A DNA stretch of 64,000 bases from an uncultured Gammaproteobacteria bacterium (GTDB lineage: Bacteria; Pseudomonadota; Gammaproteobacteria; CAWCPV01). The translations under genes were made by a program, and so were the position numbers. This document shows, one piece after another, positions 1 to 64,000 of this stretch; positions within the stretch are counted from its first letter, which is position 1; each line of letters opens with the position of its first letter. The stretch lies in contig CAWCPV010000004.1 of NCBI GenBank assembly GCA_963797555.1, forward strand, positions 576,001-640,000, given 5' to 3'. Under the pieces are notes generated by a model. It saw only the letters and a list, made by a program, of their open reading frames with translations. It was not told where the DNA came from and made no database searches.

Positions 1-1743
1 GCGTCGAAGGAGATGTCCTGCGCGCCCTCGGTGAAGACGACGATGTGCCCGGTGTCCTCGTTGGGCAGGAAGCCCTTGGGGATCGTCGCGAACAGGTACG
101 CGGTCGGCGGCCACGATGCACGAGGAAGACTGACCATGGTGCGAGCGGCGATGGCGCAGCACCCAGCGCAGCGTCGATGTCATAGCCGCGCAGCATGCCG
201 TCGAAGAAGCGCTTCGCTGGCGCGGTAAAGCCGGCCGTGGCGCACTCCGTGCTCGGGGCCGCAGGAAGCGGCTGCACAGCATGGGCGTGAGGGTCAGGGA
301 CACGAAGCCGGAGATCAGGATCGCGGCGCATGATGGTGACGGCGAACTCGTGCAGCAGCCGGCCGAGGATGCCGCCCATGAACAGCACCGGGATGAACAC
401 CGCCGCCAGCGACAGGGTCATGGACACGATGGTGAAGCCGACCTCGCGGGCGCCGTTCAGCGCGGCATGCGAGGCGGCGGCTCGCCGGCCTCCATGTGGC
501 GCACGATGTTTTCCAGCATGACGATGGCGTCGTCCACCACGAAGCCGACGGACAGGGTCAGGGCCATCAGCGAAAGGTTGTCCAGGCTGAATCCGAGCAG
601 GTACATGACGGCGAAGGTGCCGATGACCGACATGGGCAGCGCCAGGCTGGGGATGACGGTGGCGGAGAGCGTTGCGCAGGAACAGGAAGATGACCAGCAC
701 CACCAGCGCCAGCGGCGAGCAGCAGGGTGAACTGCACGTCGTCCACGGATTCGCGGATGGACGCGGAGCGGTCGTAGAGAATGTTCAGGTCCACCGCCGC
801 CGGGAGCTGCGGCGCGGAACGTGGGCAGCAGCTTCTTGATGGCGTCCACGACCTCGATGGTGTTGGTGCCGGGCTGGCGCTGGATGGCGAGCACGATGCC
901 GCGCTCGTCGTTGTACCAGGCTGGCCACCTTGTTGTTCTCCACGCTGTCGATGACCCGTGCCGAGGTCGTCCAGGCGCACCGGGGCGCCGTTGCGGTAGG
1001 CGACGATGAGCGGGCGGTAGGCGGCGGCGTCCAGAGCTGGCCCTTGGCCTGGACGGTCGAAGGCTCGCTGCGGCCCGTCCAGGGTGCCGGTGGGCAGGTT
1101 GACGTTGTGCTGGTCGATGGCGTCGCTGCACCTCGTCGATGCCGATGCCGCGGGCGGCCAGCTGGTTGGGGTCGACCTGGATGCGCACCGCGTATTTCTG
1201 CGCGCCGAACACCTGCACCTGCGCCACGCCCGCTGATCATGGAGATGCGCTGGGCCAGCAGGGTTTCGGCATACTCGTCGACCGCCGACAGCGGCAGGGT
1301 GGGCGAGGTCAGCGCGAGGTAGAAGATCGGCAGGTCGGCGGGGTTGACCTTGCGGAAGGACGGCGGCGTCGGCATGGTCGGCGGCAGCTGCGCGCTGGGC
1401 CGGCGCGATGGCCGACTGCACGTCCTGGGCGGCGGCGTCGATGTTGCGGTCGAGGGTGAACTGCAGGGTGATCTGCGTGCTGCCCAGGGCGCTGGTCGAG
1501 GTCATGGAGTCCAGGCCGGCGATGGTCGAGAACTGCTTCTCCAGCGGCGTGGCCACCGCCGAGGCCATGGTTTCCGGGCTCGGCGCCGGGCAGGTGGCGG
1601 TGCACCTGGATGGTGGGGAAGTCCACGTTGGGCAGGTCGCTGACCGGCAGCGCGCGGTAGGCGATGACGCCGAACAGCAGGATCGCCGCCATGACCAGCG
1701 TGGTCATGACCGGACGGCGGATGAACAGCTCGGCGATGCTCAT
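1..1743 (-). CDS. RND efflux transporter permease (AcrB/MdtB/MdtC family), multiply frameshifted, runs off the window start
   Basis: N-terminus [47 protein letters not shown]. Later segments ([42 protein letters not shown]) lie in different frames. ATGA overlap with the upstream MFP stop. Confidence 0.92.
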
Positions 1744-2880
1744 GAAACCCCCTGGCCCTCTTTGACGACCACCTTCGCCCCCGGCACCAGCCGGGATTGG
1801 CCGGTGGTGACCACGGTCTCGCCCGGATGCAGACCCTCGGCGATGACGGTCTCCTCGCCCTGGCTGCGGTCCACCCGCACATCGCGCATCTCGGCCGTGA
1901 GGTCGGGCTTGACGATGAACACGTACTGGCCCTTGGGGCCGGTCTGCACCGCCGCGGATGGAACGACCACGGCGTCGGGCTGCTCCTTCAGGGTGAGCGC
2001 CACGGCGGCGAACTGGCCCGGCCACAGCACGCGCCGAGTGTTGTCGAACAGGGCCTTGAGCCGGACTGTCCCGGTGCTGGAGTCCACGGCGTTGTCCACG
2101 AAGGCCAGCGTACCCGCGACGGGCGGAATCAGGGTGTTGGGAAGCGTGGCCTGGACCTTCAGCGCTCCAGCCGCTTGGCGGGTGCGCAGCTCGTCCAGGA
2201 AGTGCTCGGGGACCGAGAAGGTGACGTAGATGGGGTCGATCTGGTTGATCACGACCAGCGCGTTGGTGTCGTTCGCCTTCACCAGGTTGCCGAGCTGGAT
2301 GAGGATGCGGCCGGTGCGCCCGTCGATGGGCGAGCGGATGGTGGTGTAACCGAGCTGCACCTTGGCGTTCTCGACCGCCGCCTCTCCAGCGTGCACCGTG
2401 GCACCGGCGACCTCCACAGCAGTGCGCACCTGGTCGTACTGGTCCTGGGTCACCGCGTTTTTCTTGAGCAGGCCGAGATAGCGGCGCTCCTCGAATCCGG
2501 GCCTGGTCGAGCTGGGCCTTGTCGCGCAGCAGCTCGGCTTCGGCTTGGTGCAGCACTGCGGCGAAGGGTTTGGGGTCGATGTCGAACAACGGGTCGCCCT
2601 GGTGGACATCCTGCCCCTCGCGGAAGTGCACGGCGATGATCTGACCGTCGATCCGCGCCTTGATACCTACTGTGGCGTAGGCCTCGACATTTCCGAAGGC
2701 GCGGATCTCTACAGGCATGACCCTACGCTCCACGGCGGCGACGAGGATGGGGACGGGCGGGGCCGCCGCGTCCTTCTGGGGAGGCTCGGCCGAGCCTCCG
2801 GAGCAGGCGGTCAAGACGGTGAGGAGCGCGAGGGTGAGAAGGGGTACCGAACGCGGGCGGAAGTGGAGGACACTTCTCAA
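1740..2880 (-). CDS. RND efflux periplasmic adaptor (MdtA-like membrane fusion lipoprotein), one frameshift near 2500
   Basis: Lipobox LTAC, then [19 protein letters not shown] and [15 protein letters not shown]...[15 protein letters not shown]...LWPGQF. Split across ORFs 1309-2880 and 1740-2609. Confidence 0.9.
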
Positions 2881-3456
2881 TTGGGCGGGACCTTCCCGAG
2901 CCGAATGGCGTTTGTCGTCGTACCCATAGGGATGCTCGGGTCTTTCATCCGGTCATGCCGCGAGGCGTTCTGACAGGCGGTGCGCCGCGCGCATCCAGCC
3001 GCTCGACCGCACCCATGCGGTAGCGGCTCACACGCTTTGACTGGTTGGGCGTCGATTCATTCCCTGGCGGCAGTTTTGCCGCCAGGTCACGATATCCTAC
3101 GCTTTGCCATGGGCCGGCGGTGGAGCGTGTCTCGAGGGGCTTCGCGGACTGGCCCGTGGCGGGGTCGGACAAGGCTCCGAGGGGGTGCGGTAGGCGCGGG
3201 ATCTGCAGCGGGATGGACATCGAGCTGGCGACCGCAGGCCGAGGTCTCCGCGCCTTAGCATCGGAGGAGCAGAAAGCTTCCGCCGGCAGGCAGCGAGCAG
3301 CGGGTCGCGATGGTGCGAAACGCCATGAAGCAGTGCGAGGTGAGGCAAGAATCCCCGGCAGCCTGGCTCGGGTCGCTCCATGCCGGTCCGTCCGGTGCAG
3401 CGCCAATCCCGAAACGGCCCTCAGACAGGGAGATTCCGATGGCTGCAAGGAACGGC

Positions 3457-4491
3457 TTAGAGCGGCGGCGCCTCCGGCTCGACCCTGCGCCGGCGCCGCT
3501 GCTGTTCCAGATACATCACCAGCCACAGGGCGGTGCCGCCGGCCACGAGCAGGGTGAGGGTCGGTCCCAGGTGGCTGGCGATGTGCCAGAAGAACAGCGT
3601 GTAGCCCTGTATGATCAGGAACGTGACCCCGTAGGCACGCACCATGCGCAGGTCGAACACCGTCCCCAGGTAAACGAGAAGCGCGTTCCCGCCTGCCCAG
3701 AGCAGATTGAACAGCCACAGCTCCTCCGTTCCGGCGTGGTGTCCCCAGTCGCGCATATCGCCGAAGTTGCCGAACAGGGACATCAGCCATAGGGCCATTT
3801 CCCCGAAGAATAGACCCGCTGACAGCCACACCTTGAAGAACCCTCGATAGCGAGCGAGCGGACCGCCCTCCGCCAGGCGGTGCAGGAGCGCGATGGCGAC
3901 GATGACCAGGGCCGCCAGCAGGAAGCGCAGCGGGTAATTCATCCCGAACCAGTACGCACCCCAGCCTGACACGTAGCCGGTCTCACCCCCAAACCAAGTG
4001 AAGAATACGGCCGCGGACAGAACCAGCAGCAGGGCGTTATCGAGCAGGTAGGCGAGCGGCAGCAGGAGAAACAGGTCGACGAGCAGCAGTGCGGGCCAGT
4101 TGCCCGAGCCCGTAGAGTAGATCGCGCCCACGGTGAAGGTGAGCCCGATGAGAGCGAGGGCGCCCAGCAGTTCCAGCGCTCGCGGTGTCCAGACCGCACC
4201 GCGCCGCTTGGTCCACTGCCCGACGGCGAACAGCCCGAGCATCGCCACGGTGAGCGCGAACGCCAGCTTCGTCAGGGTGAAGTGGAAGATGTCGTGCAGG
4301 AAAATCGCTGCGCCCCCGGCAACGCTCAGGGCGCCGAACACCAGGAACCAACGCCCCAGGGAGCGCCAGTCCCAGCGGCGAGTGACGTAGCGGGCGCTGA
4401 GGGCCTCGTACGCAGCCGCGTCCAGCATGCCCTCCCGCAGGAGCTTGTCCAGCTCCCGACGCACCACGCGGTGGAAATAGGCCGGGCTCAC
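3457..4491 (-). CDS. DUF2157-like multi-pass membrane protein
   Basis: N-terminal 'RRELDKLLREGMLDAAAYEALSARY' followed by about 10 hydrophobic segments. GTGA overlap with the upstream gene. Confidence 0.7.
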   Translation of the reverse strand: MSPAYFHRVVRRELDKLLREGMLDAAAYEALSARYVTRRWDWRSLGRWFLVFGALSVAGGAAIFLHDIFHFTLTKLAFALTVAMLGLFAVGQWTKRRGAVWTPRALELLGALALIGLTFTVGAIYSTGSGNWPALLLVDLFLLLPLAYLLDNALLLVLSAAVFFTWFGGETGYVSGWGAYWFGMNYPLRFLLAALVIVAIALLHRLAEGGPLARYRGFFKVWLSAGLFFGEMALWLMSLFGNFGDMRDWGHHAGTEELWLFNLLWAGGNALLVYLGTVFDLRMVRAYGVTFLIIQGYTLFFWHIASHLGPTLTLLVAGGTALWLVMYLEQQRRRRRVEPEAPPL

Positions 4492-5534
4492 AGGCCGTTT
4501 CCCGTGGCGGCCAGGCCGCTACGCTCGCGCCGTGCAAGCCGCTCGAAGACATAGCCCAGGGCCATGCCGATAGCACCGGCGACGACCAGGAAGGTCGCAG
4601 CGGAGACGCGGTCCCAGAAGTGCTCGAACAGCCGCGTATAGAGGTCGATGGCGAGGAAGATGACGCCGAAGCCGGTGAACCGGGCGTCTTTCAGCCGGGC
4701 ACCGGCCACGATCTGGGCGATTCCGGCCGCGGTGAAGGTGAGCACCCAGCCGAGCGCGCCCCGCGGCAGGGTGAGGATCCACAGCGAGAGGTCGAGATAC
4801 AGCAGGCCGAAGATTAGATACAGGTGCCCGAACCCGGCGTGGCGGCGCAAGCTTCCGGCCTCCAGCACCTCCTCGTGCCAGCGCCCCAGAAGGATGGTGA
4901 GCAGCGCCAGCACCGCCATGGCCCGCGCGTCCTGGATGGCGAACACGTACGTACCATGGCCGGCGTAGGCGTGCCATCTGCCGGCCCCGTGGAAGAAGAG
5001 CAGCAGGGCGAGCAGCAGCGGCCAGCGCAGACGGTAGCGGTAAGCGGTCGCCAGGGCCAGGATCCCGGTCGCGATCAGGAACCCCGGAAAGGCATCGGAG
5101 TACCGGGAGCCCCCGGCAGCGATGTAAAACACCGAGAGGGCGCCGTAGACGCCAATCAGCCCGACGGTGAGCAGCACCGAGCCGGCCACCGGAAACCTCC
5201 GGTTCGGGTCCGTGGCCATCTTCACCCCCGGCACCCACAGTGCCCCGGCCAGGACCGCCAGGAGCAGGCCGCCCAGGAAGGGCGATACGCTGGCGACGGC
5301 CAGCCCGACGGCGCTGAGCACGCCGGCTCCGAGCATGAAAAGGGCAAAGAATCCGAGCCACTTGAGCAGCAGCCGCTGGCGACCGCCGGGGACCGCGTAG
5401 CGCCCTGCGAGTGTCCGCGCCAGGTCGTCGCCGATTAATCCCTGGTGCGCCCACTCCGCCACCTCGCGGGCCAGGCGCTCGCATGTCTGCCGTCTCACGG
5501 GTTCATCCCCCCACTGGGCCGGCTTGCGAGGCAA
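4488..5534 (-). CDS. DUF2157-like multi-pass membrane protein (second paralog)
   Basis: 'LAREVAEWAHQGLIGDDLARTLAGRY' N-terminal motif and many TM helices. Exact start uncertain. Confidence 0.7.
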   Translation of the reverse strand: MPRKPAQWGDEPVRRQTCERLAREVAEWAHQGLIGDDLARTLAGRYAVPGGRQRLLLKWLGFFALFMLGAGVLSAVGLAVASVSPFLGGLLLAVLAGALWVPGVKMATDPNRRFPVAGSVLLTVGLIGVYGALSVFYIAAGGSRYSDAFPGFLIATGILALATAYRYRLRWPLLLALLLFFHGAGRWHAYAGHGTYVFAIQDARAMAVLALLTILLGRWHEEVLEAGSLRRHAGFGHLYLIFGLLYLDLSLWILTLPRGALGWVLTFTAAGIAQIVAGARLKDARFTGFGVIFLAIDLYTRLFEHFWDRVSAATFLVVAGAIGMALGYVFERLARRERSGLAATGNGL

Positions 5535-5804
5535 TGACCGTCCCGCCGGCTGCCCGACGCCGGCAGTATACGACCCCTGGTCTTGCGGGCAAGGCTTTTT
5601 CGGGCGCTCTTAGCCTCTGCAGGCGCCTGCGTCGGCCGTTCCCACGCCGAGGTGTGGCGCGTCGGGTCAACGGTACACGAGGAGCCGGCTCCTACCCGAG
5701 AGTCCCTGCCCCGGCTATCGTCGATGTGGCGTACCGAGTACGCGGCTGTTATAGTGCGCGCCGCTGTCAAGCCCCAGAAACACTAGATAGAGGAAGGAAC
5801 GACC

Positions 5805-5948
5805 ATGACCCTGCATTTCGGATTGGCACCGATAGTGGCCCTAGTAGCGGGCATTCTGATCCTGGTTCAGCCCAGGCTGTTGAACTACATCGTAGCGATC
5901 TACCTGATCGTCATCGGCGTCTTGGGCCTGGTGGGGCATTCCGTCTGA
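5805..5948 (+). CDS. DUF3096-family small membrane protein (47 aa; absent from the ORF track)
   Basis: MTLHFGLAPIVALVAGILILVQPRLLNYIVAIYLIVIGVLGLVGHSV*. The 'PRLLNYIVAIYLI' motif and an upstream AGGAAGG RBS support the call. Confidence 0.85.
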   Translation: MTLHFGLAPIVALVAGILILVQPRLLNYIVAIYLIVIGVLGLVGHSV

Positions 5949-6131
5949 CGGGATCCTCCGGGCACGCGGGCCGGCTTCGGGACGGAGCCGGCCAAACCCG
6001 ATTCTTGCGGCTCGGCCTGAGGTACGGGCGGGCTGCTCGCTGTACCGAAACCACTGCCCCGTTTGGCGCCGCGACCTGGCAGTCTGTGCCTCCTCCGTTC
6101 GGGAGCGCCGGGATCCCGGCGCGCGTCTCGC

Positions 6132-6963
6132 TCAGAGGATGGCTCCCCGCTCCGCCAAGGCATATTGCGCCAGGCGACCGGTAATGAACTCGTAAGCGTC
6201 GTCCACCGAGTCCGTGCGGTGGAACAGATCGAACGTCCTGCGGGTCTATGGTGCCGTGGCGGATCAGCGCGTCGAAATCGATCACCTCGTTCCAATAGGC
6301 GGTGCCGAACAGCACCACCGGCAGGTGCTTGCGGATCTTGCGGGTCTGGAGCAGCGTCAGGATCTCGAACAGCTCGTCCAGGGTGCCGAAGCCGCCGGGG
6401 AAGACGATCACCGCCTTCGCCAGGTAGGCGAACCAGAACTTGCGCATGAAGAAGTAGTGGAAGTGGAAGGACAGCTCGCGCGTGACATAGCGGTTGTCGA
6501 ACTTCTCGACCGGGATGGAGATGGTTAGCCCGACGTTCATGCCGCGGGCCTCGGACGCGCCGCGGTTCGCGGCTTCCATGATGCCAGGTCCGCCGCCGGT
6601 GCACACCACGAAGCGGCGCTCCTCGTCGTTCAGTTGCTTGGACCATTCGGTGAAGCGCCGAGCCAGTTCGCGGGCGGCCTCGTAGTGATGCGCCAGCTCG
6701 AGTCGCTGACGGGCTCGCGTGAGATCGCCTTCGCCCGCCTCGGCGGCTGTCAGCTCCTTCTCCGCCTGCTCCCGCGAGACGAGGCGCGCGGAGCCCATGA
6801 ACACGATAGTGTCGTCGACCCGATAGTGCTCGAACCGGCTTTGCGGCTCCAGGTACTCCGACAGGATGCGCAGGGCCCGCGCGCTGGCGCTGTTCAGGAA
6901 GCTCTCGTTCCGGTAGGCCTCGATGGCTCGTCGCCGTAGCTGTTCAGTATCGTTCTTGTCCAA
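6132..6963 (-). CDS. LOG family (TIGR00730-like) nucleotide monophosphate nucleosidase, frameshift near 6230
   Basis: TGGGPGIMEAANRGA, FHYFFMRKFWF and PGGFGTLDELFE motifs. TTG start after GAGGAG. The C-terminus (DLFHRTDSVDDAYEFIT...AIL*) is in another frame. Confidence 0.88.
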
Positions 6964-7291
6964 TCCTCGCTCCTCGATGGGTGCTCTAGGGGCCTGCGCG
7001 GCCGGCAACGTGCCCTCGCGGATCGACCCACGGACAGGCCGCTCAGCCGGGGGAGGGCATGGCCAGAACTTGGGCGTGCTGCACAGTGTAGACCGTTGTC
7101 CTCCCCGAACGGCAAGCGCTTCGGGGCTGTGCCCGCGAGCGGCCGGTCGCGGGGAGCCCGGCCGGTCGGCCTGCGGGCGTGACTGTCGGCGCATGGTGTC
7201 CTCAAAGGGCCGCCGCAGGCGAGTCGCCTGCGGCGGGTCGAAGGCCGTCCCAGACCTTGCGGTGTCCCTTAAGTCCTGATGATTTCGAGCG

Positions 7292-10061
7292 ATGAACCAC
7301 CGATACCCCTGCGCCGCGACCATTATGCCGTTCCACACCCGGCCCGCATTGCCGCCCTGCATAGGGTATGGGCCACTGCCGCACGCGGGGCGGCGTTGGG
7401 CGATCCTCGGCCTGCTGGTGGCGTTCTTGGGCGTGCCGGCGGGGGTTCGGGCCGCAGAGTCCTCCCTGGGGCCGGACGGCGACGTGCTGCGCGCGACGCT
7501 GAAGAACGGGCTCCGCGTCGTCGTCGTCCGTAGTCCCCTCGCCCCCGTCGCTGCCGTCGAGGTGAACTATCTGGCAGGCTCCAACGAGGCGCCCAAGGGG
7601 TTTCCCGGCATGGCCCACGCGCAGGAGCACATGATGTTCCGCGGCAGCCCCGGGCTTTCTTCGGCCCAGCTCGCCTATCTGAACGCCGTCATGGGGGGCA
7701 TGGCGAATGCCGACACCCAGCAGACTGTGACGCAGTACTTCAATACAGTTCCCGCGAAGGACTTGGAGGCCGCGCTGCGCATCGAGGCTATCCGCATGCG
7801 AGGCGTGTCGGACAGCGAGCACTCCTGGGACCAGGAGCGGGGCGCGATCGAGCAGGAGGTCGCCCAGGACCTGTCCAGTCCAGACTACGTCCTGTACACG
7901 AAGCTGCTGGCGGCCCTGTTCAGGGGCACGCCCTACGCCCATGACGCCCTTGGCACGCGCAAGTCCTTCGATAAGACCAGCGGGGCCATGCTCAAGGCTT
8001 TCCATGAACGGTGGTATGCGCCCAACAATGCCATCCTGGTGATCGTTGGGGACGTGGATTCCCACAACGTCCTTCGCCAGGTGCAGGAGCTGTTCGGATC
8101 GATCCCGGCAAAGAAAATCCGCGAACGGCCTTCGGTGCGGCTCCAGCCGGTGCGACCGGAGACCTTCCGTCTCAAGACCGACCGCGCCAATGGGATGGTC
8201 GTCGTTGCCTTCCGGCTGCCGGGCTACGACAGTCCGGACTACCCAGCCGCCAGGCTGCTCGCCGACGTGCTGGACAGCCAGCGCGGCGACCTCTATGCGC
8301 TGGTTGCAGACGGCAAGGCGCTGTCCAGCAGCGTCGAGGCCGATTTCCTCCCGCACGCCGGGTTGGGGTACGCGGCGGTCGAGTTCCCCAAGGGCGGAGA
8401 CCCAGCCCCGTTGCTCAAGCAGGTCGAGGGCATCCTGGCCCGCTACGCCGAACAGGGCTTGCCGCAGGATTTGGTGCTGGCCGCCAAACGCCGTGAGGTG
8501 ACGGAGCTGGAGCTGCAGAGGAACTCGATTCCCGACCTGGCCATGGCCTGGTCCCAGGCCCTCGCGGTGGAAGGCCGCCAGTCGCCGCAGGACGACATCG
8601 ACCTCATGAGCCGGGTTTCGGTGAAAGACGTGGATCGCGTGGCGCGCAAATACGTGGATCTTAGCGCCGCGGTACGGGCCATCCTCACCCCGGAGCCTTC
8701 GGGCAAGGCGGTCGCGGGCCAGGGGTTCGGCGGCGCGGAGTCGTTCACGCCGGAAGAGACCAAGGCCGTCGAGCTGCCGGCGTGGGCCAAGAACGTACTG
8801 GGGTCTCTCTCGGTGCCTGCCAGCAACGTGCACCCGGTGCAGGAGACATTGCCCAACGGGTTGCGGCTCATTATCCAGTCCGAATCCACGAGCGACACGG
8901 TGAGCGTTTACGGACGGGTACGGAACGAGCCTGCCCTCCAGACGCCGCCCGGCCAGGAAGGCGTCAGCGAGGTGCTGAGTGGCATGTTTAGCTACGGCAC
9001 CACGACGTTGGACCGGCTGGCCTTTCAGCGGGCCTTGGACGAGATCGGGGTGGACGAGTCCGCCGGTACGAGTTTCTCCGTGCTGGCACTGAGCGGCCAC
9101 TTCGAGCGCGCCGTCGAGCTGTTGGCTGACAACGAGCTGCATCCCGCCCTCCAGGAGAGCGCCTTCCGGATCGTGCGCAAGCAGGTGGCGGATCGGGTGG
9201 CCGGAGAGCCTCCAGAGTCCCCGCTACCTCACCAAGCGGGCGCTGACCAAGGCCCTGTACCCTCAGGGCGATCCCAAGATGCGCCAGGCAACCCCGAAAA
9301 CGGTCAAAGGGCTCAGCCTGGAGGACATGAGGCGCTACTATGGCCACGTGTACCGGCCGGACATGACCACCATCGTCGTTATCGGAAAGATCGACCCGGA
9401 TCGGGCCAAGAGCGTGTTGGCGAAGTACTTCGGCGACTGGAAGGCCAAGGGCCCCAAGCCGCAGACGGATCTGCCACCGGTGCCTCCCAACCAGCCGTCC
9501 GTGACGGCAGTGCCGGACAAGAGCCGAGTGCAGGATCGGGTGATTCTGGCGCAGACGCTAGGCATGAACCGATTCGATCCCGACTACTACGCCCTGCAGC
9601 TCGGGGACCACGTGCTGGGCGGCGGCTTCTATGCCACCAGGCTCTACCAGGACCTGCGCGAGCGCAAGGGGCTGGTCTACAGCGTGGGCACCGCCGTGGA
9701 TGCCGGCAGGACTCGCGCCCTGTACCTGGTGGAGTATGCCTGTGATCCGAAGAACGTTTCGCGGGCGCGCGCCATCGTCGAGCGTGACCTGAGGGACATG
9801 CAGAGCGCGCCGGTCTCCGCACATATGCTGCGGCAGGCCAAGGGGCTGCTGCTCACCGAGATCGCTCTCGCCGAGGCCAGCCTGGCGGAGATTGCGGACA
9901 GGCTGCTGTCCCGCGCCACCGTGGGCCTGCCCCTGGATGAGCCCACGGTGGCCGCCCGGCGCTACGTGGGCCTCACTTCGCAGGAGGTGAAAGCGGTCTT
10001 CGCCCGGCGGGTGCGCGTGACCAATCTGGTCCAGGTCACGCAGGGGCCGACCCCGCACTAG
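7292..10061 (+). CDS. M16 (pitrilysin/PqqL-like) zinc peptidase, exported, one frameshift near 9215
   Basis: Inverted zinc motif HAQEH (HxxEH), TLKNGLRVVV, WYAPNNAILVIVGD, second half TLPNGLRLII, and RLYQDLRERKGLVYSV in the shifted frame. Confidence 0.9.
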
Positions 10062-10167
10062 CCGGGGCGCGGAGCAGCGGCGGGCGGAGGTCGGCGATTA
10101 AAGTGGGCCAGCCCCCTCCATTTCGAGGCGGAGGGAGCCAGCCCGATAGGGATGAGGGAGAGGCTTA

Positions 10168-10422
10168 CTAGTTCAGGCCGCAGAAGCCGCCCCCACAGCA
10201 GCTTCCCGTGTCGCACGCCGGGGCCTCCTTGCGGCCGCTGGAGCCCGTGATGACGTAGCCCCCGGTGATGAGCTGCTGGACGGGGCTATCTGCTGGCGTA
10301 TCACCCGGGTCGATGCCCGTGCGCCGACACAGCTCGCCCCAGCTCGCCACGGCCTCGTTCATGCCGTGCCTGACCTCCACGACGCGCCCGTTGGCTTCAC
10401 ACCGATAATCGTAACTGGGCAT
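10168..10422 (-). CDS. FmdB-family zinc-ribbon protein
   Basis: MPSYDYRCEANGRVVEVRH and Cys-rich tail CDTGSCCGGGFCGLN. GGAGG RBS upstream. Confidence 0.8.
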   Translation of the reverse strand: MPSYDYRCEANGRVVEVRHGMNEAVASWGELCRRTGIDPGDTPADSPVQQLITGGYVITGSSGRKEAPACDTGSCCGGGFCGLN

Positions 10423-10819
10423 AGCTTCCTCCGCACATCGGAAACTCTGATAAGAACCGACGGCCACTCCCTGTGCACGTCCTTGCGCATCGAGCGCTGG
10501 CTCCGGTCACAGGGGTATCGCCTCAATCACCGTCTTCGTCGCAACCCGACCCCTGCCGACAGCGAGCGCGGCGAATCAGCGCCCTATATTAGTAGGTTCT
10601 GATACGCCAAGCAAATGGGAGGCATATCCGCAGTGCCTTCCCATCTCGCCGGCCAGGACCCACGCCATGCCGAAGCCACGTGTCCGCACTGCACGGCAGC
10701 GCATCCTCCCTCAGCTTGCGAGATCGCCCAGAGGCCGCCCAACCAATGTCCTCCAATCAGCCGGGACGCGCCCTGTCATGATCCTGACGCATTTCCGTCC
10801 GTAGACTTCAAAGTTACCC

Positions 10820-11722
10820 TTGCTGCTACGACGACTTCTACCTTCTTTGGCCGACGAAGCCTCGCGAGTCCGACCGCTTCAGCCGGTGACCGGAGAACGC
10901 CCGAGCGCGGTGTTCTTCCTCACCGTCGCCTACTTCTTCGTCGAACTCATCGGCGGTCTTCATTACCACAGCTTGGCCCTGGTCACGGACGCCGCCTTCA
11001 TGGCAATCAACGTGACGGGTCAGTTGATCGCGCTCGCTGCGTTGCGTCTCAGCGAGAAGCCGGCGGACGCAAGGCACACGTTCGGGCACGAGCGCGTCAA
11101 GGTGCTGTCGGGTCTGTTCAACGGTATCCTGGTGGGATTCGTGGTGTTCTATGTGTTCGCGGACGCGTACCAAAAGATCCGACAGCTGCAGCCGATCGCC
11201 GCCGACAAGGTGCTGTTCATCGCCGTGTTGGGCTTGGCGGTCAACGGCTTCGGGCTCACCGCACTGCGGCCCGCATGCGAAGGACATCAACGTGCGCGGG
11301 GCGTTCCTGCTCATCCTCAACGATGCCTTGGGATCGGTGGGCGTGATCACCTCCTCGGTGGTCATCCGCTATACGGGGCTGTATGTGGTGGATGCCCTCA
11401 CCGGCGTCCTTATCAGCCTACTGGTGGCCTATCCCACCTACTTCCTGGTGCGCGACACGTTGCATATCCTGATGGAGGGGAATCCCTCCGGTACCACCGT
11501 GGACAGCGTGGAAAGCTACATCCGGAGCCGGTTCCCGCACATCCACCAAGTGAAAGACCTGCGCATCTGGGCATCACGCCCGACAAGGTTCTGCTCGCGG
11601 TGCGTGTCCGGACCGACGGAGAGGTGGCCAGCCGCGCCAGGGTCAGGGCGATGAAGGAGCATCTCAAACAACAGTTCGGGCTCTATGACGTCTATGTAGA
11701 GGCATACGAAGACGAAGCGTGA
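10820..11722 (+). CDS. Cation diffusion facilitator (CzcD/ZitB-like) transporter, about 2 frameshifts
   Basis: HSLALVTDAAFM, KPADARHTFGHER, DINVRGAFLLILNDALGSVGVI, HILMEGNP, VKDLRIW. Segments alternate between frames; start uncertain. Confidence 0.85.
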   Translation: MLLRRLLPSLADEASRVRPLQPVTGERPSAVFFLTVAYFFVELIGGLHYHSLALVTDAAFMAINVTGQLIALAALRLSEKPADARHTFGHERVKVLSGLFNGILVGFVVFYVFADAYQKIRQLQPIAADKVLFIAVLGLAVNGFGLTALRPACEGHQRARGVPAHPQRCLGIGGRDHLLGGHPLYGAVCGGCPHRRPYQPTGGLSHLLPGARHVAYPDGGESLRYHRGQRGKLHPEPVPAHPPSERPAHLGITPDKVLLAVRVRTDGEVASRARVRAMKEHLKQQFGLYDVYVEAYEDEA

Positions 11723-11774
11723 GCGGTCCGGTCTCCATTTCGGCTGCCGCGACACTGCGGCGCGCATTCCTGTC

Positions 11775-12216
11775 TTGATAGTCCAGAGGATAGCTGCGTT
11801 GGCGGCGGACGTTGATCTCCCACTGAACGTCCATTCGCGCTCGGCCGGATACCAGAGCAGCGATCTCTTTCTCCAAGGGGATGCCCGGCGCGTGCTCATG
11901 AACGCTTTCGACGGCAAGGTCGGACCCGCGATCCTAACTGCCGAGGCGGGGTACGTCTTTTCCTTCCCGCCTCGGTGGTGCGCTCTGAGCAGAAGTAGCG
12001 GCTCGTGTGCCGCCCTTGGACAGGGACTCCGGTGCTGGGCCCAGAACGCGGCGTGCGCAACGAGCCCGCCAACGTCGGACTTGTGCTTGACTTCATCGCC
12101 AAGGCTCATGACGTATCGCCGGAACGCGCAGCGCAGGTGATCCGGGACGCGGCGACGCATCTGTTCCCGATGGCGCGGACCGTGCTGCAGGGAAGGCTAA
12201 CCGGCGCTCCCGACTG
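11775..12216 (+). pseudogene. TatD-family (TATDN3-like) hydrolase C-terminal remnant
   Basis: LPLNVHSRSAG...VLMNAFDGK...GYVFSFPP, RSEQK* (in-frame stop), PVLGPERGVRNEPANV. N-terminal half absent and the ETD motif lost. Confidence 0.7.
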
Positions 12217-12643
12217 AAGCAATGGCAATTTGGCGTCCTTACAGGCCTGCAACCTCCGTCTGATTCTCCCGATGATTCCATCGGGTCGAAGTGGTTACTT
12301 AAATTAGGCCCGGGAAGATTCGTCTGAGGGGTCTGTTGGCTCCTCGACTGGACCGGACTCCCGGTCCTGTACCCCCAAAGGCCGGGCCTCCGGTATAGTG
12401 ATTCATTCGGGGATGGGCGTGAGGCTCGTGCGCAAGCTATGCAGTCGCGCTGCGCCACCCATTGAATCGCCTGGCAACGGCCGTCCGGATGATCGAGAGG
12501 GAGCGAACGACCAACCTTGTCTGAGGACGCGCGGTACTGGGCCGAGCCGCAGCAAATGAGATCCCCGCTTTGGTCTGCGGCTCCTTGGGGGATGCCCCGC
12601 CTGGGCAGCAGTGAGGTGACCGCCTCGTCACAGGGACCCAAGA

Positions 12644-13036
12644 GTGGCTGAGCTCCATCACATCGATGAGCTGCGCCGCGCCAAGACGGCGGGTGCGGTC
12701 ATGCAGGTGCTGGATGCGTGGGGCGTCCAGCCCGAGCATCAGATGTTGCTCCTGGGCTTTCCGGACGACACCAAGCTGCGCACCCTCAACCGCTTCCGCA
12801 GAGGAATGGCTCTTCCGAAACAGGGGGAGACGGCGGAGCGAGTAAGCTATCTTCTCATCATCGACAGAGCCGCTCACTCGATGTATCCGCACAGCGCCGT
12901 TGCGGCGAACTGCTGGGTTACCACCGCCAACCCCTATTTCAACGGCAGAAGTCCCCTGGAAATCATGCTCCTCTCCGGCCTAGCCGGGATGCGCTGGGTC
13001 GTCGAGCACCTGGAAGGGTCGAGCCCTTGGGGCTGA
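12644..13036 (+). CDS. Xre/MbcA/ParS-type antitoxin-domain protein (DUF2384-like)
   Basis: C-terminal WVTTANPYFNGRSPLEIMLLSGLAGMRWVVEHL and N-terminal VLDAWGV...LLG. Confidence 0.75.
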   Translation: MAELHHIDELRRAKTAGAVMQVLDAWGVQPEHQMLLLGFPDDTKLRTLNRFRRGMALPKQGETAERVSYLLIIDRAAHSMYPHSAVAANCWVTTANPYFNGRSPLEIMLLSGLAGMRWVVEHLEGSSPWG

Positions 13037-13139
13037 AGGCACGCGTGCGGGTAAGGAAGCCATACCGGGAATCGGCACGCGCGCGGCGAAGGGTCGATGT
13101 GGTCGTAGACAGCCGATGCCTACGGCGAAGAAGCGGTGA

Positions 13140-13238
13140 ATGCTGTTGAGCATATCTGCTGCGCGTCCGGATCGCCGTGTTGCGCGGTGGTCATGGCGTA
13201 CTTCCCTGTACACCACCCCTTTGGGGTCTCCCGAGGAC
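13140..13238 (+). repeat. Truncated copy of the dispersed MITE-like repeat
   Basis: ATCTGCTGCGCGTCC...CATGGCGTACTTCCCTGTACACCACCCCTTTGGGG matches 43277-43350 and the reverse complement of the 45473 and 52975 copies. Confidence 0.8.
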
Positions 13239-13267
13239 CCCGGACCGTCGCCCCCAAGGCGGGCGCT

Positions 13268-13660
13268 TCAAAACTTGGCGCTGTGCGCGGTGCGGTCGAT
13301 GGCGTCCCGGATCCGCTGCAGCAACTCGTCGGGGTCGAACGGCTTCTCCATCATGTGTAGGACCGCGTCCGACAGGGCGCGCGAGGTCGACCCAATGTCT
13401 CCGTGCCCAGTCAAGATGATGATGGGGATCCTGCGGCCCTCCCGGGCCAGATGCGCCTGCAGCTCCAACCCACTCATGCCAGGCATGCGCAGGTCGAGCA
13501 GCAGGCATCCGGGCCGATCGTTGCGATAGCTGTCCAGGAATGCCTCCGCGGAGCCGTAGGTCTCGACGCGCAGGCCCTTGGATTCGATCAGGTAGCGCAG
13601 AGAATCCCGGACCGGCTCTTCGTCGTCCACGACGAACACGGTGGGCTCAACTGCTGCCAC
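13268..13660 (-). CDS. FixJ-like response regulator, receiver domain only
   Basis: VFVVDDEEPVRDSL...CLLLDLRMPGMSGLEL...LTGHGD...EKPF. Stops before any LuxR HTH. Confidence 0.85.
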   Translation of the reverse strand: MAAVEPTVFVVDDEEPVRDSLRYLIESKGLRVETYGSAEAFLDSYRNDRPGCLLLDLRMPGMSGLELQAHLAREGRRIPIIILTGHGDIGSTSRALSDAVLHMMEKPFDPDELLQRIRDAIDRTAHSAKF

Positions 13661-15776
13661 TGTCGGTACCCTCTTTCGCGGGCAAGACGAAAGAGAATGT
13701 GGCTCCGCCGCTCGGGTTCGGCGCTGGCGAAAGCTGCCCCTCGTGGGCCTCGATGATCGAACGGCTGATGGACAGTCCCATGCCCATGCCGCTCGACTTC
13801 GTGGTAAAGAAGGGTTGAAACAGATGCTGCTGGACCTCGGGTGCCAGACCTGGACCGGTGTCGGCCACGGCCACCTCGATAAATCCGCCTTCCCCGACCG
13901 CAGTGCGCAAGGTGATCTGGCGGCGAGGACCCTGCATGGCCTCGATGGCATTGCGCACGAGGTTCACCATGACTTGCTCGATCTGAATCGCATCCGCCAT
14001 GACCGGTGGCAGTGAGCTATCCAGGACTATGTCGACGCTTACTAGATGATGCCTGGCAGGGGTTGATTGAGCTCGTGCGCGATGTCGCTGGCCATCTGTC
14101 CCATGAGGCTGAGGCGGGCGACGTGGGCTAGGGCGGCGCGGTGCTGCCTCGACACCTCTTCGGCGCGAACGCGCTGTGTCACATCGAGCGCGATTCCCAC
14201 CACACTGGCCGCCAGCTCACCGGCCTCGCCGAGCTTGACCTTAACGATATCCAGCTCGTGCATGTCGCCGTCCGCAAAGGTCAACCCCCGTCGGGCGTGA
14301 CAGGGGACGTTCTCGTGCAAACAGTCCGTGCCCGAATCTCGCCAAGAGGCGAAGCTGTTGTCGTACCGCCCAGGCTGCCCCGCAGATTCCACCAGCCAGG
14401 ACTCCGGTAGCCCCAGCCAATCACACAAGGTGGCATTGGCAAACCGGAGGTTGCCTTGCGGTCCCACCATCCAGATGCCGATAGGAGCGTTGTCCAAGAC
14501 CGCGCGCAGTGTGGTTCGTTCGCGCAACAGCTCCCTCTCGATGTGCTCGCGTCGGGACACCTCTTCCTCGAGGCGCGCCTTGGCCGCAGTCAACCCCGCC
14601 GTCCGCTCCTTCACGCGCAGCTCCAGCTCGTCGCGCGCCTTGCGCAGGGTGTCCTCCGCGCGCTTACGCTCGACCGCGGCCCCCAGCACGTGGGCGACGG
14701 ACTGCATGAAGTTCACGTCGTCCGTGCTGAACGATCGCCGTTCTGCGCTATGAGCACCGAGCACCCCAAAAGGCCGGTCGGGGCCGCGGATGGCGACGCT
14801 GACTCCGCTCACGATCCCGTGGTCATGGAGCAGGGCTGGACCGTGGAAACGCGTCTCTGCGCTCAGATCCTCCACAACGACGGCATCGTCCGACATGAGT
14901 GTGAAGCCTGCCTGAGACTCCCGGCCGGCAATGACCGTCGCCTGCTCGACATATCCCTCCTTCCAGCCCGTTCCGGCGCGCAGCAGCAGGTTCTCGCCGT
15001 CCGGCAGGAGCTCCAGCACCTTGGCGTAGGGTGTTTGAAGCCCTTCGGCCACCGCCTCCACGGCGGCCGAAAACAGCGTGTCCAGCCTCATTCCAGTGAG
15101 TGCGATCTGCCCGAGGCGGGCCACGGCCGCTTGCTGCCGGGCGCGGGCCGCCAAGGTCTCTGCTGCCCTCTTGCTCTCCGTCATGTCCGCCACGATGGCG
15201 AAGACGCCCTGGACCATGTCGCCTTTGGTGCGGTGCGGCACGCAGTTGGCGTGTATATAGCGTCTGACGCCGTCGGGGTAAGGCGCCCAGCACTCGAAGG
15301 TTACCTCCTCTCCGGCCAGGGCCGCTTGCAGGTGACCGCCGACGGCTGCGTAGCCTTCCTCGCCCAAGGTTTCCCTCACCCGCCTCCCGTAGAGGTCATC
15401 GAGTGGACGCTGAAACCGAGATCTCGTACTGCCGGTTGTTGAAACGGTAGCGCTCTTGGGCGTCGATGTAGCTGATGAGGACAGGCAGGGAGTCCGTCGC
15501 CAGGCGCAGCATCTCCTCCGCCTCTCGCCGCTCCGTCACGTCCATGAGAGCGCTGTGGACCACCGCGGCGTTGCGCCGACGGTCCCATGCGGAAAGGCTT
15601 TCCACCCGCACCCTGAGCGGCTTGGCTGGCAGCCCTCCGATGTTGACCTCCACGACGTGTTGACCGCCCGTGCCGCAGGTCTCCTTCAGGTGTCTGGCAA
15701 AATCAGGTTGGTCCTCTTTGGCGAGAAACCGGGAGAACGTGCCCCCTCGCAGCAGGGAGGGGTCGGTTCCGAGCAT
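13647..15776 (-). pseudogene. PAS/GAF sensor histidine kinase (FixL-like), 5'-truncated, frameshifted, with an internal deletion after the H-box
   Basis: PAS segments, GAF, then H-box AHELNQPL followed by TAG at 14042. Resumes in another frame at VDIVLDSSLPPVMADAIQIEQVMVNLVRNA...DTGPG...FFTTKSSGMGMGL. Extra frameshift near 15400. Confidence 0.8.
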
Positions 15777-15809
15777 GCTGTGCGTTCTCTGCTCAACGTG
15801 ATGGAGGGG

Positions 15810-15936
15810 GCGTTACGGTGCGGCCGAGAGCAAGCCGCACGGAGCGCAGCGACGAGAGATATCCCAGTGGACTGGCGAGGAGCGAGCCGCGCTCGACGCC
15901 GCTATCAGGACGCGCAGCAGATTTGTTCACAAGCTG
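15810..15936 (-). repeat. Internally shortened copy of the MITE-like repeat directly after the SCO stop codon
   Basis: Reverse complement TAA-CAGCTTGTGAACAAATCTGCTGCGCGTCCTGATAGCGGCGTCG matches the 43263 end. GGAGCGCAGCGACGAGA is shared with the 45473 copy. Confidence 0.75.
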
Positions 15937-16551
15937 TTACTGCTCACCGGCGAGCCGCCGAAGGTCGCCGGAGATCGTGTCGACGGAGTCGGTGGGCTGG
16001 GCAAGGAGGCGGACGTTCCCTTTGCGGTCGAAGATGAACACCGCGCTGCTATGAGATACGGCGTAGTCGCCGTGGGTATCCGGCTTGTCGAGGCTATAGG
16101 CCACCCGATAGCGCTTGGTGAGCGTCCGCAGCGCGCCCTCGCTGCCCTTCAATCCCACGAACTGGGGTCCGAACGCCTTGACATACTTCCTAAGTAGCTC
16201 CGGGGTGTCGCGGTCCGGGTCCACCGTCACGAACAGGACCCGTACCGCGTCGGCGGTCGGCCCGAGTTGCTTGAGTACCATGGACAACTTGGCGAGGGTC
16301 GTGGGGCAAACGTCAGGGCAATGCGTGTAGCCGAAGTACAGCAGCACGACCCGGCCGCGGAAGTCGGCGGCCTTTACCGTCTGGTCGTGCTCGGTGGTCA
16401 GGTCGAACTGCAAAGGTGGCATCAATCCGGAGATATTCGTCAGGCCCCAGGGTTCTTCGTGGGTGCAGCCCGCGGCCGCGGCGAGCAGCGCCAAGACTGC
16501 TGCCCGCCAAGCCGGGCGCAGATCAGGACTGTTCATGGACTGCTCTCTCAC
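15937..16551 (-). CDS. SCO1/SenC family copper chaperone lipoprotein
   Basis: LLYFGYTHCPDVCPTTL (CxxxC), FVTVDPDRDTPE, YAVSHSSAVFIFD, lipobox AAGC. Confidence 0.95.
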   Translation of the reverse strand: MREQSMNSPDLRPAWRAAVLALLAAAAGCTHEEPWGLTNISGLMPPLQFDLTTEHDQTVKAADFRGRVVLLYFGYTHCPDVCPTTLAKLSMVLKQLGPTADAVRVLFVTVDPDRDTPELLRKYVKAFGPQFVGLKGSEGALRTLTKRYRVAYSLDKPDTHGDYAVSHSSAVFIFDRKGNVRLLAQPTDSVDTISGDLRRLAGEQ

Positions 16552-16991
16552 TGCGCCCCCGGGCGCTCGACTGTGAACTCGATCACCACCGACTGGCCGG
16601 CGTCAAAACGGAGCCTGATCGGCACGTGTTCGCCGACTTCAAGCTCCTTCCGGCGCCCAACGAGCATCAGATGATAGCCGCCAGGGCGAAACTGGACGGT
16701 GGTCCCCGGCTCGACCTCGACCTCCCCGACCGGCAGCATCCGCGCCATGTGGTGGTCCTCTACGCTGCGGTGCATGTGAATGCGCGCGAAGGCTGGACTG
16801 TCCGCACCGAGCAGGCGCAGGGGCTGTGCGCCCGCGTCGGTCAGATCAAAATAGCCCGCCAGCGGCAGGTCTCCCGGCAGCAGGGAGATCCGAGGGTGCG
16901 CGACTGTCACTTCTAGTCCGGCCGCGTGGGCAGCAGCTATCGCCACCGCGAGCAGCGTGACTAGCGCGTAGCGCAGCGGAGGCTGCTTCAC
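16548..16991 (-). CDS. Copper chaperone PCu(A)C
   Basis: Signal peptide; MHRSVEDHHMARM...FRPGGYHLMLVG (H-x-M...H-x-M motif). Confidence 0.92.
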   Translation of the reverse strand: MKQPPLRYALVTLLAVAIAAAHAAGLEVTVAHPRISLLPGDLPLAGYFDLTDAGAQPLRLLGADSPAFARIHMHRSVEDHHMARMLPVGEVEVEPGTTVQFRPGGYHLMLVGRRKELEVGEHVPIRLRFDAGQSVVIEFTVERPGAQ

Positions 16992-17057
16992 GGCTGGTTC
17001 GAGACCAGAGGGCGACCAGAGCGATGCGGCTCCTCCGCGGCTGCTCCGACGACCGCT

Positions 17058-17937
17058 TTACGGGGCACTTTGCTGTGCGGCGCACGCGGGCATGCGCATC
17101 GCGTCTGCGCTGTCCCTGCTTCGTGTCTCGTGAATCCACAGCCGAAGCACCACCAACCCGGCTATGACGCTCATCATGCTGGAGGGGATCCAGGTAATGA
17201 GGCCGCCGATCTCCTGGTCGACCAGAGGGCTGATTGGCCACGCTCGGCCGCACACGTTATAGACATCGTACAGTGGAGCGTTGCGGAACGTGATGTACGC
17301 CCCGAGCGCGATCTGAGAGAGCATCGCTGCCCACAGGATGAGGATCCGCGTACCGTATCCCATGACCCCCGGAGTGTCGGGCGAGCGGCGATCGAGCATC
17401 ACCCACCAGAACAGCAACCCGTCGATGACCATGCTCCAGTTCATGGCCTGATAGCGGTCCAGGCTCAGCATTGCCGCGAAGTGGATCGAGGGAGACAGCC
17501 AAAAGTAGATCAGGCCCACGAACAGCAAGGGGGCGACCACCGGCCCCTGCACAAAACGGTAGAGGTGCTGCGTCAAGGAGTTGCGCCACAGCGGGACGAA
17601 TACGCGGTCCTTCACGGGCAGCGGTACCCCGCGTGACATCACCGCCTGGGGCTGGGAGACCGCCACCAGGAAAGGACCCATGTGGTGAAGCACCAGGTGC
17701 TGGGCCCGATGGACCCAGAACATGTGCTGGGACACATAGTCGAGGTAAGACTGGAGCGCCAGGTAGACTAGCGCCAAACCCAGCGTGAATGCCGCCGCCG
17801 GCCACGTTCCGACCGCCTGACCCTCGCTCCGCAAGCGTGCCGCCCCGCGCATGTATACTGCGCCTGCTAGCAGGCAGGAACGTCAGCACGATGGGGGAGA
17901 ACTCCCACGGCGTGAGAACGTCAGCGACAGATGGCAT
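17058..17937 (-). CDS. ctaG: Cytochrome c oxidase assembly factor (Caa3_CtaG family), frameshift near 17870
   Basis: N-terminus LTPWEFSP, YVSQHMFWVHRAQHLVLHHMGPFL and DQEIGGLITWIP. Clustered with SCO and PCuAC. Confidence 0.85.
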
Positions 17938-18884
17938 AAGCCGTGACTCCGTCGCGGCGAGCGCGACCGCCGTCGTTAGCAGTATAGACGTCCCTGCCGG
18001 GCCGTCGATCTCTTCGATCTCTCCACTGGCCGAGGGCGCCGATTAACCGGGGCGCCGCGCAATACGGCGAAGGGAGCGCTGGCCCGCGAGCAGCCCACGG
18101 ACTGGCTTGTGCTCCCGTTTCGGCCGAGACTGGGCGCCACGGCGGCATAGCCGCAGGCCAGCGTTGCATCAAGAGCAGGTCGAAAAACCCGCTCTTCCTC
18201 ACGGAGAGGGCAGGAGAGAGGGAAATCGCAAACATCTAGCCTGTCGATATGTTCGGCTGCGCGTCTGGCTGTCTGCCTTAACGGAGAGGCGACGTCTCGG
18301 ATTCTCGAAATGTCCTCAAGACATCTGGCGCAGGCTCAGGCAGGACGGGCCGCGACATTGCAACAATTGTAACATCGGCAGCATGAAGTCAACGTCAAGG
18401 GCGCCCCCTGCGGGGAGGACATTCCCCAGGGTTCCCTAAGAGGGGCCAAAGACGGCGCGCCGGTTGCGGGAGCGCTTCGACTCCGTGGAGGAGATGTACG
18501 CGCGACCGCACCAGGCATCCGCCGGAGCCGTACACGTGGCCGTGTTGCCAGAGACGACCGGGCTGCTCGATCCCGAGCGGTGGTCGTCTACTTGCGGCGC
18601 CTCGGCTTGCTCCATGATGGAAGAGGGAGTTGGGGGGCTGCCCGACGTTTTTCTTTCGGATGATGAAGCTCGCCTCGACGCGAAGCCGTTCCCTGGGAAC
18701 GCCGACCTTCAGCCACTCTAGTTGGCGGGCGAATACCGCGAGACCGGGTGCCTCGGCTTGGTGGGCCCCTGGCCTACCGAGAGCGAGCACACACGAAAAG
18801 GCCCCTGATCCAGGCCAGGACCAGGGGCGCTGGCTGCAGGCGCTAAGCGAACCTCAGCACCGCACAGTGGCGACGGGTGTTACC

Positions 18885-19416
18885 TCAGCCCTCCTCGATT
18901 GCGATACGGCGGGGCTTGGCGCCCTCGACCTTCGGCAGCCGGATCTCGAGGATGCCGTCCTTGTAAAGGACCTTGCACTTCTCCACGTCGACTGCCACCG
19001 GCAGCGGGATAGTGCGCGAGAACCCGCCGTAAGTCATCTCACGGTGCACGTACTCGCCCTTTTCCTGTTCGGTTGCCTCGTGGTGCAGTGCACCGCGGAT
19101 GGTTACCGTATCCTCGGTCACAGGAGACGTTGAGATCGTCCTTCTTCACGCCCGGCACCTCGGCCCGGAGATATATCTCGTCCTCGCGGTCGACCATATC
19201 GACACGAGGCATTCGGATTTCGAATGGCGTCAGCGCCAAGTCGCCGAGGGACGGCAACTCGAAGCGCCACGGACGCAGCCAACTGCGTGGCAACAACCGT
19301 TCGAACGTCCGCTCCATTTCCTCGAAGGGACTCAGCATCTGGCCCCAGTGCCTCTGTAGGCCGCGACCCTTTTCTTCCTTCGTTTCCGGAGTGTGAAGCT
19401 TCTCTTGCGTAGCCAT
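18885..19416 (-). CDS. Hsp20/alpha-crystallin small heat shock protein, frameshift near 19120
   Basis: PRVDMVDREDEIYLRAEVPGVKKDDLNVS / EDTVTIRG...YGGFSRTIPLP...YKDGILEIRLPK. Confidence 0.93.
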
Positions 19417-19767
19417 ATGCCCGCTCCTCTCGTTTCCGCAACGAGTCCTTGCTTAACTCCTCTCTCTATAATGTTAGACCACGCAGAGGCCCAAGATTCC
19501 CTCCCCACCACCGGCCGCTGTGCGACCATTTTCGCCTTAAACCAAAGGCTTGTCTTCCGGAGCTCCAGCTGACTCTCCGCTCAGGCGGCGAACGCTAAAC
19601 GGAAGCCGCACCGGTCGCGAGGGTTCCGAACGGCGCCCCGGTGAAGGGGTTCTCAAACTACTCATGGGCTAGCGGGAACCTGTCTGCAGAGGATGTCGGC
19701 GACGCATGGCCCGCCCTGTCGCGCGGTGTGTGCCTGGCACGGCTGGGGCGTAACGCCGGGACGAACG

Positions 19768-19982
19768 TCATGTCTGCTCTAGCCACTCCACCAAATAGTA
19801 CAGGTACTGGCCTTCTGAGGACTTGGAGGGCCCGATAACGCGCGCCGCATAGAAATGGCTCGCCGGATCGGCCCCAGCGAGGGCGGCCTCCGCGGAGTCC
19901 ACCACCCGCACACACCCCGCCGGAAAGCGATGACGGACGCGCCGCGGCGCGTAGATCACGGCACAACGTTCATCCGAGACAT
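19768..19982 (-). CDS. Small hypothetical protein (about 70 aa), apparent frameshift just after the ATG
   Basis: GGAG-n4-ATG at 19982, then in the shifted frame SDERCAVIYAPRRVRHRFPAGCV...VIGPSKSSEGQYLYYLVEWLEQT*, with coding-like composition. Confidence 0.6.
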
Positions 19983-20420
19983 TGGTCTCCGGGTCCGGGG
20001 GGACTAACCCGCGCATAGGTGCGCGCCCGCTCGCGTCAGACTGTATGGCCGCCCGGCAACCGGTCGCAGAGGTCGACAGGCTGACGGAAGAGCACGAAGC
20101 GCCCGTGCTCCAGGTCGACCCTTCGGAGTGGCGCCGTGACGGAGACCATCGTCGACGTGGCCCGGCACTGCGCTCTCTTGGTAGCACTCGCTCTTGTTCG
20201 CGTGGGTGACACAGCAGACGTCTCTGGGCGGTCGGTCGCGGGCAAACCGCCCCTTCCGGCACCTCCCGCCGGGACCGGGGGCCTGACTTCGTGTAGCAGG
20301 TATCGCTGGACATGGGGACACGGCGTCGGCTTGGCTTTCCCATTGTAGCCGAGACGGTGCGGCGCACCCACCCCGTGAGCCGGGCCCCGATGGTCTTAGG
20401 CTCTCCGAACTTGGCGGTCG

Positions 20421-21371
20421 CTACCTCAGGCCGTGGACCTCCCGCAGCCAACTGTAGACGAGGTCGGAAGTGCTGCGGATCGCATTCCCGCGGGAACTCA
20501 TCCACGTCCCATAGTCGCTCGCGCTCCCGTCTTTCTGGACGATGCCGATGAAGGTGTACGGATAGTTCCGACCGTCTCGTCCCTGAGGCACGAGGATACC
20601 CATGTTACCGCACAGCCGGGCGGTGGTCCCGGTCTTGTCGTAAACCAGGGTGCCTCGGGGAAGCTTTCGCGTACCGGTGTAAATGCGGTCGCGGTTCGGC
20701 AGGTGCATGAGGCGCTTGATCTCCGCGCAGTGAGGCAGCGCGTCGGTCCAAAGGGCGTAAAGGAAGCGGCTGTAGTCGTGGGCGGAGGCGAGGTTGCGGT
20801 ACGACCGTCCGTCAGGCGGAATGCGCTCCACAATGCGCGTTTGCCGAAAGATGCCCGGCGCGTGCCGCTTGAGGATGCGCTCCACCCGCGCCGGTCCGCC
20901 CAAGAGATGGATGATGCGATCGGTCGCCGCGTTGTCGCTGTCGCGGATCATCGCCTCCATGCGCCGCCGAATCTGTCGCGTGTAGCGCACGCGTGTGCTC
21001 TTTGAGTGCACCTGGTAGAAGAAAGCCAGGACCACGAAGGGCTTGATCATGCTGGCCGCCTGCAGCGGGTCGTCTTCGTTGATCGAGACGAGCTTGTGGC
21101 GGGTCGTGAAGTCGTAGACCGACCAGGCCGTAGCCTCGTCCGGCTCGATCACCCCTTGTCTGCGAAACGTCTGGATATGGGCGGCTACGCGCTCCGCCAG
21201 ACCCGGCGAGCGGCGCGGGGATGACTTCTTGGCGGGGGCTGGGGCGCCAGGCAGCCCGAGCACCGCAGTGCCGCCCGCAAGCGCGAACGTGGCCAGGAAG
21301 CGGCGCCGCGAAGGGTCTGGCAAGACCGACACCGGTGTCGATTCGCAAGGCGTATGGCTGGGGCGTCGCAC
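20421..21371 (-). CDS. Class A beta-lactamase-related serine hydrolase (PBP-A-like) with Tat signal
   Basis: SRRRFL twin-arginine motif; SxxK (AASMIK), SDN and KTG motifs. Confidence 0.88.
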   Translation of the reverse strand: MRRPSHTPCESTPVSVLPDPSRRRFLATFALAGGTAVLGLPGAPAPAKKSSPRRSPGLAERVAAHIQTFRRQGVIEPDEATAWSVYDFTTRHKLVSINEDDPLQAASMIKPFVVLAFFYQVHSKSTRVRYTRQIRRRMEAMIRDSDNAATDRIIHLLGGPARVERILKRHAPGIFRQTRIVERIPPDGRSYRNLASAHDYSRFLYALWTDALPHCAEIKRLMHLPNRDRIYTGTRKLPRGTLVYDKTGTTARLCGNMGILVPQGRDGRNYPYTFIGIVQKDGSASDYGTWMSSRGNAIRSTSDLVYSWLREVHGLR

Positions 21372-21989
21372 GTCGTCGGTTCTGGTGGCGGATGGCGGTG
21401 GCGTTCGTGGTTAAGCGTGCGCACGGATACCCTAACGGCCTGCTGCCGCCGGGTCAACCGCGGCGGGCTTGGAGTGCCGCCCCCCGCTATGATCCGCGAG
21501 ACGCCGTCTCCTGGGCGTCTCTCGTGCTGTGACGGATGGCCGGTGCCAGAAGTCCCGTACTCGCAGTCGATCCTCCATCACAAGCTAGAGACCGCGGAGG
21601 CTCAGGCTCGCTTCTGGTTTTGGATTTCGGGGGCACCATGAAGCGATCCCGCGCTCGGCTGCAAAGGTAGGACCTCTTGGTCCACCGTGGGGAAGCCCGG
21701 CTTTGCCGGAGGGATTCAATGAGGTTCGACCTCGGCCGCAGTCAATAGCTCGCTGGGGGCAGCCCGGCGGCTGGATGCTCTGTTGTGTGGCGAGGGCGAG
21801 GAGAACGTAATCCAACAGAAGGGCGCCCTGTGCGCTACCCTGTGGGTGTCCTCGGCTGCCGGCCGCGTGGGGCGGCTGAGGCTGTGGGAGCCGCTTTTAC
21901 GGGCTCGCCCAACAAGCCCGCCGTAGGCGGGATCCAGCTAGTTGAAGGCTTCAGAGTTGGTGAATTTTCGGTGTGGCGATGTCAGGCGA

Positions 21990-22049
21990 GTGTATAGTAG
22001 CAGTATAATCAACGGCTTGTAGGAGCGAAGCGTAGTTTCTTACAGGCTC
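21990..22049 (-). mobile_element. Solitary IS-like end related to the MITE termini
   Basis: Reverse complement TGA-GAGCCTGTAAGAAAC...AAGCCGTTGATTATA, against the MITE end GAGCCTGTGAAGAAG. No transposase seen. Confidence 0.45.
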
Positions 22050-22070
22050 TCAGACTGACGTCGGCCCGAG

Positions 22071-22913
22071 ATGCTTGCCTATCGCCATCTATTCCACGCG
22101 GGCAACTTCGCGGACGTGTTCAAGCATGCGCTGCTTACCCGTCTGCTGCTCTTGCTGGTGCGCAAGGACAAGCCGTTCTGCTATCTCGACACTCACGCCG
22201 GCATCGGGCTGTACGATCTTCATCATCCGTGGGCGCAGAAGAACGTCGAGCACGAGGGCGGTATTGCCCGCCTGTGGGATCGCACGGACATACCCGAAGT
22301 GCTCGCCCCATACCTGGAAGCGGTGCGTGGCGAGAACCTCGACGGGAGGCTGCGCTTGTACCCCGGCTCTCCCCGCATCGCACGCCGTTTCATGCGCCCC
22401 CGTGACCGTATGGTCCTGATCGAGCTGAACACGCGCGACTGCACCCGGTTGCGCGAGCTATTCGCAGCCGATAGGCGCGTAGCGGTGAGTCACATGGACG
22501 GCTATCAGGCGCTCAAGGCTTTCCTGCCGCCATGGGAGCGACGTGGACTCACGCTGGTAGACTCCTCCTTCGACCGAGCGGCCGAGTTTGCGCGGCTTAT
22601 CGAAGCCCTGGTTTACGCCCACAAACGCTTCGCCACCGGCGTCTTGGCGCTCTGGTACCCGCTCATGGAGCCCAGCGTGGTACGTGCCTTCGAGCGCGGT
22701 GCGCTCGCGACGGGTATCCGCAAGATCCTGAAGCTGGACTTGGCCGTGCAGCCCGAGAGCTGGCGGATGAGTTTACGCGGTTGCGGCATGCTCGTGGTCA
22801 ATCCCCCCTTTCCGTTCGTGGAGGAGGCCGGGCGGCTGCTGGCCTGGCTGTGGCGGGCGCTCTCGCCCGAAGGCGGAGGAGGGTGGGGTGTGCGCTGGCT
22901 GGTGCCGGAATAA
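22071..22913 (+). CDS. rlmJ: 23S rRNA (adenine-2030-N6) methyltransferase RlmJ
   Basis: MLAYRHLFHAGNFADVFKH, YLDTHAGIGLY, YPGSP, GCGMLVVNPP. Confidence 0.93.
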   Translation: MLAYRHLFHAGNFADVFKHALLTRLLLLLVRKDKPFCYLDTHAGIGLYDLHHPWAQKNVEHEGGIARLWDRTDIPEVLAPYLEAVRGENLDGRLRLYPGSPRIARRFMRPRDRMVLIELNTRDCTRLRELFAADRRVAVSHMDGYQALKAFLPPWERRGLTLVDSSFDRAAEFARLIEALVYAHKRFATGVLALWYPLMEPSVVRAFERGALATGIRKILKLDLAVQPESWRMSLRGCGMLVVNPPFPFVEEAGRLLAWLWRALSPEGGGGWGVRWLVPE

Positions 22914-23667
22914 CGCGGCTGGCGAGGATCGTTGGGCGCCTGAAACGGGCCATCCTCCGATGGGGGCTCGGCTAGCCAGCGTGCGGAGTGCACGCGTGCC
23001 TCCCCGAGCAGCACCACGGCCAGCGCCCCGTCGTGCTGCCGCCCCGTCAAAGTGGTCACGGCGCAGCCCGTGGTCCCGTGCGGCGGGTGTGCAGGCGTTG
23101 TCGGCAACGGCGACCGGCGTGCGCCAGCTTTCCTGCCATCGCCCGGCGTGAGCGCAACGCGCCTTAATCGACCGCCGGCGGGCTGGAGGACAAACAGCGA
23201 CGGGCCGCCTGAGATGCCATCGCGCCGTTCGGACTGCACCGCATCCCGGCGGCTCGCGCCTTCAGGCAGCATCGACTGTCCCTGCCGGACGTAAGGTTTC
23301 CGCACCGCGCTATTTCCCTCAGCCGCAAGCGATTTTCGGCAACTGGGCACACTACAGCCACTCCCACGCAACGCCCCATCCCCTTCGGTACCCGCCGACG
23401 GCAGAGGAGGGAGTGTTTGGGCGGGTAGGCAGGCACTGTGACATCCTTTTACAATTTCCGACAGAGCGGTGATTTCGTTTCTCGGGGGTAACGGCTAGAT
23501 TACCCACTGGTACCGGATGGTACGAACTGGACGGTGCCGCAAACCCGACGCCAGGGGCTGTCTTGGCGGCCTCGCGCTGAGGCCGGCGTTAAGACCGATG
23601 AGCTAATCTGGTCGAGGGAAATCGTTTCGACTGGTCCAAACGCCAGCTAATTGAGGAGATACCTCTC

Positions 23668-23949
23668 ATGAAGAAGACTGTCCTCGCCGCGACCGCGCTG
23701 AGCGTGTTTTTCGCCGCCTCCTTGCCGCTGATGGCGGCAACGAAGCACAAGACTCCGGACGAAACTTGCCATGCGTTGGCGAAGAAGCACCACGTCCCGG
23801 AAGACAAGATCGACGCCTATATGAAGACGTGTGTGGAGAAGCACACCAAGACCGCACACAAGACACACAAGAAGGCGCAGGCCGCACCGCCTGCCGCCCC
23901 TGCTCCGGCCGCTCCGAGCGGAGAGGCCCCCGCGGAGCCGGCTAAGTAG
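23668..23949 (+). CDS. Small exported protein with one PsiF-like C-x20-C repeat and an Ala/Pro tail
   Basis: Signal peptide; CHALAKKHHVPEDKIDAYMKTC; GAGGAG RBS; followed by a terminator. Confidence 0.75.
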   Translation: MKKTVLAATALSVFFAASLPLMAATKHKTPDETCHALAKKHHVPEDKIDAYMKTCVEKHTKTAHKTHKKAQAAPPAAPAPAAPSGEAPAEPAK

Positions 23950-23970
23950 CCGAACGGCATCTGACCTCTG

Positions 23971-23995
23971 ACCCCGCCTGTACGGCGGGGTTTTT
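23971..23995 (+). terminator. Rho-independent terminator
   Basis: ACCCCGCC-tgtac-GGCGGGGT followed by TTTT. Confidence 0.85.
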
Positions 23996-24139
23996 GGTCC
24001 TGACTCCGCAGGAAACTGCAGGCGATGAGAGCGGGCGCTCCGCCAGCCCCCAATCGTGCACGCTGATCTCGGGCGTGCTTGGTGGAGACGGGTGAGGCGG
24101 AGCTGAGATCATTGGCCGTGGAACTTTAAGGAGTGCTCT

Positions 24140-24475
24140 ATGCGCATTCGGAATAGCTTGCTGGTCGGCGCCCTGCTGCTGGGTGCCGCGCCCCTGTGCT
24201 GGGCCGCCGACACGTGCTTTATCGCGGCGAAGAAACTGACCGAGGATGCCCAGGACATCCGGCTCAAGGCACTGGACATGGGCTGGACGGTGGGCAAGAC
24301 GGCCTCGCTCTCCGCTGCCAGCGTCATCGAGACCAAAGCGAGCGTTTACCCCAAGGACGAGGTGGAGGTTTGCCTGCGCGTGGCGGGAGAGAAGCTGCAG
24401 GTCAAGGTGCAATCGAAGGCCAAGGACGCAGGACAGGCCGAGTGGCACGGACTGCCGGCAACGAAAAAGCCGTGA
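24140..24475 (+). CDS. Exported hypothetical protein (111 aa)
   Basis: TAAGGAG RBS, signal peptide ending CWA, two Cys in the mature part, high GC3. Confidence 0.75.
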   Translation: MRIRNSLLVGALLLGAAPLCWAADTCFIAAKKLTEDAQDIRLKALDMGWTVGKTASLSAASVIETKASVYPKDEVEVCLRVAGEKLQVKVQSKAKDAGQAEWHGLPATKKP

Positions 24476-24720
24476 CGGGTTGACGGTCGCCAGCCTGGCG
24501 GTCGGTTCATCCTCTCTTGATCGATGGCCCCTCGGCGGTGGCGCGAAGAGCGCTGACTGCAAGTGGTACGTTTTGGCGGAAGCGGCACGGGCCACGAGCG
24601 GGCCATTGGCGGTGGTGCAGGACTGCTTACTGCTTTCAGTCGTTTGGGGCGCTCCTGGCTTCTGAGCAGGGAAGGCTTGGGGGGGTCGCTCTGTTACCCT
24701 GCCACCACCCGAGGAACTGA

Positions 24721-24752
24721 GAGCTTGCGAAAAAACTGTTGCGCGTCCTGAT
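24721..24752 (+). repeat. Lone left end of the MITE-like repeat near the downstream edge of the helicase operon
   Basis: TGA-GAGCTTGCGAAAAAACTGTTGCGCGTCCTGAT versus TGA-GAGCTTGCGAATAGATCTGCTGCGCGTCCCGAT at 43260. Confidence 0.7.
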
Positions 24753-24962
24753 GGACTACCGGCATATCCGCAAGCTGCAGGTGGGGACGGGCTGAAGAAA
24801 ACCGCCCCCCGGGTTGAGCCTGGACCGGGGGCGCCGGTGCATCGAGCCCGATGAGCGTGCGCCCGTGCGAGCTGATCGGCCTGTCCAGGGCGAGCGACCA
24901 CCGCGCAGATCCTCCAGGGGGAAGAAAGTGCGGCCACTCTGGCGCTGATGCGCTGCATTCGG

Positions 24963-27900
24963 TCAGGGCCGGGTCTGATAGCGGAAGAGCGTGGTCTCTG
25001 CCCTCTCGTCCATCAAGCGGTCGATCCCTCCGCTCAGATCGTACCGGTGGATCGTCTCGAGCCCCCTCTGATCAATGATTTTCAAGTCTATCGAGCGATC
25101 GTGGAAACTCCGGCTCCTGGCAAACGCATGTACGTGGACCATTATCGGCTCGCTGGAAGGAAATGCGCTTTTCAGCAGACCCGAGAGTTCCTGCTGGACT
25201 TTGTAGGCCGGCTGGTAGCGATCGTCAGTCTTCTTAAGCTCGCGGCAATGCACGGTCAGTTTCTTTACCGCGGCCGCGCGCTGGGAAATGATACGCAGCA
25301 GGTCGACGAGAGCCTTGCGCTGGAATCCCTCGACGCCGCAATAGGGGTCCCGGATGACGATCTCTTCGACGTGCGCTCCTTGCGTGGGCGCAAAGTAGGC
25401 GGAGAAATTACGCGCCGCGCCAGCCTTGACTTCCCAGCGTTCGATCGGGACGGTGTCCAGGAAGTGGTCAGCCGGATAGTGGCTCGCGACTGCTTCGAGG
25501 TGCTTCAGCCGTTCCGCAATTACTGCGTCCAGGCTGGTCTGGTAGACAGGCTCCGGTAACAAGCTGTCGAGGACAGAGACGAGCGGCTGGGCGCTGATCC
25601 AAGCCCGCGCTCCCTCCTCTGTCCCCGCCCATATCCGGGGGACTTGCGGAAGGTCGGCCTCGCCCAACCCAATAATGTGTGCGATCTGCAGGCGCCCATC
25701 TTTGAGGTAGGGATAAAGATATCGAAGCGTCTGCCTCAGACGGGCCGACGACTGAATCATTCCGACCTCGAGAGGCTCTGTCAGCAGTATCGATGCCCGC
25801 CCGCCCTTGTTAAGCCAGTCCAGCAGCCATTGGCGAGGGCCCTCTTGCTCGCTCGTCCGGGTATCGAGAGCCGGTGCCAGCAGATGCAACTCCCGGCACC
25901 CCACCACCCGCTCCGTGAGCCCCGCGAGGCTTGGTTGCAACCAGCGTGCAGCGCCCCGCTCGACGTATGGATCGCGCTCTAAACTAGCGAGCAGCTCCCC
26001 GAGCCAGGTCACTACCGGACGGCGGTCGAAATAGTCCCAGGCTTGCTGGTTCGAGTAGTCGTAGAGGCAGGCACTGCACGCGCTGGCACAGCTCCGCGGG
26101 CAGTCGAGGCGGGCCGCCGCGCGTCGCAGCAAATCCTCGATCGCCGCATCCTCGTGTATCCGCACGCAGTACCCGGCCCCGCCTGCAACCGCGTCGTACA
26201 GTATCGCCTCGATCATCTGGCCTCGGCGGCGGTACGTGGCTCGCAGCTCGTTGGAATGGATGCCAAGCACTTCCGCTGCCGCGAAGCGCAGAGCCTCGCT
26301 AAGTGTCCGCGCAAAGGACTCGTCGAAACGCTGTAGGTTGCCGACTCCCTCGGGGGCCGGAGGCAACGGCGCAAGGAACCGGAGAAGCAGCACGTCGGTC
26401 TCGAATTCGTGGGCCATGTCCTGCGGAAAGGACAGGCGTTGATTCCGGCAGGTCTCACCGGTAAGAGGGTCTTTGTGCGATCGGTCGAGTGCCCTCATCT
26501 GCTTTGCGGCGTCGGCATAGTTGCAGAGGCTGCAAATGTGATAACCGACCCCGCGAGGCCCGCGGTTCACTATGAACAGTCGTCCCGGCTGGTCCTCCGG
26601 ATCGGCAGGCTGCGCCCTCAACAGGGCAATCCTGGCTAACCCAGGCACCGAATCAAGGAACTGCTCCGGGCGTGGAATCGTAATCAGCCTCGCCTCGTCC
26701 GCCTGCCGCTCGCGGCGTCGGTGGCTTCCCGGGTCCTGTCCGTAGCGCTCGTCGTAGCCGGTGACGAAGCCGAGCGGTTTGAGGAATGGGCGCGGTATAC
26801 GCCGCTCCCTGCTTCCGCAGTTGGTGCACTCTACGGCAACGTCGGATTTCTCGATTCCCACGTCTACATGGTGGCAGCTAGGGCAGGCGGCGTACCACTC
26901 CGTCGGCATAAACATCTTGGGGTAGCGGGCCAAGCCAGCGCTCCGCCATATCCTGCCGTTGGCGACGACCTCGGCACCGGGGGCATACTCGCTGATACCC
27001 ATGGTCGCGTCACGCGTCAGCGCGATGTCGCTGTTCTGCCCGAACCTGCTCGCCTGCCCGTAGTCACGAATGACCTCGAGCGAAAGACTGTGTACAGGAA
27101 AGCTGTACGTCGGGATCAGGCTCCGCTGAGAGAGTTGGTTTACCAGGAACTGGTCGAGGTAACGCTCGCGCAAATGTATCCAATGCGCCAGGCGCCCGGC
27201 GGCCCTCCTATCGGTTCCGGCCAACTGATACGCTTCATCGACCCTCGTGGTATAAAGCTGCCACCGCTCATGCACTTCCTGCGCGAATCGGAGCATCTGC
27301 TCGCGGAAGTGGGCGGCGAGCGCATACCCTCGAAGCGCGACGTTTGGTGCCAAGGATTCCGGCAGAAACCGAGCCAGGCGCTCGGCTTCCCCGAGGGCCG
27401 CCTTGCCGCCGGTTCCGTCGAGCCAAGCGTCCAGGTCGTCCCGCCATTTGTCGAACTCTGCGGAGCCGAACGAAACCCCAAAAAGATCCGCGAGGGTGGG
27501 GGCGTTTCGGGTGAAGTCCCTGATCCGATGGCGCAGGAACCAAGAGAGCACGATCCCGTTCTGATGCCGTTGAAACAGGCGCGGGCTATCGAGCAGCACG
27601 AATGGAACCGGAGCACGCTCCCCCAAGTACTCCCGAAAGCGTCGGAATCCCGCCTGATCATACTGGCTCGTCCGAGCGATCGTCACGCAGAAGGGTGCCG
27701 CCTGCCCGCGGCGTCCCGCCCGTCCGGTACGCTGTTGGTAGTTGGCGATCCCGGGCGGCAGGTTGAGGTTAACCACGGCATCCAGGTCGCCCAGGTCCAC
27801 GCCCAGCTCCATCGTCGTCGTGCAGCTCAGGACATTGACCCTCCCCTCGGCGAACTCCCGCTCAATCTCCTCCCGAAGCTCGGTGGAGAGCGAGGCCGTG

Positions 27901-30863
27901 TGCTCGCGAGCTCGCGGGGTCAAGCCCGGGCTATTGACGTAGGTGTAGAGGTAGTGGTTGACCTCTCGCATTCGGGCCCGTTCCACGGCATCCAATGGGG
28001 TTGCGGAGCCTCGGCACCCGAACGCGCTGCACTTCCCGCTCACAGCGTCCATCTGCAATAATCCACAGGCGTCGCAAACGAGGAGTCCCACCGAGTCAGC
28101 GTTCGCGAACCGCAGAAGTCGGGCGTCGAGCCCGAATCCCGGCTGAACGGGGACGAGGAGATTACCCTTCAGCAAACCTTCCCACACGATCCCAAGAAAA
28201 TCTCGCGTGGCAGTCCAGCTCCAGCCAAGCTGCCCTACGAGGTACCGGGTCCGACGGTTGTGGCGGCGCCCCCCTTCTGGCGGCAGCCAGGCGAAACGCA
28301 CTTTCGGGTTGGTCCTGTAGAGCTCGAACGAGCGGTGCCCGGCGTATATGGGTCCCCAGATGAACGGATCTTTCATCGGGACATCGTAGAGTTCTCCGAT
28401 CGCGCGCTCCCGCCGGATCGTTTCCAGCAGGAAGCGTAGCAGCCGGTCGAGTTCCGGCTGTTCCGTCTCGGGCACCTGGCTCCTTACGGCATCTCGAAGC
28501 CTTCTAAACTTGTTCGCCTGATAGTCGACTCGCACGAGTCCCAGCGACTCCAACGAGTTGCGGCGCCCCCCTGGAGTGCAGAATTCGGCGGCAATGCGCC
28601 CCAAGAGCAGGTCTCGCATCCTCTGCATGGTGCTGATCACCCGGCCCTCCCGGTCCAACATCACGGGGAGGCCACGCCTATTCCAGAACTGGAATACCTT
28701 GTCGGCGAGGATCTCCAGGTCCATGGGCTCGTCATCCCCGCACAGGACTGCGTAAATCGCCCGCCGCAGGGCAAGGTCCCCTGCGGTGACCTGAAAGTAG
28801 GGGGCGAAGAAAGCAGCGTCCTGGCGGTTGTCCGAGAAGGTCAGCAGGCTGCGTCCGCCCATCGGTAGCTGCTCGTCCTCCTGCGGGGCCTGTGGCAACG
28901 ACTCCAGCACCTTCTGCACCACCACGGTGGCCAGGGCCTCGTTGCCTGGATGCATGCGCGTCACGACCTCGGCGTCGGCTGCCGCCGCTGTCCCACCGCA
29001 GGCTGGGCAGCGCCGAACGTAGATGGCGTTTTCTTCGTCGTCCTTCTGCATCGCCACCTCATACAGGGTGACAGCTTCCGGACCCTGAACCAAGAGTCGA
29101 CCCGTCTTGGGGTCCAGCGCGGTTGTTGTGGCCGTGGCCGAGTCTTGCTCAGCCCCACCTTCTTCGTCTTCGTCGTCCGACTCGTCGCGAGTGCGACTCG
29201 CCGGGGGGACACCGAGCCAGAAGACACGGCGAACGGCTCTTCCTTCCTCAACCAGAGGCCTGCGGTTATACAGCGTGGTGGCGTACTCGAAGCCCTCGAT
29301 ATACGGCTGACCACACTTGCGGCAGACGAGGAGCGGGTAGTAAAGCCCTGACTCGTCCTCCCCCTGGCGTAGGGCTTGGGCGGCCGCCCAGCCCTCCGGC
29401 GAACCGTCGGGACGCACCGCGACTCCCTCGATGCTATTGGTGGCGATGTGGTATCGCGCCGGCAGCAGCGGAAACTCATCAGGATGGGCCCGGGCCAACG
29501 TGCCGACCAGGACTACGGCGCTGAGCGCGGCCCCGAGGTCCCTCTCCGGCGCGCCGGGGCGACCTTCAAAGGTGCGCTCCGCGACCCACTGGAAATCCAT
29601 GACGCCCCCCTCGTCCAGGATGGACGAGACCCTTCGCACCTCCCGGTTTGCCGCGAACAACGCCTCCAAGGCTACCCCGAGCGAAGAGCCACGTGCCAAC
29701 GGGGGTAACCTTCCTTGCAACTCCGCGCGGCGTGTGACCTTGTCCCATGTGTCCCGGTCGAGTTGACCGTCGGCGACCTCTTTTAGCTCACGACCCAAGT
29801 TTACCCAGCCGTCGACGCTCAAGCTCCACAGATCGTCGCGTGCCTCCCGCAAGCGCACGTGCGGAACCCGTCTGCCCCGTATTACCTGCCCGATGGGCTC
29901 CCCGAAGAGGTCAGAGGCGAAGCGACAAATCCGCGCGTCCGCCCCCTCGTACTCCGGCAGGCTCGCGCTGGTGCCGAAGACCTGCAGCGGCTGACCGAGA
30001 TCGAGTCGGTTCTTGAGTTTGCGCAACAGGAACGCCACCTCGGTGGCCTGCGCCCCGCTGTATGTGTGAATCTCGTCGAGTACCACGACCAGTAAGGTAC
30101 GATGCACGAAGAGGGGCGCGTTGCGGGGGAGGAGCAGAAGGTGCTCCAACATGGCGTAGTTGGTGATGAGGATCTTCGGGGGCTGCTGCAGCATCTCCTC
30201 GCGAGTGAGCAGCCAGTTCGAGGGGATGTCCCTAACGCCCAACGCCTTCATCAACTTCGGGTTTTTCCGCAGCCGCTGCTCCTCCTCACCCCGCGCTGCG
30301 TTGGCACGTATCTGAGAGGTGAAACGCCCGAGGGTGATGCCGGCCGCACGCAGGTAGACCCCGAATAGAGGGGCGATGCGGTAATAGAGCTGGTCGTTGG
30401 CGAGGGCATTCATCGGGTAGACGATAAGGCAACGCACGCCCGGCGTATCTGGGCGCAAGTCCTCCAGCAGGCGATGGGCGATGGGGTAGAGGAACGTCTC
30501 GGTTTTGCCGCTGCCCGTGCCGGTTGCAACCAGCAGGTTTTCGCGATCCCGGCAGGCGAGGGTCAGCGCCGTCTCCTGATGGAGGTGCAGTCGCCGTGCC
30601 TGGAGGTGCTCCGGTAGCGCCAAGAGACCATCGTGCAGAAATCCCCCGTTTGTCCTCAACAGAGCATCAAGCGATCTGCCTTTCTCAAAGTCTGGCAGCC
30701 CCTCCACGAAGGGGCCGCGCAGAAGTTCCTGCTCCGCCAACAGCCGCCGAAACTCCTGCCGAAGCTTTGGATAACGGCGGCTGATGGGCAGCGCCGTCGG
30801 GATATAGCGGCGCAAAGTGTCGGAGAGGGTCTCGACCAATCGGAGGGGGTTGGTCTCTGTCAT
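24963..30863 (-). CDS. Large SF2 DEAD/DEAH helicase with DUF1998 and a C-terminal PLD-like domain (DruE-like), 1966 aa
   Basis: Q motif LHLHQE, Walker [50 protein letters not shown] and motif [16 protein letters not shown]1998-type [11 protein letters not shown]...[13 protein letters not shown]. Several CxxC pairs. C-terminal IRDPYC...FHDRSI. Confidence 0.92.
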
Positions 30864-30878
30864 CCTGCTCTTCTCCGT

Positions 30879-33800
30879 CTAATTCTCCGACGCGAAAGCG
30901 AGCTCCCACAGCAGAAGGTAGTAGCCGAGGACCTCTTCTCCGAGGTGCAGAAGGTAGGCCACTACGCTGTGAAGATCATCTTCACTGAATCCCGCGGCTC
31001 GGCGAAGAGCGGCTTGGAACTGGTCCAGGGTACCCGCCGCTCGGACCTCCCAGCGACAGACCTGGGCCATCAACGAAAGGAAGCTTACCATCGCATGTAG
31101 ATTCTCCTGCTGCTGAAGTTCCTCGTCCGTCAGCAGGCTGGGACCGGCATCCGCGAGCAATCCGAGGGTAGCGTGCTGCCCACAAAGGTGGGCTGGATAG
31201 CCCTCCCCGAAGTCGTCCAGGGCGCAGTGATTGAGCCGATTTAGCAGATACAGGCTGCGCGTGCGCCTCAGCTCGTTGCCCTCAAGGCTATTCTGGTAAC
31301 GCTCCCGCAGGTGTGCGAGGGCGAAATGGTAATGTAGCGCCCCCAGGTAGTCCCCCCTCCCTGGTTGCCAGTCCTCCTGGCGTAACAGACGCCACCGACC
31401 CGAGAGATCCGACACCTTCAGCGCGTCGTGGAGGGCCTGTACACGAAATCCCTGCGGTTTTTCACCTCTCGCCATGCCGGCGAGGTTTGAGAAAGCGCCC
31501 GCGAAAATGCTGTCGAGTATGCCGTCCGTGAACAGACGAAGGAGGTCTCCACTGAACGCCGGAAGCAGGCCAAGGCTGCGGGTGAGTCCACTTTGACCAC
31601 TTGTGGGCCGGGTTGGGGCGTCGGCGAGCACGCTGTAGGACGATGAGCTTTGGGCCAGCAGCCAGGGCAGGGCCACCGGGATCGACAGGAGCGGCACCCA
31701 GCTCAAAGACGCGGTCTCAGGCGGGTGTTGCCCGCTGAGACGCCCAAGCTCCTGAAGCACCGACCCTCCTTGAGGGCCGAACCGGCCGACGAGCCGTCTC
31801 CAGAAGTCCCCGACCCACCCCATCTGTGACCAGGCCTCCTGCGCGTGGCAGACGAGGACGAAGGAGTGCACGCGGGTGAGGACCTCCAATGCCTGGTCGT
31901 CGTTGAGCCCGTCAAGCCAGGCATCGGCCTCCATTCGGCTTCCTGAGCGACCTCCAGCACCCAGCAGGAACCCCGCCGAGTACGTGTCACCCCTAGCGTT
32001 CGTGAGTGTTCCCCAGCGCCCGCTAATACGGGCATCGAGGCTGACCATCCAGATGCCGGGTGCCCAGCGGTCGAGGGGAACGACGAGGGTGTAAGCCACG
32101 CCGTCTGGCTCCGGAGCGGAGAAGGTCCAGGCCTTCGCGGATGGGTCTTGCAGCACGGAGATATCATCGCAGCCGAGATCCACGCGGATATCCTGCCCGC
32201 CAATCAACTCAATGGCGGCCAGTCGAATCCGGTCGGCGCTGGCTGCCAACCTGAAAACAAGATCAAAGCGCTCGGGCTTCTGGACGGCGTTGAAGCGCAG
32301 CACTTGGTGCGGCACTATGAGCTGAACGAGGGGAACACCGTAGTCGACTCCCTCCGGCCGGAACATCAGGGTGCTCGAATCGGGACGCACGTGCTCGACG
32401 AGCGAGGCGAGATGCAGACGCCGCGAGCCCACCTGCTCGAACTTCACCCATTGCCTGAAACCGCCCAGCTCCAGCGCGCCGTCGGAACTCGAGTAGACCT
32501 TGAGGACCTGCCGAGTCGCCGGCGTGACCGAGAGCGCGACCCCTTTGTGGAGGGGACGCTCGACCACCGGCTGCTGTGAATAGTCCTCCAGGTAGAGGAA
32601 GATCCCCGGCACAGCCCATGTGAGCGTGAGGGTGCCCTGGTGACCCAGATTGAAGCCAGTGCGGAAGAAGCGGTTTGCGTTATCCCGGTATGTGAGCGTC
32701 CGGGTCTGGCGGTCGACATGTAGGTTCTCGCTCGCCTCATCACTCAAGTTCTGCGGAAAGCCACTACAACGGAACCAGCAACGCTCGCGAACCTCCTCCA
32801 GCCCATTCCACACGTGAACTGCGGCCCGTGCCAGGGGCCGGCGCAGGTCCTGGCGCCGGACCTCGGCGAGCAACCGAGTGACCCCCGGCCTCCAGCGTGC
32901 GAGGTGTTCCGAAAGGTCTATCCTGGAATGGCTCTGTATATGGTCGAGGGGTAAGACGGCCTCGTCCCCAAGGTCCCCGGGAATCAGGCGTACTTCGAAG
33001 TTGGCTGCTGCCTGGAGGAGTTCCACTGGCACGACCACGCGCAGCGCGAGTTCGGGGGACAAATAGACCTCATGGCCGCGGACACCTCTGACGGCGCGCC
33101 CTTCAATGGCGACGAATGGCCGCGCGTCGGCCTGCAGCGTGGCAGTCGCTGGCCCGCGCCGGAGAACCAACGTCGCGCCCGGGTCGAATTCGGCCTCATA
33201 GGTGAAGAGTTCAGGTGTGTCGGACACGCGCTCGATCAGTTCCTCCAGGCCATCAGGAACGAACCGGAGAACAAGCAGGTGGGCCCCCGGCTCCACAGCC
33301 ACGGTATCCGGGGCGCCAAGCGCTGCACCGGTGACGAATGCTCCTGACCGGGTGAAGATCAACAGCCGGTTCGGCCTTCCGTCCTCCCATAGCCGCTCGG
33401 ACAAGATGTCCTGTCCTTCACTGGTCTGTATGGACACGTCGGAGGGAAGATTTTCCTCGAGGTGCACAAAACGCCCTTCTGCGAAGCCCTGGTACCGATA
33501 CTCTGTAGCCCCGACCCGAATCACCCAGTTCGTGCCCTCCGCGGGCGGCAGGTCGACCCCGAGCGAACCGTCTCGCCACACCACGTGCGGTAGGCTGAGG
33601 CGCTTTTGGCCCTCGCCCGACGGCCGGGTCTGCGGAGTCGTCAGAACCTCGGCGAGAAGCCTACCGAAGGCCGAGTTGTGTACCTCCTGGGAGTCGGGTT
33701 CTTGATACGCCCTGCAGAACAAGCGGACATAGAACCCGGTATCGTCCGCTTCGATCGCCCTGGTAGCCCGTTTGGAAGGAAAGTGCCTGAGCTGCTCTAG

Positions 33801-34355
33801 CAGCCCGCGTTGCCATAGCCGAATGGCATTCGGGTCGTCGTCGTCCGGGACACCAGCGACACGAGCATATTCCGCCATGCGCCCCGCGAGTTCGCCGGCG
33901 TAGCGCAGAGGCACCCCGGCCTGGCGGAGGTACTCGTCCACCATGAAATTCGTACCAGAACGGCGTAATGAGACGGAGAGCCCCAGCCGCACGCAAGCCT
34001 GCCGGTACGCCACACAGAGCCTTTCTTTCTGTGACTGCGAAAGCGTCCGGGTACCACCTGTAACGGCGCGCTCCACATACTCGTATACCTCTGGCGTCGG
34101 GCTCTGACCATAGCCCTCGACCACGTGGACGGTGAGGTAGGTGGCGAAAACCGCAGGCCAACGGGAGAGTCCATAAACATATCCACTAAGCGCGTCACGC
34201 TGCGACGCGAGCAGCTTCGCAAGAAATCCTCTGGCATTTTCGCGGAAGACGTCCGTGTAGAGACCAAGAAACGGCATGGCTCCATCTTTCAAAGCGCCCA
34301 CGATGCGCGCCTCCATCCGCTCGAACCAGATCTTCGTTGCGTCCGTTAGTGCCAT
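30879..34355 (-). CDS. Large hypothetical protein (1158 aa), co-transcribed helicase partner (DruH-like by size and position)
   Basis: Uninterrupted 3.5-kb ORF. 15-bp gap with a GGAG RBS before the helicase ATG. No catalytic motif recognised; helical N-terminus and beta-rich middle. Confidence 0.85.
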   Translation of the reverse strand: MALTDATKIWFERMEARIVGALKDGAMPFLGLYTDVFRENARGFLAKLLASQRDALSGYVYGLSRWPAVFATYLTVHVVEGYGQSPTPEVYEYVERAVTGGTRTLSQSQKERLCVAYRQACVRLGLSVSLRRSGTNFMVDEYLRQAGVPLRYAGELAGRMAEYARVAGVPDDDDPNAIRLWQRGLLEQLRHFPSKRATRAIEADDTGFYVRLFCRAYQEPDSQEVHNSAFGRLLAEVLTTPQTRPSGEGQKRLSLPHVVWRDGSLGVDLPPAEGTNWVIRVGATEYRYQGFAEGRFVHLEENLPSDVSIQTSEGQDILSERLWEDGRPNRLLIFTRSGAFVTGAALGAPDTVAVEPGAHLLVLRFVPDGLEELIERVSDTPELFTYEAEFDPGATLVLRRGPATATLQADARPFVAIEGRAVRGVRGHEVYLSPELALRVVVPVELLQAAANFEVRLIPGDLGDEAVLPLDHIQSHSRIDLSEHLARWRPGVTRLLAEVRRQDLRRPLARAAVHVWNGLEEVRERCWFRCSGFPQNLSDEASENLHVDRQTRTLTYRDNANRFFRTGFNLGHQGTLTLTWAVPGIFLYLEDYSQQPVVERPLHKGVALSVTPATRQVLKVYSSSDGALELGGFRQWVKFEQVGSRRLHLASLVEHVRPDSSTLMFRPEGVDYGVPLVQLIVPHQVLRFNAVQKPERFDLVFRLAASADRIRLAAIELIGGQDIRVDLGCDDISVLQDPSAKAWTFSAPEPDGVAYTLVVPLDRWAPGIWMVSLDARISGRWGTLTNARGDTYSAGFLLGAGGRSGSRMEADAWLDGLNDDQALEVLTRVHSFVLVCHAQEAWSQMGWVGDFWRRLVGRFGPQGGSVLQELGRLSGQHPPETASLSWVPLLSIPVALPWLLAQSSSSYSVLADAPTRPTSGQSGLTRSLGLLPAFSGDLLRLFTDGILDSIFAGAFSNLAGMARGEKPQGFRVQALHDALKVSDLSGRWRLLRQEDWQPGRGDYLGALHYHFALAHLRERYQNSLEGNELRRTRSLYLLNRLNHCALDDFGEGYPAHLCGQHATLGLLADAGPSLLTDEELQQQENLHAMVSFLSLMAQVCRWEVRAAGTLDQFQAALRRAAGFSEDDLHSVVAYLLHLGEEVLGYYLLLWELAFASEN

Positions 34356-34429
34356 GGCAAGCTGTCAGAGCGCCGGCCTGTCGTCGCGACCGTCTGTTCC
34401 GCCGATAGCGCTGGGAATGGTCATGGGCT

Positions 34430-34630
34430 CACGAGGTCTTGCAGCAACACATCATGGTTCGTCTCCTTCTCGTGCTCCCTCACCAGTCGGCTGAGCGTGG
34501 ACGAGTGCCGCCGAAGCGCTGTGCAATGGCCTTCATCGAGCGCCCCGGCTCATGAGAAGTTATCCAACTATTCCCGGGTAACCTGCGCACTGCCCACGAC
34601 TGCTGGCGAGGCGGGCGCGGCCCCGGGACA
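34430..34630 (-). pseudogene. Possible C-terminal HTH remnant of a REP-associated tyrosine transposase (RAYT)
   Basis: PPRQQ...GRSMKAIAQRFG / HSSTLSRLVRE across a frameshift, followed by TGCAAGACCT. Recognition is from memory of the family. Confidence 0.4.
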
Positions 34631-35155
34631 ACCCGCCGTACCGGCGGGTAATTGTACTCCCTGAAATTCTGTCGCCGGTCAGCGACGAGACCCCGTCTCC
34701 GGTTCACTCGATAAGGCATTCGGGCAGTGCCCAGCGAGCTGCGGGCCAAACAGGGACCGCTGCTCGCAGCCCTTCGCACTTGGTGGCTGGTCGAGCGATG
34801 AGCGAAGAGCTTTCTTTGCCGACCGACAACACGGCGCCCTGCAAGCCGTGGTAACGGCGGTTTCGTGGGACACGGCCGCTGCGCTGCGCTGACCCTGGGG
34901 AGAATGCTGCGCCACGAGTTCGACCGGCCGAGATGACCTCTCCGGACGACGGCTCTCGATTGCTCCCGCCGACGCGTTCTCCGAGGTCGGCGTCCCTACG
35001 GGGGCGAGCGCCTGGAAGCCGCTCCTGCGTCACGTTCCCGGCACACCCTGCTGAGGCATGCTAATTGCGTACTGCTTGGCAACGATTGTCCGCTATCTGG
35101 TTACAGCCAGGTGGCCAACGGCTCGTGCGGAGGGGGCTCCCTCCGGGAGGACGTT

Positions 35156-35459
35156 ATGCGAGTCTCTGAGAGACACCGTGTGGCTTTAGCTTTCGTAACC
35201 GCCGTGCTGCTGGGCGGGCTAGTCGGCTGTGCCACTACCTCCACGACTTCGGTGAAGACAGAAACAGTTAGCGAGCCCGCGGCCGCTGCCCCCGGCGAGG
35301 ACGGCCCGGTCCGCCAAGGCGCCGGTCGGACCCCCGACGAGACCACCGTAACGACCACGACCCGAAAGGAAGGTCCGAATCGGGATCGTAGGCAGCGCCG
35401 TGAACCTGGGGGGCGCCGTCATCGCGTTCCCGTTCCGCGTCATCGGCGCAATCTTCTAG
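35156..35459 (+). CDS. Small lipoprotein, frameshift near 35380
   Basis: GGAGG RBS, lipobox LVGC, Thr-rich segment. C-terminal GIVGSAVNLGGAVIAFPFRVIGAIF* in the shifted frame. Confidence 0.65.
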
Positions 35460-35611
35460 GGGTGTCGCGGCTGCGACGTCTCGCCTGGCCGCGTACCACC
35501 TGGGCACCCGAGTCGTCAGAGGGGGACGCAATCATTCGCCCACATGGCGGCCGGGCCGCCAGCGCCACGGGCTCCAAATACGCTGGGGCGTCATGGCTGG
35601 CAGCGTGTCGT

Positions 35612-37006
35612 TCATGCTGCTGTTCGGTCTTCGCTCCTGGGGGTCTGTTCCGACGGCAAATAGATCAACACGCTGAGCCCGCCGTCGGGCTCGTTCCTCG
35701 CCGACATCTCGCCGCCGTGCAGGCGCACCGCGCGCTCGGCGATCGCAAGCCCCAACCCGTATCCGCCAGTGGCGCGGTCGCGCGCGTCGCCGGCGCGCAC
35801 GAACGGCTCGAATAGTCGCGGCAGCATCTCTCCGGGAACACCGGGACCGTGGTCGCGCACCCGGATCACGAGCCGGCCCGACTGCGCGGGATCGGGTTCC
35901 ATGGATAATTCCACCGTACTGCCCTCGTCGGTGTAGCTCACGGCGTTGCGCAGCACGTTCTCCAGGGCGCTGTGCAGCAGCGGCGCATTGCCCGCTATTA
36001 CGGCACGCGCAGTCTTTTCGAAGCGCACTTCGCGGCTCCGGGCGTGCGCCTCGAAGGCGGCATCGGCGGCAACCGCTTCCAGCAGCTCGGCCATATCCAC
36101 AGGCTCCCGTAGGGGAGGTTCGGCACCGGATTCCAAGCGCGCGAGAGACAGCAGTTGACCGATCAGCTCGTTCAGCAGTTCGGTCTCGCGCTCCATCCGG
36201 TCCAGCTCCGGCTGGGCGTCCTTCCCGGCTCGTTGGCGCGCCAGCCCCAGGGCCACTTGCAGGCGCGCGAGCGGTGAGCGCAGCTCGTGCGAGACATCGC
36301 TGAGCAATCGTTTTTGTGAACCGATCACGGCGTTCAGGCGCTCTGCCATCCGGTCGAACGCCCGTCCCAGCTCGGCGAGCTCGTCACGGCGCCCGCCGAG
36401 GGAGGGTCCGACACGCTGACTCAGGTCGCCCGCGGCGTACCCTTCAGTTGCACGGTGCAGCCGCTGGATGGGCGCTGTCAGATAGCGCGCCAGCGCGAAG
36501 CACACCAGGCCGCTCACCAGCGCGGCCACCAGCAGAGGCACTGCCATCACCCACGGCCGGCGCAGCACGCGGGCCAGTGTCGCGCCTTGGAAGTCCGGGA
36601 CGAGCCGGTACTGGGTGCCGTCGGGCAAGCGGATTACGGGCCGCAACCGTGACGCGGAGCGGTCGTGCGGCGGAGGCGGCCGCTCGGCGCGTCGGGCCTG
36701 ACGCTCCAGGATCCACGTCGGTACTTCCCGGGCCAGTGTATCTTCGCCTTCTGGGTTGAGCACGAGGATCGGAACCGCTTCGCGGCGATCGACCCGGCGT
36801 GCCCAGGACCGCAGCCCCTTGATGCCGCCGCGGTCCGCTGCGGCTTGCGCCTCGGCAACGTGGCGCATCATGTACTGGTGGGGTGTGGTGGCTTCGCGCC
36901 GCTCGCGCATCCGCTCGAGGAATTGGGACGCGGTCAGCACGCTCGCCGCCGAAAACAGCACGAGGGCAACCCAGAACGAGAGAAAGAACTTCCAGAACAG
37001 TCGCAT
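35612..37006 (-). CDS. cpxA: CpxA-like sensor histidine kinase
   Basis: MRLFWKFFLSFW, HAMP domain, LLSDVSHELRSPLARLQVAL, SALENVLRNA, GGYGLGLAIA. Confidence 0.88.
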   Translation of the reverse strand: MRLFWKFFLSFWVALVLFSAASVLTASQFLERMRERREATTPHQYMMRHVAEAQAAADRGGIKGLRSWARRVDRREAVPILVLNPEGEDTLAREVPTWILERQARRAERPPPPHDRSASRLRPVIRLPDGTQYRLVPDFQGATLARVLRRPWVMAVPLLVAALVSGLVCFALARYLTAPIQRLHRATEGYAAGDLSQRVGPSLGGRRDELAELGRAFDRMAERLNAVIGSQKRLLSDVSHELRSPLARLQVALGLARQRAGKDAQPELDRMERETELLNELIGQLLSLARLESGAEPPLREPVDMAELLEAVAADAAFEAHARSREVRFEKTARAVIAGNAPLLHSALENVLRNAVSYTDEGSTVELSMEPDPAQSGRLVIRVRDHGPGVPGEMLPRLFEPFVRAGDARDRATGGYGLGLAIAERAVRLHGGEMSARNEPDGGLSVLIYLPSEQTPRSEDRTAA

Positions 37007-37019
37007 TCCGTCGCTGTCC

Positions 37020-37718
37020 TCACGGCGTTACATATTGGTAGCCGACGCCGCGCACGGTCTTGATGCGTTCCTCGCCGTTCGGGAGCGGCCCGAGCTTTCG
37101 CCGCAGGTTGCTGATGTGCATGTCCAGGCTGCGGTCGTAGCGGGTGAGCCTGCGACCCAGCGCGTGCTCCGAGAGATCGGCCTTCGATACCACGCGGCCC
37201 GCCTCGCGTAGCAGCACCTCCAGCACGCTGTACTCCGTGCTGGTCATGGCGACGGGCTTGTCCCCCTGGGTCACGGCACGCGTGCCCATGCGCATCCCCA
37301 AGTCGCCGATCGTGAGGGTGTCAGGCGATGCGGGTCCTTCATATTTTGCTCCTGTCGGCTCGGCACGCCGCAGGATGGCGCGGATACGTGCCACGAGCAC
37401 GCGCGGATTGCATGGCTTGCCGAGGTAATCGTCGGCACCCAGCTCCAGGCCAACGATGCTGTCTACGTCCTCGTCACGTGCGGTGAGCACCAGCACCGGG
37501 GTGAGCGCGTGGGGGCGGAGCTCGCGGAGCACGTCGAAGCCGTTCTTGAGCGGCATCATCACATCGAGCACGATGAGGTCAAACGCTCCCGACCTTGCTT
37601 TGGTCAGCGCTGCCGCGCCGTCGTGCGCCGACTCCACCGTGAAGCCCTCCGCCGCGAGATACTCCTTCAGCATCTCGCAAAGCTCGACGTCATCATCCGC
37701 GAGCAGAATGCGGGGCAT
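37020..37718 (-). CDS. cpxR: CpxR-like OmpR-family response regulator
   Basis: ILLADDDVEL, GLELGADDYLGKP, YDRSLDMHISNLRRKL, IKTVRGVGY. Divergent from a cpxP-like gene. Confidence 0.9.
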   Translation of the reverse strand: MPRILLADDDVELCEMLKEYLAAEGFTVESAHDGAAALTKARSGAFDLIVLDVMMPLKNGFDVLRELRPHALTPVLVLTARDEDVDSIVGLELGADDYLGKPCNPRVLVARIRAILRRAEPTGAKYEGPASPDTLTIGDLGMRMGTRAVTQGDKPVAMTSTEYSVLEVLLREAGRVVSKADLSEHALGRRLTRYDRSLDMHISNLRRKLGPLPNGEERIKTVRGVGYQYVTP

Positions 37719-37814
37719 CAGTCTCCTCCGTCGATAGGCTTATCCATGTCAATGTGTTTGCCGTAGCGATAGTGCCATATTCCAGGTCGCCCCATACAGC
37801 CTGACGGCGCCGAC

Positions 37815-37839
37815 TTTACGCGGTTTTACACAGTCTTAC
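37815..37839. promoter_or_regulatory. CpxR binding site, three half-sites at 10-bp period
   Basis: TTTAC-gcggt-TTTAC-acagt-CTTAC, the reverse complement of GTAAA-N5-GTAAA, in the cpxR/cpxP intergenic region. Confidence 0.85.
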
Positions 37840-37936
37840 TCGGCCCCAACACACGCTTACGGCGTGGCGGATTAAATTGTTCCGCAGGATGTGGATATCC
37901 CGCATCCCGAGTGAACTTAGGCAAGAGGATTGAGCC

Positions 37937-38425
37937 ATGAAGAATGCAATGATGACGACCCTGACGACGACGTTGCTGGCCGGTAGCCTGGTGGCTGCCC
38001 CGGTCCTCGCACACCCGTCGGGCTGGCGGCATGGTGCGGCCTTCGGCCTGGAGGGGTGCGCCGAGCAGCGCGTCGAGCGCATGGCCGACAAGCTGAACCT
38101 GACGAAGGACCAGCTTGCCTCCATCCGCGCTGTTTTCGACCAGACGCGCGCTCAGCGGCGTGAACTCCACGACCGGATGATCGAGAACCGCAAACAGCTG
38201 CGGGCGCTGACGGAACAGGGCACTTTCGACGAGAACGAGGCGCGCAGGCTGGCCGATGCGCAAGGCAAGGTGACTGCAGACATGATCGTGCTGCGCACCC
38301 ATGTCCGGGCGGAAATCGACAAGGTTTTGACTCCCCAACAGCGCGAGCAGTTGAAGCAGTTGCATGGTAGCCACGGGGGGCGCGACCGCCAGCCGGCGGG
38401 GCAGTCGAGTCATTCAACGAGCTAA
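37937..38425 (+). CDS. cpxP: Spy/CpxP family periplasmic chaperone
   Basis: Signal peptide and two LTxxQ motifs (LNLTKDQ, VLTPQQ). Confidence 0.9.
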   Translation: MKNAMMTTLTTTLLAGSLVAAPVLAHPSGWRHGAAFGLEGCAEQRVERMADKLNLTKDQLASIRAVFDQTRAQRRELHDRMIENRKQLRALTEQGTFDENEARRLADAQGKVTADMIVLRTHVRAEIDKVLTPQQREQLKQLHGSHGGRDRQPAGQSSHSTS

Positions 38426-38592
38426 GCGCCCGGTCCCGCCGTGGGGCTCACCGAGATTTGAGTCAAGCGACCGGGCTATGGCGTAGCATTCCCTAGCCCG
38501 CGATGGGGAGGGCGAGGTTTGGGCTGAACGCAAGAGCCTGCGGGGTGTGAACTGTCCCTCCACTCACAGACTCTGAAACGCTACCGCCTCGA

Positions 38593-38625
38593 CCTCTCCC
38601 GCGTGGGAATAGGGCGGGGGTGGGG
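38593..38625. repeat. Degenerate REP-type palindrome (CCCTCTCCC/GGGAGAGGG class)
   Basis: CCTCTCCCgcgtGGGAATAGGgcggGGGTGGGG, similar to 56143-56180. Lies between convergent genes. Confidence 0.5.
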
Positions 38626-38743
38626 AGCGACGCGTTGACCGCCGTGCCCCAATCCCCGGCTTTCCCCTGTGAGCGAGCAGGGTGGGAATCGGTTGCCGGG
38701 CGTAGGAATTCCCTGGCGTGAAAGCTCTGACAAACGCTGCGTG

Positions 38744-39448
38744 CTACGGTCGTTTCCGTTGGACGACATCGTCCCGCAAGTAAACAGGCAATGCCTCCTC
38801 GGCGCTGACCGCCTTACCCCGGTGGAAGGCGTCGGCGGCCAGAGCGGCAATCGCGCTTGCCCGTGGATGGTAACCCGGCAGCCAGCGCTCCACGGCGGAG
38901 GAGACGCGGCTCAGCAGCACGGCGCCGTGGCGTTCCCACCCGCTTCCCGCTCCGACCCATCCGTCGTCGGGTGGCAGCGGGACCCGGTCTGGAGAACAGG
39001 CCAGCTCCGGTCCTGCCGGCTCAACCAGCCCGGACAGGACGCGCTGGTATGCGCACCAGTAAACCTCACCCATGCGGGCGTCGAGGGCGGCCAGGACTCG
39101 CCGTGCGGGGACCGCATGGGCCAGCGCGGCCAGAGACGAAATCGGCACGACCGGCCTATCGGTGCCCAAGGCGAGCCCTTGGACCACGCTGGCAGCGATC
39201 CGCACGCCGGTGAATGAACCGGGTCCACGGCCGAAGGCGAAGGCATCCAGTGTGCGGAGCGCGAGCCCGGCCTCACCTAGCAGCTCGTCGACCATGAGCA
39301 GGATGCGGTCGGCATGCTGCCGAGGCGCCAGAACAAACCGCTCGCGAACCTCGCCATCCAGGTAAAGAGCCACGGAGCAAGCGTCCGTGGCGGTGTCCAC
39401 CGCCAACAGCCGGATACCGCTGGGCCCCGGCGCGGCCATGGTGGTCAT
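38744..39448 (-). CDS. tsaB: tRNA t6A biosynthesis protein TsaB
   Basis: LLAVDTATDACSVAL, GRGPGSFTGVRI, LDARMGEVYW, PVYLRD. Confidence 0.96.
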   Translation of the reverse strand: MTTMAAPGPSGIRLLAVDTATDACSVALYLDGEVRERFVLAPRQHADRILLMVDELLGEAGLALRTLDAFAFGRGPGSFTGVRIAASVVQGLALGTDRPVVPISSLAALAHAVPARRVLAALDARMGEVYWCAYQRVLSGLVEPAGPELACSPDRVPLPPDDGWVGAGSGWERHGAVLLSRVSSAVERWLPGYHPRASAIAALAADAFHRGKAVSAEEALPVYLRDDVVQRKRP

Positions 39449-41349
39449 CCGCGGACGGCCGGAGCGAAGAATGCCTCCACGTCAGCCAGGTCGCGCGTCA
39501 GCCGCATGGGCGGCAAGGACGCCAGAAACACTCGCCCGTAGGCGCGTGTGACCACACGTGGGTCGCAGAGCATGATAACGCCGCGGTCGGTGATGTCGCG
39601 GATCAATCGGCCTGCGCCCTGTTTCAGCGCCAACACCGCTTCCGGCAGCTGATACTCTGTGAACGGGTCGCGGCCCTGCTCCCGCATGCGCTCCAGGCAG
39701 GCTTTTAGGACGGGGTCGTCGGGGGGAGAGAAAGGCAGGCGATCGATGAGCACCAGCGAGAGCGCGTCACCCCGCACGTCCACCCCTTCCCAGAAACTGG
39801 CAGTGCCCAGCAAGACCGCATTACCCAGCGCACGGAACCGCTTCAGGAGGATAGCGCGCGGGGCTTGCCCTTGCACGAGCACGGGATAGGACAGGCGTCC
39901 GTGCAGGCGGCGGGCCATCGCTTGCATGGCGCGGCGGCTGGTGAACAGCAGGAAGGCACGGCCCCGGCTGTGGACGAGGGCGGCCAATGCGGCCTCGGCG
40001 ACGGCGTCGCCGTAGTCCGGGCTGTTAGGCTCCGGGAGTCCTTCTGGGACATACAGCAACGCCTGGTGCGCGAAGTCGAAGGGGCTGTCCCAGCGGCGTG
40101 TGACCGGTCCTTCCAGGCCCAGGGACCCGGTGAAATGGGAGAAGTCTTCGCCCACGGCGAGGGTAGCGGAGGTGAACACCCACGCGCAGTGATAAGTCTC
40201 CAGGCGGTCGCTGAATAGCTTTCCGATGTCGAGCGGCGTTACCCGCAACGTGAAGCCTTGCTCACGCGTTTCCACCCACCGAGTGCGCTCGGGCTCCGCG
40301 CAAGCGCAGAACAGCTGCACGTGCCTCGTTAGCTCGTCACTGCGCCTGGCACAGCTCTCCAGCCCCCGCGACCGATCGGCCAAGGGTTTGAGCCGGTCGC
40401 GCAGCTCTTGCAGCATTCCCATCAGCGTTTTCATGTGGTGCGCGACCGCGAATCTTCCGGCGGCCGCGGACCACGATAGGTGCGCGGGCGGTCCCAGTAC
40501 CGTGCGCAAGGCGGAGCTTGCTTGAACCACCTGCTCCGCCGTGGTGCGGACATGCGCAAGGTCGTCTATCGCCTCCGAGGCACTATCCCTGGCGAGATCC
40601 AAGAGCTGGCCGTAGCTCACCCCCACCCCGAGAAAGTCCCGGGCCACCTCCGGTAGCTGATGGGCCTCATCGACGATGACGGCGTCGGCGTTCGGGAGCA
40701 GCTCGCCGACGCCGCGATCACGCAGGGTCAGATCCGCACACAGCAAATGGTGATTGACGACGACCACGTCCGCCTTCTGTGCTGCACGACGGGCGCGGAC
40801 CAGAAAACAGTCCCCGTAATAGGCGCACTCCTGCCCCAAACAGCTGTCGGCCGTGGAGCTGAGTGTGCGCCAGATGTCCGCATGGTCGGGGATCTCCGGA
40901 ATCTCCGCGAGGTCGCCGGTCTCCGTGCTCCGCAGCCAGCGGGTGATAACCCCTCGAAGGTCTGCGGGCAGCATCGGCGAAGCACGCCGCGGACGTTCCA
41001 GTCGGTACAGGCACAGGTAGTTGGAGCGACCCTTGAGCAGGGCCGTCGTTAGCGAGGCGTCCAATGCCTCGCGCACCAGCGGCAGGTCCCGCGAGAACAA
41101 CTGCTCCTGAAGGGTTCGCGTACCGGTGGAAACAATGACCTTGAGGCGAGATAGCACGGCGGGAACCAGGTAGGCGAACGTCTTACCGGTGCCAGTCCCG
41201 GCCTCGGCGACCAGGACTCCCCGTGACCGGAGGGTCTCGGCTACGGTGTCGGCCATCTCCCGCTGGGCCTGTCGAGGCGTGAAGCCGGAGACGCGACGAA
41301 CCACCGGGCCGCCACGGCTTAGTAGATCGCCCGCGCTCTTCGATCTCAT
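39445..41349 (-). CDS. yoaA: DinG-family Fe-S ATP-dependent DNA helicase YoaA
   Basis: EAGTGTGKT, LKGRSNYLC, CLGQEC...CF, VDEAH, FWEGVDVRG, LKQGAGRLIR. Translationally coupled to tsaB. Confidence 0.92.
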   Translation of the reverse strand: MRSKSAGDLLSRGGPVVRRVSGFTPRQAQREMADTVAETLRSRGVLVAEAGTGTGKTFAYLVPAVLSRLKVIVSTGTRTLQEQLFSRDLPLVREALDASLTTALLKGRSNYLCLYRLERPRRASPMLPADLRGVITRWLRSTETGDLAEIPEIPDHADIWRTLSSTADSCLGQECAYYGDCFLVRARRAAQKADVVVVNHHLLCADLTLRDRGVGELLPNADAVIVDEAHQLPEVARDFLGVGVSYGQLLDLARDSASEAIDDLAHVRTTAEQVVQASSALRTVLGPPAHLSWSAAAGRFAVAHHMKTLMGMLQELRDRLKPLADRSRGLESCARRSDELTRHVQLFCACAEPERTRWVETREQGFTLRVTPLDIGKLFSDRLETYHCAWVFTSATLAVGEDFSHFTGSLGLEGPVTRRWDSPFDFAHQALLYVPEGLPEPNSPDYGDAVAEAALAALVHSRGRAFLLFTSRRAMQAMARRLHGRLSYPVLVQGQAPRAILLKRFRALGNAVLLGTASFWEGVDVRGDALSLVLIDRLPFSPPDDPVLKACLERMREQGRDPFTEYQLPEAVLALKQGAGRLIRDITDRGVIMLCDPRVVTRAYGRVFLASLPPMRLTRDLADVEAFFAPAVRG

Positions 41350-41515
41350 TGCAGCGGACGCGCGGCGGTGCGGCGTCGGCTCCCTTCGCAAGCGGGCCTT
41401 ATCGTGGTGGCTGGTCGGGCGAGTGCCGAGGGTAGCCGGTTGGGCTATCCGGGAAGGTCTGCTTGCCATGCCACCGTAAGGGGCGCCAAGCCCAGGCGCC
41501 CCGCCGGCCGATGGC

Positions 41516-42052
41516 TCAATGCCTGTAGTAGTCGGCTAGTGACTGGAGTACCGCCTTGAGCTCGTTCGCCGCGATCTCTGCAGCCTTGTGCTGCTTGATA
41601 TTCACGGCTTCCGCCTCGGCCACGGGGTCGGCAAATCCGATCACAATGCGGCCGGCAGAAGGCGTCTCTCCGGACTTGGCAGCCGGAATCTCCTGGAACA
41701 CCGTGAACCGGCAGGGGATGAGCAGGCTGATATAGGGATCCTCGCGGATCGCCTGTGCCAGGTACTGAGACTTACACGCCAATACCAGCTTATTGAAGGT
41801 GAAGAGCCCATACTTCCTCATCCCTAGGTCGATGTCCTGGACACTGACGATCTCCCAGTTCTGGGCCATGATCTCGCTCTTCAGGCGGTCCACCACCTCC
41901 TGGTAGTTGAGGTTTCCGGGAAGGTAGATGACGTAGGCATTCCCATGCCGTTGGATGTCGCCGTCCGCTGCCGGCGCAGCACGTGCCAAAGTGACCTGCA
42001 GCAGGCACACGAATATACAGATCCCAGAAAGCGTCAGTCTCCCCCATTTCAT
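41516..42052 (-). CDS. Exported DUF302 domain protein
   Basis: Signal peptide; LACKSQYLAQAIREDPYISLLIPCRFTVFQ (two-Cys DUF302 pattern). Confidence 0.8.
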   Translation of the reverse strand: MKWGRLTLSGICIFVCLLQVTLARAAPAADGDIQRHGNAYVIYLPGNLNYQEVVDRLKSEIMAQNWEIVSVQDIDLGMRKYGLFTFNKLVLACKSQYLAQAIREDPYISLLIPCRFTVFQEIPAAKSGETPSAGRIVIGFADPVAEAEAVNIKQHKAAEIAANELKAVLQSLADYYRH

Positions 42053-42307
42053 CGCTCTACCTCCATTGCGTTGCCCAGCATAGGCGCTACGCAGGCCGCG
42101 CGTTAAGGTCGGGCCCTGCCGCCGGTCGTTTTTACACGCAAGTGCCTGAGGAGCATAGATGATGCGCATGGCCCACGCAACCGCGCCGAACGACGCCACG
42201 GCGTCGGGTGGGGCAGGCGTGGGATTTGGGTGCTTTGGTGCGGGATGCGCTGCCGGTGCGTGGAACCCCGCGTGGGGGATCCCGAGCGAATCGCGGCGGC
42301 GGTCGAT

Positions 42308-43165
42308 TCAGGAGCCCGCCCAGGAAGCGACCCGGTCCAGGGCGCGGTAAGGGAGCAACCGCCGCAGGGCGGCGAGCAGGGGCGTCGCGGGGGTGACGTA
42401 GTAGCGGATCTTGGGGCGGCGGCTCTCCAGGGCGCGGACCACACAGTTGAGCACGGCCTGCGGATGCCGGCTGAAGCGCGTGTTTGTGCCGCTCCCAGTC
42501 AGTTGTTGCTCGGTGGCCCCGTAGGCCACCCGGTGCACGCTGCGGTCAACGTCCACGTGGTCCTTGAACGCCCGCTGTGCGGTGGCCCGGAAACGGGTGG
42601 TGATGGGGCCCGGCTCGATGAGGCAGACGTTGATCCCGCTTCCGGCGAGTTCCAGACGGAGGCTGTCGGTAATCCCCTCCAGCGCGAACTTGCTAGCACT
42701 ATAGGCCCCGCGGAAGGGCAGGGCGACCAAGCCGAGCACGGAGCTGTTGTTGATGATCCGGCCGCGGCCTTGACGGCGCATAGCCGGGATGATGTGGTTG
42801 GTCAGCTCCACGGGGCCGAAGAGATTGGTCTCGAACTGGGCCCGCAGCACTTCGCGACTCAGGTCTTCGACGGCGCCGGTCTGGCCATAGCCAGCGTTGT
42901 TGAACAGGCCGTACAGTCGGCCCTCGCTGCGCTCCAGAACCCGATCCGCGGCCTCCCGGATGGATGCGGAGTCGGTCAGCTCCAGCGGGATTGCCTCGAA
43001 GCCTTCACTTCGCAGCACTTCGAGGTCTGGTGCGCGGCGCGCCGTCGCGAAGACTCGATAGCCGCGAGCCTGGAGCCCGTGTGCTACGCACCGACCGATA
43101 CCACTGGAGCAGCCGGTGACGAGCACCGAACGCGCAGCGCTCCCATTCATCGTCGGGTCCCGCAT
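42308..43165 (-). CDS. Short-chain dehydrogenase/reductase (YbbO-like)
   Basis: TGCSSGIG, NNAG, YSASK (YxxxK), IEPGPI. Confidence 0.95.
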   Translation of the reverse strand: MRDPTMNGSAARSVLVTGCSSGIGRCVAHGLQARGYRVFATARRAPDLEVLRSEGFEAIPLELTDSASIREAADRVLERSEGRLYGLFNNAGYGQTGAVEDLSREVLRAQFETNLFGPVELTNHIIPAMRRQGRGRIINNSSVLGLVALPFRGAYSASKFALEGITDSLRLELAGSGINVCLIEPGPITTRFRATAQRAFKDHVDVDRSVHRVAYGATEQQLTGSGTNTRFSRHPQAVLNCVVRALESRRPKIRYYVTPATPLLAALRRLLPYRALDRVASWAGS

Positions 43166-43262
43166 GGGGCGGCTTCAGTCTGTGCCGTGGGGGCGTGCCC
43201 GACGGTGCTGGGCGCACGTGATCGGCGAAACGTCGTCTTGGGACACGGCTGCAGCGGTCTGA

Positions 43263-43489
43263 GAGCTTGCGAATAGATCTGCTGCGCGTCCCGATAGCGG
43301 CGTCGTGCGGTGTTGATGGCGTACCTCCCTGTCCGCCACCCCTTTGGGGCGTCCCACAGCCGCGCCGAATGGCCATTTCGTCATTCGGTCGCTCCTCGCC
43401 TAGTCTGCTGGATGGGCCGCGTCGCCGCGCTTCCTGTGCGTCGCTCCTGGCGCTCCTGGGCTGCTCGGTAACGATTTCCTCGCTAGCCC
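43263..43489 (+). mobile_element. Full-length MITE-like element flanked by TGA direct repeats
   Basis: Left end GAGCTTGCGAATAGATC; right end (reverse complement) GGGCTAGCGAGGAAATC; TGA at 43260-43262 and 43490-43492. Confidence 0.75.
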
Positions 43490-43496
43490 TGAGCGC

Positions 43497-43802
43497 CTAG
43501 AGGCCGCTGTAGTAAGCCGCCAAGTCCGCGATCTGCTGATCGCTGAGTCCGGCCGCCATCCCCTTCATAATGGGGTTCTCGCGGCTGCCGCGCTTATAGT
43601 CGTGGAGGGCCTTGGCCAGATAGTCGGGATACTGGCCTGCCAATCTAGGATAGATGGGCTGCACCCCGCGGCCGTCGGCGCCGTGGCACCCCTGGCAGGT
43701 GGTGGCCTGCTGCTTGCCGGCTTCAGGGTTACCCTGTGCGTAGACATTCAGGGCCGATAGAATCAGGGCGCTCAACACTCCTGTCGCGATTGTTTTGCTC
43801 AT
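43497..43802 (-). CDS. Monoheme class I cytochrome c (c553/c4-like)
   Basis: Signal peptide, CQGCH, YPRLAGQYPDYL, IMKGMA. Confidence 0.93.
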   Translation of the reverse strand: MSKTIATGVLSALILSALNVYAQGNPEAGKQQATTCQGCHGADGRGVQPIYPRLAGQYPDYLAKALHDYKRGSRENPIMKGMAAGLSDQQIADLAAYYSGL

Positions 43803-43843
43803 GAGCAATTCTCTTCTGGAAGCTGACCCGGTGGCGTTTCGGG

Positions 43844-44173
43844 TTACCGCCACGCCTGACTGGCGAAATAGGCCGCCAAGTCCTCGATGTCCTGATCGGT
43901 CAGGGAGGCGGCCATCGCATGCATGGTTTGATTCTTGCGCACCCCCGAGCGATAGTCGCGCAGGGCGCTGGCGAGATATTCGGTGTGCTGACCTCGGATC
44001 CTGGGAATGCGGTAGATATTGGGCGTGTTGATGCGCATGCCCTCGCCGGTGTGGCAGCCCGCGCACAAGAGCGACTTTGCCTTGCCTGCATCGGGGTCGC
44101 CCGCGGCGTGAACGGCGGCCGTACCCAGCAGGCAGCATACGCCGACAGCAGCTGAGGCAATTCGTCCGAGCAT
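43844..44173 (-). CDS. Monoheme class I cytochrome c (c553/c4-like), tandem paralog
   Basis: Signal peptide, CAGCH, PRIRGQHTEYL, TMHAMA. Confidence 0.93.
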   Translation of the reverse strand: MLGRIASAAVGVCCLLGTAAVHAAGDPDAGKAKSLLCAGCHTGEGMRINTPNIYRIPRIRGQHTEYLASALRDYRSGVRKNQTMHAMAASLTDQDIEDLAAYFASQAWR

Positions 44174-44385
44174 TCTTAGGTCCTTTACGAAGGTTTCAGA
44201 CAGGATGTCCAGTGCGGGCGCCATCTTAAGCCAATTGGAGGGTGGCTTCAAGGAGATGAAGCGACAGCCCGCAGATCCAAGAGCCGTTTTCTGAGCCGCG
44301 AACTCTCTGTCCCGGCGCGATCGAGGCGACCCATTCGGCGGAGGAATCCGGAGCTTGACGTGCGAAGGAGAATGGGAGGACGCCT

Positions 44386-45357
44386 CTATCGCTTGAGGCG
44401 CAGGAACAGCCAGAGTCCTGGGAGGACGCTGGCCCAGAGCACGGCCAGGAACAGGATAGCCAGCGCAACCGCCGCTTGTTTGTCGATCCCGGCGGTCACC
44501 ATGAGCCCCACGAAAACTCCTTCGCGTACGCCCAGACCCCCCAAGGAGACGGGGATGCTGGCGGCTGCGAAGGTGAGCGGGACGATGGCCAGATAGGTTG
44601 CCGGGCTGAGCCCGAGGCCGAGATCCTCGCCGAGCAGCATGTAGACGGCAACCTCCACGCACTGCAGGGCGAAGGACAGCAGCAAGGCGCCGGACAGCAA
44701 GCGCGGGGATCGGCCATACGAGTGGCAGATCTCCAAGATGTCCGAAACCATCCCGGCGAGACGCAGGTGTCGCCACCGCGCCAGGGGTCGCTGGAGCAGG
44801 CGGTGCGTGGATGGCAGGAAGAGGAGCAAGAATCCCAGCGCGGCGGAGGTCGCGAAGGCTGCGAGGGCTGCCTTGTCGTGTCGCGGCAACACGAAGAGGT
44901 GCGCGGTCAGCAGACCGCCGATGGCCAGATAGATCATGGAGAACAGCCCGATCAGCCGGTCCATGATGGCCGACCCGACCAGGGGGCGCAGAGCGATCCC
45001 CTTGCGGTACAGGTGATAGGTCCGGACGGCATCGCCCCCGACCCCCGTGGGGAGAAGCTGATTGAAGAACAAGCCCATGTAGTAGGCGGGCTTCACGCTC
45101 AAGTACGGCACGTGGACGTTCGCGTAGCGCAGCAGCAGCCACCACCGCCAGAGTGCGACGGCATACGCGACGAATTGCAGCGCGAGGGCTGCCAGCATGG
45201 CCCCGAAACTGACCTTCTGCCAAGCCTCGACCAACCCCGACAGTCCGACGCCGTGGAGCAGCCAAGTCACCAGCGCCGCGGTGACGGCGAGCTTGAGAAG
45301 GAACCATATCCAGCGCCCGCCGCTCCCGCCGATGGCCGCAGGCGTGGCCTCAGACAC
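44386..45357 (-). CDS. Lysylphosphatidylglycerol synthase TM-region / flippase-like membrane protein (UPF0104)
   Basis: RWWLLL, FFNQLLPTGVGGDAVR, DRLIGL, IPVSLGGLGVREG. Confidence 0.9.
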   Translation of the reverse strand: MSEATPAAIGGSGGRWIWFLLKLAVTAALVTWLLHGVGLSGLVEAWQKVSFGAMLAALALQFVAYAVALWRWWLLLRYANVHVPYLSVKPAYYMGLFFNQLLPTGVGGDAVRTYHLYRKGIALRPLVGSAIMDRLIGLFSMIYLAIGGLLTAHLFVLPRHDKAALAAFATSAALGFLLLFLPSTHRLLQRPLARWRHLRLAGMVSDILEICHSYGRSPRLLSGALLLSFALQCVEVAVYMLLGEDLGLGLSPATYLAIVPLTFAAASIPVSLGGLGVREGVFVGLMVTAGIDKQAAVALAILFLAVLWASVLPGLWLFLRLKR

Positions 45358-45472
45358 GCGGTCCCCCGGGAGGGGTGCGGTTGTCAGGGGTGCCTCGTGC
45401 GCTTGGCAACGGCGGAAACATCGTCTGCGTGCCCGTGCCTCTGGTCTCGGCTGACAGGTGAACCACAGCTCA

Positions 45473-45688
45473 GAGCCTGTGAAGAAGTCGGTGCGAGCGG
45501 TCCGGGGTCAAGGCACAAGGAGCGCAGCGACGAGACCTGTCGAGTCGACAGCCGAGGTGCAACCGAATGGCAGGATAGCCATTCGGCACGTCCGCGGGAC
45601 GCCCCGAAGGGGTGGCGTACAGGGAGGTACGCCATGACCGCCGCGCACCGGCGCAGTCGGGACGCGCAGTCAACTCCTTCACACGCTC
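45473..45688 (-). mobile_element. Full-length 216-bp MITE-like element flanked by TCA direct repeats
   Basis: TIRs GAGCCTGTGAAGAAGT and (reverse complement) GAGCGTGTGAAGGAGT, 14/16 identical; TCA at 45470-45472 and 45689-45691. Confidence 0.82.
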
Positions 45689-46484
45689 TCACCCCCCTGG
45701 TGGACCCTCGGGTCTGACAGCATCACCAGAGCGCGGGCGAGAATCTTGGCCGACGAGCGGGCCATCCCGATCGGGGCCGCCTGGGCACACACCTCGGTGA
45801 CGCGCGGGTCGTTCACGACCGAGTCCGGGCCGCGATGGAAGGCGATGTCGATGCGGGCTTGGCTCGCCTCCGCCAGACCGTGGCCGATGGCGAGGATACG
45901 CTCCTTGACGCAAGCTGACGAGTTTTGGGTCAGCGTGCGAATCGTCCCCCGCAGGCGTACCAGCTCCGGGATCACGTTGGGGTTCGCTCCCCCTTCGATG
46001 ACGCCGAAGGACACCACCATCGGATCCCGCGAGTCCACCGAGCGAGGCACGTAATGATAGACACCCGTTGACGAACTGAGTGGCGACCGAGATCGGGTCC
46101 ACGGTATGATGCGGCCGTGCCGCGTGTCCGCCCTGACCGCGGATGACGACGTCCAGGCCCACGGAGGTCGTCGGCAAGGAGCAGATCGACGCCATCGGGC
46201 TACCCAGCATGGGGGGGCGAAGACTTCGCCGCCTATCTGGCTACCGTGCCCGGCTGCATGTTCCGTCTGGGCGTAGCGGGTGCCCAGGGGACCACCGATT
46301 TCCTGCATTCACCGCGCTTCGACATGCTGGGCGGGATACGGTAAGAGATGCCGGCCTGTCGTAGTTTGTCTGCCAGATAGCCGGTGGTCTCGATCTCTTC
46401 GCCGCTGGGTTCCGGGTGGGCGTGTATGTGACGGCGGATCGCGATCAGCTCACTCGCCTGATCCTCGACGTAGCCGTCGATCAA
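45689..46484 (-). pseudogene. M20D amidohydrolase, internally deleted and scrambled by inversions
   Basis: Minus strand: RRHIHAHPEPSGEE and GQGGHAARPHHTVDPI...NVIP. Plus strand: SMGG-EDFAAY...LHSPRFD (46161-46325) and DERAIPIG (45752-45775). Confidence 0.88.
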
Positions 46485-46682
46485 ACGACCCCATACGCCG
46501 CCAGACAGGTTTGAGACGATTATCCTATACTTCCGCCATGCGTGGGAGCCTCACAGGCTCGCACGATCCCGCACGATCGGGTTCGCGCGGTCGGCTCGTA
46601 AGGCGCCTGAAGCCCGCTCTCGTCACGAGCCAGGCACACACCATGACGACCAACGCAGGGACCGACCACGAGGAGTCCAGAT

Positions 46683-47408
46683 ATGACACTTGAGGATTAC
46701 CGATCCTTAGCCCTGGAGCTGGAGTCGTTGCTCAAGCCCCAATCCCCGCCCCTGGCGATCACCTTTTCCGATGAGGCGCCGCTCGGTGTTTCCCGATTCT
46801 CGGCTGCGGTGCCCGAGCCGAGCCTCGACGGTCGCACTGGACCGGTCGCCGCGGGTTGTGTGTTCTGGATGAAGGCTGCCGAGCAGACCTTTACGACGGT
46901 GGCCGAAGACCATGCAAACTGCAGCGTGGGGAGTCTGACACACGGACTCAAAACGCTGCAGGAGGTGGCGGATTGCGAAGATGTCTCGACCCTGCTCGCA
47001 TCCGGCTGGGTGACCATGGACATGGTGCCGCGTATTCCCCACATTCGGGAGCGTCCCGGCTTCATCACCTACGGACCTCTCCACGCCACCCCGGCGGAGC
47101 CCGACGTCGTGCTCATGCGCCTCGTCGGCAAGCAGGTCATGGTCCTGCATGACGCCATCCCCGAGATGCGCTTCGAGGGGAAGCCCCAGTGCCACATCAT
47201 CGCGATTGCTAAGGAGGACGATGAGATAGCCGTGAGCGTCGGCTGCATGCTTAGCCGGGTTCGCACCGGCATGTCCGCCAACGAGATGACCTGCGCGCTG
47301 CCCGCGAAGCGGCTGGCGGAGGTCGTAGAGCGCCTGCGCGCCACCTGTGCGGCAGACGGCTTGGTCGCCGCCTATGCCAGCCGGGATGCGGCGCGGTTCT
47401 CGGCGTAG
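46683..47408 (+). CDS. DUF169 family protein
   Basis: GCVFWMKA, HANCSVG, YGPLHATPAEPDVV, PQCH, SVGCMLSR. Confidence 0.78.
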   Translation: MTLEDYRSLALELESLLKPQSPPLAITFSDEAPLGVSRFSAAVPEPSLDGRTGPVAAGCVFWMKAAEQTFTTVAEDHANCSVGSLTHGLKTLQEVADCEDVSTLLASGWVTMDMVPRIPHIRERPGFITYGPLHATPAEPDVVLMRLVGKQVMVLHDAIPEMRFEGKPQCHIIAIAKEDDEIAVSVGCMLSRVRTGMSANEMTCALPAKRLAEVVERLRATCAADGLVAAYASRDAARFSA

Positions 47409-47516
47409 CGCGAGCGGTCGCGGGCTGCACGCCTGGATCTGCTGCCCGGTCCCCGTAGAGCAGGGTGCGGCGTCGTGGTGAGGCCGCGCTTGCACTGGCT
47501 TAGCCGGGTCGTACCG

Positions 47517-49574
47517 ATGCGGCTGACGCGCCGTTTCGTGTTGGCCTTGACCGCGCTGCTGCTGGTCGTGCTCTCGCTCGGCCTCGGTCTGCTCTGGACG
47601 GAACTGCGTTCCGCCATCCTCGCGGAGGAGGACAACCGCGTGCGCTCGGTCGTCGATGGGCTCACCGCCAGTCTGGAGACCCTGATGTTGACGGGTGACG
47701 CCGCTCTGGCGCGCGACTGGGTGGAGCGAGTCGCCCGGGAGCCGCTGGTGCTCAAGGTCCAGGTGCTGCGCACGAACGGGACGGTGGCATTCCGCGATCT
47801 CGCCACCGTCGAGAGAGTCGAGCGGCGTGTCGGGAGCGGACGTTTTCGCCGAGCGCCCCTGCCTGCTCAGCGCGTGCGGGATTTGCCGGAGACGGCTTTG
47901 GCGTCCGCGGTCCACGGAAAGACCATCCAGTTCACCCAGCGGGGCGCACCGGCCGGGCTGACGCAGCTCGTTCCTATCCGTGCGGCCGCGGCATGCGACG
48001 GCTGTCACGGGCAAGATTCCGATCGGGTGCTGGGCATACTGCGGGTGACGACGTCCCTCGCTTTCGCCCAGGCGCGTATCCAGGCCGCCCGATGGGAGAG
48101 CGCCCTCATGGCTGTCGGCGCGTCGCTGGTGCTGGGGCTCGGCGCACTGTGGCTGGTGCGGCGACAGGTCATTCGACCGGTGCACGCGCTGCAAGGGGTG
48201 GCCGAGCGGATCGAAGCGGGCGATCTGAGCGCCCGCGCCCACCTGGACCGCGAGGACGAGATCGGATCGCTGGCGCGCACCTTCGACCGCATGACCCAGA
48301 GACTCGCCGCCAGCTTGGTTCAGTTCCAGTCGCTGTCCACGTATTACCACGATGTTCTGGACCGCCTGCCGACCGGCGTCGTGATGTACGACGCCGGCCT
48401 GCGGCCGACCTACGTCAATGCCCGCATGCTGGAGATCACAGGGATGGGGCGCGAGGAGTTCCTGCAGTCGAGTTGCTGCGACCTCTGTCCGGCGAAAGCC
48501 AGCGACCACAGTGAGCGCTGCCTGCATTGCATTCAAATCCGCATCCTCGACACGCCGCGCCCGATGACCGCGGTACTCCCGCGGCTGCGCAAGGACGGCA
48601 GCGAATGGATATCGAGGGCGCGAGTCGTCCCGCTGCTCGACGCTGGCGGGCACCTGACCGAGGTCCTGGAGATCTGGGAGGACATCACCGAGGACCAGAA
48701 GCGCATCGACGAGATCAAGTGGCTGTCCACGCTGCCCGAGATGAACCCCTTCCCCATCATCGAGGTGGATCTGCACGGGCGTGTGCTCTACATGAATCCG
48801 GCGACGACCCGCTACCTGCAGCAGAATGGCATGGACGCGGCGGACATCCGCAGGATACTGCCGCCGGGCTTCACCCGCACGGTGCGTCAGTGCCGGCAGA
48901 AGGGCCGGCCGGTGGACACGGTTTCCTTCGAGGTGGGGCAGGAGTCCATGGTCTGGCAGCTCCATCCCAACGAAACCAATGAGAACGTCCGGGCATACGC
49001 CATCGACATCACCAGCCGCATCCACGCGGAGCAGGCGGCGCTGCGGCTGGCCCACCACGACCCGCTGACCGGGCTATCCAACCGCATCCTGTTCTACGAC
49101 CGGTTGGAACGGGCCATGGCCCTGGCGCGCCGACGTGGCCAGATGCTGGCGCTGCTGTTCGTCGACCTGGACCGTTTCAAACCGATCAACGACACCATGG
49201 GCCATCACATCGGCGACTTGGTCTTGAAGGAACTGGGCGGGCGCCTCCAGGCCGCTGTGCGGGAGACGGACACCGTGGCCCGGATCGGCGGCGACGAGTT
49301 CGTGATCATTCTTCAGGACGTTGGGGGAGAAGAGGGCATCGTGCGGGTCACAGCCAATGCCCTGGCCGCTCTCGCCACGCCTGTGCGGACCGAGCAGCAG
49401 GAGTTTGTCGTGTCGGCTTCTGTGGGCGTAAGCGTGTATCCGCGGGACGCCGACGACGCTGACGAGCTGCTCAAGCGGGCCGATCGGGCCATGTACCAGG
49501 CGAAGCAGGAGGGCGGGAACCGCTACCGGTTCTACTCCGCGGACCAGACGATTTCAGAGGGCGCCGGCGGCTAG
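47517..49574 (+). CDS. Membrane diguanylate cyclase (periplasmic CxxCH sensor, HAMP, two PAS, GGDEF)
   Basis: Two TM helices, CDGCH, HAMP (DEIGSLARTFDRM), HDPLTGL, DLDRFKPINDTMGH and intact GGDEF with RxxD I-site (RETD). Start could be 47475. Confidence 0.93.
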   Translation: MRLTRRFVLALTALLLVVLSLGLGLLWTELRSAILAEEDNRVRSVVDGLTASLETLMLTGDAALARDWVERVAREPLVLKVQVLRTNGTVAFRDLATVERVERRVGSGRFRRAPLPAQRVRDLPETALASAVHGKTIQFTQRGAPAGLTQLVPIRAAAACDGCHGQDSDRVLGILRVTTSLAFAQARIQAARWESALMAVGASLVLGLGALWLVRRQVIRPVHALQGVAERIEAGDLSARAHLDREDEIGSLARTFDRMTQRLAASLVQFQSLSTYYHDVLDRLPTGVVMYDAGLRPTYVNARMLEITGMGREEFLQSSCCDLCPAKASDHSERCLHCIQIRILDTPRPMTAVLPRLRKDGSEWISRARVVPLLDAGGHLTEVLEIWEDITEDQKRIDEIKWLSTLPEMNPFPIIEVDLHGRVLYMNPATTRYLQQNGMDAADIRRILPPGFTRTVRQCRQKGRPVDTVSFEVGQESMVWQLHPNETNENVRAYAIDITSRIHAEQAALRLAHHDPLTGLSNRILFYDRLERAMALARRRGQMLALLFVDLDRFKPINDTMGHHIGDLVLKELGGRLQAAVRETDTVARIGGDEFVIILQDVGGEEGIVRVTANALAALATPVRTEQQEFVVSASVGVSVYPRDADDADELLKRADRAMYQAKQEGGNRYRFYSADQTISEGAGG

Positions 49575-49599
49575 GGGGTCGCCTGCGGCGGCCTGTAGC

Positions 49600-49884
49600 C
49601 TACTTCTTGCCACCCTGAGGCTGGAAGCCCGGCGGTAGCTGCCCCAGATCCCCCTCGCCGAACAGGAAGCCCCCCATATGCTGTTCGATTAGCTCGATGG
49701 TGCCGGGATCGGCGGTGCTGAGCCGGTTCTCGTTGATGATGGTGGTGAGGCGCTCGAGCCACTTGGCCCACCCTTCCTTGGAGACGTTTTCATAGATGCG
49801 CTGGCCGAGCGGGCCCGGATGGGGAGGCTGGTCGAGGCCTTCCGCCTCGCGTTTCAAGACCACGCAGTGTACGGTGCGCGCCAT
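49600..49884 (-). CDS. yggX: Fe(II)-trafficking / oxidative damage protection protein YggX
   Basis: MARTVHCVVLKREAEGLD...GQRIYENVSKEGW...INENRL. Confidence 0.92.
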   Translation of the reverse strand: MARTVHCVVLKREAEGLDQPPHPGPLGQRIYENVSKEGWAKWLERLTTIINENRLSTADPGTIELIEQHMGGFLFGEGDLGQLPPGFQPQGGKK

Positions 49885-50011
49885 CTCGTCGACTCCTGCC
49901 GGCATTTGCTCCGGCGGCGTTTTTCGGGCGCTGGACCCGTGCTAAAATGCTGACTGGCCAGCTCAACTATTCGAGACCATTATTGCAGCGAACCTGTGGA
50001 GGGGCAAGACG

Positions 50012-50407
50012 ATGTCACAGCCAGCAACAGCTTTATCCACCCCGGACCGGGACGACGGCGAGATGCGGTTGACGCCTGCAGCGCAGGCACAGATGGCGGA
50101 ATTGCTCGGCCAAGCGGACGAGGACTTCGCGGGGATCCGCGTCTTCGTCGCGGGCGGCGGCTGCGGGGGCATGGGTTATGGGATGACGTTCGCGGAATCC
50201 ATCACGTCCTACGATCGGGTGGTGGAAGGCCCGGGCTACAAGGTGGTCGTGGACGCCGTGGCGCTCAACTACCTGCAGGGCTGCGAGGTGGATTTCGTCG
50301 AGGACGGCGTCAACTCGACGTTCGTCTTCAACAACGTCTTCCGCAGCGTCGGCGGGTCGGGTACCTGCGGAGGCTGCGGCGGCGGGGGAGGCTGCGGCGC
50401 CTTCTGA
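50012..50407 (+). CDS. HesB/IscA/ErpA family A-type Fe-S carrier
   Basis: IRVFVAGGGCGGMGYGMTF, VVVDAVALNYLQGCEVDF, C-terminal CGGCG. Confidence 0.9.
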   Translation: MSQPATALSTPDRDDGEMRLTPAAQAQMAELLGQADEDFAGIRVFVAGGGCGGMGYGMTFAESITSYDRVVEGPGYKVVVDAVALNYLQGCEVDFVEDGVNSTFVFNNVFRSVGGSGTCGGCGGGGGCGAF

Positions 50408-50485
50408 CGCCGTGCTCGCGGCGCGAGCGGCCGGGGCGGTCGGGCGCCGTCGATGGGGAGTGCCCGATCCGGTGCCGCCGCGGGG

Positions 50486-51811
50486 ATGAGTGTGACCCCC
50501 GCGGTTCGCTCGCCGCGGCCAGGTGAGCGCGCCCACGTCCTGCTTATCGCCCCCCACGGGAGTTACCGAACCGTGCCGTTCATAGCGGCGGCCCCAAGAC
50601 TGGGAGCCAAGGTGCTCGTGGCATCGGAGGGACGCCACTCCCTGGTGAGCGCCTATGCCGAGGGAATCCACATCGACCTCGGGGACGCCGAGGGAGCCCT
50701 GGCCACCATTCTCCGGGTCGCCCGCAGGACACCTTTCGCAGGCGTCATCGGAACCGATGACGCCACCATCGAGCTGGCGGCGCGCGTCGCCCGTCAGCTC
50801 GGGCTGCCTCACAACCCGCCGACGGCGGTGCGTAACGCCAGACGCAAGGATGTGGCACGGGCTTGTCTGGCCGCTGCCGGGATTGCGGTGCCGGGCTACC
50901 GCCTGCTCGACTTGCGCGGGTCGTTGGCTGCGCAGATCGAGGGAATCTCTTTCCCTTGCGTGGTGAAGCCGCTCGCGTTGTCTGCGAGCCGCGGCGTGAT
51001 CCGTGCAGACGACGGGCCGGGACTGCTGCGGGCCTGCGCGCGTGTCGACCGTATCCTGCACGAGGTGCCGGACGAGTACGAACGGAGCCATGTGCTGGTG
51101 GAGGACTTCATCCCCGGCTTCGAGGTGGCCGTGGAAGGGATTCTGGTCGAGGGGCGGCTCACGCTGCTCGCCGTTTTCGACAAGCCCGACCCGCTGGACG
51201 GGCCGTTCTTCGAGGAGACCTATTACGTGACGCCGTCCAGTCTGGGCGCCGAGGTACAGGCCGCGCTCCGCGCACAGATTCAGGACGCTTGTCGCGCCTA
51301 CGGTCTGCGCGAGGGCCCGGTCCACGCCGAGTGCCGCATCAACGATCTGGGCGTGTGGATTCTCGAGGTGGCGGCCCGCACCATCGGCGGCCTCTGCGGG
51401 CGGCTGCTGCGCTTCGGTACCGGCTACGGTCTGGAGGATCTGGTGCTCGCTCATGCCCTCGGTGAGGCCATTCACCCGGACCCGCAGCGAGGTGCGGCCG
51501 GGGTATTGATGATCCCGGTTCCACGCGCGGGCGTCCTGAGACGTGTGGAGGGCTTGGGAGCCGCCCGGCGCGTCCCGCATGTCGAAGAGATCGTCATCCA
51601 AGTGCGGGAAGGCTACGAGCTGGTGCCGTGGCCCGAGGGGTCCAGCTACCTGGGCTTCGTGTTCGCGCGCGCCCCGACTCCTCGAGAAGCCGAGACCGCG
51701 CTCAGGCAGGCACATGCGCGTCTCAATATCGTCGTGGCGCCGCTCTGGAAGCTCAGGGCGACGCCCTCCGTGGCCCCCGAGTCCTCGGGGCTGGCCGCCG
51801 TTGTCGGCTGA
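50486..51811 (+). CDS. ATP-grasp domain ligase
   Basis: FPCVVKPLALSASRGV, LVEDFIPGFEVAVEG, HAECR...ILEVAARTIGG. Confidence 0.9.
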   Translation: MSVTPAVRSPRPGERAHVLLIAPHGSYRTVPFIAAAPRLGAKVLVASEGRHSLVSAYAEGIHIDLGDAEGALATILRVARRTPFAGVIGTDDATIELAARVARQLGLPHNPPTAVRNARRKDVARACLAAAGIAVPGYRLLDLRGSLAAQIEGISFPCVVKPLALSASRGVIRADDGPGLLRACARVDRILHEVPDEYERSHVLVEDFIPGFEVAVEGILVEGRLTLLAVFDKPDPLDGPFFEETYYVTPSSLGAEVQAALRAQIQDACRAYGLREGPVHAECRINDLGVWILEVAARTIGGLCGRLLRFGTGYGLEDLVLAHALGEAIHPDPQRGAAGVLMIPVPRAGVLRRVEGLGAARRVPHVEEIVIQVREGYELVPWPEGSSYLGFVFARAPTPREAETALRQAHARLNIVVAPLWKLRATPSVAPESSGLAAVVG

Positions 51812-51877
51812 GTCCGACCCAAGCCATATGCGGCCGGCGTTCCGGGGCGTCCTGCTGTTCGAGTAGGGGATTCCGAG

Positions 51878-52948
51878 ATGTCCGCCCGTCCGGCTCCGAG
51901 AGACTACCAGCTCGTTCCCACGCGGCTTCAGGAGCCTCTGGCCAACGGCGCGACGCGCTGCCACTTGTGCCTGTGGCGCTGCGGTCTGCGGCATGGGCAG
52001 CGGGGCTTCTGCCAGGCTCACGTTAACCGCCACGGCACCCTCTACAACCTGTCCTACGGCATCATCTCGTCCATCGACGTGGGGCCCATCGAAGGCAAGC
52101 CGGTGCGCCATTTCCGGCCGGGAAGCCAGGTGATGTCGGTGGGGAGCTATGGCTGCAGCTTCCGCTGCGGCGGTTGCCACAACCTGGAGATCTCCTGGGG
52201 GGTCACGGCTCTGGATGACCTCGCCAGGGGCCAATCGACGGCCGCCTACGTGACCCCGGACGATCTGGTGGCGGCGGCCCTACGGCATGAGGTGCAGGGC
52301 ATCGCCTTCACCTATTCGGAGCCAGCCGTGTGGCTGGAGTACGTGCTCGACGTCTCCGTTGCGGCACGCGCCGCCGGGCTGTACACCGTGTACGTCTCGA
52401 ACAGCTTCGTGACGGACGAGGCGCTGGAGCTGATGGCACCCCATGTCGACGTGTTGTGCTCCGACATCAAGAGCCTGGATGACGGGTTCTACCGCAAGCT
52501 ATGCAAGGCGGCGCACGTGAAGCAAGTCTTGGCCGCGATCGAGACCGCGCACCGCCTGGGTCTCCACGTGGAGACGCGGACCAACGTCATCCCCGGAAAG
52601 AACGACGACCTCCGAATGCTGGCCGACATTGCCCGCTGGATCCGCGATCACCTGGGCCCAGACAGTCCCTGGCACATCACCAAGTTCTTCCCGGCCTACA
52701 AGCTGAGTGACGTCCCGGAAACCCCGAGCGACACGCTGTGGGCGGCTCACGACGTGGCACGAGAGGTCGGCTTGCGCCATGTCTATGTTTATGGCGACAA
52801 GGGCTGCGACTGTGCAAAGGAGAACCTGCCGGCGGCCGCCTATCTTGCGGCTGATCCGGGCACCCTGCACTCGGTCAAGAAGTGTGCGGCCTCCTGCTGC
52901 GGGACGGAGGGTGTGCTGCTGAAGAAATACGAGCAGTCCCCAAGTTAG
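51878..52948 (+). CDS. amrS: AmmeMemoRadiSam-type radical SAM enzyme
   Basis: N-terminal CHLCLWRC...C, PIEGKP, CSFRCGGCHNLEIS (CxxxCxxC), IAFTYSEP, PWHITKFFPAYKL. Confidence 0.88.
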   Translation: MSARPAPRDYQLVPTRLQEPLANGATRCHLCLWRCGLRHGQRGFCQAHVNRHGTLYNLSYGIISSIDVGPIEGKPVRHFRPGSQVMSVGSYGCSFRCGGCHNLEISWGVTALDDLARGQSTAAYVTPDDLVAAALRHEVQGIAFTYSEPAVWLEYVLDVSVAARAAGLYTVYVSNSFVTDEALELMAPHVDVLCSDIKSLDDGFYRKLCKAAHVKQVLAAIETAHRLGLHVETRTNVIPGKNDDLRMLADIARWIRDHLGPDSPWHITKFFPAYKLSDVPETPSDTLWAAHDVAREVGLRHVYVYGDKGCDCAKENLPAAAYLAADPGTLHSVKKCAASCCGTEGVLLKKYEQSPS

Positions 52949-52974
52949 TCGACCTGCACTCTGTAAATGTGTGA

Positions 52975-53186
52975 GAGCTTGCGCACAAATCGTCGCGGGC
53001 CGCCCGAGAATAAGACGTGCGGCGCACAGCGACGAGCCGTGTCCCATAGAAAGACGATGAGCGACCGAATGGCAGGACAGCCATTCGGCACGTCCGCGGG
53101 ACGCCCCGAAGGGGTGGCGTACAGGGAGGTACGCCATGACCACCGCGCTCGGTATCGGGACGCGCAACAGATCCGTCCACGAGCCC
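52975..53186 (-). mobile_element. Full-length MITE-like element (TGA/TTA flanks)
   Basis: 78-nt core 53064-53141 differs at one position from 45562-45639. Ends GAGCTTGCGCACAAATC and (reverse complement) GGGCTCGTGGACGGATC. Confidence 0.78.
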
Positions 53187-53216
53187 TTAGTCCGGGCACC
53201 ACGCGGTCGCCGAGCG

Positions 53217-53930
53217 ATGGCTGAGGACCGCAAGAAGCTGCCTGGCAATGCCTCCGACGCCGACGTCCGGGCCTTCCTGCGTCAGGTGGCGGAGACGCCC
53301 GCCCCCTGCGTCGGGGGTGCGCGTGGCCGCCTCATTTTCGCGATGGACGCGACGGCCAGCCGGGAGCCGGCCTGGGACCGGGCCTGCCACATCCAGGGCG
53401 AGATGTTCGCCCAGACCGCAGCTCTGGGTGGGCTCGACGTCCAGCTCGTCTACTATCGCGGCTTCCGCGAGTTCGGCGCCAGCGCCTGGCTGTCCAACAC
53501 GGAAGAGCTACTGCAGCGCATGACCTCCGTGTTCTGTCTGGGGGGCTATACGCAGATAGCCCGAGTGCTGCGTCATGCTCTCGCCGAGACCGCCGGGCGC
53601 AAGGTGAACGCCCTGGTGTTCGTGGGCGACTGCATGGAGGAGGACCGGGACGAGCTGTGTCAGCTCGCCGGCGAGCTGGGCCTGCTCGCGCTCCCTGCCT
53701 TCATCTTCCACGAGGGCGACGACGCCGCGGCCGGGCGGGCCTTCCGGGAGATCGCAAGACTGAGTGGCGGCGCGTACTGCCGCTTCGATGCCACGAGTGC
53801 CCGCCAACTGCGCGAGCTGCTGAGCGCCGTGGCCGTATACGCTGCCGGCGGGTGGCACGCCCTGGAAGGCTATGGCCAGCGCACCGGAGGCCTCGCCCTG
53901 CAAGTGACTCACCAGATCGCCAAGAGGTGA
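53217..53930 (+). CDS. VWA domain protein
   Basis: LIFAMDATASR (MIDAS DxTxS), GGYTQI, VFVGDCMEE. Confidence 0.85.
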   Translation: MAEDRKKLPGNASDADVRAFLRQVAETPAPCVGGARGRLIFAMDATASREPAWDRACHIQGEMFAQTAALGGLDVQLVYYRGFREFGASAWLSNTEELLQRMTSVFCLGGYTQIARVLRHALAETAGRKVNALVFVGDCMEEDRDELCQLAGELGLLALPAFIFHEGDDAAAGRAFREIARLSGGAYCRFDATSARQLRELLSAVAVYAAGGWHALEGYGQRTGGLALQVTHQIAKR

Positions 53931-53945
53931 GCTGGCCTGGCCCGC

Positions 53946-54650
53946 GTGTACCTCCTCCTGGCAGTCCTGCTCGCGGTGACCCTGGTTCTACTGCTGCGCT
54001 GGGTCGCCCGGGCGGAGCCGGCCCAGGTGGCCCGTGCGCTGCGCTGGCTGGCGGTGACCTTCGGGGCGGCGGGTGTGCTGCTGCTCGTGCTCAGTGGACG
54101 CCTGCAGGCGCTGGTCCTTTCTCTGGGTGCGCTGCTCCCCCTGCTGGGGCGGGTCGCCGCGACGTGGCAGCGTGCGCGCGCTGCGGCAGCAACGGCTCGG
54201 GGAAAGCGCTCGCAGGTCGAAACGCGTTGGCTGCGCATGTCGCTCGACCACTCTACCGGTGCCATGGACGGGGAAGTGTTGCAGGGCAGGTTCCGCGGTC
54301 GCGCCCTGGGATCACTCGGACTGGAGGATCTGCTGGACCTGCTGGCCGAGTGCCGCCACGACCGACAGTCCGCGGCGCTGGTTCAGGCATACCTGGACCG
54401 TGTGCACGGAGATGCCTGGCGTGGGAGGGCTGGAGCACACGCTGCCGGGGCACGCGCTCATGCCTCCGGTAAAGGGAAGATGAGCCAGGAGGAGGCGTAC
54501 GAAGTTCTCGGACTCAGCCCGGGAGCAGGCGTGGAGCAGATCCGAGAGGCCCACCGCCGGCTCATTCAGAGGCTGCATCCGGACCGGGGCGGGTCGTCCT
54601 ACCTGGCTGCCCGCATCAACGAGGCCAGGGATGTGCTGCTCGGCGCGTGA
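53946..54650 (+). CDS. Membrane-anchored DnaJ-domain protein (C-terminal J domain)
   Basis: N-terminal TM helices; EAYEVLGL...[29 protein letters not shown]. Confidence 0.9.
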
Positions 54651-54803
54651 GCCGTTCCGCTCCTCCGCGGCGCGTCGGGCTGTCTCGCGAACTCTGGTGG
54701 CGCGGGCAGGGAGGCTGTTCGACTTCGGCGATCACGCAGCCAGGGAGAAGAACGGGTCTGGACGGAAATCAGAGCAGCCCGGGTCGTTGCGGAGCGAGCG
54801 CGA

Positions 54804-55085
54804 TCACTGCGGAAGAAGTTTGGCTATGCGGAACTGCTCGGCCGCACCCTTGAGATCGCGAAGATCCTGCAGCAATAGGCCGTAGTCGAAGTGCAGCCAG
54901 CGATCGTCGGGGTTTCTGGCGAGCGCCCACCGGTACTCCGCAGCAGCTTGCTCGAAGGTCTCGATCGGGGCATCCGCCTCGCGCCGCAGATCGGAGACCC
55001 GCTGGGCGTGGTCGAGCTGGTTCGTGAACGGAGGGCTCTGCATTCTGTGGACTATCTCCTTGAGCATCCGGCGTCGGTCATGGCT
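54804..55085 (-). pseudogene. Orphan TPR-containing C-terminal gene fragment
   Basis: RMQSPPFTNQLDH...AAAEYRWALARNPDDRWLHFDYGLLL...GAAEQF fits a TPR pattern. No credible start. Confidence 0.55.
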
Positions 55086-55289
55086 GGTGATCGCAAGCTG
55101 GCGGTGTTCAGATGGAATTGCCACAGGTTGAGCGTGCTCCCGGCAAGCTCATCCGGCCTAGCCGTGTTAGGGTCCAACCGGCGGGCTGTCCCCGTACTAC
55201 TACCTGGCAGACTGGGTGCCGGCAATCCCTGCCGAACAGGCGGGCCGGAATGAGGTTTGTGGTCTGTCATCGCTATTTCCATACGATGC

Positions 55290-55748
55290 TCAAGCTTTCC
55301 CCGGGCGCCGTTGACCCAGAAAACGGTCCAATTCGTCAGCAAAGGCCTTGCGGTCTCTCGCGTTGAGTGGCGCGGGGCCGCCGGTGACTATGCCGCTGCC
55401 GCGTAGCTCGTCCACAAAATTCCGCAGGCTCAACCGCTCCCGGATATTGTCCTGCGTATAGAGTTCGCCTCTCGGGTTGAGCGCATGGCCGCCTTTCTCG
55501 ATGACGGCTGCAGCGAGAGGGATGTCGGCGGTGATGACCAGATCTCCGGTCTGCACTTCCTCGACGATGTGCTGGTCCGCCACATCGAAGCCCGACGAGA
55601 CCAGGATGGCTTTGATATAGCGCGACCGAGGCGTGCGCACAGGCTGATTGGCAACCAGCGCGAGGGAGATTCTTAGCCTTTCCGCGGCGCGAAAGAGGAT
55701 ATCTTTGATGACGCCGGGACACGCATCGGCGTCCACCCAAATTTGCAT
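55290..55748 (-). CDS. YaiI/YqxD family protein (UPF0178)
   Basis: [31 protein letters not shown]. Confidence 0.95.
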
Positions 55749-56142
55749 TCAGCTTGCTCCTGATTGAGCGTCAAGGTTTGCACGTCGCATTCCGGCAGCA
55801 GCTTGCGGCGGATGGTCTCTACGGCGCCGCCTTCGAACAGGACGTTGGGCCCTTGCAGCAGTTCCAGAGTTTCTGGCCTCGTCGACTCGCGCTCCCGTCG
55901 GAGTATACATCTCCACGGGCAGTGTGACCGCCGGGCGCAGCGCCTCGATGGCCTCGAACAGCCCTTCTGGTTTCCGTGATGGTGACTGGCATCGGGAGCT
56001 TGCAATTGACTACGACGGACGCTCGCCTAGTCTTGCCTCATCAAGGCAGAAGATTTGCGACACAACCGTAGGTCGCGTATGTTAAACGGTTCGTGAATCG
56101 CTTAGCTCAAGCTGAAAATGTGCCGAAGGCGCCGCACAATCT

Positions 56143-56180
56143 CCCTCGCCCGATTGCGGGAGAGGGCTAGGGGCGAGGGG
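56143..56180. repeat. REP-type palindrome in the hyp operon leader
   Basis: CCCTCGCCCG-attg-CGGGAGAGGG followed by ctaGGGGCGAGGGG. Confidence 0.65.
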
Positions 56181-56251
56181 GGCCGGTCATGGCGTGACAA
56201 CGGTTTTCATATCCCGGGGCGGCGAAACTCGCCATGAACGGTTAGTGGGCG

Positions 56252-56594
56252 ATGCACGAGATGTCGCTGTGCGAGAGCGTGGTGCAGATCGTGGAGGAGC
56301 ACGCCCGGACACACAAGTTCTCGCGGGTCAACAAGGTTCGGCTGGAGATTGGGGCGTTCGCCTGCGTCGAGCCGGAGGCGCTGCGGTTCTGTTTCGATGT
56401 GGTGACCCGGGGAACGCTGGCCGACGGTGCTCGGCTGGAGAATCCTCGACCTGTCCGGCCGCGCTTGGTGTAGTGTCTGTGATGCGGAGGTGGTGGTGCG
56501 CCAGCGCTTCGACTCCTGCCCGACCTGCGGGAACGAGTGGCTGTCCCCGGTCGGCGGCGACGACCTGAGGATCAAGGACCTGGAGGTAGAGTAA
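56252..56594 (+). CDS. hypA: Hydrogenase nickel metallochaperone HypA, frameshift near 56440
   Basis: MHEMSL N-terminus. CSVC and CPTC zinc motifs and [12 protein letters not shown] in the shifted frame. TAATG overlap with hypB. Confidence 0.93.
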
Positions 56595-57527
56595 TGTGTA
56601 CCACCTGTGGATGCGGCGAAGGCGAGGTCAAGATCGAAGGTCAGGACCCCCCACGCCCTCACCATCCTCATCACACCCACGGGCATGGCCATGACCACCC
56701 GCATCACCACGACCACGGGTCTGGCGAACTGCTGGATTTCGGCCGCGGGCCGGCGCATGCCCATGCCCCGGGCCTGACCCAGGCGCGCACGCTCCAGATC
56801 GAGCGGGACATCCTGTCGTTGAACAACGCCCACGCTGCGGACAACCGACGTTACTTCACAGAGCACGGTGTCTTCGTCGTCAACCTGGTGTCGAGCCCAG
56901 GGTCCGGGAAGACCACTTTATTGGCGCGGACCATCGAGCGCCTCAAGGCCCGGTTGCCCATGGCGGTGATCGAGGGTGACCAGCAGACGACCCGCGATGC
57001 CGACCGCATCCGGGCGATCGGCGTGCCGACCGTTCAGGTGAACACCGGCAAGGGTTGTCACCTGGACGCTCACATGGTCGGTCATGCGCTGGAGCATCTG
57101 GCTGTTGCGGACGACTCCGTGCTGTTCATCGAGAACGTGGGAAACCTGGTTTGCCCGGCGGCTTTCGACCTGGGAGAGGCCCACAAGGTGGTCGTGCTCT
57201 CGGTGACCGAGGGCGACGACAAGCCCCTCAAGTACCCCGATATGTTCCACGCTGCCGGGCTGATGGTGCTGAACAAGATCGATCTCCTGCCCTATGTCGA
57301 GTTCGACCCGCAGCAGTGCGTCCACTACGCCAGGCGGGTGCAGCCCGACATCCAGGTGATGGAGGTCTCGGCTACCCGCGGGGAGGGGATGGAATCCTGG
57401 TGTGCCTGGCTGGAGCGGGGCCGGAATGCAGTTGCCGAGCACCGCCGCAGCACCGTTCAGGCGTTGGGGCAGCGCAACACCGAGCTCGAGGCCGAGGTGG
57501 CGGCGCTGCGGGCCAGGCTGGGGGAAC

Positions 57528-57535
<8 letters not shown>
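56594..57535 (+). CDS. hypB: Hydrogenase nickel incorporation GTPase HypB
   Basis: MCTTCGC, His-rich linker, [28 protein letters not shown]. Confidence 0.97.
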
Positions 57536-59855
<2,320 letters not shown>

Positions 59856-59869
59856 GAGGTACCGAGGGA

Positions 59870-60118
59870 ATGTGTCTCGCCATACCGGGTAAGGTCGTGG
59901 AGATCGGCGACGGAATGCTGGCGACGGTGGATATCGGTGGCGTGCGCCGGGAGATCTCGCTGCTGCTGGTCGACGGCGTCGAGGTGGGCGACTACGTCAT
60001 CGTGCACGTGGGCTATGCCCTGAACCGTTTGGACCCCGAGGAGGCCGAGCAGACCTTGGAGCTGTTCCGCCAAGTGGCACGGGAGTCCGGTATTCCGTGG
60101 CCGCAGGCGGCCCAGTGA
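59870..60118 (+). CDS. hypC: Hydrogenase chaperone HypC
   Basis: MCLAIPG and VIVHVGYA. Confidence 0.97.
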   Translation: MCLAIPGKVVEIGDGMLATVDIGGVRREISLLLVDGVEVGDYVIVHVGYALNRLDPEEAEQTLELFRQVARESGIPWPQAAQ

Positions 60119-61251
60119 AGTACGTGGACGAGTTCCGTGACGGCCGGCTGGCGGGGGCCATCGCGGAGGCAATCGCCTTGGCGGCCGCCCCGGATCGCGA
60201 CTACCACCTGATGGAGTTCTGCGGGGGGCATACCCACGCCATCCACCGCCACGGCATCCAGGACCTGCTGCCGCCCAACATCCGCATGGTGCACGGGCCG
60301 GGGTGTCCGGTCTGCGTGCTGCCCATGTCGCGGATCGATAACGCCATCCAGCTCGCCCGAACCCCAAATGTCATCCTGTGCACATACGGGGACATGCTGC
60401 GCGTCCCAGGCTCCAACCACGCCAGCCTGTTCCGGGCCAGGGCGGAGGGTGCGGACGTGCGCATGGTGTACTCGGTCATGGACGCCCTGCGCATCGCCCA
60501 ACAGCGGCCGGAACGGGAAGTGGTGTTCTTTGCCATCGGCTTCGAGACGACCACGCCTCCTACGGCGGTGGCCGTCCTCCAAGCCGAATCCCTCGGACTG
60601 CGCAACTTCAGCGTGTTCTGCAACCATGTGCTCACGCCCTCGGCCATCCAGAACATTCTCAATTCCCCGGAGGTGCGGGAGCTAGGGCGGGTGCGCATCG
60701 ACGGCTTCATCGGCCCCGCTCATGTGAGCACGGTGATCGGGAGTCGCCCCTACGAATATTTCGCGGCCGAGTATCAGCGCCCGGTGGTGATTGCCGGCTT
60801 CGAGCCCCTGGACGTGATGCAGTCCATCCTGATGCTGGTTCGGCAGCTCAACGAGGGCCGCGCGGAGGTCGAGAACGAGTTCACCCGCGCGGTCACTCGC
60901 GACGGGAACCTGAAGGCACAGGCGCTGGTGGCCGAGGTGTTCGAGCTGCGGCGCGCCTTCGAGTGGCGCGGCCTCGGGATGGTGCCCTACAGCGCGCTGC
61001 GGATCAAGAAGCGCTACGCGGACATCGATGCCGAGCAGCGCTTCGAGCTGCCCAGCCTGCCCTGGGCGGACCACAAGTCCTGCCAGTGCGGGGCGGTGCT
61101 GCGCGGCATTACCCGGCCCCAGGAATGCAAGCTGTTCGGAAACGTGTGCACGCCCGAGACCCCGGTGGGGCCCTGCATGGTGTCCTCCGAGGGCGCCTGC
61201 GCCGCCCACTACACGTACGGGCGTTTCCGGGACCTTCGGCGGACCGCCTGA
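60115..61251 (+). CDS. hypD: Hydrogenase formation protein HypD
   Basis: MEFCGGHTH, GPGCPVC, GFETT, CMVSSEGAC. Confidence 0.97.
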   Translation: MKYVDEFRDGRLAGAIAEAIALAAAPDRDYHLMEFCGGHTHAIHRHGIQDLLPPNIRMVHGPGCPVCVLPMSRIDNAIQLARTPNVILCTYGDMLRVPGSNHASLFRARAEGADVRMVYSVMDALRIAQQRPEREVVFFAIGFETTTPPTAVAVLQAESLGLRNFSVFCNHVLTPSAIQNILNSPEVRELGRVRIDGFIGPAHVSTVIGSRPYEYFAAEYQRPVVIAGFEPLDVMQSILMLVRQLNEGRAEVENEFTRAVTRDGNLKAQALVAEVFELRRAFEWRGLGMVPYSALRIKKRYADIDAEQRFELPSLPWADHKSCQCGAVLRGITRPQECKLFGNVCTPETPVGPCMVSSEGACAAHYTYGRFRDLRRTA

Positions 61252-61256
61252 GCGTC

Positions 61257-62306
61257 ATGGCCGCTGCCAGGCGAGGCTACGTCCGGCCTTTGGACCTGAA
61301 GCAGGGGCGCGTCGAGATGGCCCACGGGAGCGGGGGCCGCGCCATGGCGCAGCTCATCGAGGAGCTGTTCGTGCGGTTCCTCGACAACGAATGGCTGCGG
61401 GCCATGAACGACCAAGCCGCCGTGCAGGTCCCGGCGGGCCGCCTGGTGGTCTCGACCGATGGCCACGTGGTCTCTCCACTATTCTTCCCCGGTGGGGACA
61501 TCGGCAGCCTGTCGGTGCACGGGACCATCAACGACGTGGCCATGAGCGGGGCGCAGCCACTCTATCTGACTGCCTCCTTCATCCTGGAGGAAGGTTTTCC
61601 CCTCGCCGACCTGGCGCGCGTCGTGCGTTCCATGGCCCGGGCCTCGACGGAGGCAGCGGTGCCCGTCGTGGCCGGGGATACCAAGGTGGTGGAGCAAGGC
61701 CACGGCGACGGCGTGTTCATCACCACCACCGGGTTGGGCGCGGTTTCGCCGGGCATCGAGATCGCCGCGGACCGTGCACGTCCCGGCGACTGCATCCTGG
61801 TGAGCGGCCCCCTCGGCGACCACGGCGTCGCCATCATGTCGTTGCGCGAGAACCTTTCCTTCGCCACCTCGGTGCAGTCGGACACGGCGCCGTTGCATGA
61901 CTTGGTGGCGGCGATGGTGCGGGCGGCACCCGACATCCATTGCATGCGCGATCCGACGCGCGGCGGCCTGGGGGCGGTCCTGAACGAGCTCGCCCAGCAG
62001 TCCGCTGTGGGGATGCTCGTCCAAGAGTCCCGTATTCCCGTCCGCGAAGAGGTGAGGGCGGCCTGTGAGTTCCTGGGGCTCGACCCTCTCTACGTCGCCT
62101 GCGAGGGAAGGCTGGTCGCCGTCTGTCCGGCGCGCTCGGCAGACCCCCTGCTGGCGGCCATGCGTGGTCACCGGCTGGGACGGGAGGCCGCCATCATCGG
62201 TGAGGTCCGGGAGGATCCTCACTGTTTCGTGGAGATGCAAACCTCCTTCGGCGGCAACCGCGTGGTGGACTGGCTGAGCGGCGAGCAACTGCCGCGCATT
62301 TGCTAG
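61257..62306 (+). CDS. hypE: Carbamoyl dehydratase HypE
   Basis: MAHGSGG, GTINDVAM, MRDPTRGG, C-terminal LPRIC. Confidence 0.97.
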   Translation: MAAARRGYVRPLDLKQGRVEMAHGSGGRAMAQLIEELFVRFLDNEWLRAMNDQAAVQVPAGRLVVSTDGHVVSPLFFPGGDIGSLSVHGTINDVAMSGAQPLYLTASFILEEGFPLADLARVVRSMARASTEAAVPVVAGDTKVVEQGHGDGVFITTTGLGAVSPGIEIAADRARPGDCILVSGPLGDHGVAIMSLRENLSFATSVQSDTAPLHDLVAAMVRAAPDIHCMRDPTRGGLGAVLNELAQQSAVGMLVQESRIPVREEVRAACEFLGLDPLYVACEGRLVAVCPARSADPLLAAMRGHRLGREAAIIGEVREDPHCFVEMQTSFGGNRVVDWLSGEQLPRIC

Positions 62307-62310
62307 GCCG

Positions 62311-64000
62311 GTGCGCATCCTGTTCCTCGCCCACAGCTTCAACAGCCTGACCCAGCGGCTATTCGTCGAGCTCACCTCCCGAGGCCACGAGATCTCGATC
62401 GAGCTCGACATCCACGATGCCGTGACCGAAGAGGCCGTGGATCTGTTCCGTCCCGACGTCATCCTCGCGCCTTACCTGCGGCGCAGGATTCCGGAATCGG
62501 TATGGCGCCGGAACCTGTGCCTGGTCATTCATCCGGGGATCCGGGGCGACCGGGGCCCCTCGGCCCTGGACTGGGCCATTATGAACCGGGAAACCGAATG
62601 GGGTGTGACCGTGCTCCAGGCCATCGCCGAGCTGGACGCCGGCCCCGTCTGGGCGGAGGCGGGGTTCCCCATGCGGCTCGCCCGCAAGAGCAGCCTGTAC
62701 CGGAACGAGGTGACCGAGGCGGCCGTCGCGGCTTGTCTTCAGGCGTTGGAACGGGTCGAGGGCGGAGTGTTCCGGCCGCAGCGCCCCGAGCACTCGGATT
62801 CCTCGGTGCGCGGCCGACAGCGCCCGGCGATGCGGCAGGTCGACCGCGCCATCGACTGGAGCGCCGACGACACCGAGACCGTTTTGCGCAAGATCCACGC
62901 GGCGGACGGGTCGCCCGGCGTGTTGGATGCATTGTTCGGGGAGGCTTTCTATCTCTACGACGCCTGGGCCGATGACGGCCTCACCGGGACGCCTGGCGAG
63001 GTAGTGGCGCGCAGGGACGGAGCTATCCTGCGGGCCACGGTCGACGGTGCTGTTTGGCTCGGAAGTCTGCGCAGCAAGCCCGCCGGCCAGCCGACCTTCA
63101 AGCTGCCCGCGACATCGGCGCTGGCCGGCAAGCTCGGCGCAGTGCCCGAGTGGCCCCTGGGCCTCGAGCCCGCCAGCCGCCGGACCTATCAGGAGATCCG
63201 CTATGAGGAGCGAGGTCCGGTCGGGTACTTGCACTTCGATTTTTACAACGGCGCCATGTCCACCGAGCAGTGCCGACGCCTCCTGCGGGCCTACGAGCAC
63301 GCACGAGCCCGGCCGACCCGCGTCATTGTGCTGTTCGGCGGACGGGACTTCTGGTCCAACGGCATGCACCTCAATGTCATCGAGGCTGCGGAGAGCCCCG
63401 CGGAAGAGTCCTGGAACAACATCAACGCCATCGACGACCTGGTGCGCGCGCTGATCACCACCGACCGCCATATCACCATCGCCGCTTTCCAGGGCAATGC
63501 CGGCGCGGGCGGCGCCTTTCTGCCGCTCGCCGCCGACCGCGTCTACGCTCGGGAAGGCGTGGTGGTCAACCCGCACTACAAGGGCATGGGAAATCTCTAT
63601 GGGTCGGAATACTGGACCTATCTGCTGCCGCGGCGCGTCGGGCGCGATCAGGCGCAGGCCATCACCGAGAGCCGGCTGCCTATCGGGGCTCGGGCCGCAC
63701 GTGAGTTGGGCTTCATCGACGACTGTTTCGGGAGCGACGCCGAGTCCTTTTTATCTCATGTACGAGATCTCGCCGATGGACTCGCCCGTTCGCCGGAGTT
63801 CGAGCGCCTTATACGAGAAAAGCGCGAGCGCCGCGCGCGGGACGAGCGCGAAAAGCCCCTGGAGGCTTACCGCAGGGAAGAGCTGGAACACATGAAGCTG
63901 AACTTCTACGGCTTCGATCCCAGCTATCACGTCGCCCGGTACAACTTCGTTTACAAGGTGCCGCACTCTTGGACGCCGCTGCACCTTGCGCGTCATCGGC
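62311..64000 (+). CDS. hypX: Hydrogenase maturation factor HypX/HoxX (formyltransferase plus crotonase domain), open at the window end and absent from the ORF track
   Basis: VRILFLAHSFNSLTQRL, HPGIRGDRGPSALDWAI, FYNGAMS, WSNGMHLN, NPHYKGMGNLYGSEYWTY. Start and end of the segment are in the same frame. Confidence 0.95.
   Translation, partial: MRILFLAHSFNSLTQRLFVELTSRGHEISIELDIHDAVTEEAVDLFRPDVILAPYLRRRIPESVWRRNLCLVIHPGIRGDRGPSALDWAIMNRETEWGVTVLQAIAELDAGPVWAEAGFPMRLARKSSLYRNEVTEAAVAACLQALERVEGGVFRPQRPEHSDSSVRGRQRPAMRQVDRAIDWSADDTETVLRKIHAADGSPGVLDALFGEAFYLYDAWADDGLTGTPGEVVARRDGAILRATVDGAVWLGSLRSKPAGQPTFKLPATSALAGKLGAVPEWPLGLEPASRRTYQEIRYEERGPVGYLHFDFYNGAMSTEQCRRLLRAYEHARARPTRVIVLFGGRDFWSNGMHLNVIEAAESPAEESWNNINAIDDLVRALITTDRHITIAAFQGNAGAGGAFLPLAADRVYAREGVVVNPHYKGMGNLYGSEYWTYLLPRRVGRDQAQAITESRLPIGARAARELGFIDDCFGSDAESFLSHVRDLADGLARSPEFERLIREKRERRARDEREKPLEAYRREELEHMKLNFYGFDPSYHVARYNFVYKVPHSWTPLHLARHR

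Follow-up and report, generated by a model that had tools for sequence, protein, structure and literature searches.

A probable anti-phage operon from a deep, unmodelled lineage of Druantia type III in an uncultured gammaproteobacterium

The 64,000-nucleotide stretch of DNA that we analysed (the window) contains two large adjacent genes that most likely form an intact two-gene anti-phage operon, representing a deep, unmodelled lineage of Druantia type III in which a divergent DruH is paired with a PLD-bearing DruE. Judged from the two proteins, we read this lineage as lying outside the modelled III-A subfamily and as unlike the compact III-B. Five observations form the basis of this reading: the integrity of both genes, the membership of the helicase in the DruE family, its intact catalytic motifs, the strict pairing of partner and helicase families, and the defence-island context of homologous loci. 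The gene pair and its surroundings comprise the following features.

24705-24752, no strand assigned: dispersed repeat copy, REP/MITE-like, ~40 nt, ~210 nt downstream of the druE stop
24963..30863, minus strand: druE-family helicase-nuclease gene, encoding P0002 (1966 aa; PADLOC, Pfam and PDB matches)
30864..30878, minus strand: intergenic spacer of 15 nt, containing the ribosome-binding site GGAGAAGAG, as read from the sequence
30879..34355, minus strand: druH-like partner gene, first in the operon, encoding P0001 (1158 aa; family ~1100-1180 aa)

According to the ORF list and translations, both ORFs begin with ATG and contain no internal stop, and both lie on the minus strand, with the P0001 gene first (upstream) and the P0002 gene second. 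At their junction, the TAG stop of P0001 is followed by the 15-nt spacer ACGGAGAAGAGCAGG, which carries a GGAG-type ribosome-binding site, and then by the ATG of P0002. The ORF list and junction read thus agree with the original prediction of two large co-oriented ORFs, 15 bp apart with a ribosome-binding site between them, and the two translations agree with its claim of a frameshift-free 9.4 kb, as neither a stop nor a frameshift interrupts them. Given the many full-length homologues of both proteins, we regard P0001 and P0002 as products of real genes rather than chance ORFs in GC-rich DNA.

The DruE-family helicase-nuclease

Searches with PADLOC models matched P0002 to DruE3, DruE1, DruE2 and DruE4 (E-values of 8e-163 to 1.5e-93), with DruE3 (PDLC00037; E-value 8.4e-163, 542 bits, in two stretches) and DruE1 (E-value 6.3e-160, 533 bits) scoring about equally, so that P0002 is not closer to the type III DruE model than to the type I model. 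Canonical DruE controls (n=2), each encoded beside a canonical DruH, scored 2362 and 2318 bits on DruE3, in one stretch each; P0002 does not give the full-length, high-scoring DruE3 match expected of the III-A subfamily. BLAST of P0002 returned 341 and 294 bits against two canonical III-A DruE proteins, and at least 1000 bits inside its own superclade. Pfam domains above cut-offs were DEAD, Helicase_C and MZB (DUF1998), and the DruE-like PDB chain 9tu7_Y was matched with an E-value of 8e-76. Weak PADLOC matches to DrmA, DpdJ and BrxHII scored far under DruE, whilst for TIGR03817 and other repair-type helicase models P0002 fell far under their cut-offs. On these matches, P0002 is classed as a DruE-family, YprA/MrfA-like SF2 helicase with an MZB domain, as is expected of a Druantia helicase. 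Its domains and motifs are located as follows.

30501..30527, minus strand: Walker A (helicase motif I), residues 113-121, ATGTGSGKT; invariant in 39/39 clade members
30066..30077, minus strand: helicase motif II, DEIH, residues 263-266; D263, E264 and H266 invariant in the clade
27705..27911, minus strand: Helicase_C (RecA2) core, residues 985-1053; PF00271, E-value 2e-15
26064..26303, minus strand: MZB/DUF1998 zinc-binding domain, residues 1521-1600; PF09369, E-value 3.7e-10
24990..25451, minus strand: C-terminal PLD-like nuclease module, residues 1805-1958; RDPYC, HCRE and FHDR motifs
25095-25103, minus strand: FHDR motif of the PLD-like module, within the C-terminal module of P0002

Between RecA1 and RecA2, P0002 contains ~680 residues of inserted domains. 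Motif VI and the MZB cysteines are invariant in all 39 clade members, as are D1839, P1840, C1842, E1875, H1921, D1922 and R1923 (P0002 numbering), and no clade-invariant residue is missing from P0002. Furthermore, FHDR is present in each of the 11 superclade helicases tested, and the H.R and D..Y of the PLD-like module are common to P0002 and two canonical DruE proteins. The C-terminal module matches the C-terminal nuclease region of the ZorD1 model (E-value 4.3e-11), and the alignment of the DruE3 profile to P0002 extends to position 1998 of 2055. P0002 thus shares with III-A a PLD-like module with conserved active-site residues; these probably correspond to the published PaDruE residue numbers.

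The partner protein and its likeness to DruH

Model-based searches returned nothing for the partner. None of 13 PADLOC DruH3 models matched P0001 at E-value ≤ 10, and the PADLOC DruH models matched none of 39 partner-family sequences at E-value ≤ 1 and none of 31 distant members, with a control DruH matching 12 models. The NCBIfam model YjiT_fam (NF038336) detected none of seven family members (controls, 1116 and 621 bits), and the precomputed Pfam entry was '-' in all 41 P0001-family rows, as opposed to PF27201 and PF27205 (YjiT_N/YjiT_2nd) for DruH. No PDB sequence was matched in a profile search with the partner family, and a cluster look-up of 10 distant family members, made in search of a link to type III-B, yielded only 'hypothetical protein' names. 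Local Pfam scanning of P0001 and its family, with a copy of Pfam that holds no YjiT models, also gave no match; as the control DruH likewise gave none, these scans say nothing on YjiT domains.

Comparison of profiles remotely relates the following region to DruH.

33789..34298, minus strand: partner N-terminal domain, residues 20-189; aligns with the DruH/YjiT N-terminal domain

Using hhalign with a 73-sequence partner family (A3) and a 38-sequence DruH profile (A2), we obtained an N-terminus to N-terminus match (E-value 6.2e-5, probability 64.8%, 155 columns, 18-186 against 16-182), in which the family-invariant Q-A-G-V-P motif is aligned on the invariant G-G-L-P of DruH. Invariant motifs of the partner are EYLRQAGVP and PDDDDP. 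A second match, collinear with the first, joined 565-853 to 615-907 of DruH (E-value 0.0015), and the best E-values of five reversed or block-shuffled controls were 0.07-0.25. With a narrower 39-sequence partner profile the hhalign probability was 2% (E-value 0.023), and a narrow partner profile against a single DruH sequence returned nothing. Additionally, a DruH HMM scored 18.1 and 13.4 bits on the N-terminal regions of two family members, with a best score of 3.1 bits for reversed sequences. For family member P0021, YjiT_N/YjiT_2nd occurs in 23 of its 30 top-ranking feature neighbours in the ESM Atlas (score 0.93, 206/256 features); the part of P0021 without the N-terminal domain reached a score of only 0.83. 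Among the Atlas neighbours of the partner family is an actinobacterial cluster, only 19-23% of whose members are recognised by YjiT models. [quoted passage not shown]

From this remote similarity we infer that P0001 is a very divergent DruH (YjiT family) homologue. The suggestion that the pair is Druantia type III-like therefore holds, as a DruE-family helicase joined to a partner with remote, collinear DruH similarity, and so does the accompanying doubt that the partner is a true DruH, since every DruH model fails. That prediction would have called the pair a known system on strong full-length matches to DruH and type III DruE, and the PADLOC HMMs gave neither.

The failure of every DruH model on the P0001 family is also what would be seen if the DruE-family helicase had acquired an unrelated, analogous partner in place of DruH, making the pair a new Druantia type with its own trigger and possibly its own activity. 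Exactly such partner swaps set the Druantia types apart, type IV being an example (PMC8565338), and the equal distance of P0002 from the DruE3 and DruE1 models, together with ~290-340 BLAST bits to canonical III-A DruE versus at least 1000 within the superclade, fits the same picture. Two collinear profile-profile matches to DruH well above controls speak against it, however, as do language-model neighbours that are almost all YjiT/DruH clusters, and a length, gene order and faster evolution that are as in DruH. We therefore consider a new type unlikely, and retain the reading of P0001 as a divergent DruH.

Placement among related systems and possible mode of action

The closest comparison is with III-A (DruH/YjiT plus a DruE with two PLD-like domains; E. 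coli ATCC 8739, P. aeruginosa), which has the same two-gene order, partner first, a partner of ~1100-1160 aa, and a DruE with RecA1, a large insertion, RecA2, OB/MZB and a C-terminal PLD-like module (H-x-R and D-x-Y being kept). In both, the partner evolves faster than the helicase, as is reported for DruH and DruE in 10.64898/2026.05.12.724681. P0002 differs in scoring 542 bits on DruE3 versus 2318-2362 for the canonical proteins, in being ~100-140 aa shorter than canonical DruE and in having D-P-Y for the 'DRY' triad, whilst P0001 differs in going undetected by the DruH, YjiT_fam and Pfam YjiT models. The III-B or 'type III-like' branch (e.g. M. smegmatis MSMEG_1253/1254; helicases GIH50614.1 and MSMEG_1254) likewise stands apart from III-A and joins a DruH-like protein to a DruE; going by descriptions, it is set apart by a DruE of ~1650 aa that is usually without nuclease, as compared with the 1966 aa and PLD-like module of P0002. 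The typical III-B DruE is compact and devoid of PLD domains (1667 aa in M. smegmatis; PMC13316683), and P0002 is not compact in this sense; the helicases observed in its lineage measure ~1940-2030 aa and have the FHDR module. Its size nevertheless leaves room for a place on the III-B branch, because Bell et al. (PMC12458937) allow for PLD-bearing members, III-like branch helicases occasionally carrying such domains.

The core helicase of the DruE family is also common to Druantia types I, II and IV (533 bits on DruE1 versus 542 on DruE3), but the partners of these types are lacking here: no DruABCD, DruMFG or DruF plus DruL was found in P0001 and 21 neighbouring ORFs, and P0001 has no PADLOC Druantia match. 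Moreover, types I and II have a Vsr as their C-terminal nuclease, in inactivated form (Bell et al., PMC12458937), whereas P0002 carries a conserved PLD-like domain. DISARM, Dpd and ARMADA also employ a YprA-like SF2 helicase with a DUF1998/MZB domain, but no methyltransferase, BrxHII/DrmD helicase, DrmB/C or 7-deazaguanine gene adjoins the pair in the window.

The mechanism of Druantia III was dissected in papers of 2025-2026, with conflicting results for III-A: one preprint describes DruH as binding ssDNA and lacking nuclease activity, another describes it as a 3'-5' exonuclease, and the PLD domains of DruE are dispensable in one report and essential in another. By analogy, the present pair probably works as III-A does, the partner sensing or processing DNA and the helicase unwinding 3'-5' and degrading it. 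The two proteins would then be coupled physically and functionally. Going by the III-A trigger, the partner might recognise or process DNA in states particular to phage (ssDNA, forked replication or recombination intermediates) or, alternatively, respond to late phage proteins, and would then license DruE. The latter would load on ssDNA beside a duplex, move 3'-5' with ATP, unwind the DNA and degrade it via the FHDR/DPYC PLD-like site. Such anti-phage activity would clear the phage without death of the cell.

More tentatively, the lineage could deserve type-level, 'III-C'-like standing: a DruE of ~1960-2030 aa with an FHDR PLD-like nuclease plus a sensor of ~1100-1180 aa beyond all DruH models. 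Such a lineage would be widespread among environmental Gamma- and Betaproteobacteria and Desulfobacterota, would escape PADLOC-type censuses and would probably differ from E. coli III-A in its trigger specificity. Druantia III diversity was surveyed as PADLOC matches to both DruE and DruH, according to 10.64898/2026.05.12.724681; a census of this kind would miss the P0001-P0002 lineage because no DruH model detects the partner, and would report it at best as an orphan DruE since it fails the DruH half of the PADLOC DruE+DruH definition. The pair is not a new kind of immunity; profiles for its lineage would widen the known range of Druantia. With the same architecture and a sensor identity of ~20% or lower, it would also provide a natural comparison set, which could help to settle which DruH features are essential (the N-terminal motif, the ssDNA pocket, the DruE-binding C-terminal domain) and whether the PLD module is important.

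Pairing, distribution and genomic surroundings

The helicase lies directly downstream of the partner, with order and strand kept, in 12 of 13 genome loci and in 25/30 metagenome loci; the latter were found with an 8-sequence subgroup of the distant partner alignment as query and include partners only 22-27% identical to P0001. Across genome loci, identity is 31-50% for the partner versus 48-72% for the helicase, such that the partner diverges faster, and the two identities rise and fall together. The pair is thus a two-gene operon, partner upstream, inherited as a module, as is Druantia type III. Both families are sizeable: the partner family forms 466 clusters at 50% identity and the helicase clade at least 120 clusters at 90% identity. 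Clade helicases measure 1744-1992 aa among the 120 matches listed, which include proteins of Geothermobacter, Methyloprofundus and Desulforapulum; in the distant pairs, the helicase frames are open over 1990-2118 aa. Where homologous loci had flanking ORFs, 7/11 showed PADLOC defence neighbours, including type I R-M, QatABC, pAgo, Ppl, type IIG R-M and HEC-05. Hence, the pair conservation and defence-island association on which the proposed defence role had been staked were both found. The distribution of the pair is patchy, with the gene in none of the 60 nearest relatives covered, which are of the same class only, and in just 2 genomes of a sample of 400 others from the phylum.

In the window, the neighbours of the pair encode RlmJ, a two-component system, a CpxP-like protein, TsaB and a DinG/YoaA-type helicase. 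Running PADLOC on 21 neighbouring ORFs, we found no credible defence gene and no Druantia match, the other matches being unrelated, weak or generic. The pair is therefore, as predicted, unrelated to its housekeeping-type neighbours and, within the window, without an adjacent methylase or other defence gene. The DinG-like helicase at 39445-41469 does match the PADLOC 'typeIV_DinG' model, but we do not count it among defence neighbours, as it adjoins tsaB and no csf genes are present. In E. coli, yoaA and yeaZ are neighbours. Neither an integrase nor a tRNA flanks the pair in the window, and the search for direct or inverted repeats around the cassette gave nothing beyond short matches in two copies, which we attribute to chance.

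Of the mobile-DNA debris suggested at the two borders, that near 24721 stands and the other was not confirmed. The element at 24705-24752 is a dispersed REP/MITE-like repeat, as 17 further copies (82-88% identity) are spread over several contigs of this genome, and it may mark one boundary of an inserted cassette. A RAYT remnant at 34430-34630 was not confirmed; 34356-35100 is unique within the genome and shows nothing more than a short, frameshifted reading near 34440-34560 that resembles a helix-turn-helix.

The position of the cassette, alone beside a dispersed repeat, would also suit a relic that looks intact but is silent, or was recently acquired, and is inactive in this host, as would the result of a simple promoter scan, a weak method in a GC-rich genome, which found no site upstream of 34355. 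Among the listed sequencing runs none is RNA, which speaks neither for nor against a relic, and one DNA metagenome run matches a 0.06 share of sequence words. A relic we hold to be very unlikely, considering that 9.4 kb are open without one stop or frameshift, that P0002 keeps all clade-invariant residues and that GC3 of the pair (0.73-0.77) is similar to that of the adjacent genes. Least likely of all is a non-immune housekeeping helicase-nuclease for DNA repair or fork processing (MrfA/YprA-like) with an accessory protein, to which the housekeeping neighbours and the descent of DruE from MrfA/YprA repair helicases (PMC12458937) lend some colour, but which is at odds with the patchy distribution (0/60 relatives, 2/400 other phylum genomes), with the 7/11 homologous loci inside defence islands and with best matches to defence DruE models rather than to TIGR03817 and the other repair models. 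Lastly, a few of the ORFs neighbouring the operon look truncated.

Gene organization and surroundings

The pair consists of two large genes on the minus strand, both in intact reading frames.

Genes of the pair (window coordinates)
30879-34355, minus strand: P0001, the DruH-like partner, a 1158-aa ORF with a translation free of internal stops
24963-30863, minus strand: P0002, the DruE-family helicase-nuclease, a 1966-aa ORF with a translation free of internal stops

At the junction, a TAG stop is followed by a 15-nt spacer, ACGGAGAAGAGCAGG, which provides a GGAG-type ribosome-binding site, and then by the ATG of P0002; the two genes form a tight operon in which the smaller gene (P0001) leads. 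The GC3 of the pair (0.73-0.77) was similar to that of neighbouring genes, and its overall GC content (0.626-0.648) was slightly lower than in most of the window. The neighbours comprise RlmJ, two small secreted proteins, a lipoprotein, a histidine kinase with its response regulator and, further, a CpxP-like protein, TsaB and a DinG/YoaA-type helicase, all housekeeping; no credible defence gene was found among the neighbours in the window. The sole tRNA lies 26 kb from the pair, and the 745 nt upstream of the operon are unique in the genome.

Just downstream of druE, a 40-nt element (24705-24752) has 17 further copies in the genome. The repeat, about 37-48 nt long and dispersed over the contigs in at least 18 copies (82-88 % identity), occurs a second time in the window at 43259-43295; it is probably of the REP/MITE type. 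A short way upstream of the operon, two overlapping minus-strand frames at 34440-34560 jointly resemble a short helix-turn-helix segment broken by a frameshift, possibly left over from a transposase- or resolvase-type gene. Additionally, the DinG/YoaA-type helicase (39445-41469, minus strand) matched the PADLOC 'typeIV_DinG' model, associated with CRISPR type IV-A, at 473 bits (4e-142); it adjoins tsaB, has no csf genes nearby and is probably a housekeeping paralogue, illustrating that the PADLOC model lacks specificity. A cation-efflux ORF (11151-11654, plus strand) is limited to the C-terminal third of the corresponding Pfam profile, and a PAS/GAF sensor (14042-15776, minus strand) is apparently divided between two neighbouring ORFs; these may be pseudogenes, in agreement with the remark on broken neighbours in the original prediction.

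The helicase P0002

Pfam domains of P0002 (residues)
95-303: DEAD
985-1053: Helicase_C
1521-1600: MZB/DUF1998

The RecA halves of P0002 are separated by an insertion of ~680 residues, the same split-RecA layout that YprA helicases of the ARMADA/Druantia branch have in the description by Bell et al. (PMC12458937). Its top PADLOC match was DruE3 PDLC00037 (8.4e-163, 542 bits, extending to profile position 1998 of 2055), followed by DruE1 PDLC00013 (6.3e-160, 533 bits). Two control DruE proteins were taken from two genomes in which the gene immediately follows one for canonical DruH. On PDLC00037 each aligned in a single full-length stretch, at 2362 and 2318 bits; on DruE1 they scored 576 and 566 bits. 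Judged from these scores, P0002 is a genuine DruE, yet its distance from the modelled type III proteins is as great as the distance of the latter from type I. The closest solved relative was 9tu7_Y, a 2108-aa DEAD/DEAH helicase (8e-76). The precomputed Pfam annotation of P0002 and of all listed relatives (at least 120) contains PF27116, which our local Pfam copy did not report and which could represent a DruE-specific domain defined only recently.

The last 160 residues of P0002 matched the C-terminal nuclease region of a ZorD1 model (4.3e-11). When this region was aligned for P0002, nine clade members and two canonical DruE proteins, the D..Y and H.R positions were common to the clade and canonical DruE, with P0002 reading RDPYC and FHDR where the canonical proteins read DRY and H.R. 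These positions look like Asp1917/Tyr1919 and His1999/Arg2001, reported for the PLD pocket of PaDruE (10.64898/2026.05.13.724313), and we infer that they correspond. Moreover, Walker A, DEIH, Motif VI and the zinc cysteines were invariant in a 39-sequence clade alignment, as were D1839, P1840, C1842, E1875, H1921, D1922 and R1923.

The partner P0001

P0001 had no match in PADLOC, even at E up to 10, nor in Pfam or NCBIfam. Its relatives form a family with members of about 1150 aa: 41 clusters, none with precomputed Pfam domains, came from a word-indexed search, and 466 clusters at E ≤ 1e-3 (215 at E ≤ 1e-30) came from a profile scan over 1.84 billion representative sequences. The canonical DruH proteins make up the YjiT / STY4851-ECs_5259 family, modelled by PF27201, PF27205, NCBIfam NF038336 and 13 PADLOC DruH3 models. 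PADLOC matched none of 39 close and none of 31 distant members of the P0001 family, the canonical DruH control P0043 being matched by 12 models; NF038336 matched none of seven members at E ≤ 1 (controls, 1116 and 621 bits). As the canonical DruH control also received no Pfam matches, the Pfam copy scanned was one without the YjiT models, making its blanks for the family uninformative. A profile search of PDB sequences with the family found nothing.

Profile comparison with hhalign placed N-terminus on N-terminus. Against DruH, represented by a profile of 38 sequences, a narrow P0001-family profile reached E 0.023 (probability 2 %). Widening the family profile to 73 sequences improved this to E 6.2e-5, with a probability of 64.8 % and 155 aligned columns (18-186 versus 16-182), placing QAGVP, invariant in the P0001 family, onto GGLP, invariant in DruH. 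A second, collinear match spanned 565-853 versus 615-907 (E 0.0015), and the best E among one reversed and four block-shuffled controls was 0.07-0.25. HMM-to-sequence cross searches were weak (18.1 and 13.4 bits; reversed sequences ≤ 3.1 bits) and pointed in the same direction. The family member P0021 (37 % identity to P0001) served as query in the ESM Atlas: of its 30 best neighbours by features, 23 carry YjiT_N/YjiT_2nd (best score 0.93, 206 of 256 features in common). Without its N-terminal domain the best neighbours were again YjiT clusters, at a lower score (0.83) that gives no more than a lead. From these comparisons, P0001 is probably homologous to DruH but highly diverged.

Two homologues, P0157 (1464 aa) and P0188 (617 aa), carry additional N-terminal stretches before the P0001-like body that score 13-18 bits on the N-terminal region of the canonical DruH HMM. 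These could be domain duplications or fusions bridging the two families, or assembly artefacts.

Conservation, proposed mechanism and defence islands

A P0002 homologue lies ~5-30 nt downstream of the partner homologue, on the same strand, in 12 of 13 species-genome loci; the remaining one (L007) has a truncated partner and no helicase. Over the genome loci, helicase identity to P0002 (48-72 %) parallels partner identity to P0001 (31-50 %). Among 30 metagenome loci, found with a distant partner subgroup (22-27 % identical to P0001) as query, the helicase was directly downstream in 25; two had only a 33-residue remnant (one sequence twice), one was rearranged and two were too short for a decision. 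Helicases paired with distant partners have open frames of 1990-2118 aa and align end to end with P0002 at 38-40 % identity. FHDR was present in all 11 superclade helicases tested, and BLAST scores were at least 1000 bits inside the superclade versus about 290-340 to canonical III-A DruE. In the word-indexed search, helicase clusters with 47-65 % identity numbered at least 120, and those listed were all 1744-1992 aa long. The P0001 family is rare: none of 60 same-class relatives has it, and a sample of 400 other genomes of the phylum yielded two occurrences (one marginal); for comparison, a single canonical DruH model matched in 7 of 300.

The pair has the architecture of type III-A. In sequence, the two proteins fall outside the range of the PADLOC, NCBIfam and Pfam models. 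III-A DruE is reported as a 3'-5' helicase engaging ssDNA beside duplex (10.64898/2026.05.13.724758; 10.64898/2026.05.12.722862), a reported dimer, autoinhibited in one study, and a PLD nuclease, mutation of which abolishes defence (10.64898/2026.05.13.724313). III-A DruH is in one report an ATP-inhibited ssDNA binder without nuclease activity, in another a 3'-5' exonuclease with a C-terminal domain recruiting DruE to forked DNA (10.64898/2026.05.13.724313), and in a further one a late phage protein sensor with dimer-dependent nicking (10.64898/2026.05.12.724681). P0001-P0002 has intact ATPase and PLD-like residues and strict coupling of its genes; the later steps are transferred from the published systems, and the pair would act by the III-A model. 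Typical III-B has a compact 1667-aa DruE with no PLD (PMC13316683), whereas P0002 has 1966 aa and a PLD-like module. A separate 'type III-like' branch occasionally retains PLD domains (Bell et al., PMC12458937), and that tree may already include the P0002 clade because clade members are present in NCBI nr. Our search of the Druantia literature (DruH/DruE, YjiT, 'Druantia-like', 'DruE-like', 'type IV') found no paper describing a DruH-undetectable lineage.

Outside this window the pair occurs in defence islands: PADLOC defence neighbours were found at 7 of 11 homologous loci with flanking ORFs (E ≤ 1e-8, leaving out SbcB-like and IscS-like matches).

Defence neighbours at homologous loci
L002: DpdF-like helicase
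L003: GajB-like/Cas4-like protein, NsnB-like ATPase
L004: methyltransferase, mad3-like ATPase, CARF-RtcR, Ppl, pAgo
L005: BrxHII/DrmD-like helicase
L007: SoFic, HmaA-like proteins
L008: type IIG R-M enzyme, HEC-05, PDC-S02
L013: type I R-M system, ThsA-like protein, QatABC

At L007 (10001-12247), the partner homologue ends at about residue 783 with no helicase downstream and is surrounded by SoFic-like and HmaA/TmtA-like genes; it looks like a decayed copy of the pair within a defence island.
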